This document shows, in pieces, positions 1-64,000 of a DNA stretch of 64,000 nt. Positions within the stretch are counted from its first letter, which is position 1, and each line of letters opens with the position of its first letter. Below the pieces are notes generated by a model. That model was not told the origin of the DNA. It saw only the letters and a list, made by a program, of their open reading frames with translations, and made no database searches. The stretch comes from a virus (taxonomy: Duplodnaviria; Caudoviricetes): the IMG/VR virus record IMGVR_UViG_3300032038_000022, positions 32,001 through 96,000 of that record. One strand, written 5' to 3'. Made by a program: the position numbers and the translations under genes.

Positions 1-21
1 TTAGTTAGGCTTGGAAATAAT

Positions 22-1389
22 ATGTCTATGGAAGTCAAAAATAAAGATCTTCCTGACGATAAGTGGTATACTCTCAGAAATGAATTAGATTCTAATGAAA
101 ATGTATGGGAAATGCTCACTAATGTAGATAATAATAGAGGTGATTTTGGAGATATTGAATTTGAGATTGCTACTAGTGATTTAATCAAAGATAGAGTGGT
201 CCTAGTAACATCTAGTATGCCTTCATATCAAAAATTACAGAATCAAATGAAACGAGTTCTTTTCTATGATATTTATTCTAAAACAAAGAAATGGACTCCA
301 GGTCATAGATTCTTCTCTAAAACTAGCACATATTATTGCATAGCACAAGTTAAAAGTAGGAGAAGTGGTATTGACTCAGTCTATCTCTCAAAAGATGATA
401 TGGTAGATGCATGGATTGTTACAGAAGAACTAGAAGGTCAGAAAACTTGTAAAGAAGTATTAGAAACAAAAAGTTTTGGACCTGAAAGAAGTGATCTTAG
501 AATAATTTATACTGCCGGATTAATGGTAGATGACGGAGAATTTCTCAAAAATGACATTGGAGATGATATTATGACTTATTATCCCAAAATGGTAGAAAAT
601 GCAAAAAAGAGATTTCCTACTAGTCAAGAAGTTATGGGAATGAGATCATTCTTAGATATCTTTACAGTCCAAAGTGAGGGTCATGAGGATTTAAGCCAAG
701 TTGATATAAATCTAATAGTAGATATTAAAGACCGCATTAAAGAATCTATGTACATCACAATGATCCAAAATTATTATGGTTATTCTTGCTTAAGAGATAA
801 AAGCAAAGTAGATGACGTTGCAGCAGATAACTTGTTAAAACTCTTTTACAATAGAGATAACATGATGGATGGAAATAGTAAACGTTCATTATATTACAAA
901 CTCCTATTCTTAGATCTCGGGCTTGATGATCCTAAAGATATAGCAAAAAAAGTTATTAAAGATTTTGATATAAAGGATATAACTGATAACTTTAGTGGAT
1001 ATGTAAATTATGCCTCAAAATATTTATATAACAATTTATACTCAGATGGTATAGTAATTATAACTCAACGTAAGACAAGTAGCCGTTATATGATGCCTTT
1101 TACTAAATTAGGGGACAAGTTTGGGGCAGATCTATGTGATACAATTCGAAAGATTTGTTCAGAGCGAGATCAATGTAATGGTTCTAATTGTGATATATAT
1201 GAAGTTTACAATTCTGGAACTAGGATTGCACCCAAAGAATGGATAGCAACTACAATAACGCTTGAGGATATATTAAATTATTTTGGAGGAAATCTTGCAA
1301 ACATCCCCGAAAACCTTAAATTTGATATAATGAAATGCAAATTTCAAAAAGTAGAATTAGCTTACGATAAAGGAGAAAAACTCGCATGA
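22..1389 (+). CDS. hypothetical protein (455 aa)
   Basis: Long ORF whose stop overlaps the next start (ATGA); no motif recognised. Confidence 0.75.
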
Positions 1390-1664
1390 AACAAGGAAAC
1401 TTACAAGTCGAAGGTGTGGTAGAGCAAGAATTGGGTAATTCTATGTTTAGAGTAAAACTAGATAATCCCGGAATGCCTATAATTCTATGCACGATTTCTG
1501 GGAAGATTCGAAAAAATTATATAAGAATCCTAGTTGGTGATAAAGTTAAAGTTGAAATGACGCCATATGATTTAACAAAAGGGCGAATTGTTCAGCGCAT
1601 TAATTCAGTTGTAATAACTCCTATTAATAATAGTAATAACAATAAAAACAAAAAGAAAAAATGA
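1386..1664 (+). CDS. infA: translation initiation factor IF-1
   Basis: [20 protein letters not shown]...[32 protein letters not shown] is the IF-1 signature; extra N/K-rich C-terminal tail. Confidence 0.95.
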
Positions 1665-2335
1665 AAAAATACTGTATTAAGAATAGTTTAATTGGTAATT
1701 ATTACCCTATGTATCTGAATAATATTAACCTTGGTCGTTCAGCATATCTGTATCAGATAACTACACCAGGGCTCAGTGAGAAACTTGTTCCATTAATATC
1801 AATTAATAAAGTAGGAGAAATTACCTCAGAGGGAGACTACTCTGCTACAGAAAATAATATGATGAGTAGTGATATACTAGCAACTCTCATTCATAGCAGA
1901 GATGAAATTGAAACAAAGGGTATGGAATACCTTTCAGGACTCTTTAAAAAGGATAATCCTGTACTATACTTTAGAGGTAAAGAAGACTTTCCAGCAATAG
2001 AGATGGGTATGGATAATAACATGCAAAAATCTATCATTGTGAATCTTCGTGATGAGCTTCGATGGAGATGTTATCGATTCTATGCTGGACGGTATGTTGA
2101 TATACTTTGGTCTCCTACACAGTTTGCTGTATTTAAGATTTGTGGAAATAGGGAAGAGATCTGGCTTGAACCAGTAGCTGTTTATGAAAATACAGATCTT
2201 GGACTCCACAATCCTAAAGAATTTGTAGATAGTAGCTGGCAGACTGAGAAGTTTTCTGGAAAAACAAAGACGTCTGACTTAAATCGATATATTAAACGAC
2301 TTGAGTGGACAGCATTTGATAAGAAAACAATTTAA
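1661..2335 (+). CDS. hypothetical protein
   Basis: 224-aa ORF coupled to infA (ATGA overlap), followed by a hairpin. Confidence 0.75.
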
Positions 2336-2341
2336 ATGAAC

Positions 2342-2376
2342 AAGAGAGGTGGCTTAGGTCATCTTTCTTTTTTCTT
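2342..2376 (+). terminator. probable intrinsic terminator
   Basis: AAGAGAGGTGGCTT-AGGTCATCTTTCTT stem (with G:U pairs) followed by a T-run. Confidence 0.55.
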
Positions 2377-2399
2377 GTACGTCTGAATGGGGTGGGAAA

Positions 2400-2413
2400 T
2401 TCCTTATAAGTGT
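2400..2413 (+). promoter_or_regulatory. CCTTAnnnnTG promoter-like motif
   Basis: TTCCTTATAAGTGT, 17 nt before ATG 2431; the same motif precedes several other genes. Confidence 0.6.
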
Positions 2414-2430
2414 ATAAAAATTTAACGATT

Positions 2431-4563
2431 ATGCAACATATTAGTAAATTATTGAATGAGCAATTTAAGAAGATTGCAAACGGTAATGAGTTATTCCGAA
2501 GCAAAGTAAGTGGTATTGAACTTTGGAATGAGTATATGAAAGGTTTTGGTAAGGATCCAGTATTTAGAAATCCTGACTTCTCTGTCCACAATTGTTCAAC
2601 CTGCAATAACTTTATCCGTCGATATGGAAATATTGTAGGTCTTGATGAAAATTATAATATCATAACTATGTTTGATATTAGCAATTGTCCTGCAGAGTAC
2701 AAAGCTAGTTTTGAAGCAATGGCTAATATGCTTAAGGCAGCTCCTATTGTAGATTCATTTGTAGAAACATTCGATGAATTGCAGAATCTTCCTTATGAAA
2801 GATGTAAGAAGAATGCCCCTGAATTCCTCCTAGGATTACCTAAAAATGCAAAAGTATATACAGAGGAGGAAGCTAATAAATTCCCAGGTGTAGTAAAATC
2901 CGGTGAAAGTCGAGTATTTTATCATCTTTATGTAAGTTGCCCTAGCCTTTATATTGATACCTCTGGTTCAAGTGTAGCAGCATTAATGGGCAAACGAAGA
3001 GATAAATATAGTGTCTTTAAAAGATGTATGGAAGAAATTCCAGTAGATACCTATGAATTAGTAAGGGATCTTATAAACCAAGGATCTTTGTTAGATGGTA
3101 CTGCTCACTTATCTAAAGTTGAAGCAATGATACCTTTAAAGAAAGAGTATGATCGAATTCCATCGGACAAACAAGATAACTGGTGTTGGTCTAAATCTGA
3201 TTTCGGATTGGCTAAATTTAAGAACGAACTCATTGGTGTACTATGTACTGAATTAGCAGAGGGAAAAGACTTAAATGAAGCTTGTAAAGAGTGGAATATA
3301 CGTATTGATCCGACTAACTATATGAAGGCGAAAGCTCCTATTACTGCAGCGCAAATTAAAACCGCGCAGGAGTTTATTGAACAGAATGGTTTTGAAGAGA
3401 GCTTTACTCGTAGGTGCGCCACACTAGATGATATTAAAGCTGCTGATATTCTTCATATTAATAGTGGAGATGGTAAGATTCAGAAAGTCTCTATCTTTGA
3501 TGAAATGAAGAAAGCTGTATCATCTCGTCATAAAAGATCAGAATTTGATAAGGTGGAAAAAGTAACAATTGATAAATTCATGAATGATATTCTTCCAACC
3601 TGTACAAGTATTGAACTTTTCTTGCAATCCAGTCAGAAAGGAAATTTTGTAACGCTGACAACATCAGAAAACAAAGATTCAAAGCCAATTATGAAGTGGT
3701 CAAATAACTTCAGTTGGACATTTAACGGAAACCTGGCTGGTAAATCCCAAATTAAACAGGCAGTTAAGGCAGCTGGTGGATTCGTAGATGCTCCTTTCCG
3801 ATTCTCTATTATGTGGAATGAAGATTGGGAGAACAATCGAGTTAGTACTGACCTTGATGCTCATGCTATTGAACCAACGGGAACAGAGATTTATTATTCA
3901 ACTTACAAAGGACATCAAACTCCAGTATGTGGAGGTATGCTTGATATTGACATGATTCGTCCAGCAAAGACAGGTGTTGAGAATATCTTCTGGACTGATA
4001 TGAAAAGAGTTAAAGATGGGGCATATAAGTTCTTTATCCATAACTATGCTGGAGAACCCTGCACAGCAAAAGCAGAAATTGCTATTGGTGAAAGCATCTT
4101 CCAATATTTTGTAAGCACACCTATTGCTACAAATGCGCGAATAGATATCGCTACTGTTTATATAAAAAATGGTGAACTCGATCATATTGATCAGTCTAAA
4201 TGGTTGACTAATAGCGATGGATTTAGTGAAGAGATATATGGCCTTCATACTGGCGAATTCCAGAGAGTTAACCTAATGTGTCTTAGCCCGAACTACTGGC
4301 AAGAACATGGAGTTGGTAATAAACTATACTTCTTCATGCTTGACCATTGTAAAGCTCCTGGAAAGCTTCGTGCATTCCATAATGAGAATCTTATTCCAGA
4401 ACTTCTTCAACACCGTAAGGTATTAGATGTTTTAGGAAATACACTACAAGTTGAATCTATTGATGGTCAACTTAGTGGCCTTGGATTTGATTCAACGGTC
4501 CATGACGAAATAATCCTTCGTTTAGGAGGAACACATAAACGTATAATTAAAGTCGAAATTTAA
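2431..4563 (+). CDS. phage protein with YfaP/DUF2135-like domain
   Basis: RFSIMWNE...DLDAHAIEP.G.EIYY...GGMLDIDM...GVENIFW...G.YKFFIHNY motif series; N-terminal HNCSTC; ATG 2431 preferred over GTG 2410, which lies inside the promoter motif. Confidence 0.7.
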   Translation: MQHISKLLNEQFKKIANGNELFRSKVSGIELWNEYMKGFGKDPVFRNPDFSVHNCSTCNNFIRRYGNIVGLDENYNIITMFDISNCPAEYKASFEAMANMLKAAPIVDSFVETFDELQNLPYERCKKNAPEFLLGLPKNAKVYTEEEANKFPGVVKSGESRVFYHLYVSCPSLYIDTSGSSVAALMGKRRDKYSVFKRCMEEIPVDTYELVRDLINQGSLLDGTAHLSKVEAMIPLKKEYDRIPSDKQDNWCWSKSDFGLAKFKNELIGVLCTELAEGKDLNEACKEWNIRIDPTNYMKAKAPITAAQIKTAQEFIEQNGFEESFTRRCATLDDIKAADILHINSGDGKIQKVSIFDEMKKAVSSRHKRSEFDKVEKVTIDKFMNDILPTCTSIELFLQSSQKGNFVTLTTSENKDSKPIMKWSNNFSWTFNGNLAGKSQIKQAVKAAGGFVDAPFRFSIMWNEDWENNRVSTDLDAHAIEPTGTEIYYSTYKGHQTPVCGGMLDIDMIRPAKTGVENIFWTDMKRVKDGAYKFFIHNYAGEPCTAKAEIAIGESIFQYFVSTPIATNARIDIATVYIKNGELDHIDQSKWLTNSDGFSEEIYGLHTGEFQRVNLMCLSPNYWQEHGVGNKLYFFMLDHCKAPGKLRAFHNENLIPELLQHRKVLDVLGNTLQVESIDGQLSGLGFDSTVHDEIILRLGGTHKRIIKVEI

Positions 4564-4569
4564 AAAATT

Positions 4570-4977
4570 ATGTACAAGAAAGCGATTCAAATGAAGCTGA
4601 GATTTCCTTCTCAAAGGGGACTTCTCACTGTAGAACAAGTGTATGATCTGAAGCTCTCTCAGTTAGAGCCTATGATTAAGAGTGCTTTGGCAGAGGTTAA
4701 GTCAAAGACTGGTGATGCAGATTCAGAATTATCATTCCTAGAAGGTAAAACTGAAACTAAAGAAGTAGAAGAAATCAAACTTAGATTTGATATTCTTAAG
4801 GATATTTATCTTACCAAGCAAGCTGAAATCAAAGCAGAGCGCGAGGAAGTTAATACTAATGAGGAGATTAAAAAGCTCGAAGCCGCCCTTGCTCGTAAGA
4901 AAGACAAGGAACTGGAAGAAATGTCTGCTGATGATCTCGAAAAGAAAATTCTTGAACTTAAGAGCAAGAAGAAGTAA
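4570..4977 (+). CDS. coiled-coil phage protein
   Basis: KLRFPSQRGLLTVEQVYDL N-terminus and K/E-rich helical remainder; 6 nt after the previous gene. Confidence 0.75.
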   Translation: MYKKAIQMKLRFPSQRGLLTVEQVYDLKLSQLEPMIKSALAEVKSKTGDADSELSFLEGKTETKEVEEIKLRFDILKDIYLTKQAEIKAEREEVNTNEEIKKLEAALARKKDKELEEMSADDLEKKILELKSKKK

Positions 4978-4987
4978 AACCTTTCAT

Positions 4988-5020
4988 GGGGAGTCTCTTA
5001 TAGGCTCCTCCTTTTATTTT
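4988..5020 (+). terminator. probable intrinsic terminator
   Basis: GGGGAGTCT-CTTAT-AGGCTCCT stem then CCTTTTATTTT. Confidence 0.6.
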
Positions 5021-5032
5021 CCTTACTTATGA
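5019..5032 (+). promoter_or_regulatory. CCTTAnnnnTG promoter-like motif
   Basis: TTCCTTACTTATGA immediately before ATG 5034. Confidence 0.55.
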
Positions 5033-5033
5033 T

Positions 5034-5765
5034 ATGATTATAAAAGAAATTAAAATAGGAAACTTATGTGAAAATCATAAGATGTTAAATTGGAATTTGG
5101 ACAATAATATAAATTACGTAACAGGTCCAAATGGTTATGGAAAAACAATATTATTTAATACTATATTCTATCTATATCTAGCTGCAGTATATAACCGGAA
5201 TGAGTCTCAATATCTTAATTCCGATATAATCAATTATCTAAAAATTACTCTTAATAATAACGCCTGGATAGAGTGGTCTAAGGATGGAGGTATTAAGAAA
5301 GATGGGTTTTTAGATGATCTTATGCTTCTTGGATATAGTTCAGAGGAAGCAAGGTATCAACCAGAAGATGGATATGAAACTATTTTAAACTGCAAAAATA
5401 AAAATTTTATTGTTATTAAAGAATTTCTTAAAACCTTAAGCAGTAATTTAGATTTCGTAGTAGATCCTAGCAATAAAAATAAATACATGTTTGTAGACTC
5501 TAAGGGAAAAGAAATACCTATCCAACATTTAAGTTTTGGATATCTTTCAATTATGTATATACTAGCCGCTCTATTCCCTGATCGTGAGTTAATTTTTATG
5601 ATGGATACTCCTGAATTAAGCCTACATGTCCTATGGCAAGAGGTATTGATAAAATATATGAGAATGATTAATACCAAAGCACAATTAATTATTATGACTC
5701 ATAGCCCAGCAATCATTGGATCAGAGTACGATAAAACCTTTGACTTATATGAACAGGCGCAATAA
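5034..5765 (+). CDS. ABC-type/AAA_15-21-like ATPase
   Basis: Walker A GPNGYGKT, signature-like LSFGY, Walker B/D-loop MMDTPELSLH, H-loop THSP. Confidence 0.85.
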   Translation: MIIKEIKIGNLCENHKMLNWNLDNNINYVTGPNGYGKTILFNTIFYLYLAAVYNRNESQYLNSDIINYLKITLNNNAWIEWSKDGGIKKDGFLDDLMLLGYSSEEARYQPEDGYETILNCKNKNFIVIKEFLKTLSSNLDFVVDPSNKNKYMFVDSKGKEIPIQHLSFGYLSIMYILAALFPDRELIFMMDTPELSLHVLWQEVLIKYMRMINTKAQLIIMTHSPAIIGSEYDKTFDLYEQAQ

Positions 5766-5779
5766 TTCCTTATTAATGT
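5766..5779 (+). promoter_or_regulatory. CCTTAnnnnTG promoter-like motif
   Basis: TTCCTTATTAATGT immediately before ATG 5781. Confidence 0.55.
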
Positions 5780-5780
5780 C

Positions 5781-6209
5781 ATGAAAAAATTAATAATGAA
5801 ATTATTGGGGAAAAGAAAAACTAGTTTAGGCTTTAAAGTAAAAGACCTAGAAATATTTCCCTCTAAGCGAAAATATCTTGCAGCACAACATGACTATTCT
5901 ATGTTAGGACGGGATATTGTTTTTAAAGACGAAGGAGAAACTAGAATGGGTGTTGTTGTTAAAGATTATATATCATCAGATCTTTCTAGACACTATACTA
6001 CTATAAATCGAGTAACAGGAGAAGAAAGTGATGTAGATATACACAATGTATTTAAAGTTGAGGGTATGGTTGATGAAACTAATATTACAGCTAAATCTGG
6101 AGATATACTTAGTAATATAAAAGAATATTGCACAAAAGTATGTTTTATGGAATGTAGCATTGACTGTCCTTTAAATAAATATAAATTTAAGAAAAATGGC
6201 AATATTTAA
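5781..6209 (+). CDS. hypothetical protein
   Basis: 142-aa ORF with C-terminal Cys cluster (CTKVCFMECSIDCP). Confidence 0.7.
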   Translation: MKKLIMKLLGKRKTSLGFKVKDLEIFPSKRKYLAAQHDYSMLGRDIVFKDEGETRMGVVVKDYISSDLSRHYTTINRVTGEESDVDIHNVFKVEGMVDETNITAKSGDILSNIKEYCTKVCFMECSIDCPLNKYKFKKNGNI

Positions 6210-6888
6210 GTGGAATGAAACCTCATATGAGTATTTTAAAGAAATACTTATAGGCTTTGCAAAAGAAGAGGATTACGCTAAGAATAAAGTTCTAGAAGTT
6301 CAAGATCCATTAGGCATAAAAGTAGGAGCAAATCTTAGAAGAACTTTTTTTGGAAAGAAAATTAATATCTTTGATTTTGAGTCCTATAATAAAAATCACG
6401 TTGAACTTCTTAAGAAAATGCAGAACATGATTCCTGATATGATGTTAGATATAGTTAATGGTGACACAATGGGAATGTGTAACTTAGATCCAGTGAACGG
6501 ACCAAAAATATCCCCTATCTTAACAAAGGATAGAGGAATGGATCTTGTTTGGTCTTCTATGTTTGGTGAAACAGCCTTAGAAACTAAAATGACTAAAATG
6601 ATTGCTGAAAAAGCTCCTTGTATCATGTGGTATTTAAGGGACAAGTATGGAAATCGCTTAATGGATATAAGTCCAAATAGTGCTAGGAAATATTCTAATC
6701 AAGAAAGAATGGTTAGATTTAGAACTATTAACTTTGATACATGGAAACAAATGGTTGAAGACTGGATGATAGAAGGAAAAGATTTAACAGAGTACATAAA
6801 GGATGACTTACAAGCTAAAGATATCGCGGTCATTCCAAAATTTGCAGAATTATTAATAGATATGAAAAAAATCTTGGGATCTTTATAG
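6196..6888 (+). CDS. hypothetical protein
   Basis: 230-aa ORF overlapping the previous one, followed by a hairpin at about 6873-6900. Confidence 0.7.
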   Translation: MAIFKWNETSYEYFKEILIGFAKEEDYAKNKVLEVQDPLGIKVGANLRRTFFGKKINIFDFESYNKNHVELLKKMQNMIPDMMLDIVNGDTMGMCNLDPVNGPKISPILTKDRGMDLVWSSMFGETALETKMTKMIAEKAPCIMWYLRDKYGNRLMDISPNSARKYSNQERMVRFRTINFDTWKQMVEDWMIEGKDLTEYIKDDLQAKDIAVIPKFAELLIDMKKILGSL

Positions 6889-6904
6889 GTCCTGAGGTTT
6901 TCAT

Positions 6905-6918
6905 TTCCTTATCTTTGT
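6905..6918 (+). promoter_or_regulatory. CCTTAnnnnTG promoter-like motif (exact TAnnTTTG)
   Basis: TTCCTTATCTTTGT contains the Bacteroidota -7 consensus TAnnTTTG. Confidence 0.65.
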
Positions 6919-6937
6919 ATAAAAATATATAAAAGAA

Positions 6938-8071
6938 ATGGCAAACGATATTGTAAAGAAGAACAAAGATGTAACAGAGGTTAGACCTTTAGAAAGTTAC
7001 AGTCAAGAAGAAATAGAAAAATACGAAAAAATAACTAGATCATTAGATATTACCAAACCTAATTCTGTTTTGATGTATGGTTCAGAGTTAAGTAACGTGG
7101 CTGAACAAGCAGCAGATGAATTACTTAAAGCTACTAGAAGATCAAATGCAGGTGATGTTGGTGAACAACTTGGACAACTTCTTTCTAAGCTTGGAGAAGT
7201 TAAGTTAAATGATCCAGGTCAAGCTCAAGGATGGAAAAGAAAACTAATAAAATATATTCCATTCTTAAAACCGGTTCTAGATGACTACGAAAAATTTACA
7301 AGTCGATATGATACAGTAAAAGATAGTTTTGATAAAATTAAAGAAGAGGTAAACATTATCAAAACTGAAATTCAAGAAGGAACATCTGAAACAGAGCTTT
7401 TATACAAATCAATATCTAAATATAAAGATGATATTGAGGAATTAATAGAGGCTGGTCAATATAAACTGGCAACTATTGATAAACAACTTAATGAAATGGA
7501 TGATAATGATCCTGAAAAGCAAAAGTTAACTATCTTTAGAAATACCTTAAATAATGATATTTTCCAAAAGATTGAACAAAAATATCTCCTTCAGAGTAGT
7601 ATGGCTCAAATTGTAACTATGACCGCTGATGATGCAATGATTTGTCAAAAGGCACAAAGAGTCGTAGGAACAACAATACCTCTGATGAAACAGAAAGCTC
7701 AGGTTGCTATTAAAGCCCTTAAACTGAGATATTATTGTGATGTATTCGATGGGATTGATCAAACAGCTGATGCCTTAATGAAGAGTGCATCTAAAGCCGT
7801 TGAATCTGTTACGGTCGATATTGCTAATCAGGCTGTTCGTGACGATATTAAGTTCGAAACCTTGATTGAAGAAATGAATGCTAATATCAGAACTGTTGAA
7901 CAACTTAATCAAATTCTTAGGGAAACAGGAACTAGGAGATTGGAGCAAGTTAAGGAACTTGAACAGAAATCTACAGAAATGAAGAAAGTCTATGGAAAAA
8001 CTATTCAAACTGCCGACGAACAGAAGAAACTCTTTGGCAATGGGCATGTAGAAGTAAAAGAATTGAAATGA
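6938..8071 (+). CDS. TelA/KlaA-like toxic anion resistance protein
   Basis: LDIT.PNSVLMYGS...A...ADELL...DAGDVGE.L..L...RYDTV...TTIPL.K motifs in a long coiled-coil. Confidence 0.8.
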   Translation: MANDIVKKNKDVTEVRPLESYSQEEIEKYEKITRSLDITKPNSVLMYGSELSNVAEQAADELLKATRRSNAGDVGEQLGQLLSKLGEVKLNDPGQAQGWKRKLIKYIPFLKPVLDDYEKFTSRYDTVKDSFDKIKEEVNIIKTEIQEGTSETELLYKSISKYKDDIEELIEAGQYKLATIDKQLNEMDDNDPEKQKLTIFRNTLNNDIFQKIEQKYLLQSSMAQIVTMTADDAMICQKAQRVVGTTIPLMKQKAQVAIKALKLRYYCDVFDGIDQTADALMKSASKAVESVTVDIANQAVRDDIKFETLIEEMNANIRTVEQLNQILRETGTRRLEQVKELEQKSTEMKKVYGKTIQTADEQKKLFGNGHVEVKELK

Positions 8072-9126
8072 TTTATTATAAAGATCTAGGAAAGACAGTA
8101 AGAGTATCCTTTACGGAAAAAGGAGAATACTTGATTACAAGAAAAAGAAGACTCGCCACTGGAGTGTGTAGACAAATTTCAGTCGTGGATCCAAATGACT
8201 ATTGTAAAAACCTAGATTATGAAATAGAAAATTTCGGAATTGCTACTATAGATCATGATGATATTGTTCCTGGATGTCTTTATGTCTTAGGAAACAAAAA
8301 TAGTATAACATCAATACTAAGTTCATGTATCTATCGAGCAGTAAAGGAAGTAACTTGGGCAAATAACAGACACTCTATAGTATTTGAAAAGGTTATGGAC
8401 GATACTGAGGACATTCCCGGAGTACCCGTCGCTAATCATCTAAGTGAGAGTGATTGCAACTTTTTAGGAGTTAAATTTGCTCCTGGTCTCATTATAATGC
8501 CTACTGAAATGGGATGGAAAAGAGTAAATGAGAATTATCATGGAGGAATTACTTCTAATGACCTAAGTACATACCCAGAATCTAGAATAAAAGGCTGTAC
8601 TAATAGTATAAGATATATGATGATTCGATTGGGAGGCTTTAAAAGTGAAAACGACTTCAACATAATAGAGACACCCGAAGGAACTTCTATTGACCTAACA
8701 CTATTTATGATAAGCCTAAAAGTAAAAGTGACAGAAGAAATAGTATCTTTGGCTGGCTATACTGGATTTAATCTAGATGAAGACATTCCATTTACAGTTG
8801 TAAGAAATGATTATGGTAAATCTATTAGACAAAGTAAACATCACATTGTCGACAATAATGGATATATTACATTGATTCTAGACCTAACAAAGAATGGTAA
8901 AGGTGTTAGTGTATCTTCAATGAAAGGAAAAAATGTTGAATCATTATTCAGAATAACTTGGGATGAAACATTTTCAGTAAGAACAAAAGATGGCTTTTCA
9001 GTAATCACTGAAGCATTAAAAGAAACTAGTAAGTATTGTCCTGACTATCCAACGAATATATTCTATAAAAGAAATAATCGATTCTGGAGAAAAGTCATAA
9101 ACGGACATATTACTGGTGGGTGGTAA
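8068..9126 (+). CDS. hypothetical protein
   Basis: 352-aa ORF coupled to TelA (ATGA overlap). Confidence 0.7.
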   Translation: MIYYKDLGKTVRVSFTEKGEYLITRKRRLATGVCRQISVVDPNDYCKNLDYEIENFGIATIDHDDIVPGCLYVLGNKNSITSILSSCIYRAVKEVTWANNRHSIVFEKVMDDTEDIPGVPVANHLSESDCNFLGVKFAPGLIIMPTEMGWKRVNENYHGGITSNDLSTYPESRIKGCTNSIRYMMIRLGGFKSENDFNIIETPEGTSIDLTLFMISLKVKVTEEIVSLAGYTGFNLDEDIPFTVVRNDYGKSIRQSKHHIVDNNGYITLILDLTKNGKGVSVSSMKGKNVESLFRITWDETFSVRTKDGFSVITEALKETSKYCPDYPTNIFYKRNNRFWRKVINGHITGGW

Positions 9127-9154
9127 AAATAAAAGGAGAGAGAAATAAACTCTC

Positions 9155-9168
9155 TTCCTTATTTTTGA
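9155..9168 (+). promoter_or_regulatory. CCTTAnnnnTG promoter-like motif (exact TAnnTTTG)
   Basis: TTCCTTATTTTTGA two nt before ATG 9171; overlaps a hairpin at about 9133-9160. Confidence 0.55.
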
Positions 9169-9170
9169 TT

Positions 9171-9539
9171 ATGATAAAATTAGTTATATTAATGTTTATT
9201 TGTCATGTGATAGATGACTTTGTATTTCAACCAATATGCTTAAGTAAACTAAAACAAAAGAAATTTTGGTTAGAAAATACTAATAACCAGTTATATAAAA
9301 ATGATTATAAAATGGCTCTGGTTATTCATTCATTTTCTTGGTCTGGCATGATTCTGCTTCCGTGGATAATCTTTGCTAAAGATTGGATAATAATGATCAT
9401 GTTCTTTATCAATGGAATTATTCATTACATAGTAGATAATGCAAAAGCAAATAAGCTTGCAATTAATTTAATTCAAGATCAATTCATTCACATTTGTCAA
9501 ATTATTTTTACTTTTATTATACTATGGACAACACTGTAA
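9171..9539 (+). CDS. DUF3307-like membrane protein
   Basis: HVIDDFVFQ...H...HYIVD..K...DQFIH pattern with hydrophobic helices. Confidence 0.8.
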   Translation: MIKLVILMFICHVIDDFVFQPICLSKLKQKKFWLENTNNQLYKNDYKMALVIHSFSWSGMILLPWIIFAKDWIIMIMFFINGIIHYIVDNAKANKLAINLIQDQFIHICQIIFTFIILWTTL

Positions 9540-9763
9540 GATTTGTAATAGAGGTTAAGAAACTAAGTAAGACGGAAAAATATGACTGCTCAAACTGTAA
9601 ATTTAGAAATATTCATGGAGATTGCGGAATTCAATTAGTCGATGTTCTGTTAGAAGGCGGCATAGATCTCTTTGATTGTGAAAAATTTAATCTAAACTCT
9701 ATTAAACTTATAGAGAAGTTTGGATATCATGATTATATAGAAATTGATGATGGAAATAGCTGA
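9524..9763 (+). CDS. small Cys-containing hypothetical protein
   Basis: CSNCKF...C...C motif; ATG at 9524. Confidence 0.6.
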   Translation: MDNTVRFVIEVKKLSKTEKYDCSNCKFRNIHGDCGIQLVDVLLEGGIDLFDCEKFNLNSIKLIEKFGYHDYIEIDDGNS

Positions 9764-10212
9764 AATATATAAGATTTGTGAATGTAGTGCAGGAAAATAT
9801 GTAAGTTTCTTTAAAAAAGAGCCAGTTTTCTTAGTAGGAGCAGTAGTGAAAGAGAATTATTATTATATCGTAATTAACAAAAACCTAGAATTACTTTTTA
9901 AATCCTGCTTATTAGGAAAATTTGAAATTATTGGAACTGATAAAGGAGAATTAAACTGGACTCTTCCATGGACTAGGTTTATAGGACAGTTAGGAAAAGA
10001 AGAAAAAGAAAAACTAGAAACTAATATTAAAACTAAATTAATACGTGAGATTTCTAAATTTGGAAATTTCTTTATAAATACCGTTAAAAAAATCATTAGA
10101 TGCTAAACAAATTTCTAAATGGCAATATGACAAAGCGACCTGGAAAGTTATAGATAGAATGATTAAACATCCTGAAAAAAGTATAATCTGGTTTACATTA
10201 GATGAAAAATAA
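9747..10212 (+). pseudogene. hypothetical protein, apparently frameshifted in an A7 run
   Basis: ORF stops at 10106; removing one A from 10086-10092 reads through SLDAKQISKWQYDKATWKVIDRMIKHPEKSIIWFTLDEK to TAA 10210-10212, which abuts the convergent hairpin. Confidence 0.55.
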
Positions 10213-10240
10213 AGAGACTTTAATAGGTCCCTTTTATTTT
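10211..10240. terminator. candidate bidirectional terminator at the strand switch
   Basis: AAAGAGACTT-TAAT-AGGTCCCTTT imperfect stem between convergent gene blocks. Confidence 0.45.
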
Positions 10241-10907
10241 TGCTCTTTTCCAATTCTTAGTCCAATGTTCATCCGTAACAACATGATTTGGTCTAACATA
10301 CTTAAAGACATTATTCCTAAAATTGGATGTACTAAACTCATTTATATTTCTAACTACAATGCCTTCCATAGTACATTTTTCTCCCGTTATAGGATTATAA
10401 GAATCAAAAATACTACTAGATCGTGAAATCTCTAATACTTTTTCTTCCACTTCTATTGGAGAAAATATACCTAATACTGGAACACATGGAAATCCAAAGT
10501 ATTCTGCATACCACCGAACTTCATTCCAACTTAGCCATAAATCTTTATCATTATCCCTAACAGCAAACATATAAAATAATGATGAAAGATTTTTTATATT
10601 CAATACTATGAATTCCTTCTAAATTTTCTCCAAAAAGTTCAATATTTTCAGGTAAATCGAATTGTTTAAGAGTCCACTGCTGTCTAATCCATGATGTCCA
10701 AGGTGTTGTTGTAGGGGCTGCATGCGATCTAGCATAAACGCCATTTCTCGATAAACATGTATCTTCACCATCTAACTTCTCAGTAAATACTAACTGGTTT
10801 ATAGATTGACAATCCTTTATCCAATTATGATTTATTCTATCATCCTTTGTAGCTCCTGGACTAAAGGGAAAATGATAAGTTCTTCCATATTTATCAGTTT
10901 GTGGCAT
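10220..10907 (-). pseudogene. RNA ligase (nucleotidyltransferase family), split by a +1 frameshift
   Basis: KYGRTYHFPFSPG..DDR, motif I TEKLDGE and LFGEN in the 5' ORF; VPVL, MEGIVVR and FKYVR.NHV.TDEHW in the 3' ORF; the halves join by deleting one base in the T6 run at 10590-10595. Confidence 0.85.
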
Positions 10908-11967
10908 TTGGAATAGTAAATTTATGTAAAACTCTTACCTGTTCTTCTAAGGAATCAATAGTATTCGCATAAATTAAAAAACCGTGATTCTTTAGATTAA
11001 TTGCCCCACAATCTGAATCTCCAATCATCCTAATAACTTCATCAGCCTCACGAACATCACCACAGAGGTAATACTTATCAGTCATCTTAGCATTGTCAAT
11101 AAAAGCATGACCGTGAATCAAAAAGTTAATTTTTGGACATCCTTGATAAATTCTAAGTTGTGTTGGAGAATCTACACTAGGTTTAATATCTACAGGTTTA
11201 AGATTCACAAAAGTTGGAAAATATTCATCTCCATCCCTATAAATGATCATATCTCCAAAAGTCAAACTTTCTTTATCACTATTCCTAGGACTTACAAAAA
11301 TATGATTCTTATTATCTCTCATTGAGGGAAATAATTTTTGACATCTAGTACTAATATTCCCAAAGAATCTATCTCCGCAACTCTTTTTAACGACATCAGC
11401 TAGGTTTTTATTTATTCTTATCAATCTCGAAATAAGCATGACTTGACAAGAATTAGCTCTTAATTCTAATGCTGCAGACATTGCTTCCTTAACATCCGTA
11501 ATTAAAGTTGTACTAATTCTTTTTGCATCCTTCGTAAAAATATAAAACCTGAGAATTGCTAAACATAACTCCTCAATATCATCTCCATCATACCATATAT
11601 TATTAAGTGCATCAACAAGAGTAAATGTATAATAACCTGGTATACTATTTCGAATCTCAATTACAGCATTACCATGCATCTTAAAAATTCTTGATATCGA
11701 TTCAGCCCTTTTATATCCTGCTCTCATAACCTTTGAACATATAAGAACAGATCCAATTCTTTTCTTTGGATAATGCTTCTCTTCTTCATTAGGGATGTTA
11801 GGAATCCATAATACTAGGTCACCACATAATTCTGATGGTAGGTCTTTTAGTAAACCACCATTAATACATACTACTTCGTCTCCTCCTAAGATTTCTCTAA
11901 TCTGTCTTACAATTCCTGATTCCTTCGGTTCGGAACCAAAATTACCTCCTATTATTTGATACGTCAT
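10894..11967 (-). CDS. class II aldolase/adducin-like domain protein
   Basis: GNISTR, VSPRN.DK, KPSVDSP, LIHGHAF and LKNHGFL match the class II aldolase metal-binding pattern. Confidence 0.7.
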   Translation of the reverse strand: MTYQIIGGNFGSEPKESGIVRQIREILGGDEVVCINGGLLKDLPSELCGDLVLWIPNIPNEEEKHYPKKRIGSVLICSKVMRAGYKRAESISRIFKMHGNAVIEIRNSIPGYYTFTLVDALNNIWYDGDDIEELCLAILRFYIFTKDAKRISTTLITDVKEAMSAALELRANSCQVMLISRLIRINKNLADVVKKSCGDRFFGNISTRCQKLFPSMRDNKNHIFVSPRNSDKESLTFGDMIIYRDGDEYFPTFVNLKPVDIKPSVDSPTQLRIYQGCPKINFLIHGHAFIDNAKMTDKYYLCGDVREADEVIRMIGDSDCGAINLKNHGFLIYANTIDSLEEQVRVLHKFTIPNATN

Positions 11968-12515
11968 AATCCAAGTTTATTTAATATTGGTTCAACTCCT
12001 CTGCGAATAATCTCCTCATAAGCTTTCCACTTATCACGAGCTACTTCATATTCTAAAGTTTCTCTAGTATCAAGTTGAGACTCAAGTTTAGAATAAGCAC
12101 AACACTCCCAGTCAATAACAAGAGCTTGCCAATCCATTTTATCCCAACCCCTAGTTAATCCATATTCTAAGTGATGACAATTATGAAGACGATGAAATGA
12201 TTGAACCTTTTTGTAGTCTCCTCTATACCATAACTTCAGCCAAGGCTTCTCAATATCGTGTAAAAGATACTTTGGACGCCAAATACCATTGTTAAGAGCA
12301 ACTACCTGATATGAACACCAATGAGCAAACCAATACCTAAAGGAACTTCGATCTGCTTTAGTAAACATTTTATATGATTTGAATTTTCTTCTAAACTCAA
12401 CCTCTCCAGAACAAGTGATTACTTTATCTCCTGATTCTGCTGATATAATTCCATCACCTTTCTCTTTTCTAATAAAAAATTTTGGTAATTCTTTTCTTCT
12501 TATTATATATTTCAT
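11964..12515 (-). CDS. HD-like (DUF5662-type) protein
   Basis: H...LLHDIEKP...HRLHNCHHLEY...IDW. Confidence 0.55.
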   Translation of the reverse strand: MKYIIRRKELPKFFIRKEKGDGIISAESGDKVITCSGEVEFRRKFKSYKMFTKADRSSFRYWFAHWCSYQVVALNNGIWRPKYLLHDIEKPWLKLWYRGDYKKVQSFHRLHNCHHLEYGLTRGWDKMDWQALVIDWECCAYSKLESQLDTRETLEYEVARDKWKAYEEIIRRGVEPILNKLGL

Positions 12516-12516
12516 A

Positions 12517-12530
12517 TCACAAATAAGGAA
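12517..12530 (-). promoter_or_regulatory. CCTTAnnnnTG promoter-like motif
   Basis: Minus strand TTCCTTATTTGTGA one nt before ATG 12515. Confidence 0.55.
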
Positions 12531-12545
12531 AAGAAAGAGGAGAAA

Positions 12546-14555
12546 TTAATCTCCCTTCTTTTTTATTATCTCAAAACCATGAATTCTTTTACCATTTTCA
12601 GACAACAATACAGACTTTAATTCAAACCACTGTTCTAGATCTGTTGCTTTTGCTGTCTTTTTATAACCTAAAGATGAATACAACGTTGATAAGTTTTGTT
12701 TTATACTGTCTTTACTTAATCTATCACCAATATTAAACATCTTGTATACCTCAACATTAATTAATAGTGGATTAAAAGATACTACATTAAGTTCTTTGTT
12801 AAGTAAATTAATATTATACCCTAAACTTCTACATCTATCCGGACCAATGACAGTATAATATTCCCTAAAGTGCTTTTCTGAAATTTGACCAAGTATATAA
12901 TCTATATTAGAGGATTGATAATTACATAAGTACTTTAATTTATCATAAAGATTAGGCAAAGACTCATATATTATCATAAAGTTTTTCACTTCTTCATCCC
13001 TGGAGCTAAGAGATTGTATATTGGTATCTAGTGCACTGAATACACTAAAACGGTCTTTATAATCTATCTGTTGTATGTCATATGCCCTCTGTTCAGCTAT
13101 TAAGACAAGATTATTCTGCAATGGTTGAAATAACCATAAATTACTCTCAGGATTAAAGACTCGATTTACAGAAACATAATCATCTTTATAACTACTATTA
13201 TTAGCGTCCTTTTCATATTTCTCCGCTAAATCCTCTTTAGTATATTCTGGACTATATGAATAAGCATCTAATAGATTTTGCGTTTTCTTTAACTTCTTTT
13301 TAATCTCATCATCAAACTGTTCCTTCGCCTTTTGCTTATCCAATGCTATAGGTTTGTAATAAAATTCTGCACTATTCTTCCATGGGTTTTCTATTAATCT
13401 CTGTCTACCTAAAATCTGTGGTAAGTCTAAGGAAATATCAACAGCAAGTGTTTCAATATTAGCATCACTTATTACAAATGTTCTGGCACATGTAGAGTAA
13501 AAATCAGCTCCTAAGTATACTGTTCGAGTGCAAAAAGTGAAGGTTTTATGTTTCTCACCTCTAAGAGGTACCTTACCAATAGTGAATTTCTTACCAATTT
13601 TACGTGTTATTCTCTTCTGGTTTTCAGGTGTATTAGCACATAATATGTTTACATCTTCAGGTAATAATCCACTTTTCTTAATAATACAGCAGATATTATT
13701 AACGGAATTGACATAAAACACTGCTTCTTTACTTTCTACACATTCCGCTTTACCATTAGAACCAATACGATAGAACTTCTCGTATTGTCCATTTTTATAC
13801 TTCTCGATAATCTCTTTTGCTGTAGTAAATACACTTTTTGAATGTCTTACTATTAAATTAGGTTTCATAACACGATTAGGATCTTTTATACACCAATCTA
13901 GTTCAAAATAAGGTAGATCTTTAAACTCATCAAGACGATCTAAATACTCTTCCATCATCGGTGTTGCTGAAACGAAACATACCCTTTGAATTCCCTGAAC
14001 GTAAGACATAAATTTAAGCTCTGTTGAGGCTTTGAATCTACTGTCTGTAAAAATGCTCTGAAATTCATCAATAATAATACGAAATATAGAAAGTTCTGAA
14101 TGATATGCTAAAATATCTCTTACTAAGTTAAATGAATCATAAGTAACTAGAATTTTAGCAGGTTTTCCCATAGATCTTCTGGACTTAATATATTCCATAA
14201 TCATTATTGTCAATTTATTAAAGAATTCCTTCTTCTGTTCTTCTGTTGGTACAAAAGTATCTGGCTTAAATACAGACTTACCCCTAATTGATAGATCCCT
14301 TCCAGCATCTATAATTCTCTCATAATCATTCACTACATAAAACACGTCCCCTAGATGTTGTTCACTTTTGTTCTGTAATAAAATCTTACGCGGTGAACAT
14401 AAAACTACATTTTCATTATTCATAATAGCCCATTCAGTAAAACCACAACCAGGAATTTGTTTGTCTAGTATGTGTGGAAAGTTAGGTAGAGAAAAATTTA
14501 ACCACTCAGAAATATATCTAATTCCCGCTGGCACTTCTATTATTTGTTTTTTCAT
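12546..14555 (-). CDS. SF2 (DExD/H-like) helicase-domain protein
   Basis: PGCGFT (degenerate Walker A), IIIDEFQ, SATP, FYVNSV, TVYLGADF, QILGRQR. Confidence 0.75.
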   Translation of the reverse strand: MKKQIIEVPAGIRYISEWLNFSLPNFPHILDKQIPGCGFTEWAIMNNENVVLCSPRKILLQNKSEQHLGDVFYVVNDYERIIDAGRDLSIRGKSVFKPDTFVPTEEQKKEFFNKLTIMIMEYIKSRRSMGKPAKILVTYDSFNLVRDILAYHSELSIFRIIIDEFQSIFTDSRFKASTELKFMSYVQGIQRVCFVSATPMMEEYLDRLDEFKDLPYFELDWCIKDPNRVMKPNLIVRHSKSVFTTAKEIIEKYKNGQYEKFYRIGSNGKAECVESKEAVFYVNSVNNICCIIKKSGLLPEDVNILCANTPENQKRITRKIGKKFTIGKVPLRGEKHKTFTFCTRTVYLGADFYSTCARTFVISDANIETLAVDISLDLPQILGRQRLIENPWKNSAEFYYKPIALDKQKAKEQFDDEIKKKLKKTQNLLDAYSYSPEYTKEDLAEKYEKDANNSSYKDDYVSVNRVFNPESNLWLFQPLQNNLVLIAEQRAYDIQQIDYKDRFSVFSALDTNIQSLSSRDEEVKNFMIIYESLPNLYDKLKYLCNYQSSNIDYILGQISEKHFREYYTVIGPDRCRSLGYNINLLNKELNVVSFNPLLINVEVYKMFNIGDRLSKDSIKQNLSTLYSSLGYKKTAKATDLEQWFELKSVLLSENGKRIHGFEIIKKKGD

Positions 14556-14591
14556 AATTATTATTGTTTTTTTTAAATTTACTCTTATAGA

Positions 14592-14945
14592 TAACCTAGC
14601 CTCAAAACTCGCCTAGGTTAACATTCAAACATAAGGCTTTCAATACTGAAATATGAGCAAAAGTGTACCATTTTATTAGCAAATTTTCGGAAAATGTAAA
14701 GAATACTTATATCTTCAAAAAATGGTACATCTTTACCTTATTCCATCACTCCACTTCGCTTCGTTCGGTCAATATCACAATCTATCTCTGGGTCTTATAC
14801 AAGAGCTTTAATTAAAGATGAAACCCCGACAACGACCGAGTTTTTTGAGGTCGTATTAGGGGTGGAATCTAAATAATATGTTTCCTTAGGCGCGAAAAAA
14901 TAGTACAGAAAAAAGAAGATATAACCTTTTGGTATTATATCTTCT
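14592..14945. repeat. cluster of inverted repeats
   Basis: TAACCTAG/CTAGGTTA (14592-14620); TGTACCATTTT/AAAATGGTACA (14664-14729); ACCCC..ACGACC/GGTCGT..GGGGT (14823-14863); AGAAGATATAA/TTATATCTTCT (14914-14945). Confidence 0.8.
14625..14638 (-). promoter_or_regulatory. CCTTAnnnnTG promoter-like motif (exact TAnnTTTG)
   Basis: Minus strand AGCCTTATGTTTGA, 70 nt upstream of the helicase-like gene. Confidence 0.55.
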
Positions 14946-15024
14946 CCAAGTGTTCGCCAGTTAGTTTTAACTTAGTCTCGTATGAATGGTTGATAGTATT
15001 CCTCTGGCTATAGAAATTTCTATC
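14908..15024 (-). ncRNA. candidate small non-coding RNA
   Basis: Bounded by promoter motif ATCCTTAATAGTGA (15027-15040) and an 11-bp stem plus T-run (14909-14945); no ATG-initiated ORF inside. Confidence 0.35.
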
Positions 15025-15062
15025 TTTCACTATTAAGGATTTAGAAAGAAGGAAAATTAAAG

Positions 15063-15133
15063 TTGGAGTACCAGGATTCGAACCTGGAAGTACAGAACCA
15101 AAATCTGTTGTGTTACCATTACACTATACTCCA
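15063..15133 (-). tRNA. tRNA-Gln(TTG)
   Basis: TGGAGTA acceptor stem, anticodon arm ACAGA-TT-TTG-GT-TCTGT, T-arm CCAGG-TTCGAAT-CCTGG; no encoded CCA. Confidence 0.95.
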
Positions 15134-15153
15134 AAATAGTTATTATTTCATAT

Positions 15154-15684
15154 CTAAGGATTTTGATCCTTTTCAATTCCCTTTATTATCAATAGTCTTA
15201 TAAGTTTATTAAAAGAACTTAGATAGTTGTTTTTCTCATTATTCTTTATCCAGTATAATAATATATCTTTTTCTATCCAAATTTTGTTTTTAAAAAGTGA
15301 TTTTTCAGTTAATATTATTGTTCTAAAAGACCCAAAGAATAGAGGAAACTTAAGATATTCATCTCTTATTAATCTTTTCCATTCAGGTAATTTAGTCCCT
15401 TTCCTTCTTCCTCTTCCACTCCACCATATAGAACAAGTACACTCAAATCTATGACATCCGTTTCTATCAAGTTCTATATCATTAGTCAGCCATCTATTTA
15501 GGTATCGATAGGGGTTACCCTTTAATTTCTTTTTAATCCATTCCATGCTAAACTTCTTAGGACAATTAAATTTATTTATTATTTTTAGCAGATCTGAATC
15601 ACTAAGTCTAAGGGTAAAGGGAATTCTTAAAGTAATGTCAGTATAATTTTTAGAATTCTTATTATATTTATAATATATCCACAT
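15154..15684 (-). CDS. basic hypothetical protein
   Basis: 176-aa K/W-rich ORF; no motif recognised. Confidence 0.55.
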   Translation of the reverse strand: MWIYYKYNKNSKNYTDITLRIPFTLRLSDSDLLKIINKFNCPKKFSMEWIKKKLKGNPYRYLNRWLTNDIELDRNGCHRFECTCSIWWSGRGRRKGTKLPEWKRLIRDEYLKFPLFFGSFRTIILTEKSLFKNKIWIEKDILLYWIKNNEKNNYLSSFNKLIRLLIIKGIEKDQNP

Positions 15685-15727
15685 AATAATAAAATTAAGT
15701 AGACTATAAAAATCTAAGTCTACTATT

Positions 15728-15834
15728 TTAAGGAATTAAGGTCCAATATTTATTTTTCCAGTCTTCAAAAGACGTTTCATTCTCCAAGTAAGATTATAGA
15801 GATCTATGTATATGGGAAGGGATTCCGATATCAT
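15728..15834 (-). pseudogene. Avd/four-helix-bundle-like N-terminal stub joined to an orphan C-terminus
   Basis: 32-aa ORF MISESLPIYIDLYNLT-WRMKRLLKTGKINIGP (15834-15736); the first 16 aa resemble the LPIY.D.Y.L start of Avd-like proteins; another frame gives SYLENETSFEDWKNKYWTLIP-stop. Confidence 0.45.
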
Positions 15835-15862
15835 ATTTCCTATATTTTTTTTAAATTAAAAG

Positions 15863-15929
15863 GGTGTGGCTCGGACCTATCTCACTCCGAATAGAGTTCT
15901 CGTTCAATTTGGCCAATCGAGCTCACACC
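15863..15929 (-). promoter_or_regulatory. GC-rich stem-loop downstream of the variable region (DGR target-recognition hairpin and/or terminator)
   Basis: GGTGTGAGCTCG pairs with CGAGCCACACC (11 bp, one bulge), starting 21 nt after the stop at 15951. Confidence 0.6.
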
Positions 15930-15940
15930 AGAAGATAAAT
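15922..15940 (+). repeat. 19-bp direct repeat, copy 1
   Basis: CTCACACCAGAAGATAAAT, identical at 17187 and 18516. Confidence 0.95.
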
Positions 15941-15950
15941 AGCTGAAGGG

Positions 15951-17024
15951 TTAAAGTGCAAAAAACGCCCTAACTCGACAGGTAGCAGTCGTATCAGACT
16001 TAGTGTAGGTGTATAAGTGACCGCTATACGTATGCACGTTCCTAACACTCGTAGAAGAGTTCCCAGTACTGGACCAACACCAGTGGCCATAAGCAGTATC
16101 TCGACCCATTTCAATTGCGATTGAATTACCCCAAACACTCTTAACAGCATTCAGACCAGCATTAATTGCTCCATATCTAGCAGTTATAAATGCTAATTCT
16201 CCGCACGCAGGAAGATACCAATCACCAACATTAGTACCAGTTGTATGGAATCGATAACAAGTCATAGCTGCCGGATAATTTCCAGAAGCTCCTGTATTTT
16301 CTATACTGCTTGCAGTCTTCCAATCAGTACCACTAACTGCAGCTAAGATTTTGTCAGTATTACTTCTTCCGTCAAAATCATTAGTAGCCATATTATCAGC
16401 ATAGTAAATTATATTTTTACTTCCATCTGGTAGGATAGGATTAGGTCCAAATCTTATTTCCCCATCAGAACCAATTGAAGAATCATAGTTACCAAAGTAA
16501 TAATCTCCAGATGGATCTATAGTACCAGTGTCATTAAAGGCAGTGTCACTAGGTATTCTTACCCAATCAGTTGCTCCACCGAGTTCACCAGTTTTTCCAT
16601 TTACATAATTTACTAAGCTATAATTTTTAAGATTTGCAACATCTACATTTGGACCCCATCTAAGATTTAGGTTATCACTTACATTACCATTACTTGTTGA
16701 TGTTGTTCCAACTTCGGGAGTTGTACAGCTCATATTTACAAGAGACATAATACGTGTAGTGTAATCTGGAGAATAGTTATATGGGACTGCAACAACTCCA
16801 ATTGGTGTCAAATGTGCATAATGAAATCCATTATTCTTATAGCTACCTGAACTCATGAATTCTATACTTTGTGTTTTAGAGTTATATAATGCTACGTCAC
16901 CAAAGGATGTTTTTGGGTATGGATTATAGTAGCACTTTCCCTCCACTAAGTCAATACCTGGAGTTGATATTTTATCAGCTTTACTCCAAGCATCTTTTGT
17001 ATCAAAACTTCTTAAATAATTCAT
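15951..17024 (-). CDS. DGR target-like protein (C-type lectin fold), copy A
   Basis: DFDGRSNT...DWYLPACGEL...WSST...RVRAF motifs; start taken at MNYL by alignment with copy B. Confidence 0.85.
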   Translation of the reverse strand: MNYLRSFDTKDAWSKADKISTPGIDLVEGKCYYNPYPKTSFGDVALYNSKTQSIEFMSSGSYKNNGFHYAHLTPIGVVAVPYNYSPDYTTRIMSLVNMSCTTPEVGTTSTSNGNVSDNLNLRWGPNVDVANLKNYSLVNYVNGKTGELGGATDWVRIPSDTAFNDTGTIDPSGDYYFGNYDSSIGSDGEIRFGPNPILPDGSKNIIYYADNMATNDFDGRSNTDKILAAVSGTDWKTASSIENTGASGNYPAAMTCYRFHTTGTNVGDWYLPACGELAFITARYGAINAGLNAVKSVWGNSIAIEMGRDTAYGHWCWSSTGNSSTSVRNVHTYSGHLYTYTKSDTTATCRVRAFFAL

Positions 17025-17186
17025 AATTTTCAATAGAATATTCACCATTCTTTGTAATGATGATCTTATTTCCGTATAGTATATTATATTCCTTGCGTTT
17101 GAAAATCTTATTTTCTTCTGCGAAAAACTTCTTTATGTCCATTACCCTAATAAAAGATTTATATAGAGATTAACAAAGCATATCAT

Positions 17187-17205
17187 CTCACACCAGAAGA
17201 TAAAT
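17187..17205 (+). repeat. 19-bp direct repeat, copy 2
   Basis: CTCACACCAGAAGATAAAT at the junction of the two tandem units. Confidence 0.95.
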
Positions 17206-17215
17206 AGTTGAAGGG

Positions 17216-18283
17216 TTAAAGTGCAAAAAACGCCCTAACTCGATAGTCAGCATCCGTAACGAATTTAGTGTCGGGACACACGTAACCAAGACTCGTATTC
17301 ACTTCCCAAGCAGCCAAACCAGAGAACCCAGAACTAGACCAATAACAGTCGCCATAAGCAGTATCTCGACCCATTTCAATTGCGCTTGAACTACCCCAAA
17401 CACTCTTAACAGCATTCAAACCAGCATTAATCGCTCCATATCTAACAGTTATAAATGCTAATTCTCCGACTGCAGGAAGATACCAATCACCAACATTAGT
17501 ACCAGTTGTATGGAATCGATAACAGGTCATAACTGCCGGATAATTTCCAGGAGTTGCTGTATTTTCTATACTACTTGCTGTCTTCCAATCAGTACCACTA
17601 ACTGCAGTTAAGATTTTGTCAGTATTACCTCTTCCATCAAAATCATTAGTAGCCTTATTATCAGCATAGTAAATTATATTTTTACTTCCATCTGGTAGGA
17701 TAGGATTAGGACCAAAGGGCATATCCTCATCAGTACCAGTTGAAGAATCATAGTTAAGAGAGTAATAATCTCCAGATGGATCTATAGTACCAGTGTCATT
17801 AAAGGCAGTGTCACTAGGAAGTCTTACTGAATCAAACTCTCCCTGTAGTTCACCGGTATTTCCATTGACATAATTATTTACGGTATAATGTTTAAGAATA
17901 TCTACATTTGAACCCCAGCTAAGATTTAGGTTATCACTTACGTCACCATCACTTGTTGCTGTTGTTCCAACCTCAGGAGTTGTACAGCTCATATTTACAA
18001 GAGACATAATACGTGTAGTGTAATCTGGAGAATAGTTATATGGAACTGCAACAACTCCAATTGGTGTCAAATGTGCATAATGAAATCCATTATCCTTATA
18101 GCTATCTGCACTCATGAATTCTATACTTTGTGTTTTAGAGTTATATAATGCTATATCACCAAAAGATGTTTCTGGATATGGATTATAGTAGCACTTTCCC
18201 TCCACTAAGTCAATACCAGGAGTTGATATTTTATCAGCTTTACTCCAAGCATCTTTTGTATCAAAACTTCTTAAATAATTCAT
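17216..18283 (-). CDS. DGR target-like protein (C-type lectin fold), copy B
   Basis: Close paralog of copy A with a strongly divergent C-terminal 36 codons; DWYLPAVGEL...YWSSS...RVRAF. Confidence 0.85.
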   Translation of the reverse strand: MNYLRSFDTKDAWSKADKISTPGIDLVEGKCYYNPYPETSFGDIALYNSKTQSIEFMSADSYKDNGFHYAHLTPIGVVAVPYNYSPDYTTRIMSLVNMSCTTPEVGTTATSDGDVSDNLNLSWGSNVDILKHYTVNNYVNGNTGELQGEFDSVRLPSDTAFNDTGTIDPSGDYYSLNYDSSTGTDEDMPFGPNPILPDGSKNIIYYADNKATNDFDGRGNTDKILTAVSGTDWKTASSIENTATPGNYPAVMTCYRFHTTGTNVGDWYLPAVGELAFITVRYGAINAGLNAVKSVWGSSSAIEMGRDTAYGDCYWSSSGFSGLAAWEVNTSLGYVCPDTKFVTDADYRVRAFFAL

Positions 18284-18297
18284 AATTAGTTTTAATT

Positions 18298-18471
18298 TTA
18301 ATCATTATAAACCTGGCCGAGTTCCCAATCTTTAGGTTTATCAATGATTTCATAATTATCAATAGAGTCTTCACCATTCTTTGTAATGATGATCTCATTT
18401 CCGTATAGTATATTATACTTCTTGCGTTTAAAAATCTTATTTTCTTCTGCGAAAAACTTCTTTATGTCCAT
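18298..18471 (-). CDS. 57-aa protein missing from the ORF track
   Basis: MDIKKFFAEENKIFKRK...KDWELGQVYND, coupled by TAATG to the upstream gene; a truncated duplicate starts near 17142. Confidence 0.65.
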   Translation of the reverse strand: MDIKKFFAEENKIFKRKKYNILYGNEIIITKNGEDSIDNYEIIDKPKDWELGQVYND

Positions 18472-18968
18472 TACCCTAATAAAAGATTTATATAGAGATT
18501 AACAAAGCATATTATCTCACACCAGAAGATAAATTTAACTTTATCTAATTCTATGATTAGGTTTTCTTTATTCACTGTTTTTATAAATATTATTATAAAA
18601 GTTATTATTGGGATTACCCATAACATCATCCACCAAGGGTTTCTATAGAATATCACCCAGAGTTGTGAAAATATTCCTGCTATACTAGCTCCTATTATGT
18701 GAATTGTTTTCTCATAATCCCTTACTCTAGGAGCAGCACCTACTAATATTAATCCAAATATTCCAGCAAATGGTATTATTTGCGTATATGGTGTTATATC
18801 CATACAAGTTGGTAGCACTAAGAGAGCACTGGTCCATAATACTAGAGTGAATATAGGTCCCCATTTTATTTCATAATAGGATTGTGAAAGAGAGCTTGGA
18901 ATTCCATATTTTATACAAACCCAAAGAGTATAGGCACTTAGTATCGCCAGAGATATGATCACGTTCAT
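18471..18968 (-). CDS. multi-pass membrane protein
   Basis: GIPSSLSQSYY, LVGAAP, IH.IGA, FWCE with several hydrophobic helices. Confidence 0.75.
   Translation of the reverse strand: MNVIISLAILSAYTLWVCIKYGIPSSLSQSYYEIKWGPIFTLVLWTSALLVLPTCMDITPYTQIIPFAGIFGLILVGAAPRVRDYEKTIHIIGASIAGIFSQLWVIFYRNPWWMMLWVIPIITFIIIFIKTVNKENLIIELDKVKFIFWCEIICFVNLYINLLLG
18516..18534 (+). repeat. 19-bp direct repeat, copy 3
   Basis: CTCACACCAGAAGATAAAT inside the codons for FIFWCE of the membrane-protein gene. Confidence 0.95.
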
Positions 18969-18971
18969 GAC

Positions 18972-19655
18972 TTAGATCTCAAAATTAAGTTTTTCTGGAT
19001 ATCCAACTGTGTAATCATACTGCCATAGTTCATCGATAGTTTCTAGGGCAAGTACATTTTTCTTATGTTCTGCTGTTTTATTGAAGCAAGTAAGGGCATA
19101 AATCTCAAGAGCTCCAAGCATTTGGATAGCAAGATCGCAGTTAATAGTAATAGGGGTTGTACCAAGCCAGAGAGTTATTTCTTCTACGCCAGCTGCTTTT
19201 TGGATATTAGTACTATTCATGAGACCAACTCGTGTATCTTTATCAAGCCAGACTTCTTCTCCATTAAGATAAAATGAGTTTACAGAATCACTTATATCAT
19301 ATTCAGTAATTTCTTTAAGAACCTGATCTTTCATTAAATCAATTGCAGTAATAACAGCTGTTTTAAGTCTTTTAGTCTCAATATATTTTGACTCATAGGT
19401 TCTATATTCAACCTCTACTTCCTTTTCGACTGGGATGGTAATAATTTCCTCTTTTTTCTCACCAGTTTCAGGATCAGTTACTGTAATAGTCTTTTCTTCA
19501 TATTCTATTACAGTAATAGTTTCAGTACGTCTTTCATCCTCATGTTCAGTTACATCAAAGTAAACCCTCCACGTATTATACTGTCCATAGGTTCTTACCA
19601 GTTGGAGTTCTTCTTGAGGATGCGAAGCATAATCGATATTATAATTTTTTATCAT
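18972..19655 (-). CDS. DUF4376-like tail-fibre-associated protein
   Basis: ITEYD.SDSVNSF.LNG..VWLDKDTRVGL...LE.YA..CFN.TAEH...YDY..GYPEKL. Confidence 0.75.
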   Translation of the reverse strand: MIKNYNIDYASHPQEELQLVRTYGQYNTWRVYFDVTEHEDERRTETITVIEYEEKTITVTDPETGEKKEEIITIPVEKEVEVEYRTYESKYIETKRLKTAVITAIDLMKDQVLKEITEYDISDSVNSFYLNGEEVWLDKDTRVGLMNSTNIQKAAGVEEITLWLGTTPITINCDLAIQMLGALEIYALTCFNKTAEHKKNVLALETIDELWQYDYTVGYPEKLNFEI

Positions 19656-20203
19656 GATGTCGTAAGTTTATTTATTTGTTCCTGAAGGTTTTCTATTTGG
19701 TTTCTCATATCATTTAGAACTGTAGCTGTGGCAATTTGATCTTCTTTAATGGCTCTTTCTAGGTCTGTTATAGCGGCAGTAATAATTTTTTGCATAGACT
19801 CAATTCCAATATCCTCAATAATTTGATTAAGTCTTGCTATAGCCTCTTCCATAGAAGAATTAACTTGAGATTCAATAGTAGGACCAATAGAGGCAATTGA
19901 AGAGTTAATTTCATCTATATCGATTTCACTTCTATTAATTTTATCAAACTCAAGATGTACTAAGACATCTGCGACAGCATCTTCTTTTTCTTTTTGTTCA
20001 TTTGCTAGTTCTGTTAATGCAGCCGTAAGTATTCTTTGAACTTCGCTAGAGAAACCACAGTAGAAATATTGTCCATGAGAATAGATATATTGTTTATCCA
20101 GGACGAAAACGATAGACGTATCACCTATACCTCCTGCAGCTAATTCTGTTTTAAAGGTTGCTTCGGTTTGATAACATAAAAATTTATTTTGTATTTCTTC
20201 CAT
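19652..20203 (-). CDS. coiled-coil tail-fibre-associated protein
   Basis: SIVFVLDKQYIYSHGQYF N-terminal domain, then repeated Q+I.TAA.T(E/D)L helices. Confidence 0.65.
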   Translation of the reverse strand: MEEIQNKFLCYQTEATFKTELAAGGIGDTSIVFVLDKQYIYSHGQYFYCGFSSEVQRILTAALTELANEQKEKEDAVADVLVHLEFDKINRSEIDIDEINSSIASIGPTIESQVNSSMEEAIARLNQIIEDIGIESMQKIITAAITDLERAIKEDQIATATVLNDMRNQIENLQEQINKLTTS

Positions 20204-20218
20204 ATCTATTCTTTTAAG

Positions 20219-20252
20219 AAGGGGACCCTATTATGGATCCCCTGTTTATTTT
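20219..20252. terminator. intergenic hairpin
   Basis: AGGGGACCC-TATTAT-GGATCCCCT. Confidence 0.5.
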
Positions 20253-22499
20253 TTAAGATCCTTCGTACCAATCAATTTCATTGCTAAGAATGGTTTGTAG
20301 CTTTTTATAATCTGAACCAATATTAATCCAGATATCACCATTCTCTCTCACCTCGATAGCATTACTTCTGTCTGCAGTGCCTGAGCCATTACCTATAGAG
20401 AAAACCGTATTAGCAGATGCAACGGCACCAGTAACAGAGTTGTTATATTTACCAATAGCAACTTCACCTTCGTGTGTAGTATTTAATCCTTCACTTTTCA
20501 AGGATACACCTCCAGTTTTAGATGTTCCATTAGTATAAGCAAATGGGCTACCTACGTTAAGATTATCAATTTTCTTTTCTACCTTACCAAATGCAGTTTG
20601 AACAGAATCACCAGCAGCTATATCAGCCCCAGTTGAAGCTTTAGCATAACCTGTAGCGATATTAATATCATCGGCTTCTACTGTAATATTTTGGTTTGTT
20701 TGAGATTGACCATTAACCGTAATATTGTCTGCATATGTCTTTGCAGCGTTTTCAGCGGCCTCGGCTACTTTTTCAGAATGACCTACAACAGTAGTTTCTC
20801 CATCAACGGCTGTGAATGTACCAACATAAGCAGCGCTAGCAATATCGTTTTCACTTACAGTTACAACCTGGTGACCGTCAGTGGCATCAGTAGTAACACC
20901 TACTTGAACATGACCAGTATTTTTAGCCTTTACAACAGTTTTTGCATCAGCTGCTTTTTTATCAGCATAAGCTTCAGCATAACCAACAACAGTCGTCTCA
21001 CCAAGTGCAGCGGTACCTGTAGGAAGTGTACCAACTAGAGAAGCAGATGCAATGTCATCTTCACTTACAGTATAACTATCAGGAGTTGCTCCAGTTCCGG
21101 CAGTTTTAGTAATTCTTACATGACCAGTAGATTTTTCAGTAATCTTAGTACGAGCAGATGTGATTTCATTCTGTAAAGATGAAGTAAGATCAGTTTTCAC
21201 GAGAGAACCACTTACAACAGTCGCACTAATGACATTGCTTGAGCTAATTGCAAGTTGTATTTTTGCAGCATTTTTCTCTACGGTATGATCTTTATAAAGA
21301 CTGTTAACAGGGATATAAAGAAGATTTGCAGTAGTATCAGCATTAGAAATTGTAAGTTTGATATACTTTTCACCAGAAGTCAAACCTGCAGAGTCAGAAC
21401 TAGCGCTAGTACCTTTCTTTTCAGTACCACTAGCTGTAATAACTTCACCTGAGCTAATGACCATATCTTTAGCGATATTGAGAGTAGCTACGGTATTAGT
21501 TCCCTGCTTGATTACATAATCTGTGCCATCAGCTGAGATAGTGCTGACTACGGTATTGTTCTTGTAAACCTTAACTTCACCTGCTTTTCCATTATCGTAG
21601 ATCTTCTGGAAGATTTCAGCTAGAACATCTTGAACATTTGTATTTGTAGTATCTGGTGTAGTAACAGAAGGGCCGTCAAGGTTTTGGGGTGTATATGATA
21701 CGTAATCAGATTTTACATTACCCTCATTTACATCAATCACACCGTTAGCCTCACTGACACTAGTAACGGCTCTACCTTCGATATGCTTACTTGAAGGGAT
21801 GGTATAGTCCATTGCATCAATAGCATTTTGTCTAGCAGTAGTTTCTATTTCTACATTCTTTTGAACCTTAGCAATAGCTCCGGCAATAGTATCATTAGTA
21901 CTAATAGTTTGAGCGGTTGAGCCAGTATTTGCTTTGTAGTCTAAGAGTTTGGCTGTATCAACATTGGCAACGGTAGTTTTACTATTAGCAGCAGTTGGAT
22001 CTACAAGTTTACCATCTTTCAGTTCAATACCAGTAAAGTACTTGTCAGAACCTGTGGCAATATCGCTATTTAGAGATCCTACTTTAGCCTTTATCTGATT
22101 TTCAAGTTTAGCAAGAGCTGTTGCAATAGTATCACCTTGGGCAATAGCAGTAGAATCAGAGCCTATAGAATAAGTTCCAAGTTTAGCCTGTCCAAGATCA
22201 GTAATATCAATACTAGTAATTTTACCATCGACTTCATTTATGGTCAATGTAACACCTCTAGCTGCAGCGTTAGTATTAGTCAAGTTTGTAACATCAAGAG
22301 CAGCGATAGCTTGTGAAATTTCAGCAACGGCATCAGTATCAAATCGTACGCCATGAGTTTCAATAAAGTGTACTTCTTCAAGACCTTCAGATGCATTAGC
22401 AGCCTGACCGACAAATACAATAGAAGTATTTTGAATTTCGCTAAGGGCGGCTTCATAACTTGCTACTGTAGAAAAATAGAGAAATTTATTTCCAATCAT
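20253..22499 (-). CDS. tail fibre protein
   Basis: Three I..(G/N)D(T/S)...A..K(L/V) repeats, a duplicated TGHV...VSE.DIASA...GETTVVG block, and C-terminal AIGKYN...FSIGNG...RSNAIEV. Confidence 0.7.
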   Translation of the reverse strand: MIGNKFLYFSTVASYEAALSEIQNTSIVFVGQAANASEGLEEVHFIETHGVRFDTDAVAEISQAIAALDVTNLTNTNAAARGVTLTINEVDGKITSIDITDLGQAKLGTYSIGSDSTAIAQGDTIATALAKLENQIKAKVGSLNSDIATGSDKYFTGIELKDGKLVDPTAANSKTTVANVDTAKLLDYKANTGSTAQTISTNDTIAGAIAKVQKNVEIETTARQNAIDAMDYTIPSSKHIEGRAVTSVSEANGVIDVNEGNVKSDYVSYTPQNLDGPSVTTPDTTNTNVQDVLAEIFQKIYDNGKAGEVKVYKNNTVVSTISADGTDYVIKQGTNTVATLNIAKDMVISSGEVITASGTEKKGTSASSDSAGLTSGEKYIKLTISNADTTANLLYIPVNSLYKDHTVEKNAAKIQLAISSSNVISATVVSGSLVKTDLTSSLQNEITSARTKITEKSTGHVRITKTAGTGATPDSYTVSEDDIASASLVGTLPTGTAALGETTVVGYAEAYADKKAADAKTVVKAKNTGHVQVGVTTDATDGHQVVTVSENDIASAAYVGTFTAVDGETTVVGHSEKVAEAAENAAKTYADNITVNGQSQTNQNITVEADDINIATGYAKASTGADIAAGDSVQTAFGKVEKKIDNLNVGSPFAYTNGTSKTGGVSLKSEGLNTTHEGEVAIGKYNNSVTGAVASANTVFSIGNGSGTADRSNAIEVRENGDIWINIGSDYKKLQTILSNEIDWYEGS

Positions 22500-22516
22500 A
22501 TTTATTTTATTTAGTT

Positions 22517-23137
22517 TTAGTTTTTACCCTCGTACCAATTAAACTCATTGAACTTAGCTGTAACGGTACTATTCATTATAGGATTCTCTGATACATCAGA
22601 AAACGAAGCATCAACTCTTAGGTCTACGGCTCCATTAGTTTTTGTTTGAACAGTTCCATTTACCTTTATAGTATGTATCATTTTCCCTTCCAGTTCTTTT
22701 AGTTTTGCAGTTACTATTTTATTTTGAACTGGATTTTCAGAAGTTTCATCAAGTTCAGAGTCTATGGTTAGAATAACAACTTTATTCCAGGATTCATATC
22801 GATAAACTAAGAAGACTATTTCCCCCTTATTGATAACTATCCCTCCGAAGTTTGTATATGTTCCTTCTGTTCCAGTAATATAAAAAACATCATTTTGGGG
22901 AATTCCCGGATCTGTTTCTATATTAGCAATACCTAAGAACACTGAACCTTGTGAAACATTCAATGGTATAAGTTTTAATGACTTAGCTTCGTGGATGCCG
23001 TCTCCGATTACAAGAGAATCATAACCCTTTTCACTTGAGTCTATCAGACATAGTTCGCCCTTTTTTAGAATTGCAGTAGATGCATTAAGATCATCAAGCG
23101 TTCCTTTTAATAGAGTTACTCTTTGTTTTTCCGGCAT
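22517..23137 (-). CDS. tail protein with Mtd_N-like N-terminus
   Basis: ILKKGELCL...IGDG motif, FLGIA...P...FY...GTYTNFGG, and two D..(L/F)...SENP repeats. Confidence 0.6.
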   Translation of the reverse strand: MPEKQRVTLLKGTLDDLNASTAILKKGELCLIDSSEKGYDSLVIGDGIHEAKSLKLIPLNVSQGSVFLGIANIETDPGIPQNDVFYITGTEGTYTNFGGIVINKGEIVFLVYRYESWNKVVILTIDSELDETSENPVQNKIVTAKLKELEGKMIHTIKVNGTVQTKTNGAVDLRVDASFSDVSENPIMNSTVTAKFNEFNWYEGKN

Positions 23138-23142
23138 AGCTT

Positions 23143-23490
23143 TTAATTAACGTTAAATATAGTTACACCATTTAATACTATTTTCTTAAGGAGTTTTGTT
23201 TCTCCATCAAGAATTAAGTATAGTTTATTAATCTCTGGGGTTTCTGGTTCTTCAGTTACCCACTCAATTCCAGTACAGGTTTGTGATCTTTGAACAGTAT
23301 CATCTACACTTATCACCTTTTCACCTGTTTTACTGTCATTAATAGAAACTCCATCACCTTCAATAATTTCCTCGCCTTGAAGAGCGTTATTATAAAGATC
23401 ATTAAGGGCTGATTCAATTTTATTGAGATTTCGGGCATTTACAGGAGTTCTATTATCTACCCATTTAGTTTTGTTATAAGAACTTTTCAT
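23143..23490 (-). CDS. small tail-associated protein
   Basis: YNKTKWVDNRTPVNARNLNKIE motif, typical of phage structural proteins. Confidence 0.6.
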   Translation of the reverse strand: MKSSYNKTKWVDNRTPVNARNLNKIESALNDLYNNALQGEEIIEGDGVSINDSKTGEKVISVDDTVQRSQTCTGIEWVTEEPETPEINKLYLILDGETKLLKKIVLNGVTIFNVN

Positions 23491-24065
23491 TTAAGATCTT
23501 TTAGGTTACCACAATCTACATATCCTACTTGTAAGCCTTCATCACCTACTACTATACTAGAATTATCAGTTAAGACATCAGCTTCTAATACCCACGCATC
23601 AGTAACTTCATCTCTTATAGAAGATATTTCTATTGAATTTGATTTCTTTCCAGTTATTATTAGATTTTGAGTAATACAGATCCATATCCCAGAGTGATAC
23701 ACGTATACAACATCTCCTCCTCCAGGAGTATGAATAACAGCCATTTCTCCTTCTTTAGGTTCCCTGCCAAAAGAGTATCTATTTAGCGCCTCTTTATCAC
23801 TTTCTTCTGGGCTTAATTTAGTAATATCATAAATTTTTATTCCACTACTAGGTCCACCTTCTCCAGAGTCATAGTTAATAGTATAATCTCCTTTTTCTTC
23901 ACTCTTATAAAGAGCTAAAATAACTTCAAAAGAATCTCCTTTTTTGTATTTGATAGCTACGTTTTCGGCGTAATATCTTGCAGTTTTGTTTAATTTTTTG
24001 ATAGCCTCGTCCCGTGTTTCAAAAACCTCAGTAAAACGAGTATATCTAAATTTGTCTCTTGCCAT
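23487..24065 (-). CDS. hypothetical structural protein
   Basis: N-terminal domain similar to that of 41077-42621. Confidence 0.65.
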   Translation of the reverse strand: MARDKFRYTRFTEVFETRDEAIKKLNKTARYYAENVAIKYKKGDSFEVILALYKSEEKGDYTINYDSGEGGPSSGIKIYDITKLSPEESDKEALNRYSFGREPKEGEMAVIHTPGGGDVVYVYHSGIWICITQNLIITGKKSNSIEISSIRDEVTDAWVLEADVLTDNSSIVVGDEGLQVGYVDCGNLKDLK

Positions 24066-24070
24066 AATCT

Positions 24071-24481
24071 TTAGTCTAATTCAGGTCCATCTCCACAATT
24101 ACAATCACAATCACAATCTGTCGTAGGTTTCTTAATCTCATCTCTCGTTCTGCCATAAAGTCCTTGTCCATATCCACATATAGATTGTCCACAACAGAAT
24201 TCACCACAAATAGAATCTTTATAAAGTGTCAAATCCACACCAGTAACTTCTAGGTCTTTCCAAGCAAACACTCTATCTACTCCATCTAGGTGAATAGAAG
24301 AAATACATTTTCCATACGAATTTAATCTGAATTTTATATCAGAGATAGTATAGATTTTAGAATCATCAAAGGAGAATAGACTTGATACGGGTAGAGATTT
24401 GATATGTACAGAAGCCCCGATAAGAGAATTATGGTCCCAGACTCCAGCAGGACTTGTTACGGCAATTCTTCTACTTTCCAT
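24071..24481 (-). CDS. hypothetical protein with Cys-rich C-terminus
   Basis: ICGEFCCGQSICG and DCDCDCNCG. Confidence 0.65.
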   Translation of the reverse strand: MESRRIAVTSPAGVWDHNSLIGASVHIKSLPVSSLFSFDDSKIYTISDIKFRLNSYGKCISSIHLDGVDRVFAWKDLEVTGVDLTLYKDSICGEFCCGQSICGYGQGLYGRTRDEIKKPTTDCDCDCNCGDGPELD

Positions 24482-24484
24482 GTA

Positions 24485-25780
24485 TTATTCCCCCTCATTT
24501 GTTGTAGAATTAGGATCAATATAGTTTACAAAATCAGCAACTTTATTGAGTTTAGTAAAAACTTCATCAATTCGAGTTAAGATATCAGTTACAGCAGTAG
24601 TTATTACCACTTCCCTAGCATCGGCATCTTCTTTAAGTTCTGAAAGACTAGCAGCTACTATTTTTTGAAGACCCTCAATTGAGTCTACAGTTACTTTATC
24701 AGTATTAGACATTAATCCGTGCCCTTCTTGAGTAGCAACAGGCATTTCTACATAAGATTCAGAACCATCACCATGAATTAACGTAGTTTGTGCTCCATTA
24801 TAAGAGATATCAGCGATATAAGTAGATGTAATTTTTTGTCCGTCACCATCATGTACTGCACTATTTACGTCTTTATCAATATCTGCAGTATTGTCAACAT
24901 TTTCGAGACCGATCTGCTCTTGAGTTACCAAGTGTGGATTTTCAGTATTAATAACGTGATTATTGAGAGCACTAAAAGAAGCACCTAGTTCATCATTAGT
25001 TGGAAGATTTGTAAGGTGCTCAATTTCCGTATTTAAAACGAGCGAATAACCTTCTCTTTTATCAACCTTTCTATTTAAAGCTTCATTTTGTGCAGTAGAA
25101 ACTGGTTTTTCAACATCACTTGTGTTATCAACTCTATCTAATCCAATATCATCTTTAGTAAGAACTAAATCCCCATCAGCTAAAGGATGACCATTGATAT
25201 CAATATCTCTAGTAACCATTACATCCCTAACATCATTAATGGCAGTTGCAACAGCTAAATTAATATCATCTAATGCTTCTTTTAATTCAGTAATAGCAGC
25301 AGTTAGAACTTTTTGAGCTTCTTTTACTTCTTCCTTTTCAGCTTTAGTATTTCCTAAATTTTCAATAGATTCCCCAAGACTAGTTGTTGTTGTTTCTAGA
25401 GCTGTAATCTTTGTTGATAGATTTGTATTTAGAGTATCAATTTTTGTATTAAGTGTATTATTAAAAAGCGATAAAGTTGTAGCTACTGTTGTTTCTTCAT
25501 CTCTAAATTTTTGTAAAATGACTTTATTTTGAACTGGATTTTCAGAGGATTCGTTCAGTGCGGTGTCTACTATAAGTCTCCATTTTCCCGTAGTACTATC
25601 AATACTATTAGAGGCGGAGAACTTATATCGTTTTCCATCAGCTAAGCATAGGGAAATATGTCCTTCATCTATACTAGTTTCTGGATAACTTTTCATTTCA
25701 TCCAAGGTATTAAAAGTGTCCCTAGAAAAATTAGGTTTTTTACCTTGATAATTAAAATTATCACCTATTTTTAAAGCCAT
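24485..25780 (-). CDS. tail fibre-like protein
   Basis: IGLDRVDNTSDVEKPVSTAQ, H..NTENPH.VT..QIGLENVDNTAD, AT....GLMS..DK and SENPVQNK motifs. Confidence 0.7.
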   Translation of the reverse strand: MALKIGDNFNYQGKKPNFSRDTFNTLDEMKSYPETSIDEGHISLCLADGKRYKFSASNSIDSTTGKWRLIVDTALNESSENPVQNKVILQKFRDEETTVATTLSLFNNTLNTKIDTLNTNLSTKITALETTTTSLGESIENLGNTKAEKEEVKEAQKVLTAAITELKEALDDINLAVATAINDVRDVMVTRDIDINGHPLADGDLVLTKDDIGLDRVDNTSDVEKPVSTAQNEALNRKVDKREGYSLVLNTEIEHLTNLPTNDELGASFSALNNHVINTENPHLVTQEQIGLENVDNTADIDKDVNSAVHDGDGQKITSTYIADISYNGAQTTLIHGDGSESYVEMPVATQEGHGLMSNTDKVTVDSIEGLQKIVAASLSELKEDADAREVVITTAVTDILTRIDEVFTKLNKVADFVNYIDPNSTTNEGE

Positions 25781-25785
25781 AGTAA

Positions 25786-26742
25786 TTAACTATAAATTTG
25801 TTTAAATCCACTAATAGTAGTTGGTTCAATTAATGTATATACATAATAGTCTACTCCATCAATATTAAGCTCAGTTTTTGTATATGAATTTATATATTCG
25901 AAACCGTTAGCATCTTTAATGGAGTTCAAAGTGCTAAAGTATTTAGGATAAGCATAGAAAACTCTACCACTTGTTGGGGAAGATGCATCTAGATTAATTT
26001 CACTCCATGTAGAATTACGGCTTCCTTGTTTTAGTTTTGTTGTTGTTTTAATATCCTCTACACTTGGTATCCAAGAACTTCCAACAATTCCTCTATAACA
26101 AGGATCGACAAAAACTACCGATAAACTTTTTGAATTATAAATTCCTTCATACGTTCCAGTGATTATATAGGTTTCCGTAGAGTATGAATTTTCAGTAGTA
26201 ATTATTGTTTTTCCAGTAGTTCCTGAAACATCTACTAATGATCCTGCCCTACCAAAAAGAACTTTAGAATCAGTTGTGACATTTCTTCCTCGTCTACTAA
26301 TCTCCCAAGTAAAGTTTAAAGTTGTTTCGGTTTTTGTATACTCTAAAGTACTACAATTGAGACTAATAGTAACTGGGAATACAGATTCCTGCAATTCTTG
26401 AATTACCCCAGAATCAACTTCTCTCCAGCCATTTTCATTATCAAAGGAAAAATTAGAACTAAAATATTCCCAGACTTGAAGATTTCCATTAGATCCTATA
26501 AATTTAGCTTTTACACCGGGAACTTTAACTGAGTCTTCTAGATTATCTACAAGAGTGGTTATAGCAGTTAGGAGAGTATATTTTTCTCCTTCCCCAAGTG
26601 GCCAGAGAACATCTAAGTTATATTCTTCTAAGAGAAGGGTAAGTTTTTTCCTAGATTGAGTATGCATTATAGCATCAGTCAATGTACCAGGATATATATA
26701 TTCTCCCTCCTCTGTAAAAATAAAAATGTTATTCTCTTCCAT
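25786..26742 (-). CDS. structural protein with shared C-terminal beta domain
   Basis: C-terminal YAYP..F..L..I.D.NG..Y...IDGVDYYVY, also in 41077-42621. Confidence 0.65.
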   Translation of the reverse strand: MEENNIFIFTEEGEYIYPGTLTDAIMHTQSRKKLTLLLEEYNLDVLWPLGEGEKYTLLTAITTLVDNLEDSVKVPGVKAKFIGSNGNLQVWEYFSSNFSFDNENGWREVDSGVIQELQESVFPVTISLNCSTLEYTKTETTLNFTWEISRRGRNVTTDSKVLFGRAGSLVDVSGTTGKTIITTENSYSTETYIITGTYEGIYNSKSLSVVFVDPCYRGIVGSSWIPSVEDIKTTTKLKQGSRNSTWSEINLDASSPTSGRVFYAYPKYFSTLNSIKDANGFEYINSYTKTELNIDGVDYYVYTLIEPTTISGFKQIYS

Positions 26743-27340
26743 AATTGTATTCTATATTGAAATAATCACAGATTCCTTTAATAATTATTTCGCACAATGT
26801 TTCTTTACCATTATCACTTAAAAGGTAATTAACATCATCTTTATTATCCATGAATAGATTTTCTACTAGGATAGCTGGCATTGAAGTTTTCTGCAAGACT
26901 GTAAATTTAGCTGTCCAATATTTATGATTTGGATCTGGGACTCTAACTTTTATTCCTCGTATACCGGCTTCAATAGCCATTAGTGATGCAAGTTTTTTGG
27001 AATTAGAGCTTGCTGTAGGACTAATAAAAACTGACCAGCCTCTAGCATTCATCCATTTTCCATTTCCAGCTGCATTTACGTGGGGACTTATAAAAATTGA
27101 TTTTCCATTATGTGCTTTAGCAAAGGCATTAGCTCTTTTACATCTATTTAGTAAACCAATTTCTTTTCCATTATCCTCACTAGGAGGACTTGTTCTTACG
27201 TGCTCGATTCCAATTTCATCGAGTCTTTTCTCAATCATACCTATAAGTTCTCGTGACCAAAGGTATTCCAGAAGTTTTCCATCAGGACTTCTTTTACCTG
27301 CAACTAATTTTTGATGTGCGGGATCTAAGATTACTAACAT
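26729..27340 (-). CDS. N-acetylmuramoyl-L-alanine amidase (Amidase_3), probable endolysin
   Basis: ILDPAH...GKRSPDG...E...R...AN...ISPHVNAAG...PAILVENLFMDN..D. Confidence 0.9.
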   Translation of the reverse strand: MLVILDPAHQKLVAGKRSPDGKLLEYLWSRELIGMIEKRLDEIGIEHVRTSPPSEDNGKEIGLLNRCKRANAFAKAHNGKSIFISPHVNAAGNGKWMNARGWSVFISPTASSNSKKLASLMAIEAGIRGIKVRVPDPNHKYWTAKFTVLQKTSMPAILVENLFMDNKDDVNYLLSDNGKETLCEIIIKGICDYFNIEYNYGRE

Positions 27341-27343
27341 ATA

Positions 27344-28489
27344 TTACTTAATTTCGATTACTATTGAACTACCTGTTTGAATAAATCCAGTTCTGAGTTG
27401 AACGTAAGGGATAACAACCCCTCTCTCATTAATTATATTTATATTTGTCTGATTAAAATCTGAATTATAAAACCCTCCGACATACGTATTATAAGAAGTT
27501 TTCCAGAAAGTTTCCGGCACTAAGATATAAGCATACTTACCTCCTGAACAGTCAAATGAGTTTGCTGACATTGTTCCAGTTTCAGTATACCAAGAAGTAA
27601 ATTCACTAAGGGAAGTATAAGAGATATTATTTCCTAAACTTTCACTAGATGAAGTTCCGATGAAATACTTATACCCAAATTTAATATATGCATTCGTCGT
27701 AGCTGAATTTTTATTATTTAGCCAAGAAGTGATAGTAAAGGTATAAGTTTTATTCGTATTACTTTCTAACCCTTCTTTACCAACCCATCTATTTAATTCA
27801 GTTGTTCCGATAATAGGGGCAGTAACTGTGGATCTGATAGAAGTACATTCTTCTCCTTTTTTATTTAATGTCCAAGTTATTTCTGGAAGTATCCAAGATC
27901 CAGCAGGTATCCAATAAGTTTCTGAAGTGCCTTTAGGATTTTGTTGTAAGGATACTCGTTCATTTTCTATTAATGTCTCCATTAAAATAATATCTTGCTC
28001 ATTAATAATTCCATCTTCATTAAAGTCACAATCATCTGAGTAAGTATTATTTGTAATGTGATTAATAATATTTTCTGTAAAGTCTTGTTTTACATTATCA
28101 AGTTCTCCCGTTCCTGTATAAGCCGGTCCTATGACAGCAGCAATACTAGGAGGGAACAGTTTATTCTCGAGTTCATCAACAGTTTCCTGAAGGGTGTCCA
28201 CTGTGGCATTTATATCATCAGCATAATCTTTAACGGCGCCAACAGAAATAGCACGTTGGTAACTATCCGAATCAATAGAGTCACTAACTCTTGTAAACCA
28301 ATGTCCAGTTTCTTCATTCTCTCTGGAACTGTCGTAAATATACCAAATTCCATCAATACATGTTTCAAAACCTTCAGGTATGGGAGTATCCCAATTCTTT
28401 AAGTCAGATGATCTTTTACATTGATTTTGACGAGAATCTAAGAATTCCTCACCTTTATATGAAAAGTTTGTTGCAATAATTGCTGACAT
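27344..28489 (-). CDS. structural protein with a dockerin/EF-hand-like loop
   Basis: DCDFNEDGIINEQDIILM; N-terminus resembles 24485-25780; ATG 28489 preferred because the upstream TTG lies in a hairpin. Confidence 0.65.
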   Translation of the reverse strand: MSAIIATNFSYKGEEFLDSRQNQCKRSSDLKNWDTPIPEGFETCIDGIWYIYDSSRENEETGHWFTRVSDSIDSDSYQRAISVGAVKDYADDINATVDTLQETVDELENKLFPPSIAAVIGPAYTGTGELDNVKQDFTENIINHITNNTYSDDCDFNEDGIINEQDIILMETLIENERVSLQQNPKGTSETYWIPAGSWILPEITWTLNKKGEECTSIRSTVTAPIIGTTELNRWVGKEGLESNTNKTYTFTITSWLNNKNSATTNAYIKFGYKYFIGTSSSESLGNNISYTSLSEFTSWYTETGTMSANSFDCSGGKYAYILVPETFWKTSYNTYVGGFYNSDFNQTNINIINERGVVIPYVQLRTGFIQTGSSIVIEIK

Positions 28490-28554
28490 ATTATTTAATT
28501 TATAAAAATAGAGAGGACTTCCTATCAAAAGGTAAATCCTCCCTAAAAATTATT

Positions 28555-31500
28555 TTAATTACCACTAGTACCTAAATTGTAGTTCGTAGATAGATCAATA
28601 TACTGTTCCTTTGCATGTTCGTTGCTATAACCGTAGTATAGATATCGAATCCAAGAACTCTTAATTGAAGTTTGTACAGATTCTGGGAAATTATTATTCC
28701 AGGATATCTTCTCATTTATAGTCTCTTCCTGATAGGTACCTGATGTAATATTAATACGATTTGTCTTAGTATCTTTAATAGGACTAACAGCTTTATAACA
28801 GAATGCACCAGCAATATCTGTAAGTTTATTAGTACTAAAAATTCCTGAGATTGAATAAGTATTTTCATCTTGATCATCGTATCTACAAGCAGCGAAGATT
28901 CCTCTAATATCCAAACTATTATTTTTAAGTGAATTAAAAACTCCGAGAAATGGATTATTGCCAAAGTAAACTCCTTGGAATGTACCATTTAGTGTTGTAA
29001 TCTTTGGAGCATAGGAGAAGAAATCTTTAGGGATTAAGTAAGTTTCTTCTTCTCCTTTGTTATCCTCATCCAACTTAGCTAAGCTTGAAAGACCTTTACA
29101 ATTATAGAAGAATTCACTAAAGTCTCTAACCTCATTAAGATAGACTAGAAGATATGGACAAATACGACCACGCATCCAGCTACTTATATCAATACCATTT
29201 GTAGCTTCACCACTTCCACACCACTTAAACATACCAATTACATTAGCTGATTCAGTGCTTGTGTTTTTCATATACGATAGAAGATCTGGAGCACAGAAGA
29301 AATTAAGAGTGGAACCTTTCTTCTCGCTGTTACTTCTTGCTGGAGTAAGGTCTGTGCTAATATCTTCATAGCAGAATACTTGATCAATATTAGTGTCTCC
29401 TAGGAAAGCCTTAAGTTTATCTTGTTTTCCATCATAAATTTTGGAAATATCAACTAAGACTGTTTCTTGTTTGGAATCTTTTCTTATTTTCCACATACCG
29501 CTCTCTTTCGAGATTGTATATTTGAATGGTATATATGAAGTATTTACATACTCGATATTTTCCCAAGGAGTTCCTTCAGTAGTTGTAGTTGGTGTCAAGC
29601 GATCAATTAAGTTTTGAGCATTACCATAAGTCGTGACGTAATTTACATCATATTTTTCAATACTACCACATCCATAGAATGCTTGAAATGCGTAACGAAT
29701 CTTTCTATTGTAATTAGCAAAGTAAACTGTCTTTATGTGACTTGAGTCGTTAAAATCAAATTCCTTTTTTGTTTTCCAAGTAATAACTCCTTCAGCATTC
29801 TTTGTATATGCCTCATCTGGATCGTCTGTTCCGTAATAAACTTTTGACGTTTTAACATGTCCATGATAGAATAATTTAGCAGGAATTTGACCCTCTAATT
29901 GTGAATTATTATTATTGGATACATCGTGGTAGAATATCTGAGTAATATTCTCAAGCTTAGTACAATCTTTAAAACCTTCAGAAATTAGTTTATAAGGGAT
30001 ATTACAGTTTTTAAGAAATGCTGCTACATTCCTCAATTGCCTACATTCAGAGAATAAATCTCCTGGGAATTCAAATGGAGTAATACCAGCATAATCCCCT
30101 CCATCAATAAGTTGTATATCTTGGAATAATCCAGGACAATTAACTAAGACGTCTTTACATGGATCAAAAATCTTGTATGGGAATTCACTTTGATTAATAT
30201 ATTTCCTTAAACCACTACCATTAAATCCAGTTATAGTGTTGGGATTACCTGTCCAATTATCTACAGTTATGTTAGTAAATCCACCATTATTATCTACTGT
30301 ATCGTGATAACCTATATTCTGTAAATTAGTGAATCCGTTAAACATTCCAGAGGTAATAGGGAATTTAACTTTTCCATCTCTATCCCAATGGTTATAATCG
30401 GTACTTGCATTGGAAACTTTAAACGAATTAGATATTGTATCCAAATTTCTTTTGTTGCTGAATATTTTTTGGAGATCAATTGTTCCTCTACCATAGCTGG
30501 TATTAAATGAGTTTATTACGGTTGTTACTCCAGTTAAAATCTTTAAGGTATCATAATTTAGGTAGGATGGTGAACAAATAGCGTTAATTGATGTGAGCTT
30601 TGGCAGATCCTTAAAGAAATCAGTCATGTTACCCATCTTTTGTATAACTGAATCATTATGCGAAGATATTTGCTCTTCTAGCGAATTAACTCTACTATAA
30701 TCTAATGAATCAATCTCATCATAAATATATGGAAAATCTTGATAACTTATATTAGTTAAATACGGATAAGTTGGATGAGTTGTATCATTCTTACGTCTAA
30801 AGAAGAAACGACTGATATAACCACCCACATCAAATAATCTAGCAAAACTTGTTAAATTAACCAGAGGACTAATAAGACCATTATCAATAGTTACATTACC
30901 TTCAGCATCATGATCAGGACATGGAAATTTAGTATTATCAGAGCCCGTAATCATTTCACTAATGCTGGTAATACTAGAGCATCCATAGAACATATAACGA
31001 TTAGGTTGATTGCCTTCATTAAATGCAAATCTCTTTTCTCCACTATTATTACCCCAGAATGATCTATAACCTAATTGATCAACCTTCATATTACTTAAGG
31101 CTAATGCATTAAGAATATAGTAAATATCAAACTGTGTACAAGACGTATCGTTGCAGATCTGGTCAAGAACTTTTTTCTTTCTATCAAATTGAATATTAGT
31201 TACATTATCACCATCCTTCCACCAACCCGATGATGTATTATAGAAGATCGGATTAGATACATTAGGATCTTGATTATTATTATAACTAATGAGTCCATTA
31301 AGTTTTGCTACTATAGTATCATGATCATCAGAAGTTCCAATATTTGACAGAATTTCAAGTGGCATAAGAACTACACCATTACTTCTAGTTTTAGCACTAT
31401 TACCCCATGCCTCAGACGTTTTACCATGAATAGAGAATCTTGTTAGACCTTTGAAGCAAGAGTCACAACCTATAATTAAATTACCATATACCCTCTCAAG

Positions 31501-34500
31501 ATACGTACAGTTTTCAAAAGGGGTGTAAATCGGAATAGGTCTAAGTCGATTATTAGCAAAACGAATTTTAGTTACGACAGGATTATTTCTAATAGTAACA
31601 CTACTTAAACTTGTCATAGGAGATAAGTCAAGTAATGTCGAATCTGTATTAGGAATGTTATTATATGTAATACTAGAAAGTTTAGCAGAATCAATATTAA
31701 AGGTAGTAAGTTTATCACAAGTTCCATTTATAGTAAGACTCTTCAGGTTTGAACATCCTCCAAGATTGAGAGTTACCAAGTTTGTAGCATTAATAATTAC
31801 ATTTTCAAGATTATTTGCTGAATTCTCAGAACTAACTGCCAAAGAAGTAATGTATGGTCCGTCAACAGTTATTTTCTTAAGTTTTGTACAAGTTTCTATA
31901 GTAACTCTTTCAAAATTAGTAAGCGTAAGTTCTTCAAGTGCACTATCTGCAATAGTGAGACTAGCATTCCTTTTTTCTTTTGCATCTAGAGTAAGATATT
32001 TAATTCTATTTCCTCTTAGAATAATTTCATTTGTCCATATAGGATTAATAATACACTCACTTATGGTTGAATTTCCAAAAGTAACAGTTTTTAAAGCATT
32101 ACAGTCAGAAAGTTTCACTGATGAAGTATTTATATAACTTAAATTAACAGTTTTTACATTTTCTGCAACTACTTTCAATTGAATCCTACTATTACTAATA
32201 TCAATGTTATTAAGATTAGGGAAATTATCAACAGCACTTGCATCAAAGACTAACTCTCCTTGATAATCAGAACTTGTTAAAGATACGTCCTGAAGAGCAG
32301 GCATATTTAAGTTCCAGCTTCTAACAGTACCAGAATTACCATTTAATGTCGTAAGGCGATTTGTACTAATATTAAAAGGAGTTCTAACAAAACTATTAAT
32401 ACTATCCAAGTAGGTCCAAAGTGCAGAACCACCAAAGATCCACTTATTATTACCAGTAATATCAGTAGTTGCAATTTTATATTTATTTGTAGATTTCTTC
32501 AATAAATATCTATAATATAGACTATCTCCCATCTTCATAATAAGAGGAGAATAATCTGGTGCTTTAATTATGAAACTGAGATTATCCTGATAAGATTGAT
32601 CAGATCCAAAAATATCCTTGATTACATAAATATCATTATTAGTTGTATCAGTTACGTTTGCATTAGGGTAAGCCTCATAATATTGCTTATCACGGCTTAA
32701 GTATTCCTTTCCATCTGAAATTGTAATAGATGTATTACCGATAATATTAAAATAAGCATCAAGGATATGTAAACGACCATTAAGCCATTCTCTGACATAA
32801 GAAATACGTCTTCCTTTGAAACGGCTAATTTCAGTACTAAATCCAGTTTTATCAGCATTCGTTAAGAGATATTTATGACGATAATTAAAGTTAAACATTA
32901 ATTCATCAACATTCTTCATATAACCAGAATAATAAGTTTCCATGAACTTATCAGCATTAGCAAGTGGTCCCGTCCCTTGTCTCCACGTAGCCCAAAGATT
33001 CTGAGGAGATTGAAGATCAGCCTCCTTTAAGAATTCATCTTTATTATTCATTGCTCTAGCATACTTAGCAACAGCAAAAGCATATGAACTGGCAATATCA
33101 TAACCGACAATACCATCAGCCTGTGATTTATCAAAGTAGTCTCTGTATACTTCTACAGGTTTTGCATTATAGTAATCCTCTTCACTATCTTTAACTGATT
33201 TATCTTCCCAGAAATCACTAAAAGCAAAATATGTACTATCTTTACCATCATTATCAATACCAAGACAGGTATCCATATCATAGAAGGCAAAGTAGAATGT
33301 ACCACCGGAATTCCATGTTTTAATATTAAGGTTCTTTTGTACTGAGTCTAGAAGACCAAATGCCATACAAACCGTATAATATTCAACTAAGCTTGGAAAG
33401 TCTACATAAGGTGCAACAGTACCAGTGCCAGACGTTTGTCCACTAATGTAGTAAATAAGATCATTTTGTGTAGGATCTTCAGGAGTTCTAGAATCATCTT
33501 TCTTATAACTAGGAACACCAGTAGAAGACACACTCTTATTATATTGATCATAAACATTAGGAACTGATCCTTTTTCACGATAACTATTTTTATGAGATCT
33601 CATCCTTTTCCCAATAGCATAGAATACATAACCGCCAGCACGAGCTGTATGTTCAACAAATGCTTGAATTCTTTGGTTTGTAATAGATGGGTCTGCACCA
33701 GACTCTGTATCATCAAACATGAACTGCTTATCAACACCACTTTCTACTGTGAATAGAATCGAACTACCATATTCAGAGAAATCCCAGTATATATTATTAT
33801 CTGAAATTTCAGATACTGTTAGATTTGGTTTAAGAGCATATGCTGAATCTTGGATTGCACAAACACAGAATCCATTATCACTTACTCTTAAGTCATCAGG
33901 AAGATTACTTGTTGCACAATATCCTAAGTTAAAGTAGCTAGAGCGACCGAGGTTACAGTTATAAATTCCGAGATAGTAACATTCGGTCTTATCAGCTTTG
34001 CCACCTGGATTATTAATTTGAACAAATACAAGAATTGGAAAACCAGTAAGACAGTTCTTCACGTAATTTGTATACTTTCCTGTATCACCTACAGTAGCTT
34101 GAGTGAATTTAGAGGTATTAGCATTAACAAAAGCACCCATACTTGTATTATTAGAGTGACTTGAGTCAACAACGTCGGCTTTTAATGTAAATGCTTTCTC
34201 AGGAAGGTAAGTATTCGTGTCATTAGGGTTAAACCTTGGAGAGAATAGTGGAGTATATCCAGCAGTACTGTCCGCAGCTTGAATACCTAAAGTATAGTTC
34301 TTAGCATGATAAGTTCTTGTAGTAGAACCCTGAATATCGAGAGTAAACTGTGCTGCGATAGAACCATTTCCTGCAGCAATATTACTAATATCAATGTCTT
34401 GAACTTCAGAATTACCATTACTCCAAGCAATACCAATATTTAGTTTACTACTATCATTAGAGTTAGCACCGTAAATCTTATCACTCCATTCAATAAATCT

Positions 34501-36585
34501 TGGGATACTAGTCTGTCCTTCTCCTGGATTAGGATTATATCCAGCTTCATCATATTTTAGAACAAGAACTGGAACATCTGTAGATCGTGCAATACTATTA
34601 ATACTACCAACAGTTACTTCAACGTGGTTATCATCAGATAGAGAGAATCCATTTTCAATATAGTTAAGCAATTTTGTTTCTATACTTGTTTGACCTTGGA
34701 TTCTTTGCTTATATGTATACCAGTATCTTACAATACCAGCGTCAGTCATATAAGTATATTGTTTATCTTCTGGACTATTATGTTTAAAGTATGAAACTTC
34801 AAGAAGATTTATGAAGTAGTTACTTGGACTAAGCTTAATAGATCTATAGATCTCCTGTGTAGTGATATAGTTAGGATATACTAATTCAAGTACACCATCC
34901 ATATATACACAGAGCTCAGAAAGTTGATCTCCTGTATTATCATTACGTCTAATAAATCGACGATATATTGAGATAAGGTGATAATTAGAAGCAATAGTTG
35001 CACCGTATGTCTCTTCCTTTCCAAGATACATACTACCTAATTCAGTTACTCCGCGAACAATTTTATTCTGATAGATTATAATACTATTAGCATCATTATC
35101 TGAATTAATAGTTAAGATCGGCTTAGTATCATCATTTGTAGCACTATATTGAATACCAATACAAATTAAACAATCATTAGCTTCAGATGGAGTATCGTCA
35201 ATATCAATATCTCGTGCATCTGAGTTAGCATACATTGTTATAATTCCATTGACCTTACTTTTGGTACCGTTATCGTTATAGGAAAAACCACTAGTAGTTT
35301 GGTCAGTAATACCTTGTTTATATATGCTTTTATGAACAGGAGGTCGGACAGGATCGTCTTCTTCATCAGGATTTATAGGATACCAGTTAAGGTCAGATTT
35401 AAGCTCCTCAGTATAAATCCAGTATTTATAGGTTTTTGTAGTTGCAGTACTTGAATCTGTAATTGTAAAAATTACTTCATGCCATCCAGTTGTAGTAAAG
35501 TTAAGAACACAATTTGTAGCCTTTCTTTCCTCAAGGTTGTTAATTTTTTCCTCCTGGATAACTCCATCAAGCGAAACAGTATATGGGAAAGAGCGACCTT
35601 GGTTAGTACTTCCGTTATAGGGTGTGAGGGCAAAAGACTGAGAACCGGTGTAATACTCGTACCAATTTGATGTCGGTTTCTCATCTTGATAGATTATTCC
35701 CTTTTCTGGCACTACTTTAAGATATAATCCTTCTGGAATAAGGTTAACTGATAAGGTTTTATTAGTTCTAATACCATTAACTAAGAATTGAATAGTAAAT
35801 TTATAATTACCTGCACTATTATTAGTAACGGAACTAATATCAGTAAATGCATCAAGTAAAATAGTTCCCTCACTTGATGTAGAAGAGTCAATACTACCTG
35901 ATCCTGTATCATCATTAAAGTTTGTGTATGAATAATTTACAATACCTAAACTAGTAGTGGCCAGATAGTAATTAACAGCAACCTTTAAACCACCTGCTTT
36001 AATAGTTGAGATAAAGAGTGAATTATCAAGAACTGTATACCCAATACCTTGATTATCTGCGAAAAAACAGTTAAATGAGTAGGAGTTAGTAATATAGTAT
36101 CCTGTAATACTCTTATCAACACCATTACCATCTAATGCAGTAATAGTAATACTAGCATTGCCTGAAATAGAAATATCTTTTTCAGCAGTCCAGTTATTAT
36201 CCTGTGTCAATCTTACAGTCTTAGTTTCTTTTACGTTATTATACGTATAAGAATAAGTTACTGTAAAAGTATCACCTCCTGGGTTATTAATATGAAGATA
36301 TAACTTATATGTTCCAGCTTCAGGGAAATTAATAGGTTCTGAATTATTTATTAAAACCTGATCTCCCAAACGAGCTGAAATAGACCAAGGGGAGGAGGTG
36401 CCTCCACCGCCACCAGAGCCTGAGCCGACACCCCCGTATTGGTATATCCATTTGACATTACTACGGAGTTCTTTAATAGCTTTATCCTGAGCTTCTAATA
36501 TCTCTCTAAGATTTTTGCCTTTATTAGAACCACTTTCAATGGTAACATCATCTGAAAATATAATATTATTTCCGTTTCTTTTCAT
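28555..36585 (-). CDS. giant protein (2676 aa) with CotH-kinase-like domain and leucine-rich repeats
   Basis: QGSTT..Y..KNY, FTLKADVVDSSHSNN, YLGIYNCNLG, DSVQKN, FYDMDTCLG; then L..L.L..C..L and LF..C..L repeats. Confidence 0.75.
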   Translation of the reverse strand: MKRNGNNIIFSDDVTIESGSNKGKNLREILEAQDKAIKELRSNVKWIYQYGGVGSGSGGGGGTSSPWSISARLGDQVLINNSEPINFPEAGTYKLYLHINNPGGDTFTVTYSYTYNNVKETKTVRLTQDNNWTAEKDISISGNASITITALDGNGVDKSITGYYITNSYSFNCFFADNQGIGYTVLDNSLFISTIKAGGLKVAVNYYLATTSLGIVNYSYTNFNDDTGSGSIDSSTSSEGTILLDAFTDISSVTNNSAGNYKFTIQFLVNGIRTNKTLSVNLIPEGLYLKVVPEKGIIYQDEKPTSNWYEYYTGSQSFALTPYNGSTNQGRSFPYTVSLDGVIQEEKINNLEERKATNCVLNFTTTGWHEVIFTITDSSTATTKTYKYWIYTEELKSDLNWYPINPDEEDDPVRPPVHKSIYKQGITDQTTSGFSYNDNGTKSKVNGIITMYANSDARDIDIDDTPSEANDCLICIGIQYSATNDDTKPILTINSDNDANSIIIYQNKIVRGVTELGSMYLGKEETYGATIASNYHLISIYRRFIRRNDNTGDQLSELCVYMDGVLELVYPNYITTQEIYRSIKLSPSNYFINLLEVSYFKHNSPEDKQYTYMTDAGIVRYWYTYKQRIQGQTSIETKLLNYIENGFSLSDDNHVEVTVGSINSIARSTDVPVLVLKYDEAGYNPNPGEGQTSIPRFIEWSDKIYGANSNDSSKLNIGIAWSNGNSEVQDIDISNIAAGNGSIAAQFTLDIQGSTTRTYHAKNYTLGIQAADSTAGYTPLFSPRFNPNDTNTYLPEKAFTLKADVVDSSHSNNTSMGAFVNANTSKFTQATVGDTGKYTNYVKNCLTGFPILVFVQINNPGGKADKTECYYLGIYNCNLGRSSYFNLGYCATSNLPDDLRVSDNGFCVCAIQDSAYALKPNLTVSEISDNNIYWDFSEYGSSILFTVESGVDKQFMFDDTESGADPSITNQRIQAFVEHTARAGGYVFYAIGKRMRSHKNSYREKGSVPNVYDQYNKSVSSTGVPSYKKDDSRTPEDPTQNDLIYYISGQTSGTGTVAPYVDFPSLVEYYTVCMAFGLLDSVQKNLNIKTWNSGGTFYFAFYDMDTCLGIDNDGKDSTYFAFSDFWEDKSVKDSEEDYYNAKPVEVYRDYFDKSQADGIVGYDIASSYAFAVAKYARAMNNKDEFLKEADLQSPQNLWATWRQGTGPLANADKFMETYYSGYMKNVDELMFNFNYRHKYLLTNADKTGFSTEISRFKGRRISYVREWLNGRLHILDAYFNIIGNTSITISDGKEYLSRDKQYYEAYPNANVTDTTNNDIYVIKDIFGSDQSYQDNLSFIIKAPDYSPLIMKMGDSLYYRYLLKKSTNKYKIATTDITGNNKWIFGGSALWTYLDSINSFVRTPFNISTNRLTTLNGNSGTVRSWNLNMPALQDVSLTSSDYQGELVFDASAVDNFPNLNNIDISNSRIQLKVVAENVKTVNLSYINTSSVKLSDCNALKTVTFGNSTISECIINPIWTNEIILRGNRIKYLTLDAKEKRNASLTIADSALEELTLTNFERVTIETCTKLKKITVDGPYITSLAVSSENSANNLENVIINATNLVTLNLGGCSNLKSLTINGTCDKLTTFNIDSAKLSSITYNNIPNTDSTLLDLSPMTSLSSVTIRNNPVVTKIRFANNRLRPIPIYTPFENCTYLERVYGNLIIGCDSCFKGLTRFSIHGKTSEAWGNSAKTRSNGVVLMPLEILSNIGTSDDHDTIVAKLNGLISYNNNQDPNVSNPIFYNTSSGWWKDGDNVTNIQFDRKKKVLDQICNDTSCTQFDIYYILNALALSNMKVDQLGYRSFWGNNSGEKRFAFNEGNQPNRYMFYGCSSITSISEMITGSDNTKFPCPDHDAEGNVTIDNGLISPLVNLTSFARLFDVGGYISRFFFRRKNDTTHPTYPYLTNISYQDFPYIYDEIDSLDYSRVNSLEEQISSHNDSVIQKMGNMTDFFKDLPKLTSINAICSPSYLNYDTLKILTGVTTVINSFNTSYGRGTIDLQKIFSNKRNLDTISNSFKVSNASTDYNHWDRDGKVKFPITSGMFNGFTNLQNIGYHDTVDNNGGFTNITVDNWTGNPNTITGFNGSGLRKYINQSEFPYKIFDPCKDVLVNCPGLFQDIQLIDGGDYAGITPFEFPGDLFSECRQLRNVAAFLKNCNIPYKLISEGFKDCTKLENITQIFYHDVSNNNNSQLEGQIPAKLFYHGHVKTSKVYYGTDDPDEAYTKNAEGVITWKTKKEFDFNDSSHIKTVYFANYNRKIRYAFQAFYGCGSIEKYDVNYVTTYGNAQNLIDRLTPTTTTEGTPWENIEYVNTSYIPFKYTISKESGMWKIRKDSKQETVLVDISKIYDGKQDKLKAFLGDTNIDQVFCYEDISTDLTPARSNSEKKGSTLNFFCAPDLLSYMKNTSTESANVIGMFKWCGSGEATNGIDISSWMRGRICPYLLVYLNEVRDFSEFFYNCKGLSSLAKLDEDNKGEEETYLIPKDFFSYAPKITTLNGTFQGVYFGNNPFLGVFNSLKNNSLDIRGIFAACRYDDQDENTYSISGIFSTNKLTDIAGAFCYKAVSPIKDTKTNRINITSGTYQEETINEKISWNNNFPESVQTSIKSSWIRYLYYGYSNEHAKEQYIDLSTNYNLGTSGN

Positions 36586-36590
36586 TGTAA

Positions 36591-39500
36591 TTATTTAGAT
36601 ATAGATATAATTGCGGTTTCTGTAGTAGTCCAGCTGCCATACTTCCAAGTGCTGTCTGTTGCAACCTTACTAATAACATCACCAGAATCAATCTGCCAAG
36701 TAGTACTTGCCCAATTATAGTTCTCATACAGATACTGTTCTTGAGTAGCATCAGTTCCGTATTCATATTGACTAAAGAGCTTAGTAGGAGCAGATTGAAT
36801 ATTCTTAAGTCGAATTAATTTAACTGTAATATTAGAGTTTCCAAGATCTACAATAACATACATAGGATATCTCTGTTCTGGACTAGCCTTTGCAGAAGAT
36901 CCGCTATAAGTTGACTGAGGTAGCAATCTTGAAAATGCTTGATTAGGGCTAGGGAGCTCCTTATTAGACATCAGCTTAAATCCAGTAGCTTGACACATTA
37001 GATAAATAACACCCGCATTACCACCAGCAAATTCACTAACATACTTCATAGGATAGAAGAATCCAGCTCCAGCACCAGGGTTATTAGGTCTCTTAGTTAA
37101 TGGGAACTTGCTCAAGTGAGCACCAGTATAGGTGGTAGCTGTATTAATAACAACATCACCAATCCAATTTACTAAATCGTCATGCTCCAAAGTTTGAGTC
37201 ATTGTCATAGGGCCATGATTTAAGCTTGACTTATAAGTACTATCTGAAGCAGAATCTTTATAAAGATAATTTTCCATTACAGGATAAGTACATGAATAAG
37301 TATGTTTATGTCCACCAAGACAAAGACGAATACCTCTAAATTCAAGTAGACGACTAAACCAATAAATACCAACTGTATCATTAGCATTTAATTGATTAAG
37401 ATGACTACCAACAAGAGAGGTTCCACTTAAGCTTCTACTTGCACTTTTTATTTTAGCTGTATCCTCAAGATTTTCTTTTGTGATAACTGTAAATGGCATT
37501 TCATGACAAGCAACAATCATCTCCTTTGTTGTATTTGTCATGTTATACAACATTGTATATACTGAAGTGAAACCACCATAGAATGTAGGTTCACCTGTAG
37601 TAGGAACAGTCCAACCAGTATACACATTAACTACTTGTCCATTATTCTTTACATTAAACCAGTTATTACAATTTTCATATGTAATTTCACTATTGACCAT
37701 GATAAGACGATAATTCTTAAAGTCAATATAATAGAGTGAAGGAACATACTTTCCGTTTATAATAGGAATACTTCCTGCAGTTGTATCTACCTCATAACAA
37801 TAGAATACATGGAAGTAATATGAGTTTGATTTACCAATATCATCACCTGTACCAAGAATTGTGAAATCTGTTCCACAAAGGTCATTATTACCGACAACAT
37901 TGACTTGTTCTAAGTGATCAAACAAATTAATACCTGCATTATAATAGTCAACCCATTCATTGATGCGGGCACCCGATTGTGTCATATCACCTGTATTCAT
38001 AAGAACAGGGAGAATATTAGGACTTGCAGTTTTATCAGCATTAATTCTCTCATTAACCTTTTGAGCTGCAGCACCCCAAGATTGATATTCAATCCAGTGA
38101 AAACCCTGTTGATCAGTTGTTTGGTAAATCCTAGGAATATAGGAGTCTGGATATAGAGTAAACGTCATCTCATTTGAGCAATGGTCTGTATCAGGTGCAT
38201 TGCCATCTTTATTAGCTCTACCTACAACATAAGTGTAAGTTTCCGGAGAACTTGGTGCATCTGCTCTTAATGCAATAATACATTTATGAGCAGTATATGA
38301 ACTAGCTTCATCTCCAGGGAAATGACCATACATTCTAGCATAGATGATATTGTTAATATCTATACTGAATTCTTTACGTCTAGGATATGAAGTTCCTTCC
38401 GTATTTGCTGTTGTAACTTTTGTATAAGAGCTAAATTTTGTCCAACTACCTTCATTCTTAATCCAAACATACTCATCAAATAAACCAGCACTAACCCAGT
38501 TAAACGTTCTTGTAGTATAAGGATTGATACCAAATGAACAAGTAACCATATTTGGTTTATTAGGATCAAGTTTATTTTTGTCTGTTAATACATTCTTCTT
38601 TTCGAAAGATGCCTTTGGTGTAAATTTGGAAACAGGATAAGTTTCTGTAGTTTTTGGGAATGAAATAACCTCTTTATCCAATCTTACATATTGATAGTCA
38701 TTTGCACTTCCATGACGAACTCTAGAGCTATCATATGTATTTAGAGATTGGTATGCTTGTTTAGCAGGATCAAGTTCAAATGTATTTTTATAGATCGCAT
38801 CAACAAAAACACCATCTACGATCATATTCATGTTCATATTAGCAGTTGTCCAATATGCTCCAGAAGTTGAAGTAATAGCACTATTGTAATAAACGCTATC
38901 AATATAATATGATTTATATAAATATGGTGCTTTACTCTTATTATCACTATCATTATTAGACCAAACTGATGTTGAATAGTCTAAGTCTTCTTTTCCATAA
39001 GTTAAACAGAAACCATGAGGATCCGAACCAATTTTAGAACCACTAGCGTTCTCAGTTACGATACCATTATGAGAGAAATCTATTAATTCTCCATTTTCGT
39101 ACCATTCCATATCATAGGTACCTACTTTAATGAAGACATTAGGATCATTTAGGTTTGCGTATTGTTTACCGCGAATCAAAAAGGTTCCGCCAGCAGGAAT
39201 AGTTCCTTTAAGAGGGAGATGTGATACTCTATATACATTATCAACACTTCTTACATAGTGCATAAAGCATCCATCGAGTTGGAAATCAGCATCACTAGTA
39301 TTCTCTAACTCGATATATCCATGTGAACAACCAAAAGTAGTATTGGTTCTTGCTGGAGCATAAAAAGCACCAATTTTCACACGATCACTATAAAGACCGA
39401 TATCCTGAGTCTGTGTAAGAGCAGATTCTCCAGTCTCTACAGACTTATTATTTTGTTCTTTAAGTCTAAGTTGTCCTACCAGTCCTCGCCAAGTATTATC

Positions 39501-41084
39501 AGCTAGAGTCACCTTACTAGATTCTATTCTTCCAGCAAGAGTCTCTCCACCTATTTCAGTTGATTTGAGGTCACCGTAGGCATCAACTTCAAATTTAAAC
39601 ATCTTACCAGTATCTTCATGTATAAATGTGATATCGGAAAGAGTAGCAATAGATAATTCGCCGGTATCTCCATTTTTGGCGACAATACCCATTTGAGCAA
39701 GTAAATTCAATACTTCTTCTTGTGTCATACCAGTATCTTCAGGGTTAGTACTACCGCCTATTGCGATAAGTGTATAATTATTTTTTATATAAAGTCTCTT
39801 TAAATCTTCTACATAAATCAACTCATTTTCAGGCAATTGATTCTGAATACTACTAAGAGTTGTAAATTTATCAACTGACCTAATAGTAATATGAGCTGCT
39901 TTGTAGGTATAATTATCGTCTGTTGGTTTGCTAGGAATAACTTCTTTACTAAAATCTTGATACTTAGAATAAAATCTACATTTACTAAGTTTAAGATCGC
40001 GGAATTCTACCTCAGAGAATGTAAATCTAGTATCAAGTTCTTTTAAGTCACTAACAATATCACCATTATTATAATATCCTTCAACAATTGTAGAGTCTGT
40101 TTTAGGATTGCCAATAGAGATCCATACGTAATTTTTTCCTTTATATGAAATTGAGCCATCTCTATCGTCCTCGATTTTTTGTTTTCTACTAAGAACAATT
40201 AAGTAATTATAGATATCTAGAGTAGATACTCTAAGCTGTGATAAATCTATTTCAAAAGTTTCATCACCACCATCCATATCCTTCATCTTAATTGTTACAG
40301 TATTGCTATTAGTAGTAAGATATAAGAATAATTTAGGATCTTTAACATCTTCAACAGCTTTTGAACATTTAGAATCTAACCATGATGCACCCTCATTATT
40401 AATAACAAGTACACCATCCGTAGTAGCATTAACATTCTCAGAAGGATACAATATTTGGGCACCAGTTACATCCATAGCTAACGAGGCTCCATCAATTTCT
40501 GAAAGGCTATCCTCTTCAATTGACCAGAGTGGCTCTTCCTCGACATCACCTTCATACTCTCCTTCTACTCTTGACATTGCGGTATCTTTTCCTGTATATG
40601 AATGAATACCATAATCAAAAGCATTTCTAAGACGTGCTACCTCTGATTGAAGTTCACGAAGGGCTTTGAAAAGAATATCTACATAAGTTCCATTATCGGT
40701 AGTTGTATATGTATTATTTGTAATTTCCCCATTTAGATCAGCATCTTTATTAGGGATATGTACATAATCTGGTTCAGCATCATCTCCTAGTTTATCAATC
40801 ATATTTTGATCATAAACTGGAATACCTGCTCCAGGAACAAGTTTATTTCTAACCCAAGCTCCATTGAGATATTGATATGTATGTATACCAGATTCATCAT
40901 TCTTAACATATACGAGCATACCCTCTTCTCGCCTAGCTTCTGGAATTTTATTAAGATCTGCAATAGTATTTACACTTCTATAACCACCCTTTCCATACTC
41001 CGCAAGATGGGTTGGATAGGTATCAGCAGAAGTAAATGGAGCTATAGGAGAAGATATATTTGTACCTTTAATATTTTCAGCCAT
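36591..41084 (-). CDS. large protein (1497 aa) with lamin-tail-like, FN3-like and metallophosphoesterase domains
   Basis: YIELENTS...LDG...G.IPAGGTFLIRG; RTFNWVS; TDQQG, NTGDMTQ, VGNNDL, CHEMPF, GGHKHTY. Confidence 0.8.
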   Translation of the reverse strand: MAENIKGTNISSPIAPFTSADTYPTHLAEYGKGGYRSVNTIADLNKIPEARREEGMLVYVKNDESGIHTYQYLNGAWVRNKLVPGAGIPVYDQNMIDKLGDDAEPDYVHIPNKDADLNGEITNNTYTTTDNGTYVDILFKALRELQSEVARLRNAFDYGIHSYTGKDTAMSRVEGEYEGDVEEEPLWSIEEDSLSEIDGASLAMDVTGAQILYPSENVNATTDGVLVINNEGASWLDSKCSKAVEDVKDPKLFLYLTTNSNTVTIKMKDMDGGDETFEIDLSQLRVSTLDIYNYLIVLSRKQKIEDDRDGSISYKGKNYVWISIGNPKTDSTIVEGYYNNGDIVSDLKELDTRFTFSEVEFRDLKLSKCRFYSKYQDFSKEVIPSKPTDDNYTYKAAHITIRSVDKFTTLSSIQNQLPENELIYVEDLKRLYIKNNYTLIAIGGSTNPEDTGMTQEEVLNLLAQMGIVAKNGDTGELSIATLSDITFIHEDTGKMFKFEVDAYGDLKSTEIGGETLAGRIESSKVTLADNTWRGLVGQLRLKEQNNKSVETGESALTQTQDIGLYSDRVKIGAFYAPARTNTTFGCSHGYIELENTSDADFQLDGCFMHYVRSVDNVYRVSHLPLKGTIPAGGTFLIRGKQYANLNDPNVFIKVGTYDMEWYENGELIDFSHNGIVTENASGSKIGSDPHGFCLTYGKEDLDYSTSVWSNNDSDNKSKAPYLYKSYYIDSVYYNSAITSTSGAYWTTANMNMNMIVDGVFVDAIYKNTFELDPAKQAYQSLNTYDSSRVRHGSANDYQYVRLDKEVISFPKTTETYPVSKFTPKASFEKKNVLTDKNKLDPNKPNMVTCSFGINPYTTRTFNWVSAGLFDEYVWIKNEGSWTKFSSYTKVTTANTEGTSYPRRKEFSIDINNIIYARMYGHFPGDEASSYTAHKCIIALRADAPSSPETYTYVVGRANKDGNAPDTDHCSNEMTFTLYPDSYIPRIYQTTDQQGFHWIEYQSWGAAAQKVNERINADKTASPNILPVLMNTGDMTQSGARINEWVDYYNAGINLFDHLEQVNVVGNNDLCGTDFTILGTGDDIGKSNSYYFHVFYCYEVDTTAGSIPIINGKYVPSLYYIDFKNYRLIMVNSEITYENCNNWFNVKNNGQVVNVYTGWTVPTTGEPTFYGGFTSVYTMLYNMTNTTKEMIVACHEMPFTVITKENLEDTAKIKSASRSLSGTSLVGSHLNQLNANDTVGIYWFSRLLEFRGIRLCLGGHKHTYSCTYPVMENYLYKDSASDSTYKSSLNHGPMTMTQTLEHDDLVNWIGDVVINTATTYTGAHLSKFPLTKRPNNPGAGAGFFYPMKYVSEFAGGNAGVIYLMCQATGFKLMSNKELPSPNQAFSRLLPQSTYSGSSAKASPEQRYPMYVIVDLGNSNITVKLIRLKNIQSAPTKLFSQYEYGTDATQEQYLYENYNWASTTWQIDSGDVISKVATDSTWKYGSWTTTETAIISISK

Positions 41085-42621
41085 AAATTTCGTCTATGCT
41101 ATTAATTTTCTTTGTTCCTATTCTACTAAAGGGTTGTAAACTAGTTCCAGTCCATGAGTAGAAATCATTTTCATAAACATATATAATTTGAGATTCCGGA
41201 GTTACAAGAATGCCTTTAGTTGCAGATGTAGCTTTTAGAATTAATTTCTGTTCTTTACTATAATATAACTCATCACGTAACATTCCGGATGTCGGAAATT
41301 CATCTTCAACAATACCAGCTAGTTTAGTAAATGTACTGGAAGCATTTAAGTTATATAGATTCTCATCAATTTTACCACTAGTTGCATCAGTTACTACCAA
41401 GCCGGAACTAGCATTTCTATTTTTCCAAGCAGTAATAATCTCTAAAAGGGTAATCTTATTATCTGCAGAATTTTCTAAACTTTCAGAAGTTGTAAAGACA
41501 AATGATTGATCCAAGTCAACAATACTTACAACATCTTTTTTTAGATAAACTAGATAATCAACTCCATCAATTTTAATTTTCTTATCAAGTGCTTCGTAAG
41601 TATAGATATAATCTAATCCATGTACGTCAAAAATATGTTCTAAGTTTCCATATTTATATGGATAAGCTAATACATACCTCTGCTTTTCAAGGCTAATATC
41701 ATTTACCTTAAAAGTTGCATTATACCATAACCTTCTCGTTAAATTTTGAATTGATGTTGCATTAGCTACCCAATCACTGCTCACTGGGCCAAAATAGAAA
41801 AAATTACCAAAAGTAATTCTAATTATATTAGATTTCAGATTTACATTAATCCCAGGTGCCAATGGGTAAATAGCCATAATAGAGTAATCAATAGTATTAC
41901 TAATATTATTAACTACAAAAGATCCATCTTCTTCTGGTACTAAATCAATATCATTAAGTTTGTAAGTACAGCGGTTAGTAATATCTTCACCAGTAACAGT
42001 ATTTGTAACTCTTACTTGAAATTCTATATCATTTATTGTTCCTTCTCTATAAAGTTGTCCTGAATTACTTTGTAAAACAACTTCAAAATTACTGTTTAGG
42101 GCACTTTCAATTAGATCGTGTGTTTCTTCAATAGTGAAAAAATCATCTGCCCTTTTCATTTTTCCAGAGGTATAGAACCAAATATAACCATCTTCTAAGT
42201 TATAGAAAATAACATCTTTAGTTTCATCTAGATAATCTCTTACTAAACGGTTTGGTCCATCTTCATTTTTGTAGACATACATCCACTTTTCATCTTCCGG
42301 ATTTTTCCATACATAAATTTCACTATGTACAAGAGAAGAAACATCAGGGATAGACTCAGTTATATCTCTAACTACAGCTCGACCACCCAAGTCTATTACT
42401 CTATAGCAATCTTCTCCATAACCTTGTTTAATTCCAATTGCAAGAATAGAATCGACGTTCCCTTGAAATTTATCAGGACTTTCTTTTCTATAGCGAATCA
42501 ATATTGGTTGACCTGGATAGTGTTCAATATCCTCATTCAATCTAATGATCGCTACTTCTCGACTAGATTCAATATACTTACTTCTTGAAATCTGGATTAT
42601 TGATTGTTTAATATCTAACAT
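41077..42621 (-). CDS. structural protein
   Basis: Shares domains with 23487-24065 and 25786-26742. Confidence 0.65.
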   Translation of the reverse strand: MLDIKQSIIQISRSKYIESSREVAIIRLNEDIEHYPGQPILIRYRKESPDKFQGNVDSILAIGIKQGYGEDCYRVIDLGGRAVVRDITESIPDVSSLVHSEIYVWKNPEDEKWMYVYKNEDGPNRLVRDYLDETKDVIFYNLEDGYIWFYTSGKMKRADDFFTIEETHDLIESALNSNFEVVLQSNSGQLYREGTINDIEFQVRVTNTVTGEDITNRCTYKLNDIDLVPEEDGSFVVNNISNTIDYSIMAIYPLAPGINVNLKSNIIRITFGNFFYFGPVSSDWVANATSIQNLTRRLWYNATFKVNDISLEKQRYVLAYPYKYGNLEHIFDVHGLDYIYTYEALDKKIKIDGVDYLVYLKKDVVSIVDLDQSFVFTTSESLENSADNKITLLEIITAWKNRNASSGLVVTDATSGKIDENLYNLNASSTFTKLAGIVEDEFPTSGMLRDELYYSKEQKLILKATSATKGILVTPESQIIYVYENDFYSWTGTSLQPFSRIGTKKINSIDEIYG

Positions 42622-42644
42622 ATTTATTAATTATTTTAAAAATA

Positions 42645-42716
42645 GGAAAGAATAGGTTTCGTCAACATTTTAATTGTTCTTCAAAATCTATTCTTTCCAT
42701 AATCATATACAAGGAT
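42645..42716 (-). promoter_or_regulatory. promoter-like motif plus leader inverted repeat
   Basis: Minus strand ATCCTTGTATATGA (42703-42716), then GGAAAGAATAG/CTATTCTTTCC inverted repeat (42645-42698). Confidence 0.5.
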
Positions 42717-42743
42717 TTAAGTCTTGCTGAGGAGCATTTTTTA

Positions 42744-43445
42744 TTAATTCTTGAATTTAGATACGCTAATTGCATTAATTCTTGGAATAAATCCAGAAAT
42801 TTTCTTTTTATTCACATCAATTTCTTCTGTATCATTAAGCCATTCAAGAACGATAAATCCAATTGGTTTTTTAACTCCCGGAACATGAAATATTGTAAAT
42901 TGCAATGCTCCGTCATTTTGATTTAAAAGTTCAAAAAAACCATTAAATCTCATTCTAAAACTTTTATCATGTGGGCCTCGACAAGTAAGTATATCACCTT
43001 CACTAAGTGAATTAAAAAGATATACATACGTACCAGATCCAATATCATTATAAGTCGAGCAGGGAACATCAGGAATTCCATATCGGGCATTTGAAATCAT
43101 AAGATTGAAGAATTTAAATGGCAATCCATCTAAGTTTTCCTCTGAGTTATGAAATTCAAAATATAAAATTCTATCAGCTCCCGTCTCGGCTCTTAATTCT
43201 GATAACAGGGGAGTAAGTTCTGTCATATATTCATCACGTAATCTGAGCTTTTCATTATGTATCTCCCCAGAAATATCTATAACAAACTCAACTACTTCTT
43301 TAGTAATTGTATGTAAGTTAAATAAACAAAATATACCTAGTAAAACTAAAATATACTTTATAAATTTTTTAAATCCAATTTTTTCATCAATCATAATGAT
43401 TCCTTGGATGAAGTCTTTGAGTTTATTAATAATTAATTCAAACAT
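42744..43445 (-). CDS. putative holin-like protein (single TM plus soluble domain)
   Basis: N-terminal hydrophobic helix, then ADR...FEFHN motif; topology reminiscent of T4 T-type holins. Confidence 0.45.
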   Translation of the reverse strand: MFELIINKLKDFIQGIIMIDEKIGFKKFIKYILVLLGIFCLFNLHTITKEVVEFVIDISGEIHNEKLRLRDEYMTELTPLLSELRAETGADRILYFEFHNSEENLDGLPFKFFNLMISNARYGIPDVPCSTYNDIGSGTYVYLFNSLSEGDILTCRGPHDKSFRMRFNGFFELLNQNDGALQFTIFHVPGVKKPIGFIVLEWLNDTEEIDVNKKKISGFIPRINAISVSKFKN

Positions 43446-43452
43446 TTTAATA

Positions 43453-46400
43453 TTATAAAGCTAATGATACTTTAATATTAAATTGCACAGCATCAGCTCG
43501 AGCAGCATCAATATCACCTTCTTCTGATACACTAAAAGTTTCAGCACCATTCAAAGTATAAATGTAATCATTAGAAGTAGTTGATTTAGACTTAGTGAAT
43601 TTACTACTTTCTAGCTCAAAAAGAATACCGACTCTATAGTTAGGATCTCCAATGTAAATACTAGAAGTAGTATTATCTATATATGTCCAATCAGAAGAAG
43701 GAGGATTTTCTGAAGCAAAATTATAATATTTTCGTATCGTTATTTCAGTTGATTCTGTTCCACTATTTATTATTTCAGTTTGTGTATCACTTGAATCTGT
43801 AGATATAAGTACTAGTCCTTTATTGCCAGAATAAAGATCATGAGAGAATGTAATAATTTTATATTCTCCACTCTTTGTTGAGGATAGTGGTTCCCATTCA
43901 AATCTTTTTAAATTAAGTTGAAAACCATTATAATAACCGTACTTAGCAAAATTTTTTCCATATTTATTACTCCAATTTTCAATATAATTTTTTGTATTTG
44001 AATTTTTATACCTAATATAAATAGTATCATCAAACTTGAAAGTATCGTAGAAGTATGATATCTCATAATTTGTATTTGATGTAAATGTAGTACCTTTATA
44101 AGTCCAGGTACTAGTATATCCATCTCGCTCGCTGCTATCCTCAGTTCCAAAGTCAGGAACATGTTTTATAATAGAACCATCATCACTGAGATATGTAAGG
44201 TAAGGACCGAGAATCTGAATATTACAACAACCGTAATATGCCATGTAATTTTTAATTACTGAACTACCGTTAACTTTAATAGATAAAGTTCTAGAGTATG
44301 GATTATGCCCCATCCAATCAAGAATATTGTATTGATATTGATTATCGAAGAACCATGAGTGCCCATAGAAGCTAACAGTATTTATTTTTGAATACAATGT
44401 TATTCGATAAAGACGTCCAACTGTAGGTGAATTTTCTCTTACTGTATTTTCATTAAGTAATGTTGTCTGAACTATTCTTTCACTCATTTGATATGATTGT
44501 CCATCGAATTTCTTTGTATTAGTAATATCTCCATCTACATAGATAGTAGGAGTATTATTATCAGTATCGGATTCTATTATTGGTAAGCTATCACTTGGTG
44601 CGTCTGTCCATAAGTATACATAGCCTTTAGGAATTCTAAGATAGCCACTTGAAGAAAAAATCAATGCTCTAGTGACATCTGAGTATCTCATAATATAGTG
44701 TCCATCTGAATCAATATCGTTCGGATTCCAGCTATTAAATAACTCTATCTCAAAATCTGATCGTTTTTCTGAATAAATATCTATTGAAACGCTATTTCCA
44801 TATCCATCAGTTATATATAAAGTATAGGGACCAAGTGTAGACATTCCAGAATTTCTTGGTAAATTTATACTAAGAGTATAACCATAGTAGTTATAGGAAG
44901 ATCTATTATCTGGGTTAAGTGTATCCCCTAATACTATATTTGACTTTTCGAGACCATTAATTTGAATATCAGTTTCAAGATTCGGTTTACGAACACTACT
45001 ATACCTAGCATTATCATACTCCTCTTTAGTCATCTCTGTCTGCTTAATTGTTGTTGTAGTTGGTAAGTTAACAAAAGCAATTCGATAGGCAATAGATAAG
45101 TCATTATAATCTAAAGTACTAGAGATTTTGTTTCCTTCTCCTAAATAAAGATAACCATTTATAAGAATTCCTTGTTTCCACTCTTCTTGAACAACATTCT
45201 TAGTACTTACAGTTTCAGTTCCTACTTTAATACTAATATTAGTATCTGGTTGTCCCACTGAGTATTTTGTTATAGTATTTAAATAGTTTTGAGATATTAC
45301 GAACCCAGAAAATCCACTTGGTGAGGTTACAGAGGTTGTTCCACTATATATTCCACTACTATAACCTTCGCGAGCAATACGATTGCGATAAATTGCTGTA
45401 ACAGTGTTAGTTAAGTTATTATATGTTAAATTTTGAACATAAGTTATATCTTGTGTTGGAATTGTTACTTCAGATTCTTGGTTAATTTTATGAATTGTAT
45501 ACTCACGAGTTTCCCCTCTTCGACTAATAATATCCATATTGCCATCAATAGAAGATTTAGAATTAGCTTTACTAAGTCGAATTATATTTATTTCAGTACT
45601 CTTTCTAGGAACTTTATCGTCTACAAAATCCTGATCATATTTACTCTCAAGTTTTATATTTCCATCTATATCTCGTATAAATTTATCTTTACTTACGTAA
45701 GATTCAAATCTTAGAGTTCCTATAGTCATATTTTCTATAGCTGTAAGTTTATTTCCTTCAGAGTCTGTTTTATAATCTCCGTTCTCATCTATTTGCCATT
45801 CATAGTTTCTACCACTAACTTCCTCTATTCGATAAGCAAACTTTCTAGTTTCATCAAGTTCAGCTACTCTTATTATTTTAAACTTTTCTTTATTTTTTAA
45901 TTCAACTGTAACTTCGTCTCCTGTAAAAAGAATTTCATCTCCACTAGTTCCATACTGCTTATAATAAACATTATAGAATTCTCCATCAGGAATTACAAAG
46001 AAGTTAGCAGTTTCTCCAGTAATGTATTGTAGTGTTATATTCTTATCTGCAGTATAATTTCCAATAATAGAGGTATTGATTCCAGGACAATCTAATAAGT
46101 GATATACTGGATATGTTTTTGCCTTTTTGTTAAAATTTACTGGATTTTGAATTTTTATTTCGCCTATTGGGAGGATCGGATAAGTTGCTGTTAAAGTACT
46201 ACCAGGTACTGCACTAGTAGATATCTCGCTGATAGTATTAATATATCCTCTCGTATATCTATCCCCGCTTATAGTTGAGAACTGACCATAATTAAAAGTA
46301 ACTTTTGAATTAATATCACCTTCTAAAATATCTACACTCTTATCTTCTCTGTTTTCATTTTTATTAAAGACAGTCTCAGATTCAAGATATGATAAATAAT

Positions 46401-49400
46401 TAAAATTACTAGTTATAGCCTTTCCTTTTAAGAAAATATCACTTATATTATCTGAACCTAGTAGTGTTATATTAGTATTTAGATTATATATATAAGACTC
46501 ATCAACTAAGTTATATCCTAAATAATACTTCCTATGAAGTGGAATAGTAATAGAATAACCATCCTCAAGATTCATCACGTGAATACTAGTATTGAGAATT
46601 TGTTCGATTACGCTAAATGTATTTTCTTCCCAACCATAATATGCAAAACAAATTTCACGACCATTATTTACATCAAAAGATCCCTCATCAATTGCTAGGA
46701 TATTTTCTTTTGGTAGATTTTTATCAATATCGTAAAAATAGAATCCATCTCTTACGTTTGTGGCATCTAATGAAACTCTAAATTTATCATCACTTTTTAC
46801 AAAAATCTTATAAAGACCTATATAATCAAGTTCAATAAAATCACCTTCATTAATTTTTACAAATTCTCCATTTGGATTACATAATAGTACTGTTAATGAC
46901 TCCTCTGGATTTTTAGCATCAATTTTTACAGGAAGTGTATAGGTTTCATCTTCTACTAATTGATTTCTCCAATCTTTATATAGATCCAGGAGAGTAGAAA
47001 CATGTCTTTCTGAAGTTGTTCTTATAAAGACGGTATTATCAAAAATAATGTCTTCTAGAACTTTCCTAGATGTATATGTTGTTATAAAGCTAGGATAATT
47101 AGAAGTTACCCAGGCTTTAATTACATCAATGTCTTTTGCATAAATAAGCTGACCTGAGTTATCCCAAGTTATTGAAGATGCTCCATAATTCTTTACACTA
47201 ATCTCATAATCCTTTGATAAAACAGCCCAATATGGAAACTCGCTTTCAATTGTAGAAGTTATATAAACTGTTTTATTATACTCACTGCTATTTCCACCGC
47301 TTCCTTTATCTTCTTCTAAGAAATTTATTTCTGATATTTCTGTTGGATCAAAACCAATTATTTTTCCTTTATCATCCTCAACAAAAGAGCCTGTATAAAA
47401 CTTAATAGTATCTTTTAAGTTTGGGCGATAGGCACAGTAAAATGTTTCTTGAAGAGTTAGATCATTATTTCTAATAGTTATTGGAATTGGATAATATTTT
47501 TTATCTGTTCCTTCTACTCTAGGGAACCAAGAAGAGGTATTATCACTTTCCTGCAATCCTTTTGATGTAATTTTTATAGTAAAGATATTATCGTTTCCCT
47601 GTCTTGCAGCTAAATTTACAGTCTTGTTAATATCAAAGTATGTTTTAAATAAAGTTTCTTCATCCTTATTTTCAAAAGATATCGACAAATCAGACTCTTT
47701 AGTGTGAATTTTAAATCCTTTTACCTCTCCACCTTCCTGATTAAATAAATATAATCTAAAATTATAACCATTCTGGTTTGTACAAAAATTCTCGGTTGGG
47801 TAATCCTGTGAACTTACTTCATCATCAACAAGTGGGTAAATATTCCAATCCTCTGTTCCAGGATCTTCTGTAGTTGCCAATATAGAGATATTATTGGGTT
47901 CACTACAATACATAACATCTTTCCAATTATGGTTATTATATCCACCTATACTGTTACGCCTTTTAAATGTAATTCTACCAAGATATCCCATTGAACCTGC
48001 ATTTGTACAAGGAACCTTCGTATATGCAGTTATACCGTATTCCTGCGTAGGTGAAGTTTCTGTAGATATAATAGAATTTCTCTCATGAGAAAGAATTACT
48101 CTAGAATTATCATAATATGCTTCCCAGACACTATAATCCTCCAAGAATACGGGTGAAGTAATATATAAATTTGATGGATATTTTCTTAAACCAATAGAAC
48201 TACTAAATTCAATCTTTTCCGGAGTAGACCAAGAATTGCCTATATAAGTAACTATTTGAAGTTTATTAGCAAATCGTTGAACGCAATAAAATTTAATTTC
48301 GTCTGCTGTTCCAACAATTCTTAACTTCATCAGAATTAGTGAACTCTCATTACCTATAAGAGGATACCACTTAAGAGAATCATTTTCTAATTTAGTAGAT
48401 ATAGTTACTACATATTCATACTTAGACAGATTTTTATTATATCCTTTATCTTCTATCTTCTTAGAAAAATATTCATTAAATATTATATCTTTTGATTCAT
48501 CTTCAGAAGTTATAATAATATTTTCAATATTAACTGAATAATCAGAATATAATATTATTGTTCCAGGTCGCCTTGTAGGATTTTTATCTTCTGGCGTCCA
48601 ACCATTATCCCCTGCTTTAGTATCAAACAATAAAACAGGAATATAATCACTTTCATTGTATACATTAGTAGAATATTCAGCAGACCATCTTAAGAAAGTA
48701 ATAAACTCTATAATGTTAGATTTAATTATTGTTTGTTGACCTCGTATATATCCATATTCTTCGTCATCAATTTCTGGAGTAAAAGTTAAACCAGCTATAA
48801 AATCTACTGTATAAGATTCTAATTCTTTCTTAAAATTAATTATCTTCGAAGATTGGTTAATAATATAATTATCACTTTTTTCATCATCATCTACAATGAT
48901 ATCTGTTCCAAGTTTAGTTTGATACAGTGTAGTGTTAATTATATCTTCTCTAATATCTGAATCTACTAAAGTATAAATTCCATTAATCACTCGATATAGA
49001 TCATAAATAACAACACCGGTTATTCCAATATCATTTCCACTTCCGACATAGTATCTAAGAATTTTTTCATTTTGCGTTCCAGCTAGATTTATAGCTTGAA
49101 TATAGATACTCTTGTAATGACGATATGTTGTTATATTATAAACTTTTTCTCCATTTCTATCTAAGAAAAGAGGAGTTATATTTTCGGAAGATACTTTATT
49201 TCTTCTGTACCTATAATATGAGTCCTTTGTTAAAAGATCATAATCATCAAAAACATCCTCTTCCCTAGCCAAGAAACTATTTATACCAACTTCTCTTGTT
49301 TTATCTTCAAGAAATATAGAAGATTCACTAGAAACTTTATTTACTAAATTTAAAGTAGTATCTTCTGGAAAAAATACAGTTATATAATTAATACCATTAT

Positions 49401-49683
49401 CAAAACAGAAATCTGAAGTATCCTCAGTTAGAGTAAATGCTAGTCCCTGTAGTTCACCATTTAAGTTACCATAGTAAACATATATTACATCTAGACTTGT
49501 ATCATACCCTTTTAGATTTAGAGTAATGGACATACTTTTTTCTTGATCATACCAAAGAGATTCAAAAGTTCCATAATCACTTACAGGTCCATCTAGATTT
49601 CCGAGCTTAAAGTACTCTAATGTAACTGTTGTTCCATATTCTTTTAATAGAGAAGCAAAATCTTCTTCAAATTTTACAATCAT
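43453..49683 (-). CDS. giant beta-rich structural protein (2076 aa)
   Basis: Uninterrupted ORF in the tail/baseplate block; no motif recognised. Confidence 0.7.
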   Translation of the reverse strand: MIVKFEEDFASLLKEYGTTVTLEYFKLGNLDGPVSDYGTFESLWYDQEKSMSITLNLKGYDTSLDVIYVYYGNLNGELQGLAFTLTEDTSDFCFDNGINYITVFFPEDTTLNLVNKVSSESSIFLEDKTREVGINSFLAREEDVFDDYDLLTKDSYYRYRRNKVSSENITPLFLDRNGEKVYNITTYRHYKSIYIQAINLAGTQNEKILRYYVGSGNDIGITGVVIYDLYRVINGIYTLVDSDIREDIINTTLYQTKLGTDIIVDDDEKSDNYIINQSSKIINFKKELESYTVDFIAGLTFTPEIDDEEYGYIRGQQTIIKSNIIEFITFLRWSAEYSTNVYNESDYIPVLLFDTKAGDNGWTPEDKNPTRRPGTIILYSDYSVNIENIIITSEDESKDIIFNEYFSKKIEDKGYNKNLSKYEYVVTISTKLENDSLKWYPLIGNESSLILMKLRIVGTADEIKFYCVQRFANKLQIVTYIGNSWSTPEKIEFSSSIGLRKYPSNLYITSPVFLEDYSVWEAYYDNSRVILSHERNSIISTETSPTQEYGITAYTKVPCTNAGSMGYLGRITFKRRNSIGGYNNHNWKDVMYCSEPNNISILATTEDPGTEDWNIYPLVDDEVSSQDYPTENFCTNQNGYNFRLYLFNQEGGEVKGFKIHTKESDLSISFENKDEETLFKTYFDINKTVNLAARQGNDNIFTIKITSKGLQESDNTSSWFPRVEGTDKKYYPIPITIRNNDLTLQETFYCAYRPNLKDTIKFYTGSFVEDDKGKIIGFDPTEISEINFLEEDKGSGGNSSEYNKTVYITSTIESEFPYWAVLSKDYEISVKNYGASSITWDNSGQLIYAKDIDVIKAWVTSNYPSFITTYTSRKVLEDIIFDNTVFIRTTSERHVSTLLDLYKDWRNQLVEDETYTLPVKIDAKNPEESLTVLLCNPNGEFVKINEGDFIELDYIGLYKIFVKSDDKFRVSLDATNVRDGFYFYDIDKNLPKENILAIDEGSFDVNNGREICFAYYGWEENTFSVIEQILNTSIHVMNLEDGYSITIPLHRKYYLGYNLVDESYIYNLNTNITLLGSDNISDIFLKGKAITSNFNYLSYLESETVFNKNENREDKSVDILEGDINSKVTFNYGQFSTISGDRYTRGYINTISEISTSAVPGSTLTATYPILPIGEIKIQNPVNFNKKAKTYPVYHLLDCPGINTSIIGNYTADKNITLQYITGETANFFVIPDGEFYNVYYKQYGTSGDEILFTGDEVTVELKNKEKFKIIRVAELDETRKFAYRIEEVSGRNYEWQIDENGDYKTDSEGNKLTAIENMTIGTLRFESYVSKDKFIRDIDGNIKLESKYDQDFVDDKVPRKSTEINIIRLSKANSKSSIDGNMDIISRRGETREYTIHKINQESEVTIPTQDITYVQNLTYNNLTNTVTAIYRNRIAREGYSSGIYSGTTSVTSPSGFSGFVISQNYLNTITKYSVGQPDTNISIKVGTETVSTKNVVQEEWKQGILINGYLYLGEGNKISSTLDYNDLSIAYRIAFVNLPTTTTIKQTEMTKEEYDNARYSSVRKPNLETDIQINGLEKSNIVLGDTLNPDNRSSYNYYGYTLSINLPRNSGMSTLGPYTLYITDGYGNSVSIDIYSEKRSDFEIELFNSWNPNDIDSDGHYIMRYSDVTRALIFSSSGYLRIPKGYVYLWTDAPSDSLPIIESDTDNNTPTIYVDGDITNTKKFDGQSYQMSERIVQTTLLNENTVRENSPTVGRLYRITLYSKINTVSFYGHSWFFDNQYQYNILDWMGHNPYSRTLSIKVNGSSVIKNYMAYYGCCNIQILGPYLTYLSDDGSIIKHVPDFGTEDSSERDGYTSTWTYKGTTFTSNTNYEISYFYDTFKFDDTIYIRYKNSNTKNYIENWSNKYGKNFAKYGYYNGFQLNLKRFEWEPLSSTKSGEYKIITFSHDLYSGNKGLVLISTDSSDTQTEIINSGTESTEITIRKYYNFASENPPSSDWTYIDNTTSSIYIGDPNYRVGILFELESSKFTKSKSTTSNDYIYTLNGAETFSVSEEGDIDAARADAVQFNIKVSLAL

Positions 49684-49684
49684 A

Positions 49685-51502
49685 TTATAGATAATTTATT
49701 TTATTATTTATTCTATAGTATATTAAACCAGCGAACGCATCAATTATTTTAAAATCAGATAAAGTACGGGGGAGTGTATTTCGTCTATAAGAAGACAGAA
49801 AACTCTTTTGTACTAGAATCGGAGAGTCTGTATTATTAAACCGAATTGAATTATCAATCATCTCGGCATTACTATAAGTTCTGTAAGAAATTCCAAAAGA
49901 GTCCATTGAGATATCACTCTTATTTAAAGTTAGAAAATCTTTACAAGTTTTTGTAATATAATATCCAGGTTGATCATAAATTATGTAAGAACCATCAGAC
50001 TCTCTGGCAATTAATGTTTGATTATTAACGAAAATTGGTTGTTTTTCATCAGATCTCATTTTAATAGCCTTTGTCATATTTGTATAAACTAAGGTTTGTT
50101 CATTAGTATCTTTAAAAATAAACCAATCTCCATGTTTTCTAATTGGAATAATGCCTCTTTGTCTTATAGCATCAAAGTCTATATAAGTATTGCTTAAATC
50201 ACTACAATCTTCAATAGCTTTTTTATAGCTCTGCCAAGTAAAATCCTCTAATCTAATAATTTTATTTCGTTTATCCATAGAATCTAAAATAAACTTATTT
50301 AAGTAGGGTTTATTTCCAATACCAATAATAGTTCCTACTGTTTTTTTAGATTCAGGGACAATTCCAAAATTAGGATAGATATCTTCAGATGTTACTCCTA
50401 AAATAGCTTCTTCCCATTCAAGACCATTCCACCTGTAATAATCAATTGAACTATATTCTGAATATTTAAAATCTCTTATCCAACTTTGTGTAGGAATCTC
50501 AAGGATATAACGAAGATCCCCTGATAGAACTGATATGTATTTGCCAGCAAAATATTCTATAGATTGTTCTTTGTCTTTATTAATTATTGGTAGAGTATAA
50601 ATTTTAGTTTTAGATATTCCAACTTTAGGGACCGTATAAGGTAATGGTCTAACCTCTTCCCCAAAATCAATTATCTTAGTAAGGGAGAAAATTGAATAAT
50701 TTCCAAAATCATCCCAAACATAAATTGATGGATCTCCTTCATAGTATCCAATTTGCTCATGATTAAAATTAGTATACTCATCACCAAGTTCAAGATTTTT
50801 TCTAAAATTTAGTTTTGACATCTCTACAGTACCCTGAGCACTTACTTTTGCTATTGTAGTATCTGTAAAGAAGTCATGTGCAGGATCGCCATTTAAAACT
50901 GAACTAAGATAAATATTATAGTTATTATTAGTTCTTAAATTTACAAGATCCTTCTTTTTTGAAAAATTATAATTTTTATCTCCATAATAAATTCTTAATT
51001 CTTCATTAATAACATTATTATAAAGATTTATGTTATCCTTATCTACTCGTATTTCACTTCCATTTGAAGAAATAGTTATAATTACAGTTCCAATTCCAAA
51101 CCACCTATTAAGACTATTATCTTCATTTTCATCAGTCGATATAGTATCAGCCTGAGTTTGTAATAAAATTGTATATCCAATAATCTCTTCGTCTGCCAAG
51201 AAGATTATAGTATTAAAACCTTGACCATTAATAGAATTTATAGTTTCATTATGAAAAATAAATTCTTCATTTTCATTTTTTACTAACGGAGCAAATTCTT
51301 TATGTTGAATAAGAATATCATAAATAGTTTGTAAAGTAGATAGAGTTGCTTCGGTCTGTAAGATAAGTGCTTCCTTTTCCTGAAGACCTAAACTCTCTAC
51401 TATATCGGAATTCCCGAATGTATTTGAGTTATATACGACAAGTCTGTTGCTATTCTCTAGTCCTCGGGTTCCAAGCAGTTCGGTTATCTTAGATGCAACC
51501 AT
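49685..51502 (-). CDS. hypothetical structural protein
   Basis: 605-aa ORF in tightly packed operon. Confidence 0.65.
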   Translation of the reverse strand: MVASKITELLGTRGLENSNRLVVYNSNTFGNSDIVESLGLQEKEALILQTEATLSTLQTIYDILIQHKEFAPLVKNENEEFIFHNETINSINGQGFNTIIFLADEEIIGYTILLQTQADTISTDENEDNSLNRWFGIGTVIITISSNGSEIRVDKDNINLYNNVINEELRIYYGDKNYNFSKKKDLVNLRTNNNYNIYLSSVLNGDPAHDFFTDTTIAKVSAQGTVEMSKLNFRKNLELGDEYTNFNHEQIGYYEGDPSIYVWDDFGNYSIFSLTKIIDFGEEVRPLPYTVPKVGISKTKIYTLPIINKDKEQSIEYFAGKYISVLSGDLRYILEIPTQSWIRDFKYSEYSSIDYYRWNGLEWEEAILGVTSEDIYPNFGIVPESKKTVGTIIGIGNKPYLNKFILDSMDKRNKIIRLEDFTWQSYKKAIEDCSDLSNTYIDFDAIRQRGIIPIRKHGDWFIFKDTNEQTLVYTNMTKAIKMRSDEKQPIFVNNQTLIARESDGSYIIYDQPGYYITKTCKDFLTLNKSDISMDSFGISYRTYSNAEMIDNSIRFNNTDSPILVQKSFLSSYRRNTLPRTLSDFKIIDAFAGLIYYRINNKINYL

Positions 51503-52274
51503 ATGTCAACATGCAATTACTGATTATACATTCATCTATCTTATCAGATTTTGGTATAACTCTTATAATTCCACTAATATATTCAATATCAAAGTAGTCA
51601 TAAGAACTAACAAAATCTGATTCTACTAAGACTGGATTATCTTGAGAAACGCCATTATAGGAAAAAGCCTCAAAGGTCAAATCTTTGCCATAAATAATAC
51701 CATCTATTGTATAGTCAACAGTAAGATCGATCTTTCCAGATAACCCAACTTGAGCTACTTTTTTCTTAACATCTATTAAACTAATTGTATTAGTGTATTC
51801 ATCAGGCTCAATTAAGTTTAGTGAAATAGAGCCGTCTAGAATATCAATAATAATTTTTGAAGTACTATATAAAGTCATACCAGCCTCTTTTTCAATTATA
51901 TTTTTATACTCATCACCTATTGTTATATTCCCTGATATATATTTATTATCAAAATCATCTTCTATTTTTACATCATTTATTAACATGGAATTATCAATAT
52001 TATCATTATAATTATAATATTCATCCTCTCCTAGATTTGATGTAGTATTAGAAAATTCATCTTTTACTAAATAAAGTTTGTTATCAGAGATTAATTTACG
52101 GCTAACTACATGATATTCTCGGTTTTTTAGAATATTATCTAATTCACTAAGATATAATGGTCGGTCGTATGAACTTAGTCCTAAGACCTCAAAATTACCA
52201 TTTATCAAGATGTCATTATTTATATATAAAGATCCTGATTTTGATAATGATGATACTATATCAAATTTGATCAT
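51489..52274 (-). CDS. hypothetical structural protein
   Basis: 261-aa ORF overlapping both neighbours. Confidence 0.65.
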   Translation of the reverse strand: MIKFDIVSSLSKSGSLYINNDILINGNFEVLGLSSYDRPLYLSELDNILKNREYHVVSRKLISDNKLYLVKDEFSNTTSNLGEDEYYNYNDNIDNSMLINDVKIEDDFDNKYISGNITIGDEYKNIIEKEAGMTLYSTSKIIIDILDGSISLNLIEPDEYTNTISLIDVKKKVAQVGLSGKIDLTVDYTIDGIIYGKDLTFEAFSYNGVSQDNPVLVESDFVSSYDYFDIEYISGIIRVIPKSDKIDECIISNCMLTYGCI

Positions 52275-53883
52275 ATTTTATACAATTTATACTATATATA
52301 CTTTCTAGTCCTGTTGTTACTACTTCATCATATCCATCCATTCTAGAAATTCCAATATCCTGATTTCCATTTTCATCAACTACTACAGGAACTATGTGAA
52401 TAGTAGTATCATCTTTATAAACTTTTATCCGACTAACTTTCTTGAGGGATTCATTTATTACATTAGTATAAATTTTCTCTTTAATAGATATATCTTGAAC
52501 AGGAATAACAAATCTGTCCTGTTCAGTTGAGAAAAAGTGAATAATTCTATCTCCATGCTCATCCCAGGCTTCATGCTGTTCATCATAACATTCGACTAAG
52601 ACATTAACCGTAATATCAAGATAATCATCATTTGTAATTTCCACCGTTCCACTATCATCTAAAAGAGTAGCCTCTGTAGGAAGTGTTGCTGAAGAATATT
52701 TTCCACTTTCCTCGTCAGTAGAAGTAAACTTAACACCGGCAGAATAATAATTATCAAGATTTTCAGTAGTATATCCTAAAGTATAGTCTTTATAAGTTTG
52801 TTGATAGTATATGACTGAAATCTCTTCGGTGCCTTTTTCTCTCCTAATTACTATATTTCCTGAAGAATCGGTATTTAAAGAGAATATTGAATTTCCATCT
52901 GTACCATATTTTAATGTCATATGATCAAATATTCTTCTAATATCTGCAGTGAGAGAATATGATCTTACGATGCCATCCGTTATTGATTCAGTACAAATCG
53001 TTATTATATAAGGATGACTACTACCTCCCATAGGAATATCAGTATTAAGCCTAAGTTTCCACTCAGCACTACCCTCTGTATGAATTCCAATAGTTGCTTT
53101 TTTAAACCTAAAATTATTCTTAATTTGATTTTTTTCATTATTGGTTTGAATTATCAAATTAGTATAATAATTTTTTATAGTATTAATTTTAGAGACATAG
53201 GAACTGTTACAAGTCACACTTTCCCATTTAGTAGGAGACGAATAAGAATCAGAGGATGACGCATATCTATACATAATATCATGCTCTTCATTATTGATTA
53301 ACTCTTGGACACGTATATATATATCATCCTGTAAAGCTGTCTTCGCTGATTTCAAATAGGTATATTGTCTGAGAATTACCCAAGAATTAGTAGATTGATA
53401 AATATCTCCATATAAACTTTTAATTGCAGATTTGTCAACACGGAAAATAGTATTATTCAAGTCCTCAGAGATTAAAACTTGGTCTAGTGGCTCCGAATAA
53501 GCTCCTATATTTGTTGTATTTCCAAAATAATCACTAATATAAATTTCAAATTGATTAGATCCATTGGAAATAATAGTATTACTTATAATGCCCTTTTCAT
53601 CAAATCCAGACATATAGCGATTTAGAATTTTTCCTAAATATTTTGCATTAATAAACTTATCATCACCAGTACCTTTTGCATATTTTTCAAAATCCCCAGC
53701 AGTGGCAATGTTATCACTTAGATATGCCTTAAAATAAGTTGGAGATTCTGAAGGGAGATTTCCAATAGAATCAGCTTGACAGATATAAATTTTATCATCT
53801 TCAACTACGAAATCTCCTTTCTCAAAGTTTATATCTTCTGCATATATGAAGATACCTTGTATACTTTTATTATTAATTTCCAT
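52261..53883 (-). CDS. structural protein with CBM5/12-like N-terminal motif
   Basis: FEKGDFVVEDDKIYICQ...GNLP...YF. Confidence 0.6.
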   Translation of the reverse strand: MEINNKSIQGIFIYAEDINFEKGDFVVEDDKIYICQADSIGNLPSESPTYFKAYLSDNIATAGDFEKYAKGTGDDKFINAKYLGKILNRYMSGFDEKGIISNTIISNGSNQFEIYISDYFGNTTNIGAYSEPLDQVLISEDLNNTIFRVDKSAIKSLYGDIYQSTNSWVILRQYTYLKSAKTALQDDIYIRVQELINNEEHDIMYRYASSSDSYSSPTKWESVTCNSSYVSKINTIKNYYTNLIIQTNNEKNQIKNNFRFKKATIGIHTEGSAEWKLRLNTDIPMGGSSHPYIITICTESITDGIVRSYSLTADIRRIFDHMTLKYGTDGNSIFSLNTDSSGNIVIRREKGTEEISVIYYQQTYKDYTLGYTTENLDNYYSAGVKFTSTDEESGKYSSATLPTEATLLDDSGTVEITNDDYLDITVNVLVECYDEQHEAWDEHGDRIIHFFSTEQDRFVIPVQDISIKEKIYTNVINESLKKVSRIKVYKDDTTIHIVPVVVDENGNQDIGISRMDGYDEVVTTGLESIYSINCIKYDQI

Positions 53884-55648
53884 ATACCTCTAATGTTAAA
53901 TTTTGATTAATTTTTGATATATCTAATATATATCGTTTATTTTCAGGTCTGTAAGATATACAAAGAGAAGTACCAGGAACACCATCGAGACCATCATTTA
54001 ATCTTACTGTATTTTGTTGATCTTCTTCTCCAAGGATTAATTTCTTTTCCTGATCACCATTAATAACTATATTTATACCTCTTTTATTCTCATTGATAGG
54101 AATAAATGTTATATTAGTACTACCCCCTGGAATAACCTCTCTCTCTGTATAATCCACATAGAATCCAGAATATTCAATTAGGGATATATAATACAGTGAA
54201 TTAGATAAAGTATAATTAAATGTAACTGAACATGGTCTATCAAGAGTAAATGGAAATATCATATCACTATTTTCTCCAGGCTTTAAAACTGAAATATCAT
54301 ATTCTACAGTTTCCATTATGTTCCCTTCTAAGACATACTCAACTATCAGACTAGTTATTGAATCGTGTCCGTAGAGTGGAAGTTTAATATTACTCTCTTC
54401 AGTCATATTTAATGAAACAGACTCTATAATTTCCCAATCATTGCCTGTATATTTTTTAATTGTCCCAATACCTGATCCTACTACACATTCAAGAGGGATT
54501 GTATTTTGTCGTCCCTGTTTAGTAATTTTCAGATCAAATGCCTTTTTTTCAGTATAAGCATAATAATTATCTTTTTCTGAGGCACTTAGTAGAATATATC
54601 CATTAATTGGTAAACAAGAGACTGTTTTTACTCCGCTTTTTGGAAATGTAAAGATATTAGGAGTAATCTGACAGCCATTGACATTTCTTCGGCCTGGCTG
54701 CCAACCCGGTCTAGGTGGTGGAACACGTATGTACGTAGTTATCATACATCTCGTTGTTCCAATTGGAATTTCATCTTCTATTTCCCAAGCATTAGATAGA
54801 AGTGGGTAATTTCCTCTATTATTATCAATTAAAGAGAGCCAAGTTTTGTCCCTCCAAGATACTTTATCTCCTGCTTTATAAGTTATTCTTTTACTCCATA
54901 TACCACTATCTTTAGAGGCATAATCTAATCTATTATCAATAATAGGGTGATTTTCTATTGTATTATTACCAACAATAGTATTAGAACTCAGATCCATCCA
55001 TATATTATTGTCAACTTTCTCAACTACCTCTATACCAGCATCAACTACTGCTTTCTTATCATTTCTTAAAAGATAGTCATTCATATTTCTATGAGGATTA
55101 ATGTTCGTCAGCCAAGAAAAATAAGAAATATTTATATCTTCAACTACGGTTTCATCACCATAAGTAATAATAAACCAAACCAATTTGGAGTATTTAATCT
55201 CATCCTCTTCAAATTTAGTGGTAAAGATTAAATGATCATCTTCATAGAATTCTGCAGAACTGAACTTCTTCGGAACATTAACCATAAGAAGTTTTTGCTT
55301 ATTTACAGAAATAGTACCAAAATATCCGAGCAATGAAGGATCTTCTTCAGTAGAACTTAATGTCGGAAAGAATGTTTTTGATACTTTTTTAATATCATCT
55401 AAGTCTTTTCCTATCTCCTCTTTTCTTTCATCAACCAAGAAATCAAGGGGAGACCTTGAGTTATACTTTAATTTACGAACGAGGAAGTCCCAGCCATATT
55501 CATTAAAGTCATCAAGTTCTAAGAGGCTTGTATCGCTTCCATAATATTTAATTAATTCTCTATCCTCACCTTTTATAACAATCTTATTTATCGTTTTAAA
55601 CTGAGGATTAGGATTCATTTTTTTCTCATCTTCGTAAATTACTTTCAT
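53873..55648 (-). CDS. baseplate-associated protein with CBM5/12-like motif
   Basis: WSKRITYKAGDKVSWRDKTWLSLIDNNRGNYP....W. Confidence 0.6.
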   Translation of the reverse strand: MKVIYEDEKKMNPNPQFKTINKIVIKGEDRELIKYYGSDTSLLELDDFNEYGWDFLVRKLKYNSRSPLDFLVDERKEEIGKDLDDIKKVSKTFFPTLSSTEEDPSLLGYFGTISVNKQKLLMVNVPKKFSSAEFYEDDHLIFTTKFEEDEIKYSKLVWFIITYGDETVVEDINISYFSWLTNINPHRNMNDYLLRNDKKAVVDAGIEVVEKVDNNIWMDLSSNTIVGNNTIENHPIIDNRLDYASKDSGIWSKRITYKAGDKVSWRDKTWLSLIDNNRGNYPLLSNAWEIEDEIPIGTTRCMITTYIRVPPPRPGWQPGRRNVNGCQITPNIFTFPKSGVKTVSCLPINGYILLSASEKDNYYAYTEKKAFDLKITKQGRQNTIPLECVVGSGIGTIKKYTGNDWEIIESVSLNMTEESNIKLPLYGHDSITSLIVEYVLEGNIMETVEYDISVLKPGENSDMIFPFTLDRPCSVTFNYTLSNSLYYISLIEYSGFYVDYTEREVIPGGSTNITFIPINENKRGINIVINGDQEKKLILGEEDQQNTVRLNDGLDGVPGTSLCISYRPENKRYILDISKINQNLTLEVYGN

Positions 55649-56178
55649 TGTCCCTCTTCTTTTGCTTCATAATATTGAAATAAAAACGAACCTGAGTTAA
55701 TGCTGGTTACTGCATTTCCATCAACCTCTGCTCTTATTTCACCGATGTCCAGTATAATAGATTTAAAGTATAAGAGTGCGCAGATAAATCCTTCAAAATA
55801 TTCACAGAATAGTGTCTTATCTACACTTATACTTTCAACTGTCATACTTAATGTTCTTACTGTATATGTTATTTGTGTAGTAGTATCTATATTTTCCCAG
55901 TCCTTCAAGATCCCAAAAGCTGTAATATAATCAAGAACCTTGTAAGTTCCTTTTACACTATAAAAAAGAGTTGCTAGATAATTTATCTTTTCAATCTTTT
56001 TATCTTCTTCTCCAACATAAATTAGATTTAAAAATCTACGAACAGGATCAGTCTTCATTATATATTGATAATCACTAAAGGAGTCTGTCTCTGCTGTATA
56101 TTCATAATTTCTAATCATGTTGTATAACATATCAATAAGCTTTATCTTTCTTAAGTGCTTTGGTATATAAATTTTCAT
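55645..56178 (-). CDS. putative baseplate wedge subunit (gpI/gp7-like)
   Basis: LFYSVKGTYKVL resembles the Y..KGT motif; follows the gp6-like gene. Confidence 0.5.
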   Translation of the reverse strand: MKIYIPKHLRKIKLIDMLYNMIRNYEYTAETDSFSDYQYIMKTDPVRRFLNLIYVGEEDKKIEKINYLATLFYSVKGTYKVLDYITAFGILKDWENIDTTTQITYTVRTLSMTVESISVDKTLFCEYFEGFICALLYFKSIILDIGEIRAEVDGNAVTSINSGSFLFQYYEAKEEGQ

Positions 56179-57782
56179 TACACATTATTGTTTGTTAAAG
56201 TAACTGTTGCAGAAATACTATACTTGATATTAAAATAAGAATTATCTATGATATCATCTGCATTTACCGCTACATTATTTGGACTAAGATAGGAAATTGA
56301 TAATGAATTGATCTTTTTAACGTTTGAAATTTTATTAATAAGTGATCTAATTTCATTAATTGTAGATTCATTAAATTCTATATCAAATTTTCTTTGATAC
56401 CCATCCTGAAGAATCTCTTTACCAATCAAAGTTTCCCAATCTTCACTACTATTATTAAATAATTCTAAACTTATATCAAAAATTGCTGTATATTGATTTC
56501 CTTTTTTTATATCAATAGTATCTGTAACATAATAAGCTAGTTTTTCCTTCTTAAATTTCTCCTCTGCTTCTTTACTTAGAAGTTTGGATTCATTAATTGG
56601 AATGTAATAAATAACTACACTACTAGTTGTTACATTACCAGTTCTAAAAACATAGGTTGTACCTCCACTTTTGATAATATCGGGATAAGCCTCCTCTAAC
56701 ACAACACCAATGTCTGAATTTGATCTAAGGATAGAATTAACGTATCTATCTCGATTAGCTTTATAGTGAATAGTACCTAATCCATCACGAGGTACAGCAT
56801 TAATAAAACAAAGCCCTTTAGATAATTGTTCTAAACCTTGTGATGTTAGCCACTCTTCATCAAAGTCAATAAGCTCTGCTCCTTGAACTTTAAGACGGCT
56901 AAGTTCAACTTCATTGTATTCATCTAGTTCTGAGTATTTGAAATACTTTGCTTGAATATTAGCGTTAGTCGTCATTCCTATAATTTCCTCTGAATTTCTT
57001 CCAGATATATCTTTATAGAAATCCGCAAAATAAAGTCTAGAACCAAAATTAGGAAGAGTAAGATCAAATATAGAATGGTCTAGTATGTGCTCAGCAAAGA
57101 TTCTAGTCCTATTCTTCTTTTCTCCTTCAACAGTAACATACATATCATCACTAAGATTATCTTCATAACAATCTTTGAAATATGTATTATAGGTATTTAC
57201 AGGTTCCCATTGCGTCTCTACAGCCTCTTTTGCTAGAAATCCTATAATAGTATAACATTCATCATCTTGTGTTGCTGGATAAAATGTTTTAGAACCATAG
57301 ATAAATTTTCCATCAATACTATTATAATCAATAGTAGCTGTTGTTGGAATATTGACATCTACAGTAGTCGTTGTCTGCGTTGAAGCTGAATTCATAACAA
57401 CTTTAGAAGAGGATTCATTTAAATTAGAAAGCGACTCTTCATTAGACCAATATCCTAGATAATAAACCCTAAAATTTTGACTTGTTATAAGCTCTTGATA
57501 AGGAACCAAAGTTAAGTATTTAGTTGGCTTAATCTTCAATACTACTCTTGGACATGACCCCCTAAATACACTATACATATCATCTACACAATGCTGTATT
57601 TTAGAATTCATTAGAGAACATTTTTCTAGAGATGCTTCCTTCATATAAGCTACATTCTCGACTTCACCTATGTAAGATGCATTAGCTAAGAGTTGTACTA
57701 AAACTTCTACTCCCTGGCCTGTATAACCTAAGTTTTTACCAACTTCTCTAAATTTTTCTATATAATCTTGTAAACTTTTCAT
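56178..57782 (-). CDS. putative baseplate wedge subunit (T4 gp6/gpJ-like)
   Basis: G.G.EVLVQLLA...E..L....L..S N-terminal pattern; directly after the gp25-like gene. Confidence 0.6.
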   Translation of the reverse strand: MKSLQDYIEKFREVGKNLGYTGQGVEVLVQLLANASYIGEVENVAYMKEASLEKCSLMNSKIQHCVDDMYSVFRGSCPRVVLKIKPTKYLTLVPYQELITSQNFRVYYLGYWSNEESLSNLNESSSKVVMNSASTQTTTTVDVNIPTTATIDYNSIDGKFIYGSKTFYPATQDDECYTIIGFLAKEAVETQWEPVNTYNTYFKDCYEDNLSDDMYVTVEGEKKNRTRIFAEHILDHSIFDLTLPNFGSRLYFADFYKDISGRNSEEIIGMTTNANIQAKYFKYSELDEYNEVELSRLKVQGAELIDFDEEWLTSQGLEQLSKGLCFINAVPRDGLGTIHYKANRDRYVNSILRSNSDIGVVLEEAYPDIIKSGGTTYVFRTGNVTTSSVVIYYIPINESKLLSKEAEEKFKKEKLAYYVTDTIDIKKGNQYTAIFDISLELFNNSSEDWETLIGKEILQDGYQRKFDIEFNESTINEIRSLINKISNVKKINSLSISYLSPNNVAVNADDIIDNSYFNIKYSISATVTLTNNNV

Positions 57783-57786
57783 ATCA

Positions 57787-58116
57787 TTAACCAATATTAA
57801 TTTCTATATTGTCACTCTCTTGGTTTACACTTACACTAACTCTAATGCGCGTTTCATCAAGAATTTCAATTTTTTCCAAATTTATACTAACACCAGACTT
57901 GAATTGATTGCTAATTTTACTAACTAAAGAACTTACTCGACTGTTAACTACAGATTCAAGCTCATCTTTTTTGGTGTCAGTAAGAATAAAGTCAAACCCT
58001 ATTCCTTTATTCCCCGGTATATCACCTGGGAAAATCAAGAGATTTAGTTTAAATAAATCTAAAATATATCTCTCAATTTTTTCAGTAGTTTTTCCAGTAC
58101 TAAGTAGGTATTTCAT
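57787..58116 (-). CDS. putative gp25-like baseplate protein
   Basis: 109 aa with L...PGDIPG..GIG pattern; synteny with spike and wedge genes. Confidence 0.5.
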   Translation of the reverse strand: MKYLLSTGKTTEKIERYILDLFKLNLLIFPGDIPGNKGIGFDFILTDTKKDELESVVNSRVSSLVSKISNQFKSGVSINLEKIEILDETRIRVSVSVNQESDNIEINIG

Positions 58117-58118
58117 AA

Positions 58119-58625
58119 TTATAATATACTTGTAAATGATGCTACACCAATAAATGATTCATGAGATCCAGATGCTGTCGGAGTCGCTTTTTTAAGTCCA
58201 TCAATTATCTCCTGACATACATGAGTCATTGCTGATTGCTGATTATCTGCCATACTTGGTGTAAATGTTATTGTAGGTATTACAAAAGCTGGAGATAATG
58301 CAAAGCCTGTTGGCCACTGAATTACCCATAAAGACGCATTGGCATTAAGAGTTGATGCAAAGGTAGATAATGCTGAAGCACAATCAGTAGCTCCACTCGG
58401 GGATAATGATCCAGAAGTTTTTATTTTCGCCTGAATCACTATCATAGGGTCTGGAACATTATCTGGTGGAGGGGTTGTGGCTTCCCAAGCATAAAAAACT
58501 TGGGCATTAGCTTCTATATAATCACATAAACTTTTATAAAATTTATTATTCGCATCTACAGCATCTGAAACCTGATTAATACTACCTATGATGGAACTTG
58601 CCATCGCACTTGCTACCATTGCCAT
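58119..58625 (-). CDS. hypothetical baseplate-region protein
   Basis: A/S/T-rich 168-aa ORF after the spike gene. Confidence 0.6.
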   Translation of the reverse strand: MAMVASAMASSIIGSINQVSDAVDANNKFYKSLCDYIEANAQVFYAWEATTPPPDNVPDPMIVIQAKIKTSGSLSPSGATDCASALSTFASTLNANASLWVIQWPTGFALSPAFVIPTITFTPSMADNQQSAMTHVCQEIIDGLKKATPTASGSHESFIGVASFTSIL

Positions 58626-58646
58626 AATTATTTAATTATTTAGTAA

Positions 58647-59336
58647 TTAAGTCCCGGATACGATCGAGGCTGAATGTGGCGCACCCGAAAAAATGCAATT
58701 TTTAAGTCCACAATAAGGACCTTGCATATCTGGTGCTGCAGTTCCTTTTGTTTTTAGCATTCCACCAGTGATTTCTACTTGTGCACCATCGACTTTTATA
58801 TTTGGGGATTTAACCTCCGTATTTCCGGAAACTTCTATATTAGCATTTCCACTTACTTTAATTTCAGCATTTCCACCAATTTCCACTTTCAAGTTTCCAT
58901 CAATTTTTACTTCATCATCAGCAGTAATATGGACTTTACCTGCACCTTCCATTTCAATCTCTAAGTTTCCACTAGAATCTACTTTAATCCAAGAAGTAGG
59001 TTCTGGGGTAGTATCCTCTTTATTTTTATCACAATATTCAGCATCTGGATCATGTATTCCTAGACGCATAAAATCAGCTGAAAATTTAATTTGTTTCCCT
59101 CTTGTTCTAATTCCTACAAAGGAATTGTCTTTAATTCTTTCGTAGAGGTAATAAGACTTATAATCAGGGTCAACCTCCTTAAGAAATACTATATCGCCTA
59201 CTCGAGGCTCATCAATTTCACTACGTTTAGGAAATGCTGGTAATCTCTTATTATAGCCTGGAATATCAACCAAAACTGCATATTCATCTCGGTCTAAAAT
59301 CTCTACAATTTTTCCAAAAAATTCACTATTTTCCAT
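58647..59336 (-). CDS. baseplate spike (gpV/gp5-like)
   Basis: OB-fold-like N-terminus (P.VGD.V), V.G(N/D) beta-helix repeats, C-terminal C...C..SGAPH metal-binding tip. Confidence 0.75.
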   Translation of the reverse strand: MENSEFFGKIVEILDRDEYAVLVDIPGYNKRLPAFPKRSEIDEPRVGDIVFLKEVDPDYKSYYLYERIKDNSFVGIRTRGKQIKFSADFMRLGIHDPDAEYCDKNKEDTTPEPTSWIKVDSSGNLEIEMEGAGKVHITADDEVKIDGNLKVEIGGNAEIKVSGNANIEVSGNTEVKSPNIKVDGAQVEITGGMLKTKGTAAPDMQGPYCGLKNCIFSGAPHSASIVSGT

Positions 59337-59346
59337 ATTATAAATT

Positions 59347-60462
59347 TTATTGATCTGTTGGATCTAATTCCGTTCCCAAAGCTAATGATCCATTTTCCTC
59401 TAGTCCCATTAAGTTCGATGTCCACGAAAATCTAAATCCGTTATCATCAAACTCGTTACACTCTTCAGTGGACATAAATAATTCGTTACTCCTTACCAAA
59501 AAAAGTTTATATGGCCAAGTTGTTATATTGGGATGTTGAACTATACCTTCCTTTTTATAAACAATTACATCTCCAATTTTATATCTCGGCATTTCAAAAA
59601 TCCTAATCCTAAAGTTATTAAAGAAATTTGATCTCATATAAAGAAGATTGTATTTTCTATTTTCTTGAAGTGGAAGATAATCCGTGTGTACTACTTTTAT
59701 ACCATCATACCTTTTTTGAAATCTAAGATTCTTAGGTTCCCATTCAGAATAATCCTCACCCTCCTTTTCAGCATTTTCCCAAGGATTATAAGGAAGATGA
59801 TATATCTCGGGGTCATACTTTCTGAAATTAGGATCAATCTGTTCAAGGTTAGCATCTTCTCTAAGCCATATTTTTGGAGGGTCTTTTTCATTTTCACCTT
59901 TATGATTAAGCTTGCCATAAGTCTCTTTTATCATAAACCCTTCCCAACCAAAGGCAAATACGGATTCACGCTTGTAAGAGTAACAAAGACGCTCTATAAA
60001 ATCATGATCAGTTTCGTTATTCTGATAATACTTAAGTTCAGGATTTTGAATATCTGTTTCAACTCTGAATTCTTTCTTTCCAGGATACAAAGCATTAATG
60101 GTCTCCTTTATCTTTGTATATTCCATCTGATGAAGATCTGTTACAAACTTCTTATCCTCTACACAAATAAAATATAAAGTAACATAATTATTTTCAAAAT
60201 TTCTATTAATGATGAATATAGGAATTTCATAAATTAATCCTTCAGGCTTCTCATCTTTAAGAATAATTTTTCCTTTATGTTCAGTTTCAATCAAATTTCT
60301 AGCTGTTGGACTTCCATCATTTATCATCTGTATCTCTCCATATGCAACCCGTCCACCAAGTTCTTCATACATATGAACATACAGTAATTTATGATGACCA
60401 TTTTCTTTATCAAACCAAGGCAAGAAATCAATAGATACTTTATATGAGTTCGTATATTTCAT
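59347..60462 (-). CDS. putative baseplate hub (gp27/gpD-like)
   Basis: YYQNNETDHDFI.RL motif; upstream of the spike gene. Confidence 0.6.
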   Translation of the reverse strand: MKYTNSYKVSIDFLPWFDKENGHHKLLYVHMYEELGGRVAYGEIQMINDGSPTARNLIETEHKGKIILKDEKPEGLIYEIPIFIINRNFENNYVTLYFICVEDKKFVTDLHQMEYTKIKETINALYPGKKEFRVETDIQNPELKYYQNNETDHDFIERLCYSYKRESVFAFGWEGFMIKETYGKLNHKGENEKDPPKIWLREDANLEQIDPNFRKYDPEIYHLPYNPWENAEKEGEDYSEWEPKNLRFQKRYDGIKVVHTDYLPLQENRKYNLLYMRSNFFNNFRIRIFEMPRYKIGDVIVYKKEGIVQHPNITTWPYKLFLVRSNELFMSTEECNEFDDNGFRFSWTSNLMGLEENGSLALGTELDPTDQ

Positions 60463-60764
60463 AACTTCTCTAATACTTTATTAATTTCTTCTTTTGGTAA
60501 AAGGGAAAGTACTGTTCCCTTTGTGTAATTCTCAAAAGAGGTACCACACAATAAAAACAGTACTCCCAAATATTTAACATCGCCATATACTTCTTCAGCA
60601 ATAAGATCTGGTCGAAATTCAAAGGTTGTAATTGTATATGTAGTCCAATTTAATTTTGGATCATTAATTAACTCTATAATCTCTGCATTATATACATCAA
60701 ATCCCTCTATATAATTCGACAAATCTTGTTTACCTGAGGTCGTAATATTCTTTTTCTTATACAT
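60459..60764 (-). CDS. gp53/LysM-like baseplate protein
   Basis: RPDLIAEEVYGD...G..L..LP. Confidence 0.7.
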   Translation of the reverse strand: MYKKKNITTSGKQDLSNYIEGFDVYNAEIIELINDPKLNWTTYTITTFEFRPDLIAEEVYGDVKYLGVLFLLCGTSFENYTKGTVLSLLPKEEINKVLEKL

Positions 60765-60768
60765 ACTT

Positions 60769-61971
60769 TTATAAAACTATTTTATCACCACTCTTTTGAA
60801 TGTGTGTTCGTAGCTCATTATTAATTTTATCTTTAGTTTGTTTTAAAGACTGACCTATATTGGTATTAACCAGCTCAAGATAAGATTTTGTTGCTGGATC
60901 TTTACCACTCTTAGCATCAACGAACTGAATAAGCTTATTTTTAGAATATTTAGTTGCTGGTCTTAAACTAAGAGTAACGTCGCAATACATAGGTGTAAGA
61001 TCTGGACCAGTTATTGAAGATGGATTTTTAACCATAGTTTTAGAAAATGTAAGATTACAGTTATTTATAACTAAGTTATCTAATGCATAAAAAGTTCCAA
61101 ATCTAAGTTTTAAAGTTCCTTTCTGCACTATATCTACATCTTGTATTTCTGATTCGAATCCACCTGGAGGTAATTGCCATGATGCAAATTTTTTAACAAA
61201 CTCACCAAGATCACCATCTCCCAACTCCGTAACATCTATATAATCACCTATAATATACGGCATTATACCTTGAACCTGATCAATGACCGAAACAAACGTA
61301 CTTCCTTCCCATTTTGGAAATAATGTAAATTTCATAATAAGATTTCCAAAAGCAATACCAGTTCCAGAATAATAAGAGAATCTTGTACCTTTAACAATTA
61401 ATGCCCTAGAAAGATATTTTGCTTGTTCATCTAGCTTTTTTGCTCCAAATTTACTAATTGCATCTATTAGTTGGAAAGCACCTTTAGAAAGATTAGACAA
61501 CTTAGTATCTGTATTTTGCAAATATGATTCAGTTTTTGAAGATATGTCAGCGAGACCTTTAGCAAATTCTCTCATATACGGGGCTGAAGCCTTATTATCA
61601 TTCCACATATTTCCAATAGGATCACCACCAAAATCTGTCCAAGTATTTACTATATCAACAGAAAAATCTTCATTACATAAAGCAACGGCAATGGGGATTG
61701 TTGAATATTTCCACATTTCCACCTCAGGAATTTCTGTTGTTTCCTCTGGATAAGCAACATGCTTCCATTCTCCTGCAGCTGCACCATCTGCTTTGACATA
61801 TACTGTATTTGGGTGTAATGATACTCTAAGTACAGGATTCTCTAATTGTTGATCATAATAAAATCCACTAATATTTCTAGAAAAGTTATTATCTTTTGTC
61901 TTTCCAGCATTATTATTAGTTATACTGTATTTATCATCTAGCCAAGGATTAGTTTCAGTAATTTTTGCCAT
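60769..61971 (-). CDS. putative tail-tube initiator (gp48/gp54-like)
   Basis: LVINNCNLTFS...PMYCDVTLSL pattern; lies between tape measure and LysM-like genes. Confidence 0.55.
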   Translation of the reverse strand: MAKITETNPWLDDKYSITNNNAGKTKDNNFSRNISGFYYDQQLENPVLRVSLHPNTVYVKADGAAAGEWKHVAYPEETTEIPEVEMWKYSTIPIAVALCNEDFSVDIVNTWTDFGGDPIGNMWNDNKASAPYMREFAKGLADISSKTESYLQNTDTKLSNLSKGAFQLIDAISKFGAKKLDEQAKYLSRALIVKGTRFSYYSGTGIAFGNLIMKFTLFPKWEGSTFVSVIDQVQGIMPYIIGDYIDVTELGDGDLGEFVKKFASWQLPPGGFESEIQDVDIVQKGTLKLRFGTFYALDNLVINNCNLTFSKTMVKNPSSITGPDLTPMYCDVTLSLRPATKYSKNKLIQFVDAKSGKDPATKSYLELVNTNIGQSLKQTKDKINNELRTHIQKSGDKIVL

Positions 61972-61988
61972 AATATATTTATTTATTT

Positions 61989-64000
61989 TTATCCTAAACT
62001 TCTACCAGACATCGCTTTGGTAAAAGAGTCGTGTTCTCTTAAACTATTAATAACTGGCGGCGTTGGTCTATTACCTGCCCAAGTTTCATCAGCAACAGCA
62101 GCTACTCCTTTGGCAATAAGAGTTGAGATATCATTACCCTTCTTTAGCTCTTGAAGGATAAGCTCATTATTTCCTCCTACTTTTCCTCCATCAGCATAGC
62201 CATTAGAATTCTTAGTTTTTATTCTTACGTTTTCAATAGAGTTAATTAATCTTGGATTAGCTTTAACAAGCTCAGCTGGAATTACGTATTCTCCTTTATG
62301 TACAATACCAGCAGGTTCATATTTACCACCTGGACCAGTATAACCACCGGAAGTAAAACCCCCTATAACATTATCTCCTTCCGGTAATGTCCGTTGCCAA
62401 AATGGAATTTTACCATGATATTCAGTGTCCGGTTGCCTTTTCGTTACGTAATTTTTGTATGCTGTCTTTCCCTCAGTCGTGGTAACTTTGCCTCTTTGAT
62501 TCATTTTATATCCTTTTTGATTCATTTTTTTCGTAAGTATAGCTAACCGACGATTTCTAGCACCTTTATTTTTCCCATAACCACCATCAAAAATTTCTCT
62601 AATTTCATTTTTTGGCATACCAGTTACTTCAGAAGCTTCACGAATACTATTTTCTCTAATTTCCCAGTTCTTAGATGAAATATAAGCTCCATCATGAGTA
62701 TCCCAAGCATTCATAAAATTTTCAGCTCTTTTTCTATTAGCTTCCTCTGGAGTAATCTTTCCAAATTTTTCATCTAAATAGATTGCATTGCTTTTCTCGA
62801 AAAAGTTAAGTTTATCATACATTAGATCTTGTGTCCGGAGATAAGTTTCATTAAGATCTGACAATGCTATACCGAGGTGATTTAAAGCATCTTCACCATA
62901 TTTTTCATATAATTTTCTAACTTCCTGTAGATATGTTTCACCAGCTTTTCCTATACTAGAGAATTCTTTAGCTAAGTCATTTCTATTTTGTTTTAGATAT
63001 AGTTCATGCTTCGAATTAGCTTTTTTTATTCTTTCTACTTCTTCTTTACTTTTTCCGTCAATTTCTTGCATGTTTTTAGAAGCTATTTCTACGTCATCGC
63101 ATACTTGTTTCCACATTTTATCATATAATTCTGCTAATTCCTGGGCAGATAACTTAGAATTTTCTACAGTAATTTCAAAAAATTTATCAAAATTTTCTTT
63201 TTTATGTATAGCTTCAGCTAATTTAAGACGTGCAGCTGTTCTTTTTTTATTTTCTTCATCAACCTTTCCAATAGTATAATTTGAATCACCTTCACGAGTA
63301 CTTATCTCATTTGTCTGATAAACGTCACGCTTTCTCTCAAGTTCTCCTATTCTAAACTGGAGTTCTCGTTGAGTTGAAGAATCTTTTGAAACTTTTAACT
63401 CATCTTTTAAATTTTTTATCCCGTTAACAACTTCTTCATATTCGTCCCCATGAAGAACTCTAGCTTTAAAATCTTTATATTTTTCTTCTTCAGCATTAAA
63501 ACTATTTCCTTTTCTATTTCCTTTTTGATACTCTTCAAAATAATTATCTCTAAATAATTTATCGGCACCCTCTGTATTTCCAGTAAGTAATAACTCATAT
63601 AACTTGCCTATTGTATCTTTCTTAGTGCCAAAAGAATGCGATCCAAAATGACTTTTAGTTGCTAAACCATTTTTTGAAAATAAATTATCTGATATATTTA
63701 ATAGTTTATCTTCTGCAGACGAGCTTATATTATATCCTCTTTCCCAAGCTTTAATATTGGAAATAAGATGTTGACGCTTATCTTTAGGCATTTCCTTCCA
63801 ACCCTTTATAAAATCATCAAAAGATTGGGAAGAATTCTCTTTAAAATACTGAGAATGTTTTGTCCAAAGCTGGGCACCTTGATTTACAACCGCCATATCT
63901 TTATTTTCTTTTTCCACTTCTTTTGGAGATTTAACATCAAATGGTTTCCATGAACTTACAGTCCAATTCGCTCCATCAGACGCATAAATATCTCCACCGG
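61989..64000 (-). CDS. tape measure protein, C-terminal part (runs off the window)
   Basis: GGYTGPGGKYEPAGIVHKGEYVIP and GYADGG.V motifs; the frame stays open upstream of GTG 63917 to the window edge. Confidence 0.8.
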   Translation of the reverse strand, partial: GGDIYASDGANWTVSSWKPFDVKSPKEVEKENKDMAVVNQGAQLWTKHSQYFKENSSQSFDDFIKGWKEMPKDKRQHLISNIKAWERGYNISSSAEDKLLNISDNLFSKNGLATKSHFGSHSFGTKKDTIGKLYELLLTGNTEGADKLFRDNYFEEYQKGNRKGNSFNAEEEKYKDFKARVLHGDEYEEVVNGIKNLKDELKVSKDSSTQRELQFRIGELERKRDVYQTNEISTREGDSNYTIGKVDEENKKRTAARLKLAEAIHKKENFDKFFEITVENSKLSAQELAELYDKMWKQVCDDVEIASKNMQEIDGKSKEEVERIKKANSKHELYLKQNRNDLAKEFSSIGKAGETYLQEVRKLYEKYGEDALNHLGIALSDLNETYLRTQDLMYDKLNFFEKSNAIYLDEKFGKITPEEANRKRAENFMNAWDTHDGAYISSKNWEIRENSIREASEVTGMPKNEIREIFDGGYGKNKGARNRRLAILTKKMNQKGYKMNQRGKVTTTEGKTAYKNYVTKRQPDTEYHGKIPFWQRTLPEGDNVIGGFTSGGYTGPGGKYEPAGIVHKGEYVIPAELVKANPRLINSIENVRIKTKNSNGYADGGKVGGNNELILQELKKGNDISTLIAKGVAAVADETWAGNRPTPPVINSLREHDSFTKAMSGRSLG

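Follow-up and report, generated by a model that had tools for sequence, protein, structure and literature searches.

The locus at the end of the tail fiber block of this phage is very probably the remnant of a diversity-generating retroelement (DGR) whose reverse transcriptase (RT) cassette has been deleted, whose target gene has been duplicated and whose variable regions (VRs) are now frozen. The sequence analyzed here (the window) is a 64,000-nt stretch of the record IMGVR_UViG_3300032038_000022, and the whole record of 118,859 bp was also searched. The completeness of the record is about 32% according to CheckV, and the genome, at about 370 kb, is that of a jumbo phage of the gut/rumen type. 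On the minus strand, target B is followed by target A, a 67-nt hairpin, a 32-codon ORF and a 176-aa gene (Table 1).

Table 1. Features of the DGR remnant, listed in minus-strand order with positions in the window.
Feature	Position	Strand	Basis or remark
Membrane-protein gene, 165 aa	18471-18968	-	19-mer copy 1 lies within its 3' end
19-mer copy 1, left boundary of duplicated unit	18516..18534	-	In 3' end of 165-aa membrane-protein gene
Small ORF, 57 aa, intact, ahead of target B	18298..18471	-	ORF list
Target B, 355 aa, tail fiber block protein, C-terminal C-type lectin/Lcl_C fold	17216..18283	-	Weak Pfam match, AF2, VIA-align
VR-B, 136 nt homologous to relatives' TR	17221..17356	-	Against L004 TR: 20 adenine-site and 14 other mismatches
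19-mer copy 2, tandem-duplication junction	17187..17205	-	Exact 19-mer, alignments
Small ORF, second copy, 46 aa, overlaps start of target A	17002..17142	-	ORF list, alignment
Target A, 357 aa from homologous start	15951..17024	-	Orthologue of relatives' single target
VR-A	15956..16091	-	Against L004 TR: 12 adenine-site and 10 other mismatches
19-mer copy 3, overlaps hairpin 5' arm	15922..15940	-	Exact 19-mer
Extended stem-loop, 67 nt, 24 predicted pairs	15863..15929	-	Fold; begins 27 nt past end of TR/VR homology
32-codon fusion ORF, deletion scar	15736..15834	-	Avd aa 1-15 (15790-15834), RT aa 389-408 and stop (15736-15798)
176-aa gene, right-hand synteny anchor	15154..15684	-	L004 counterpart 173 aa, 3' of RT

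Deletion of the cassette

Evidence for the deletion comes from an intact relative, L004, whose flanks are 94-95% identical to those of the window and which has at the syntenic site one target, the same hairpin, bAvd (40.7 bits; cut-off 40), a template repeat (TR) and RT (71.1 bits; cut-off 29.6). The bAvd-TR-RT cassette of L004 sits exactly between the hairpin and the following gene, and the window is without about 1.82 kb of it, the borders of the deletion being placed by blastn at L004 positions 11231 and 13049. This is the outcome foreseen in the preliminary description of the window, in which an avd-TR-RT insert of about 2 kb near 15790 in an alignment to relatives was named as support. 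The target-bAvd-RT arrangement is kept in all eight intact relatives examined (L004-L010 and L013), and the cassette adjoins the target even in relatives down to 46% amino acid identity. Within IMG/VR, a single-protein search for related loci found none, the relatives recovered by an alignment-based scan all had ≤46% amino acid identity, and an exact scan for the 3' homology block GTTAGGGCGTTTTTTGCAC gave no match.

The 32-codon ORF is the scar of this deletion. By tblastn it matches Avd residues 1-15 at 100% and RT residues 389-408 at 90%, and a three-way alignment agrees; the junction falls within a TATAA(T) microhomology and the fusion is in frame. The ORF had initially been called Avd-like, which is correct for its first 15 residues, but it is not Avd alone, as the rest represents the last 20 residues of RT. 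The earlier proposal that avd, TR and RT were deleted at this locus is therefore upheld, on the basis of the intact cassette at the syntenic site in L004 and the gene stubs on both sides of the junction here. The reverse history, in which the cassette-less state is ancestral and avd-TR-RT was inserted in the relatives, is a formal possibility that we consider extremely improbable, as the first 15 Avd codons and last 20 RT codons flank the junction, the locus still has its hairpin and a VR whose 3' end is homologous to TR, and relatives as distant as 46% identity have the cassette.

The lack of an RT motif and of a third VR copy, first noted for the 64 kb of the window, holds for the entire 118,859-bp record. 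Neither a DGR-type RT (PF00078) nor an Avd (PF05635, PF22296) was matched anywhere in the record, and all that is left of these genes is RT residues 389-408 and the 15 N-terminal codons of Avd. A blastn search of the record for a TR or third VR-like copy returned the two VRs alone. Similarly, in an ungapped TR scan of the record, in which positions invariant between A and B had to match and variable positions were ignored, the best non-self hit, with 52 of 116 positions matched, did not rise above background.

Duplication of the target

Targets A and B are tandem paralogs, with 87% and 79% amino acid identity, respectively, to the L004 target. (The ORF call for target A is 365 aa, with an upstream ATG used.) Their gene bodies are 92% identical (854/925) and their VR blocks match at only 77 of 116 positions, the differences being concentrated in the final ~136 nt; the initial recognition of duplicated hypervariable lectin genes was accurate. 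Copy A has the target-site features of a DGR, its ORF ending in a VR with the shared 3' block GTTAGGGCGTTTTTTGCAC and a hairpin lying downstream. In copy B, the VR and the 3' block are present and the hairpin is missing.

The boundaries of the duplicated unit are marked by an exact 19-mer, ATTTATCTTCTGGTGTGAG, that occurs three times, with 0 occurrences expected by chance. Past GGTGTGAG at copy 2 of this repeat, the sequence continues with the 3' terminus of the upstream gene instead of the hairpin. The 57-aa small ORF is kept in relatives (57 aa in L004, L009, and L010; 67 aa in L005 and L008), and its second copy in the window has been shortened by a 70-nt deletion between two 10-nt TAATTATGAA repeats (alignment columns 190-259). 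A role for the 19-mer as a conserved, designed recombination site was considered and rejected, as the homology shared by the upstream gene's end and the hairpin arm amounts to a 9-mer in L004 and L009 and is absent from L005, L006, and L008. The duplication site is a lineage-specific microhomology and not a conserved feature.

In the ancestral order, which is kept in relatives, the membrane-protein gene and the 57-aa ORF were followed by the lectin-fold target with its VR, the long hairpin, bAvd, TR and RT. Three microhomology-mediated rearrangements, given here without time order, altered it. Unequal exchange at the 19-nt repeat, which is found both where the upstream gene ends and in the hairpin's 5' arm, doubled the unit of small ORF and target, and with the exchange point inside the hairpin arm, the upstream copy B was left without a hairpin. 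The deletion between the 10-nt repeats shortened the second small ORF. The ~1.82-kb deletion at TATAA(T) removed all of TR, avd beyond its first 15 codons, and RT except for its last 20 codons.

Since the sequence is metagenome-assembled, and the VR/TR repeats of DGRs are a frequent source of breaks and confusion in assembly, we considered whether strain variants of a single target had been stitched in tandem, or whether the deletion is a mis-join. A second assembly, an ENA contig of 209,749 bp (L003), shares these junctions and does not differ in either VR; there are three mismatches over 21 kb, all of them outside the VRs, although both assemblies possibly derive from one sample. These three mismatches are clustered at 16409-16419 and make copy A resemble B there, as might be expected of an artifact. 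However, both junctions are common to the two assemblies, and the junction homologies, 19 nt and ~6 nt, are far below the k-mer length that the contig names (k141) suggest for the assembler. In addition, a 70-nt deletion and a set of substitutions are peculiar to the region 5' of copy A, and the fusion ORF at the scar is in frame. We therefore judge an assembly artifact to be very unlikely.

The hairpin

The GC hairpin reported at 15863-15929, which has been retained from the DGR target site, is present and folds as originally described. Its folding z-score of -1.24 is weak when taken alone; in an RNAalifold analysis of a four-sequence subset, compensatory changes were found at seven of the 24 pairs in L011. 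Hairpins are also present at the equivalent place in more distant relatives (L005, L006, L008, L013, and L024). No Rfam match was obtained at the hairpin.

Mismatch patterns in the variable regions

The adenine footprint of a DGR is plain in L004, in which the 12 mismatches between VR and TR are all at TR adenines, with 0/97 at other bases. The VR of L009 has 17 adenine-site mismatches to its own TR and three others. In the window, the differences between A and B are enriched where the relatives' TR has an adenine (odds ratio 5.1, p = 1e-4). Against all three known TR variants, VR-A and VR-B have 9-14 non-adenine mismatches, compared with 0-3 in live relatives, which fits frozen, drifting VRs; only three non-adenine mismatches are common to both. 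Several of the changes in VR-B alter scaffold residues (W->C, SST->SGL, KS->KF). Part of the non-adenine mismatches could, however, stem from a divergent lost TR instead of drift.

Since neither template nor RT is nearby, mutagenic retrohoming into both VRs should have ceased, and VR-A and VR-B would be frozen snapshots that are altered now by ordinary substitution only. Alternatively, the DGR could be active in trans, with a second avd-TR-RT in the ~55-68% of the genome beyond the record diversifying VR-A and the locus serving as a remote target. Such a cassette elsewhere is possible because the record is incomplete (~32%), the related jumbo phages G001, G009, and G012 have two RTs each, and remote targets served in trans do occur in the clade (L069 and L072, both with VRs that fit the TR of L070); VR-A also retains its 3' homology and hairpin. 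Nevertheless, we consider activity in trans unlikely: the cognate cassette adjoins the target in every close relative and is visibly deleted here, the numbers of non-adenine mismatches in both VRs exceed those of active systems, and the VRs are identical between the two assemblies. The second DGR of G001 was examined as a server for a VR of the window type and discounted, its TR being unrelated. Presumably, then, no cassette in the remaining genome still serves A or B.

Fold of the targets

The assignment of the targets as lectins was borne out by structural modeling, with the AF2 model of target B (pLDDT 85) confirming that the variable protein has a C-type lectin (CLec) fold displaying the VR. 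In a wide VIA-align search the best structural matches of the model were the Bacteroides ovatus fimbrial protein BACOVA_04982 (4eps; Z 13.6, 202 residues aligned) and the C-terminal domain of Legionella Lcl (8q4e; Z 9.7, 127/131 residues aligned), and there were matches to TvpA (Z 6.8), Mtd (Z 6.2) and many CTLDs besides. Matches at the sequence level were weak, with PF07603 (Lcl_C/DUF1566) scoring 20.4 and 19.7 bits, under the gathering cut-off of 34.9 bits, and a Foldseek search of the model against the PDB returned nothing at E ≤ 0.001. A precomputed PF07603 match is present in several target homologs. In contrast to Lcl_C and 4eps, the N-terminal two thirds of the target are specific to the phage clade of the window.

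Comparison with known systems and significance

In gene order, the intact relatives match Bordetella phage BPP-1 (mtd/VR, hairpin, avd, TR, brt), and they resemble it further in their adenine-only VR/TR mismatches and CLec-fold tail fiber target. They also have a stem-loop just 3' of the VR, inside the reported range of 4-34 bp downstream (Guo et al., 2011; PMC3240598). The hairpin of the window differs, being ~67 nt with 24 pairs compared with the 7-10 bp stem and GRNA tetraloop of BPP-1 (PMC3240598). The window differs further in having no avd, TR or RT, in its duplicated target, and in belonging to a ~370-kb jumbo phage.

A parallel to the persistence of targets without RT or TR is found in Treponema denticola, in strains of which target genes persist after loss of the core DGR, and most of the differences between the leftover VRs and the TR found in other strains are at adenines (Nimkulrat et al., 2016; PMC4891356). 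The Treponema case concerns a bacterium, and it was deduced from which genes are present or absent (PMC4891356), whereas the window is from a phage and both deletion junctions, the in-frame avd'-'RT scar and the tandem duplicate are visible. DGR loss with orphaned targets has already been published (PMC4891356). The locus is a clear-cut but unremarkable example of decay of a known type and reveals no new mechanism.

It had been suggested that duplication took over from retro-mutagenesis as this phage's way of maintaining diversity; cassette loss and duplication co-occur in one lineage, and such a shift is conjectural. Both copies are presumably expressed and used as alternative receptor-binding tips. 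One version of events, which we regard as unlikely, is that the target was duplicated before the cassette was lost and that the duplication served as an archive. Copy B, having lost with the hairpin the cis element needed for retrohoming, would have been locked as a saved variant while A was still diversified, and later loss of the cassette would have left two fixed tips. If true generally, tandem hairpin-less copies would let DGR phages bank successful receptor-binding variants.

As a DGR remnant, the locus represents a natural DGR knock-out in which both deletion junctions are legible and for which there is an intact sister genome for comparison. It illustrates the fate of VRs once overwriting by the template ends, when non-adenine changes arise, scaffold residues included. 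Moreover, the hairpin-bearing and hairpin-less copies of one target could be used to ask whether retrohoming in this clade requires the hairpin in cis.

Organization of the target locus

The preliminary description of this locus, as two paralogues of a diversity-generating retroelement (DGR) target gene with a hairpin and a 32-aa ORF, was accurate, each element being found where it had been placed. The order past copy A is stem-loop, 32-codon ORF, 176-aa gene and tRNA-Gln. Copies A and B agree at 854/925 positions (92%) of the gene body but match at only 77/116 in the C-terminal block, and alignment indicated that the small ORF preceding A was shortened by the loss of 70 nt between two TAATTATGAA repeats. 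Weak tail-fibre PHROG matches were found among genes near the targets, and an amidase is encoded upstream. Farther from the locus is a TelA/tellurite-resistance-like gene, at 6938-8071 (+). An RNA-ligase gene (PF09414; 10220-10907, -) consists of two overlapping ORFs of ~116 aa in this phage, as seen in its second assembly, L003, and of a single 228-aa ORF in the sister genome L004, which suggests a frameshift or split gene.

Features of the target locus in the window
Feature	Position	Strand	Remarks
Upstream small ORF, before B	18298-18471	-	intact, 57 aa
Target gene B	17216-18283	-	355 aa, tandem paralogue of A
Small ORF before A	17002-17142	-	shortened to 46 aa
Target gene A	15951-17024	-	357 aa from homologous start
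Stem-loop after A	15863-15929	-	predicted fold
32-codon ORF	15736-15834	-	3' of stem-loop
tRNA-Gln(TTG)	15062-15133	-	just downstream of DGR locus
19-mer ATTTATCTTCTGGTGTGAG, copy 1	18516-18534	-	within 3' end of upstream 165-aa membrane-protein gene
19-mer ATTTATCTTCTGGTGTGAG, copy 2	17187-17205	-	past copy B
19-mer ATTTATCTTCTGGTGTGAG, copy 3	15922-15940	-	past copy A; 5' arm of hairpin

Pfam searches with the target gave only Lcl_C/DUF1566 matches, all below threshold. However, a confident AlphaFold model based on 26 homologues (pLDDT 85) matched the Bacteroides fimbrial protein 4eps (Z 13.6), the C-terminal domain of Legionella Lcl (Z 9.7; 127/131 residues aligned), TvpA (Z 6.8), Mtd (Z 6.2) and numerous CTLDs. 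On this predicted structure the target is a member of the C-type-lectin superfamily, as used for DGR variable proteins, and the initial assignment of the targets as lectins was borne out.

Loss of the DGR cassette

The earlier failure to find a reverse transcriptase (RT) or a third copy of the variable repeat (VR) in 64 kb was extended to the whole 118,859-bp IMG/VR record, of which the window makes up bases 32001-96000 (32% complete by CheckV, with about two-thirds of the genome outside it). Six-frame searches of the record detected neither RT (PF00078) nor the accessory protein Avd (PF05635, PF22296), and neither blastn nor a position-aware ungapped scan found a third VR-like copy in it (best background, 52/116 positions).

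Protein searches identified close homologues on contigs of up to ~430 kb. The relative L004 (an 84-kb ENA contig), whose flanks are 94-95% identical to those of the window, has at the syntenic site a single target, the same hairpin, bAvd (PF22296, 40.7 bits), a template repeat (TR), RT (PF00078, 71.1 bits) and then a homologue of the 176-aa gene. All 12 mismatches between its VR and TR fall at TR adenines (12/12, compared with 0/97 at other bases), the signature of a working DGR. The window breakpoints correspond to L004 positions 11231 and 13049 (blastn), and tblastn showed that the window retains Avd residues 1-15 (15790-15834, 100% identical) and RT residues 389-408 (15739-15798, 90% identical). 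Since both ends are retained, the 32-codon ORF is an in-frame avd'-'RT fusion, produced by a deletion of ~1.82 kb joined at TATAA(T). The proposed deletion of avd-TR-RT was thus substantiated, and the supposed Avd-like stub proved to be Avd only in its first part, the remainder being the end of RT. All eight intact relatives inspected (8/8), down to 46% amino acid identity, have the target-bAvd-RT arrangement; by this comparison the cassette was lost in the window's phage, not gained in the relatives.

L003 (an ENA contig of 209,749 bp, which may share its source sample) has all of the junctions of the window and identical VRs. Over 21 kb the two differ at three positions, all at 16409-16419 within copy A, where the window matches copy B; this cluster is indicative of gene conversion between A and B or of mixing in the assembly.

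Origin of the tandem targets

Three exact copies of the 19-mer ATTTATCTTCTGGTGTGAG are present, where chance alone would give none, and in alignments the sequence beyond it after B resembles the end of the upstream gene, not the hairpin. The arrangement matches the product that would be expected of unequal exchange at the 19-mer repeat. Copy A, judged from sequence, is the orthologue of the relatives' target: its amino acid identity to the L004 target is 87% (79% for B), and it has a mid-gene block in common with L004. An A-like allele is also found at the single first position of a contig from a different sample. Because the 19-mer homology shrinks to a 9-mer in L004 and in L009, another relative, and is absent in more distant ones, the duplication looks accidental rather than built in.

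The hairpin past copy A has an unimpressive folding z-score when taken alone (-1.24). In the related locus L011, 7 of 24 pairs are altered on both sides and still paired, and a long hairpin occupies the same position in L005, L006, L008, L013 and L024 despite unrelated-looking sequences. It starts 27 nt past the end of TR/VR homology, within the 4-34 bp reported for phage DGR hairpins (PMC3240598). Whereas the canonical hairpin, the short GC stem of BPP-1-like DGRs, has a stem of 7-10 bp and a GRNA tetraloop (PMC3240598), the post-VR hairpin of this clade is an extended and much longer stem-loop (~67 nt, ~24 pairs). It also shows covariation, and its inner part contains a conserved GGAGTGA-type motif.

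State of the variable repeats

Relative to the orthologous TR, A and B differ at 21/39 adenine sites and at 18/97 other sites (odds ratio 5.1, p = 1e-4), an enrichment that represents a DGR footprint in both VRs. When compared with all three recovered TR variants (L004, L009 and L070), the mismatches at non-adenine sites number 9-11 in VR-A and 13-14 in VR-B, and the two VRs have only three of them in common; live DGR systems have 0-3. Several changes affect family-constant scaffold residues; in copy B, for instance, WCW has become CYW. Read most simply, the VRs have ceased to be overwritten from a template and would now drift or adapt by ordinary substitution. An earlier cut-off of B, at hairpin loss, would fit its 11 private changes compared with 7 in A, a difference that is not significant.

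Remote targets and second DGRs in relatives

Comparisons among JGI metagenome contigs (L069, L070 and L072) suggest that the DGR of this clade acts in trans on several remote targets. A 168-aa protein (L069:3427-3933) and an unrelated-bodied protein on L072 both carry this VR scaffold together with its 3' block and hairpin, and within the VR differ from the L070 TR at 0-1 non-adenine positions, with the cassette on a different contig. Three related jumbo phages of 305-412 kb (IMG/VR records G001, G009 and G012, behind L013, L022 and L026) encode two DGR-type RTs each; the only second DGR examined, that of G001, has its own GC-rich TR/VR pair (L066:8814-9272) with an unrelated TR. In L011 (P0005 lineage), the target has a 12-nt deletion within its VR, and the gene after it is a 108-aa non-Avd ORF in the place of avd; this target may be either a remote one or one that has likewise decayed. 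In the genome of L014 (G002, 98 kb, 91% complete), which has no RT, a 757-aa fibre with an internal lectin-like domain is adjacent to a 311-aa protein that also has such a domain.

Relation to known DGR losses

For Treponema denticola, published work has already described loss of the DGR core in which target genes were left behind, with VRs that differ from the TR of other strains mainly at adenines (PMC4891356). What the present locus adds are target copies that are in tandem and differently frozen, of which B has lost its hairpin.

Follow-up and report, generated by a model that had tools for sequence, protein, structure and literature searches.

The 64,000-nt stretch of DNA analysed here (the window), positions 32,001 to 96,000 of the phage record IMGVR_UViG_3300032038_000022, contains two tandem paralogous genes, A and B, whose neighbours are tail-fibre-like (Table 1). 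Their products exhibit 82% amino acid identity, with a mosaic pattern over the length of the gene, and the divergence between them is as large as that between either of them and the orthologs, which come from different samples. Paralog A has also an in-frame ATG upstream, at 17048, which would give a 365-aa version of the protein (P0001). Each gene ends in a variable repeat (VR_A and VR_B) followed by a common 22-nt sequence, a 57-aa ORF (18298-18471) precedes the target gene, and the region is further characterized by a long hairpin, a short relic ORF and three exact copies of a 19-bp direct repeat, versus 0.05 expected.

Table 1. Coordinates of the tandem target genes, their variable repeats and the adjacent repeats and relics in the window
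Feature	Position	Strand	Description	Basis
Paralog A (P0003)	15951..17024	-	DGR target gene, 357 aa	ORF, AF2 model
Paralog B (P0002)	17216..18283	-	DGR target gene, 355 aa	
VR_A	15978..16088	-	37 variable-repeat codons, residues 313-349	gapless alignment to TR of L002/L003
VR_B	17243..17353	-	37 variable-repeat codons	alignment to relatives' TR
3' end of VR_A	15956..15977	-	IMH-like, CGAGTTAGGGCGTTTTTTGCAC, 22 nt	same in VR_B and relatives
3' end of VR_B	17221..17242	-	IMH-like	
Hairpin	15863..15929	-	long, imperfect, GGTGTGAGCTCG...CGAGCCACACC, then T-rich run; between A stop and avd stub	
19-bp direct repeat, copy 1	15922..15940	-	ATTTATCTTCTGGTGTGAG; downstream of A	
19-bp direct repeat, copy 2	17187..17205	-	between B and A, at duplication junction	
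19-bp direct repeat, copy 3	18516..18534	-	upstream of B, inside 3' end of 165-aa gene	
Truncated ORF duplicate	17002..17142	-	46-aa duplicate of the 57-aa ORF, 93% identity; within duplicated unit	
Deletion scar	15736..15834	-	32-codon in-frame avd/RT relic ORF	blastn vs L002, alignment, translations

According to its AF2 model (pLDDT 93), the protein encoded by paralog A is predicted to possess a C-terminal domain with the C-type-lectin (CLec) fold, in good agreement with the identity originally suggested for it. Comparison with representative structures by VIA-align revealed the C-terminal domain of Lcl (8q4e) as the best small-domain match, with Z 10.3; the model was also matched by TvpA (2y3c, Z 7.9), Mtd (1yu0, Z 6.8), TaqVP (5vf4, Z 5.4) and many animal CTLDs, while a Foldseek search of the PDB with the whole model returned no match at E <= 1e-3. 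At the sequence level only a weak match to Pfam PF07603 Lcl_C (DUF1566) is found (E 7e-4), which at 20.4 and 19.7 bits falls below the gathering threshold of 34.9. Since several homologs at 33-47% identity have a precomputed PF07603 match, and the fold matches that of Lcl, the target protein is classified as a divergent relative of Lcl_C and not as a scored member. The VR spans three strands of the CLec model (residues 315-321, 326-331 and 336-341), along which AAY codons alternate with fixed ones (N-V-N-T-N, N-T-N-A-N-C), and this alternation would place the adenine-variable residues on one face of the sheet. The codons with TR adenines encode residues 314, 322, 326, 329, 331, 333, 334, 336, 338-340, 344, 346 and 348. 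In VR_B both framework cysteines have been replaced by tyrosine, and copy B has also gained two new cysteines.

The differences between the paralogs are strongly clustered in the VRs. In the 111-nt block that precedes CGAGTTAGGGCGTTTTTTGCAC, a MAFFT alignment and a direct count gave 39 base differences in 26 of the 37 codons, compared with 42 in the 492 nt upstream, and the Fisher test of this contrast (p = 2e-11) indicates that the cluster is not due to chance; on the 3' side of the VR the two copies are identical through the stop codon and for about 50 nt further. By codon position, the substitutions number 17 (first), 14 (second) and 8 (third), exactly as counted in the original prediction (31 at the first two positions, 8 at the third). 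This skew, which had been taken as a sign against drift, is real, but the rest of the gene (12/16/14) is not significantly different (p = 0.22), and therefore we do not use it as stand-alone evidence; it becomes decisive only when the differences are sorted according to the recovered template repeat (TR).

The TR was recovered from close relatives of the window phage (L002, at 11697-11838, L003/L004 and L008) and is present in L002, L003, L004, L008, L012 and L014. In L002, whose target is 87% identical and which also shares with the window the 173-aa and 669-aa genes, the target is followed by bAvd (PF22296; 40.7 bits with a cut-off of 40), a 350-nt gap and a reverse transcriptase (RT, PF00078). 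The same cassette of target, bAvd, TR and RT has been found at the same place in L003/L004, L011, L012/L013 and L014/L015, which come from other metagenomes. Contigs of the relatives reach 373 kb, consistent with a lineage of phages of roughly 370 kb. In IMG/VR, a search for related proteins and another for the 22-nt sequence yielded nothing besides the window's own record, and Rfam found no family in the target-avd-TR region of L002.

Both VRs of the window align base for base with the relatives' TR. With that TR as the reference, standing in for the one of the window lineage, VR_A exhibits mismatches at 13 of 40 adenines and at 9 (9-10) of 99 other positions (p = 1.4e-3), and VR_B at 21 of 40 adenines and at 13 (13-14) of 99 other positions (p = 4e-6). 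A template whose variable positions are not adenines had been named in advance as evidence against the DGR; the recovered one differs from both VRs preferentially at adenines, which supports the prediction of DGR-type variable regions in both paralogs, and the TR core reconstructed earlier, AACGTGAATACGAATAATGGTAAC, differs from the real one by no more than two wobble bases. When the A/B differences are sorted by the TR, 21 of the 39 are located at its adenines (codon positions 13/8/0; 7 transitions), with none at the third position (p = 3e-4), and 18 at non-adenine sites (4/6/8; 11 transitions), which account for all eight third-position differences. The AAY parentage proposed for the differing codons thus applies to 21 differences, the remaining 18 having arisen later by ordinary substitution; of the six codon pairs quoted for it, two (TCT/GGT and AAC/TTC) do not derive from AAY codons. 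Similarly, the G+C excess of the VRs (48-49%, versus 37% for the genes and 32% for the whole window) is genuine, but the relatives' TR itself has 43%, which leaves A-to-N mutagenesis as only a partial cause.

The identical 3' flank was also interpreted correctly. The 22-nt CGAGTTAGGGCGTTTTTTGCAC occurs without change in VR_A, VR_B and all VRs and TRs of the close relatives L002-L010, and the TR and the VR part directly after it, following GCAC (ATTAT vs TTTAA), which, judged from the sequence, makes this common 3' end IMH-like.

Downstream of paralog A only remnants of the machinery have been left. The relic ORF comprises avd codons 1-14/15 and the last 17-18 codons of the RT (MISESLPIYIDLYN joined to LTWRMKRLLKTGKINIGP and a stop codon), the junction falling within a TATAA microhomology (about 15789-15798); a deletion of 1.8 kb has taken out the TR together with codons 16-115 of avd and codons 1-388 of the RT. 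A tblastn search with the Avd and RT of L002 against the 118.9-kb record, which by CheckV represents 32% of the genome (roughly 370 kb), revealed only the two stubs, avd 1-15 and RT 389-408, abutting in frame, the latter corresponding to the last 20 residues of the relative's RT (15739-15798). The same 118.9 kb contain no match to PF00078 that could correspond to a DGR-clade RT, no part of Avd beyond the 15 codons joined to the RT tail, and no third VR-like copy, while searches for the TR (blastn and nhmmer with the VRs, blastn with the TR region of L002) detected only the two VRs. No working DGR is present at this site.

The 19-bp repeats are also found in the single-copy relatives L002-L004, where an upstream and a downstream copy flank one target gene. 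The hairpin is conserved in L002-L004 between the target and avd, and it is truncated after copy B of the window. Its predicted folding as RNA is weakly supported (-25.1 kcal/mol, z -1.9) and as DNA it is not significant (z -1.0); it may have served as a terminator or as a DGR target-recognition hairpin.

Taken together, the locus is very probably composed of two neighbouring copies of a DGR target whose RT, template and helper have been deleted, so that the VRs are frozen alleles, altered at present by ordinary mutation alone. The system is of a known kind, namely a CLec2/DUF1566-class phage DGR in decay. Its target would be a protein of the tail-fibre region with a C-terminal CLec domain (DUF1566/Lcl_C, 'CLec2') ending in the 37-codon VR, and the ancestor, like the close relatives, would have carried bAvd, an AAY-rich TR and the RT directly downstream of it. 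In copying the TR RNA the RT would have misincorporated at adenines, and the resulting cDNA would have replaced the VR up to the common 22-nt 3' end, until the deletion between the TATAA microhomologies disarmed the element; the frozen VRs would have kept the layer of adenine mutagenesis and later acquired ordinary point substitutions at non-A positions. The tandem pair probably arose by unequal recombination between the 19-bp direct repeats that flanked a single-copy gene, and since neither copy is closer to the other than to the orthologs, this recombination may have joined two co-infecting lineages. This is the order of events that we infer, and the two copies would presumably provide the phage with two fixed receptor specificities.

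It may be argued that the DGR is still active and continues to diversify one or both VRs, with the RT and TR encoded in the two thirds of the genome outside the sequenced record, or acting in trans from a co-infecting relative with an identical IMH. The record indeed covers only 32% of the genome, both VRs have retained the full 22-nt 3' end that matches the TR, copy A has retained the hairpin downstream, and remote targets of DGRs are known (Wu et al. 2018, PMC5758913). However, the cognate cassette has been deleted at the syntenic site, where the stubs remain, and the 209.7-kb ENA contig L001 has exactly the same VR sequences as the window. A homing event rewrites every non-adenine position of the VR from the TR. 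In the intact relatives the VR differs from its own TR at 12-20 adenines and at only 0-2 other positions (0 of 99 in L002), compared with the 9 and 13 non-adenine mismatches of VR_A and VR_B, which implies that homing has stopped. Moreover, at all 18 non-adenine sites that differ between A and B one copy has retained the base of the relatives' TR, and hence at most one of the VRs could match a single TR. We therefore regard continuing activity as quite improbable and the adenine signature as the record of past homing, historical and not ongoing. The same 18 sites, with their 11 transitions, led us to reject the idea that the TR of the window lineage was merely richer in adenines. Two non-adenine departures from the TR are common to both copies, and one of them (TAC) is a TR variant found in L008. 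The non-adenine divergence of the VRs (12-17%) is above the background divergence of the gene, an excess not accounted for by simple neutral drift following a recent loss.

Another possibility is that no DGR has ever been involved, and that ordinary diversifying selection and recombination at the receptor-binding tip produced the C-terminal divergence. Mosaicism and an abundance of non-synonymous differences are seen elsewhere in the gene as well, and nearly half of the VR differences (18 of 39) are not adenine-derived, but this explanation hardly seems credible in view of the gapless alignment of the VRs to the relatives' TR with its strong adenine enrichment, the restriction of adenine-site differences to positions 1-2 of AAY codons, and the avd and RT stubs downstream of the target; nor is the relatives' 'TR' likely to be a decayed gene fragment, given the lack of non-adenine mismatches in L002. 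The tandem pair, on the other hand, might be an assembly artefact, created by the fusion, at the 19-bp repeat, of two strain variants of a gene present in single copy. The distance between A and B equals that between orthologs from different samples, the junction lies inside a repeat, and the two assemblies disagree in a patch of 3 SNPs, where the window has the version of copy B. We nevertheless consider such an artefact very unlikely, since the k-mers indicated in the contig ids (k141) exceed the 19-bp repeat in length and the duplicated unit includes the truncated copy of the 57-aa ORF; the IMG/VR record and ENA contig L001 also agree on the tandem layout, with 3 differences in 21 kb, although both may derive from the same reads and their agreement is not independent. 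An artefact of this kind would affect neither the deletion scar nor the VR signature.

Beyond the loss of the element, one can envisage a switch of strategy after the DGR, in which two different pre-diversified VR alleles were captured in tandem via the 19-bp repeats, providing two fixed specificities, with accelerated point mutation now refining them. Retention of the full IMH in both copies could conceivably allow them to be rewritten in trans by a co-infecting DGR-proficient relative. We regard this scenario as rather improbable.

Among characterized systems, the window phage and its relatives resemble the Legionella pneumophila DGR, whose target LdtA represents the DUF1566 'CLec2' VR class, category d (Wu et al. 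2018, PMC5758913): in both cases the VR is located at the extreme C-terminus of a DUF1566/Lcl_C-type CLec domain, the TR is rich in AAY, and an Avd-type gene and the RT are adjacent, here in the intact relatives, and it is the C-terminal domain of Legionella Lcl that the target model matches best among small domains. However, LdtA is a bacterial surface lipoprotein encoded in an integrative element, whereas the target described here belongs to the tail-fibre region of a large phage, and has a sub-gathering Lcl_C score (20 vs 34.9 bits), and in the window the RT, TR and Avd have been deleted. The Bordetella phage BPP-1 (Mtd, bAvd, TR, Brt) likewise combines a receptor-binding-type phage protein of the CLec fold and a C-terminal VR with the order target, avd, TR, RT seen in the relatives, adenine-specific mutagenesis and a 3' VR end common with the TR. 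Mtd matches the target by fold only; sequence similarity is undetectable and the N-terminal architecture is different. Besides, BPP-1 has an IMH and IMH* with a few mismatches, while here the VR and TR match perfectly along all 22 nt of the end and are wholly divergent beyond it, and the window phage possesses two targets and no machinery.

The best structural match to the whole protein is the 'fimbrial protein' BACOVA_04982 of Bacteroides ovatus (4eps; Z 14.0, 203 residues), which aligns at 207-534 of its chain with residues 20-357 of the model, so that the middle and lectin domains are in common. It is a cellular pilus protein, whose fimbrial N-terminal half is absent from the window target; fimbrial (P_gingi_FimA) extensions have been noted on DUF1566 DGR targets (Wu et al., PMC5758913). 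Finally, the DGRs of gut Bacteroides phages, i.e. Hankyphage (Benler et al. 2018, PMC6199706) and phages of B. uniformis (PMC8143477), are similar in that they are compact cassettes with CLec-type tail proteins in gut or rumen phages, but those phages have intact DGRs and belong to the temperate or small siphoviruses, in contrast to the lineage of ~370 kb analysed here, in which the cassette has been lost from the window member.

The understanding of how DGRs work is not changed by these findings. DGR surveys detect the elements by their reverse transcriptase, and RT-less relics are therefore excluded by design. At this locus the intact state of the relatives and the decayed state of the window can be compared base by base, revealing the deleted parts and the junction, and a conserved DGR cassette is documented in a clade of phage contigs of roughly 200-430 kb. 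The VR positions that are normally reset by the TR start drifting after homing ends, and non-adenine mismatches to the TR of the family offer a sequence criterion for recognition of a dead DGR target. If the switch of strategy and rewriting in trans were true, the target unit flanked by the 19-bp repeats would be a mobile, exchangeable 'specificity cassette', with or without the retroelement. The locus is also a natural experiment in the evolution of a hypervariable receptor-binding tip without its mutator.

The two tandem target genes, A and B, are about 91% identical at the nucleotide level, except in some mosaic patches and in a block of strong divergence ahead of their common 3' end. In this 111-nt block, which holds the variable repeats (VRs), 26 of 37 codons differ, with 17, 14 and 8 substitutions at codon positions 1, 2 and 3, and the density of differences is 39/111 compared to 42/492 upstream (p = 2e-11). 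Both genes then share the 22 nt CGAGTTAGGGCGTTTTTTGCAC without a difference, and this identity extends through the stop codon to about 50 nt past it; the G+C content of the block is 48-49%, versus 32% in the window. The original prediction had reported the differing codons and the codon-position substitutions, which our recount reproduced exactly, as well as the identical 3' flank and the raised G+C content, both of which are borne out. It had also stressed the codon-position skew: the count of 31 (positions 1-2) to 8 is correct, but the skew alone is not distinct from that of the remaining gene (p = 0.22).

In a diversity-generating retroelement (DGR), a reverse transcriptase (RT) and the accessory protein bAvd copy the RNA of a template repeat (TR), with misincorporation opposite adenines, and the VR is then overwritten by the cDNA as far as the 3' end that the two repeats share; one homing event rewrites all non-adenine positions. 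Relatives of the window phage were obtained by a protein search across other metagenome assemblies. The 84-kb contig L002, whose target is 87% identical to that of the window and whose locus is syntenic with the window on either side, encodes in order a 165-aa protein, a 57-aa protein, the target, bAvd (PF22296), a 350-nt spacer, RT (PF00078), and proteins of 173 aa and 669 aa. The spacer contains a TR (11697-11838), which differs from the VR of L002 at 12 adenines and at none of 99 non-adenines. The TR of contigs L003 and L004 has one base different and that of L008 is slightly different, while additional VRs come from L007, L009 and L010. More distant members (L011, L012/L013, L014/L015; 43-51% identity) also have the target-bAvd-TR-RT cassette, on contigs as long as 430 kb, and computed VR/TR differences are adenine-specific in L012, L014 and L015. 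Because the relatives share the cassette and these differences, the family evidently possesses a conserved, active DGR of large phages, and the action of the DGR mechanism in them is supported by this sequence pattern.

Contigs L011-L015 and others of the family span 200-430 kb (e.g. 373,550 and 429,844 bp) with the cassette intact, hence a DGR is a routine part of this clade of very large phages; the DGRs reported by Benler et al. 2018 (PMC6199706) were all from temperate phages. The same VR framework and an identical 22-nt 3' end occur on very different, far shorter targets of 167-168 aa in L007 (3427-3933) and L010 (931-1434, minus strand), and, with a VR of other length, in L005, L006 and L009. 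A 108-aa ORF without a bAvd Pfam match follows the targets in L005, L007 and L010, the contigs reaching that flank, and the TR matching L007 lies on L008, a separate contig from the same metagenome. The VR/TR module appears to be common to several target architectures.

The cognate TR of the window lineage was inferred from that of the relatives, to which both window VRs align gap-free. VR_A is mismatched at 13/40 adenines and 9-10/99 other positions (p = 1.4e-3), and VR_B at 21/40 and 13-14/99 (p = 4e-6). A and B differ at 39 sites, which fall into two clean layers. The 21 at TR adenines are distributed 13/8/0 over the codon positions and include 7 transitions; the 18 at non-adenines are distributed 4/6/8, comprise every third-position change and include 11 transitions, and at all 18 of these sites one copy retains the TR base of the relatives. 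The adenine layer is the DGR signature, and the other consists of ordinary point mutations acquired by a stretch once equal to the TR. Two non-adenine differences from the TR are common to A and B, one of them equal to the L008 variant, and probably mark the lineage's own lost TR. Since homing resets the non-adenine positions, yet the window VRs exceed the 0-2 mismatches found there in intact relatives (9/76 and 13/76 versus 0/76; p = 3e-3 and 1e-4), homing into both VRs must have stopped long ago. The original prediction is confirmed as an observation, and its DGR interpretation is supported with corrections: it had proposed reconstructing the TR, and mismatches to the TR found in relatives do favour adenines, but 18 of the 39 differences lie elsewhere.

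The record (118,859 bp; CheckV completeness 32%), of which the window covers bases 32001-96000, is part of a large phage, and neither an RT nor a third VR copy was found within it. Blastn homology with L002 spans the target and the first 45 nt of avd, to about 15789 in the window, and restarts from 15798, 62 nt before the RT stop, with the junction inside a TATAA microhomology. The resulting relic ORF joins MISESLPIYIDLYN to LTWRMKRLLKTGKINIGP before a stop codon (in L002, Avd starts with MISESLPIYIDLYNLIEK and RT ends with WNYNPTWRIKRLLKTGKINIGP), and tblastn detected no Avd or RT similarity beyond these two stubs in the 118.9 kb. About 1.8 kb is absent (L002 11232-13048), namely avd codons 16-115, the TR and RT codons 1-388.

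Features of the locus and its surroundings (window positions)
Feature	Position	Strand	Remarks
RNA ligase gene (PF09414)	10220-10907	minus	two overlapping ORFs
tRNA-Gln (anticodon TTG)	15062-15133		downstream of paralogs, just past deletion scar
176-aa ORF	15154-15684		just downstream of deletion scar; 173-aa ortholog after RT in L002
669-aa ORF			downstream of paralogs A and B
avd/RT fusion relic ORF	15736-15834		32 codons; Avd residues 1-14 in frame with RT tail
19-bp repeat	15922 (start)		after A
Paralog A	15951-17024	minus	357 aa, P0003; upstream ATG gives 365-aa P0001
VR_A block	15978-16088		111 nt
Patch in paralog A	16409-16419		differs from L001
19-bp repeat	17187 (start)		between B and A
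Paralog B	17216-18283	minus	355 aa, P0002
VR_B block	17243-17353		111 nt
19-bp repeat	18516 (start)		before B
Very large ORFs	28555-49683	minus	2676, 1497 and 2076 aa; upstream of tail-fibre region

The paralogs close a gene run with weak tail-fibre or minor-tail matches; the 176-aa ORF has no family match. Compared with the intact 228-aa gene of L002 (17925-18611), the RNA ligase gene is split by a single inserted A, for which a frameshift, a programmed shift and a sequencing error are possible explanations.

There are three exact copies of the 19-bp repeat ATTTATCTTCTGGTGTGAG (0.05 expected). In single-copy relatives the target unit is flanked by this repeat on its upstream side and, with 3 mismatches, on its downstream side; unequal recombination between such repeats would account for the tandem pair, as well as for the second, truncated 57-aa ORF. 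The resemblance of A to B does not exceed that of A to its orthologs in L002 and L003, and identity is mosaic along the gene. Two co-infecting lineages, rather than a recent duplication within the genome, may thus be the source of the two units. Compared with L001, the ENA assembly of this phage (possibly derived from the same reads), the window differs at only 3 positions in 21 kb, all within 11 nt of paralog A. There it has the sequence of paralog B, which replaces I with L in the protein; either a short tract of gene conversion or cross-talk between the paralogs during assembly could be responsible.

An AlphaFold2 model of the target, built from a 94-sequence alignment (pLDDT 93, pTM 0.89), matches the B. 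ovatus fimbrial protein 4eps (Z 14.0 over 203 residues), the C-terminal domains of Legionella Lcl (10.3) and Bd2740 (9.2), the DGR variable proteins TvpA (7.9), Mtd (6.8) and TaqVP (5.4), and many animal C-type lectins. On these matches, with Lcl as the best Foldseek match and a sub-threshold Pfam Lcl_C match, the modelled target is placed in the DUF1566/'CLec2' class of DGR targets (Wu et al. 2018; PMC5758913). The VR (residues 313-349) forms the last three strands ahead of the terminal strand encoded by the shared 3' end. Its variable and fixed codons alternate along the strands, consistent with the variable residues forming one exposed patch. A comparison of 12 close relatives shows free variation at the AAY-coded positions and conservation of the non-adenine framework (WCWSSSG, SS, AR, V, T, G, V, TKS, T, A, C). 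Copy A departs from this framework at three residues and copy B at five or six. Both near-invariant framework cysteines are lost in VR_B, each by TGT to TAT, and cysteines are gained at two other positions of this VR; copy B could have a rearranged disulfide, or it could be decaying.

The locus is a decayed example of an already known kind of system. In the window phage the mutator would be gone and the two lectin tips would now be fixed alleles, presumably with two receptor specificities. They would evolve through point mutation, somewhat faster than the remaining gene, and selection or relaxation may lie behind this difference in rate.
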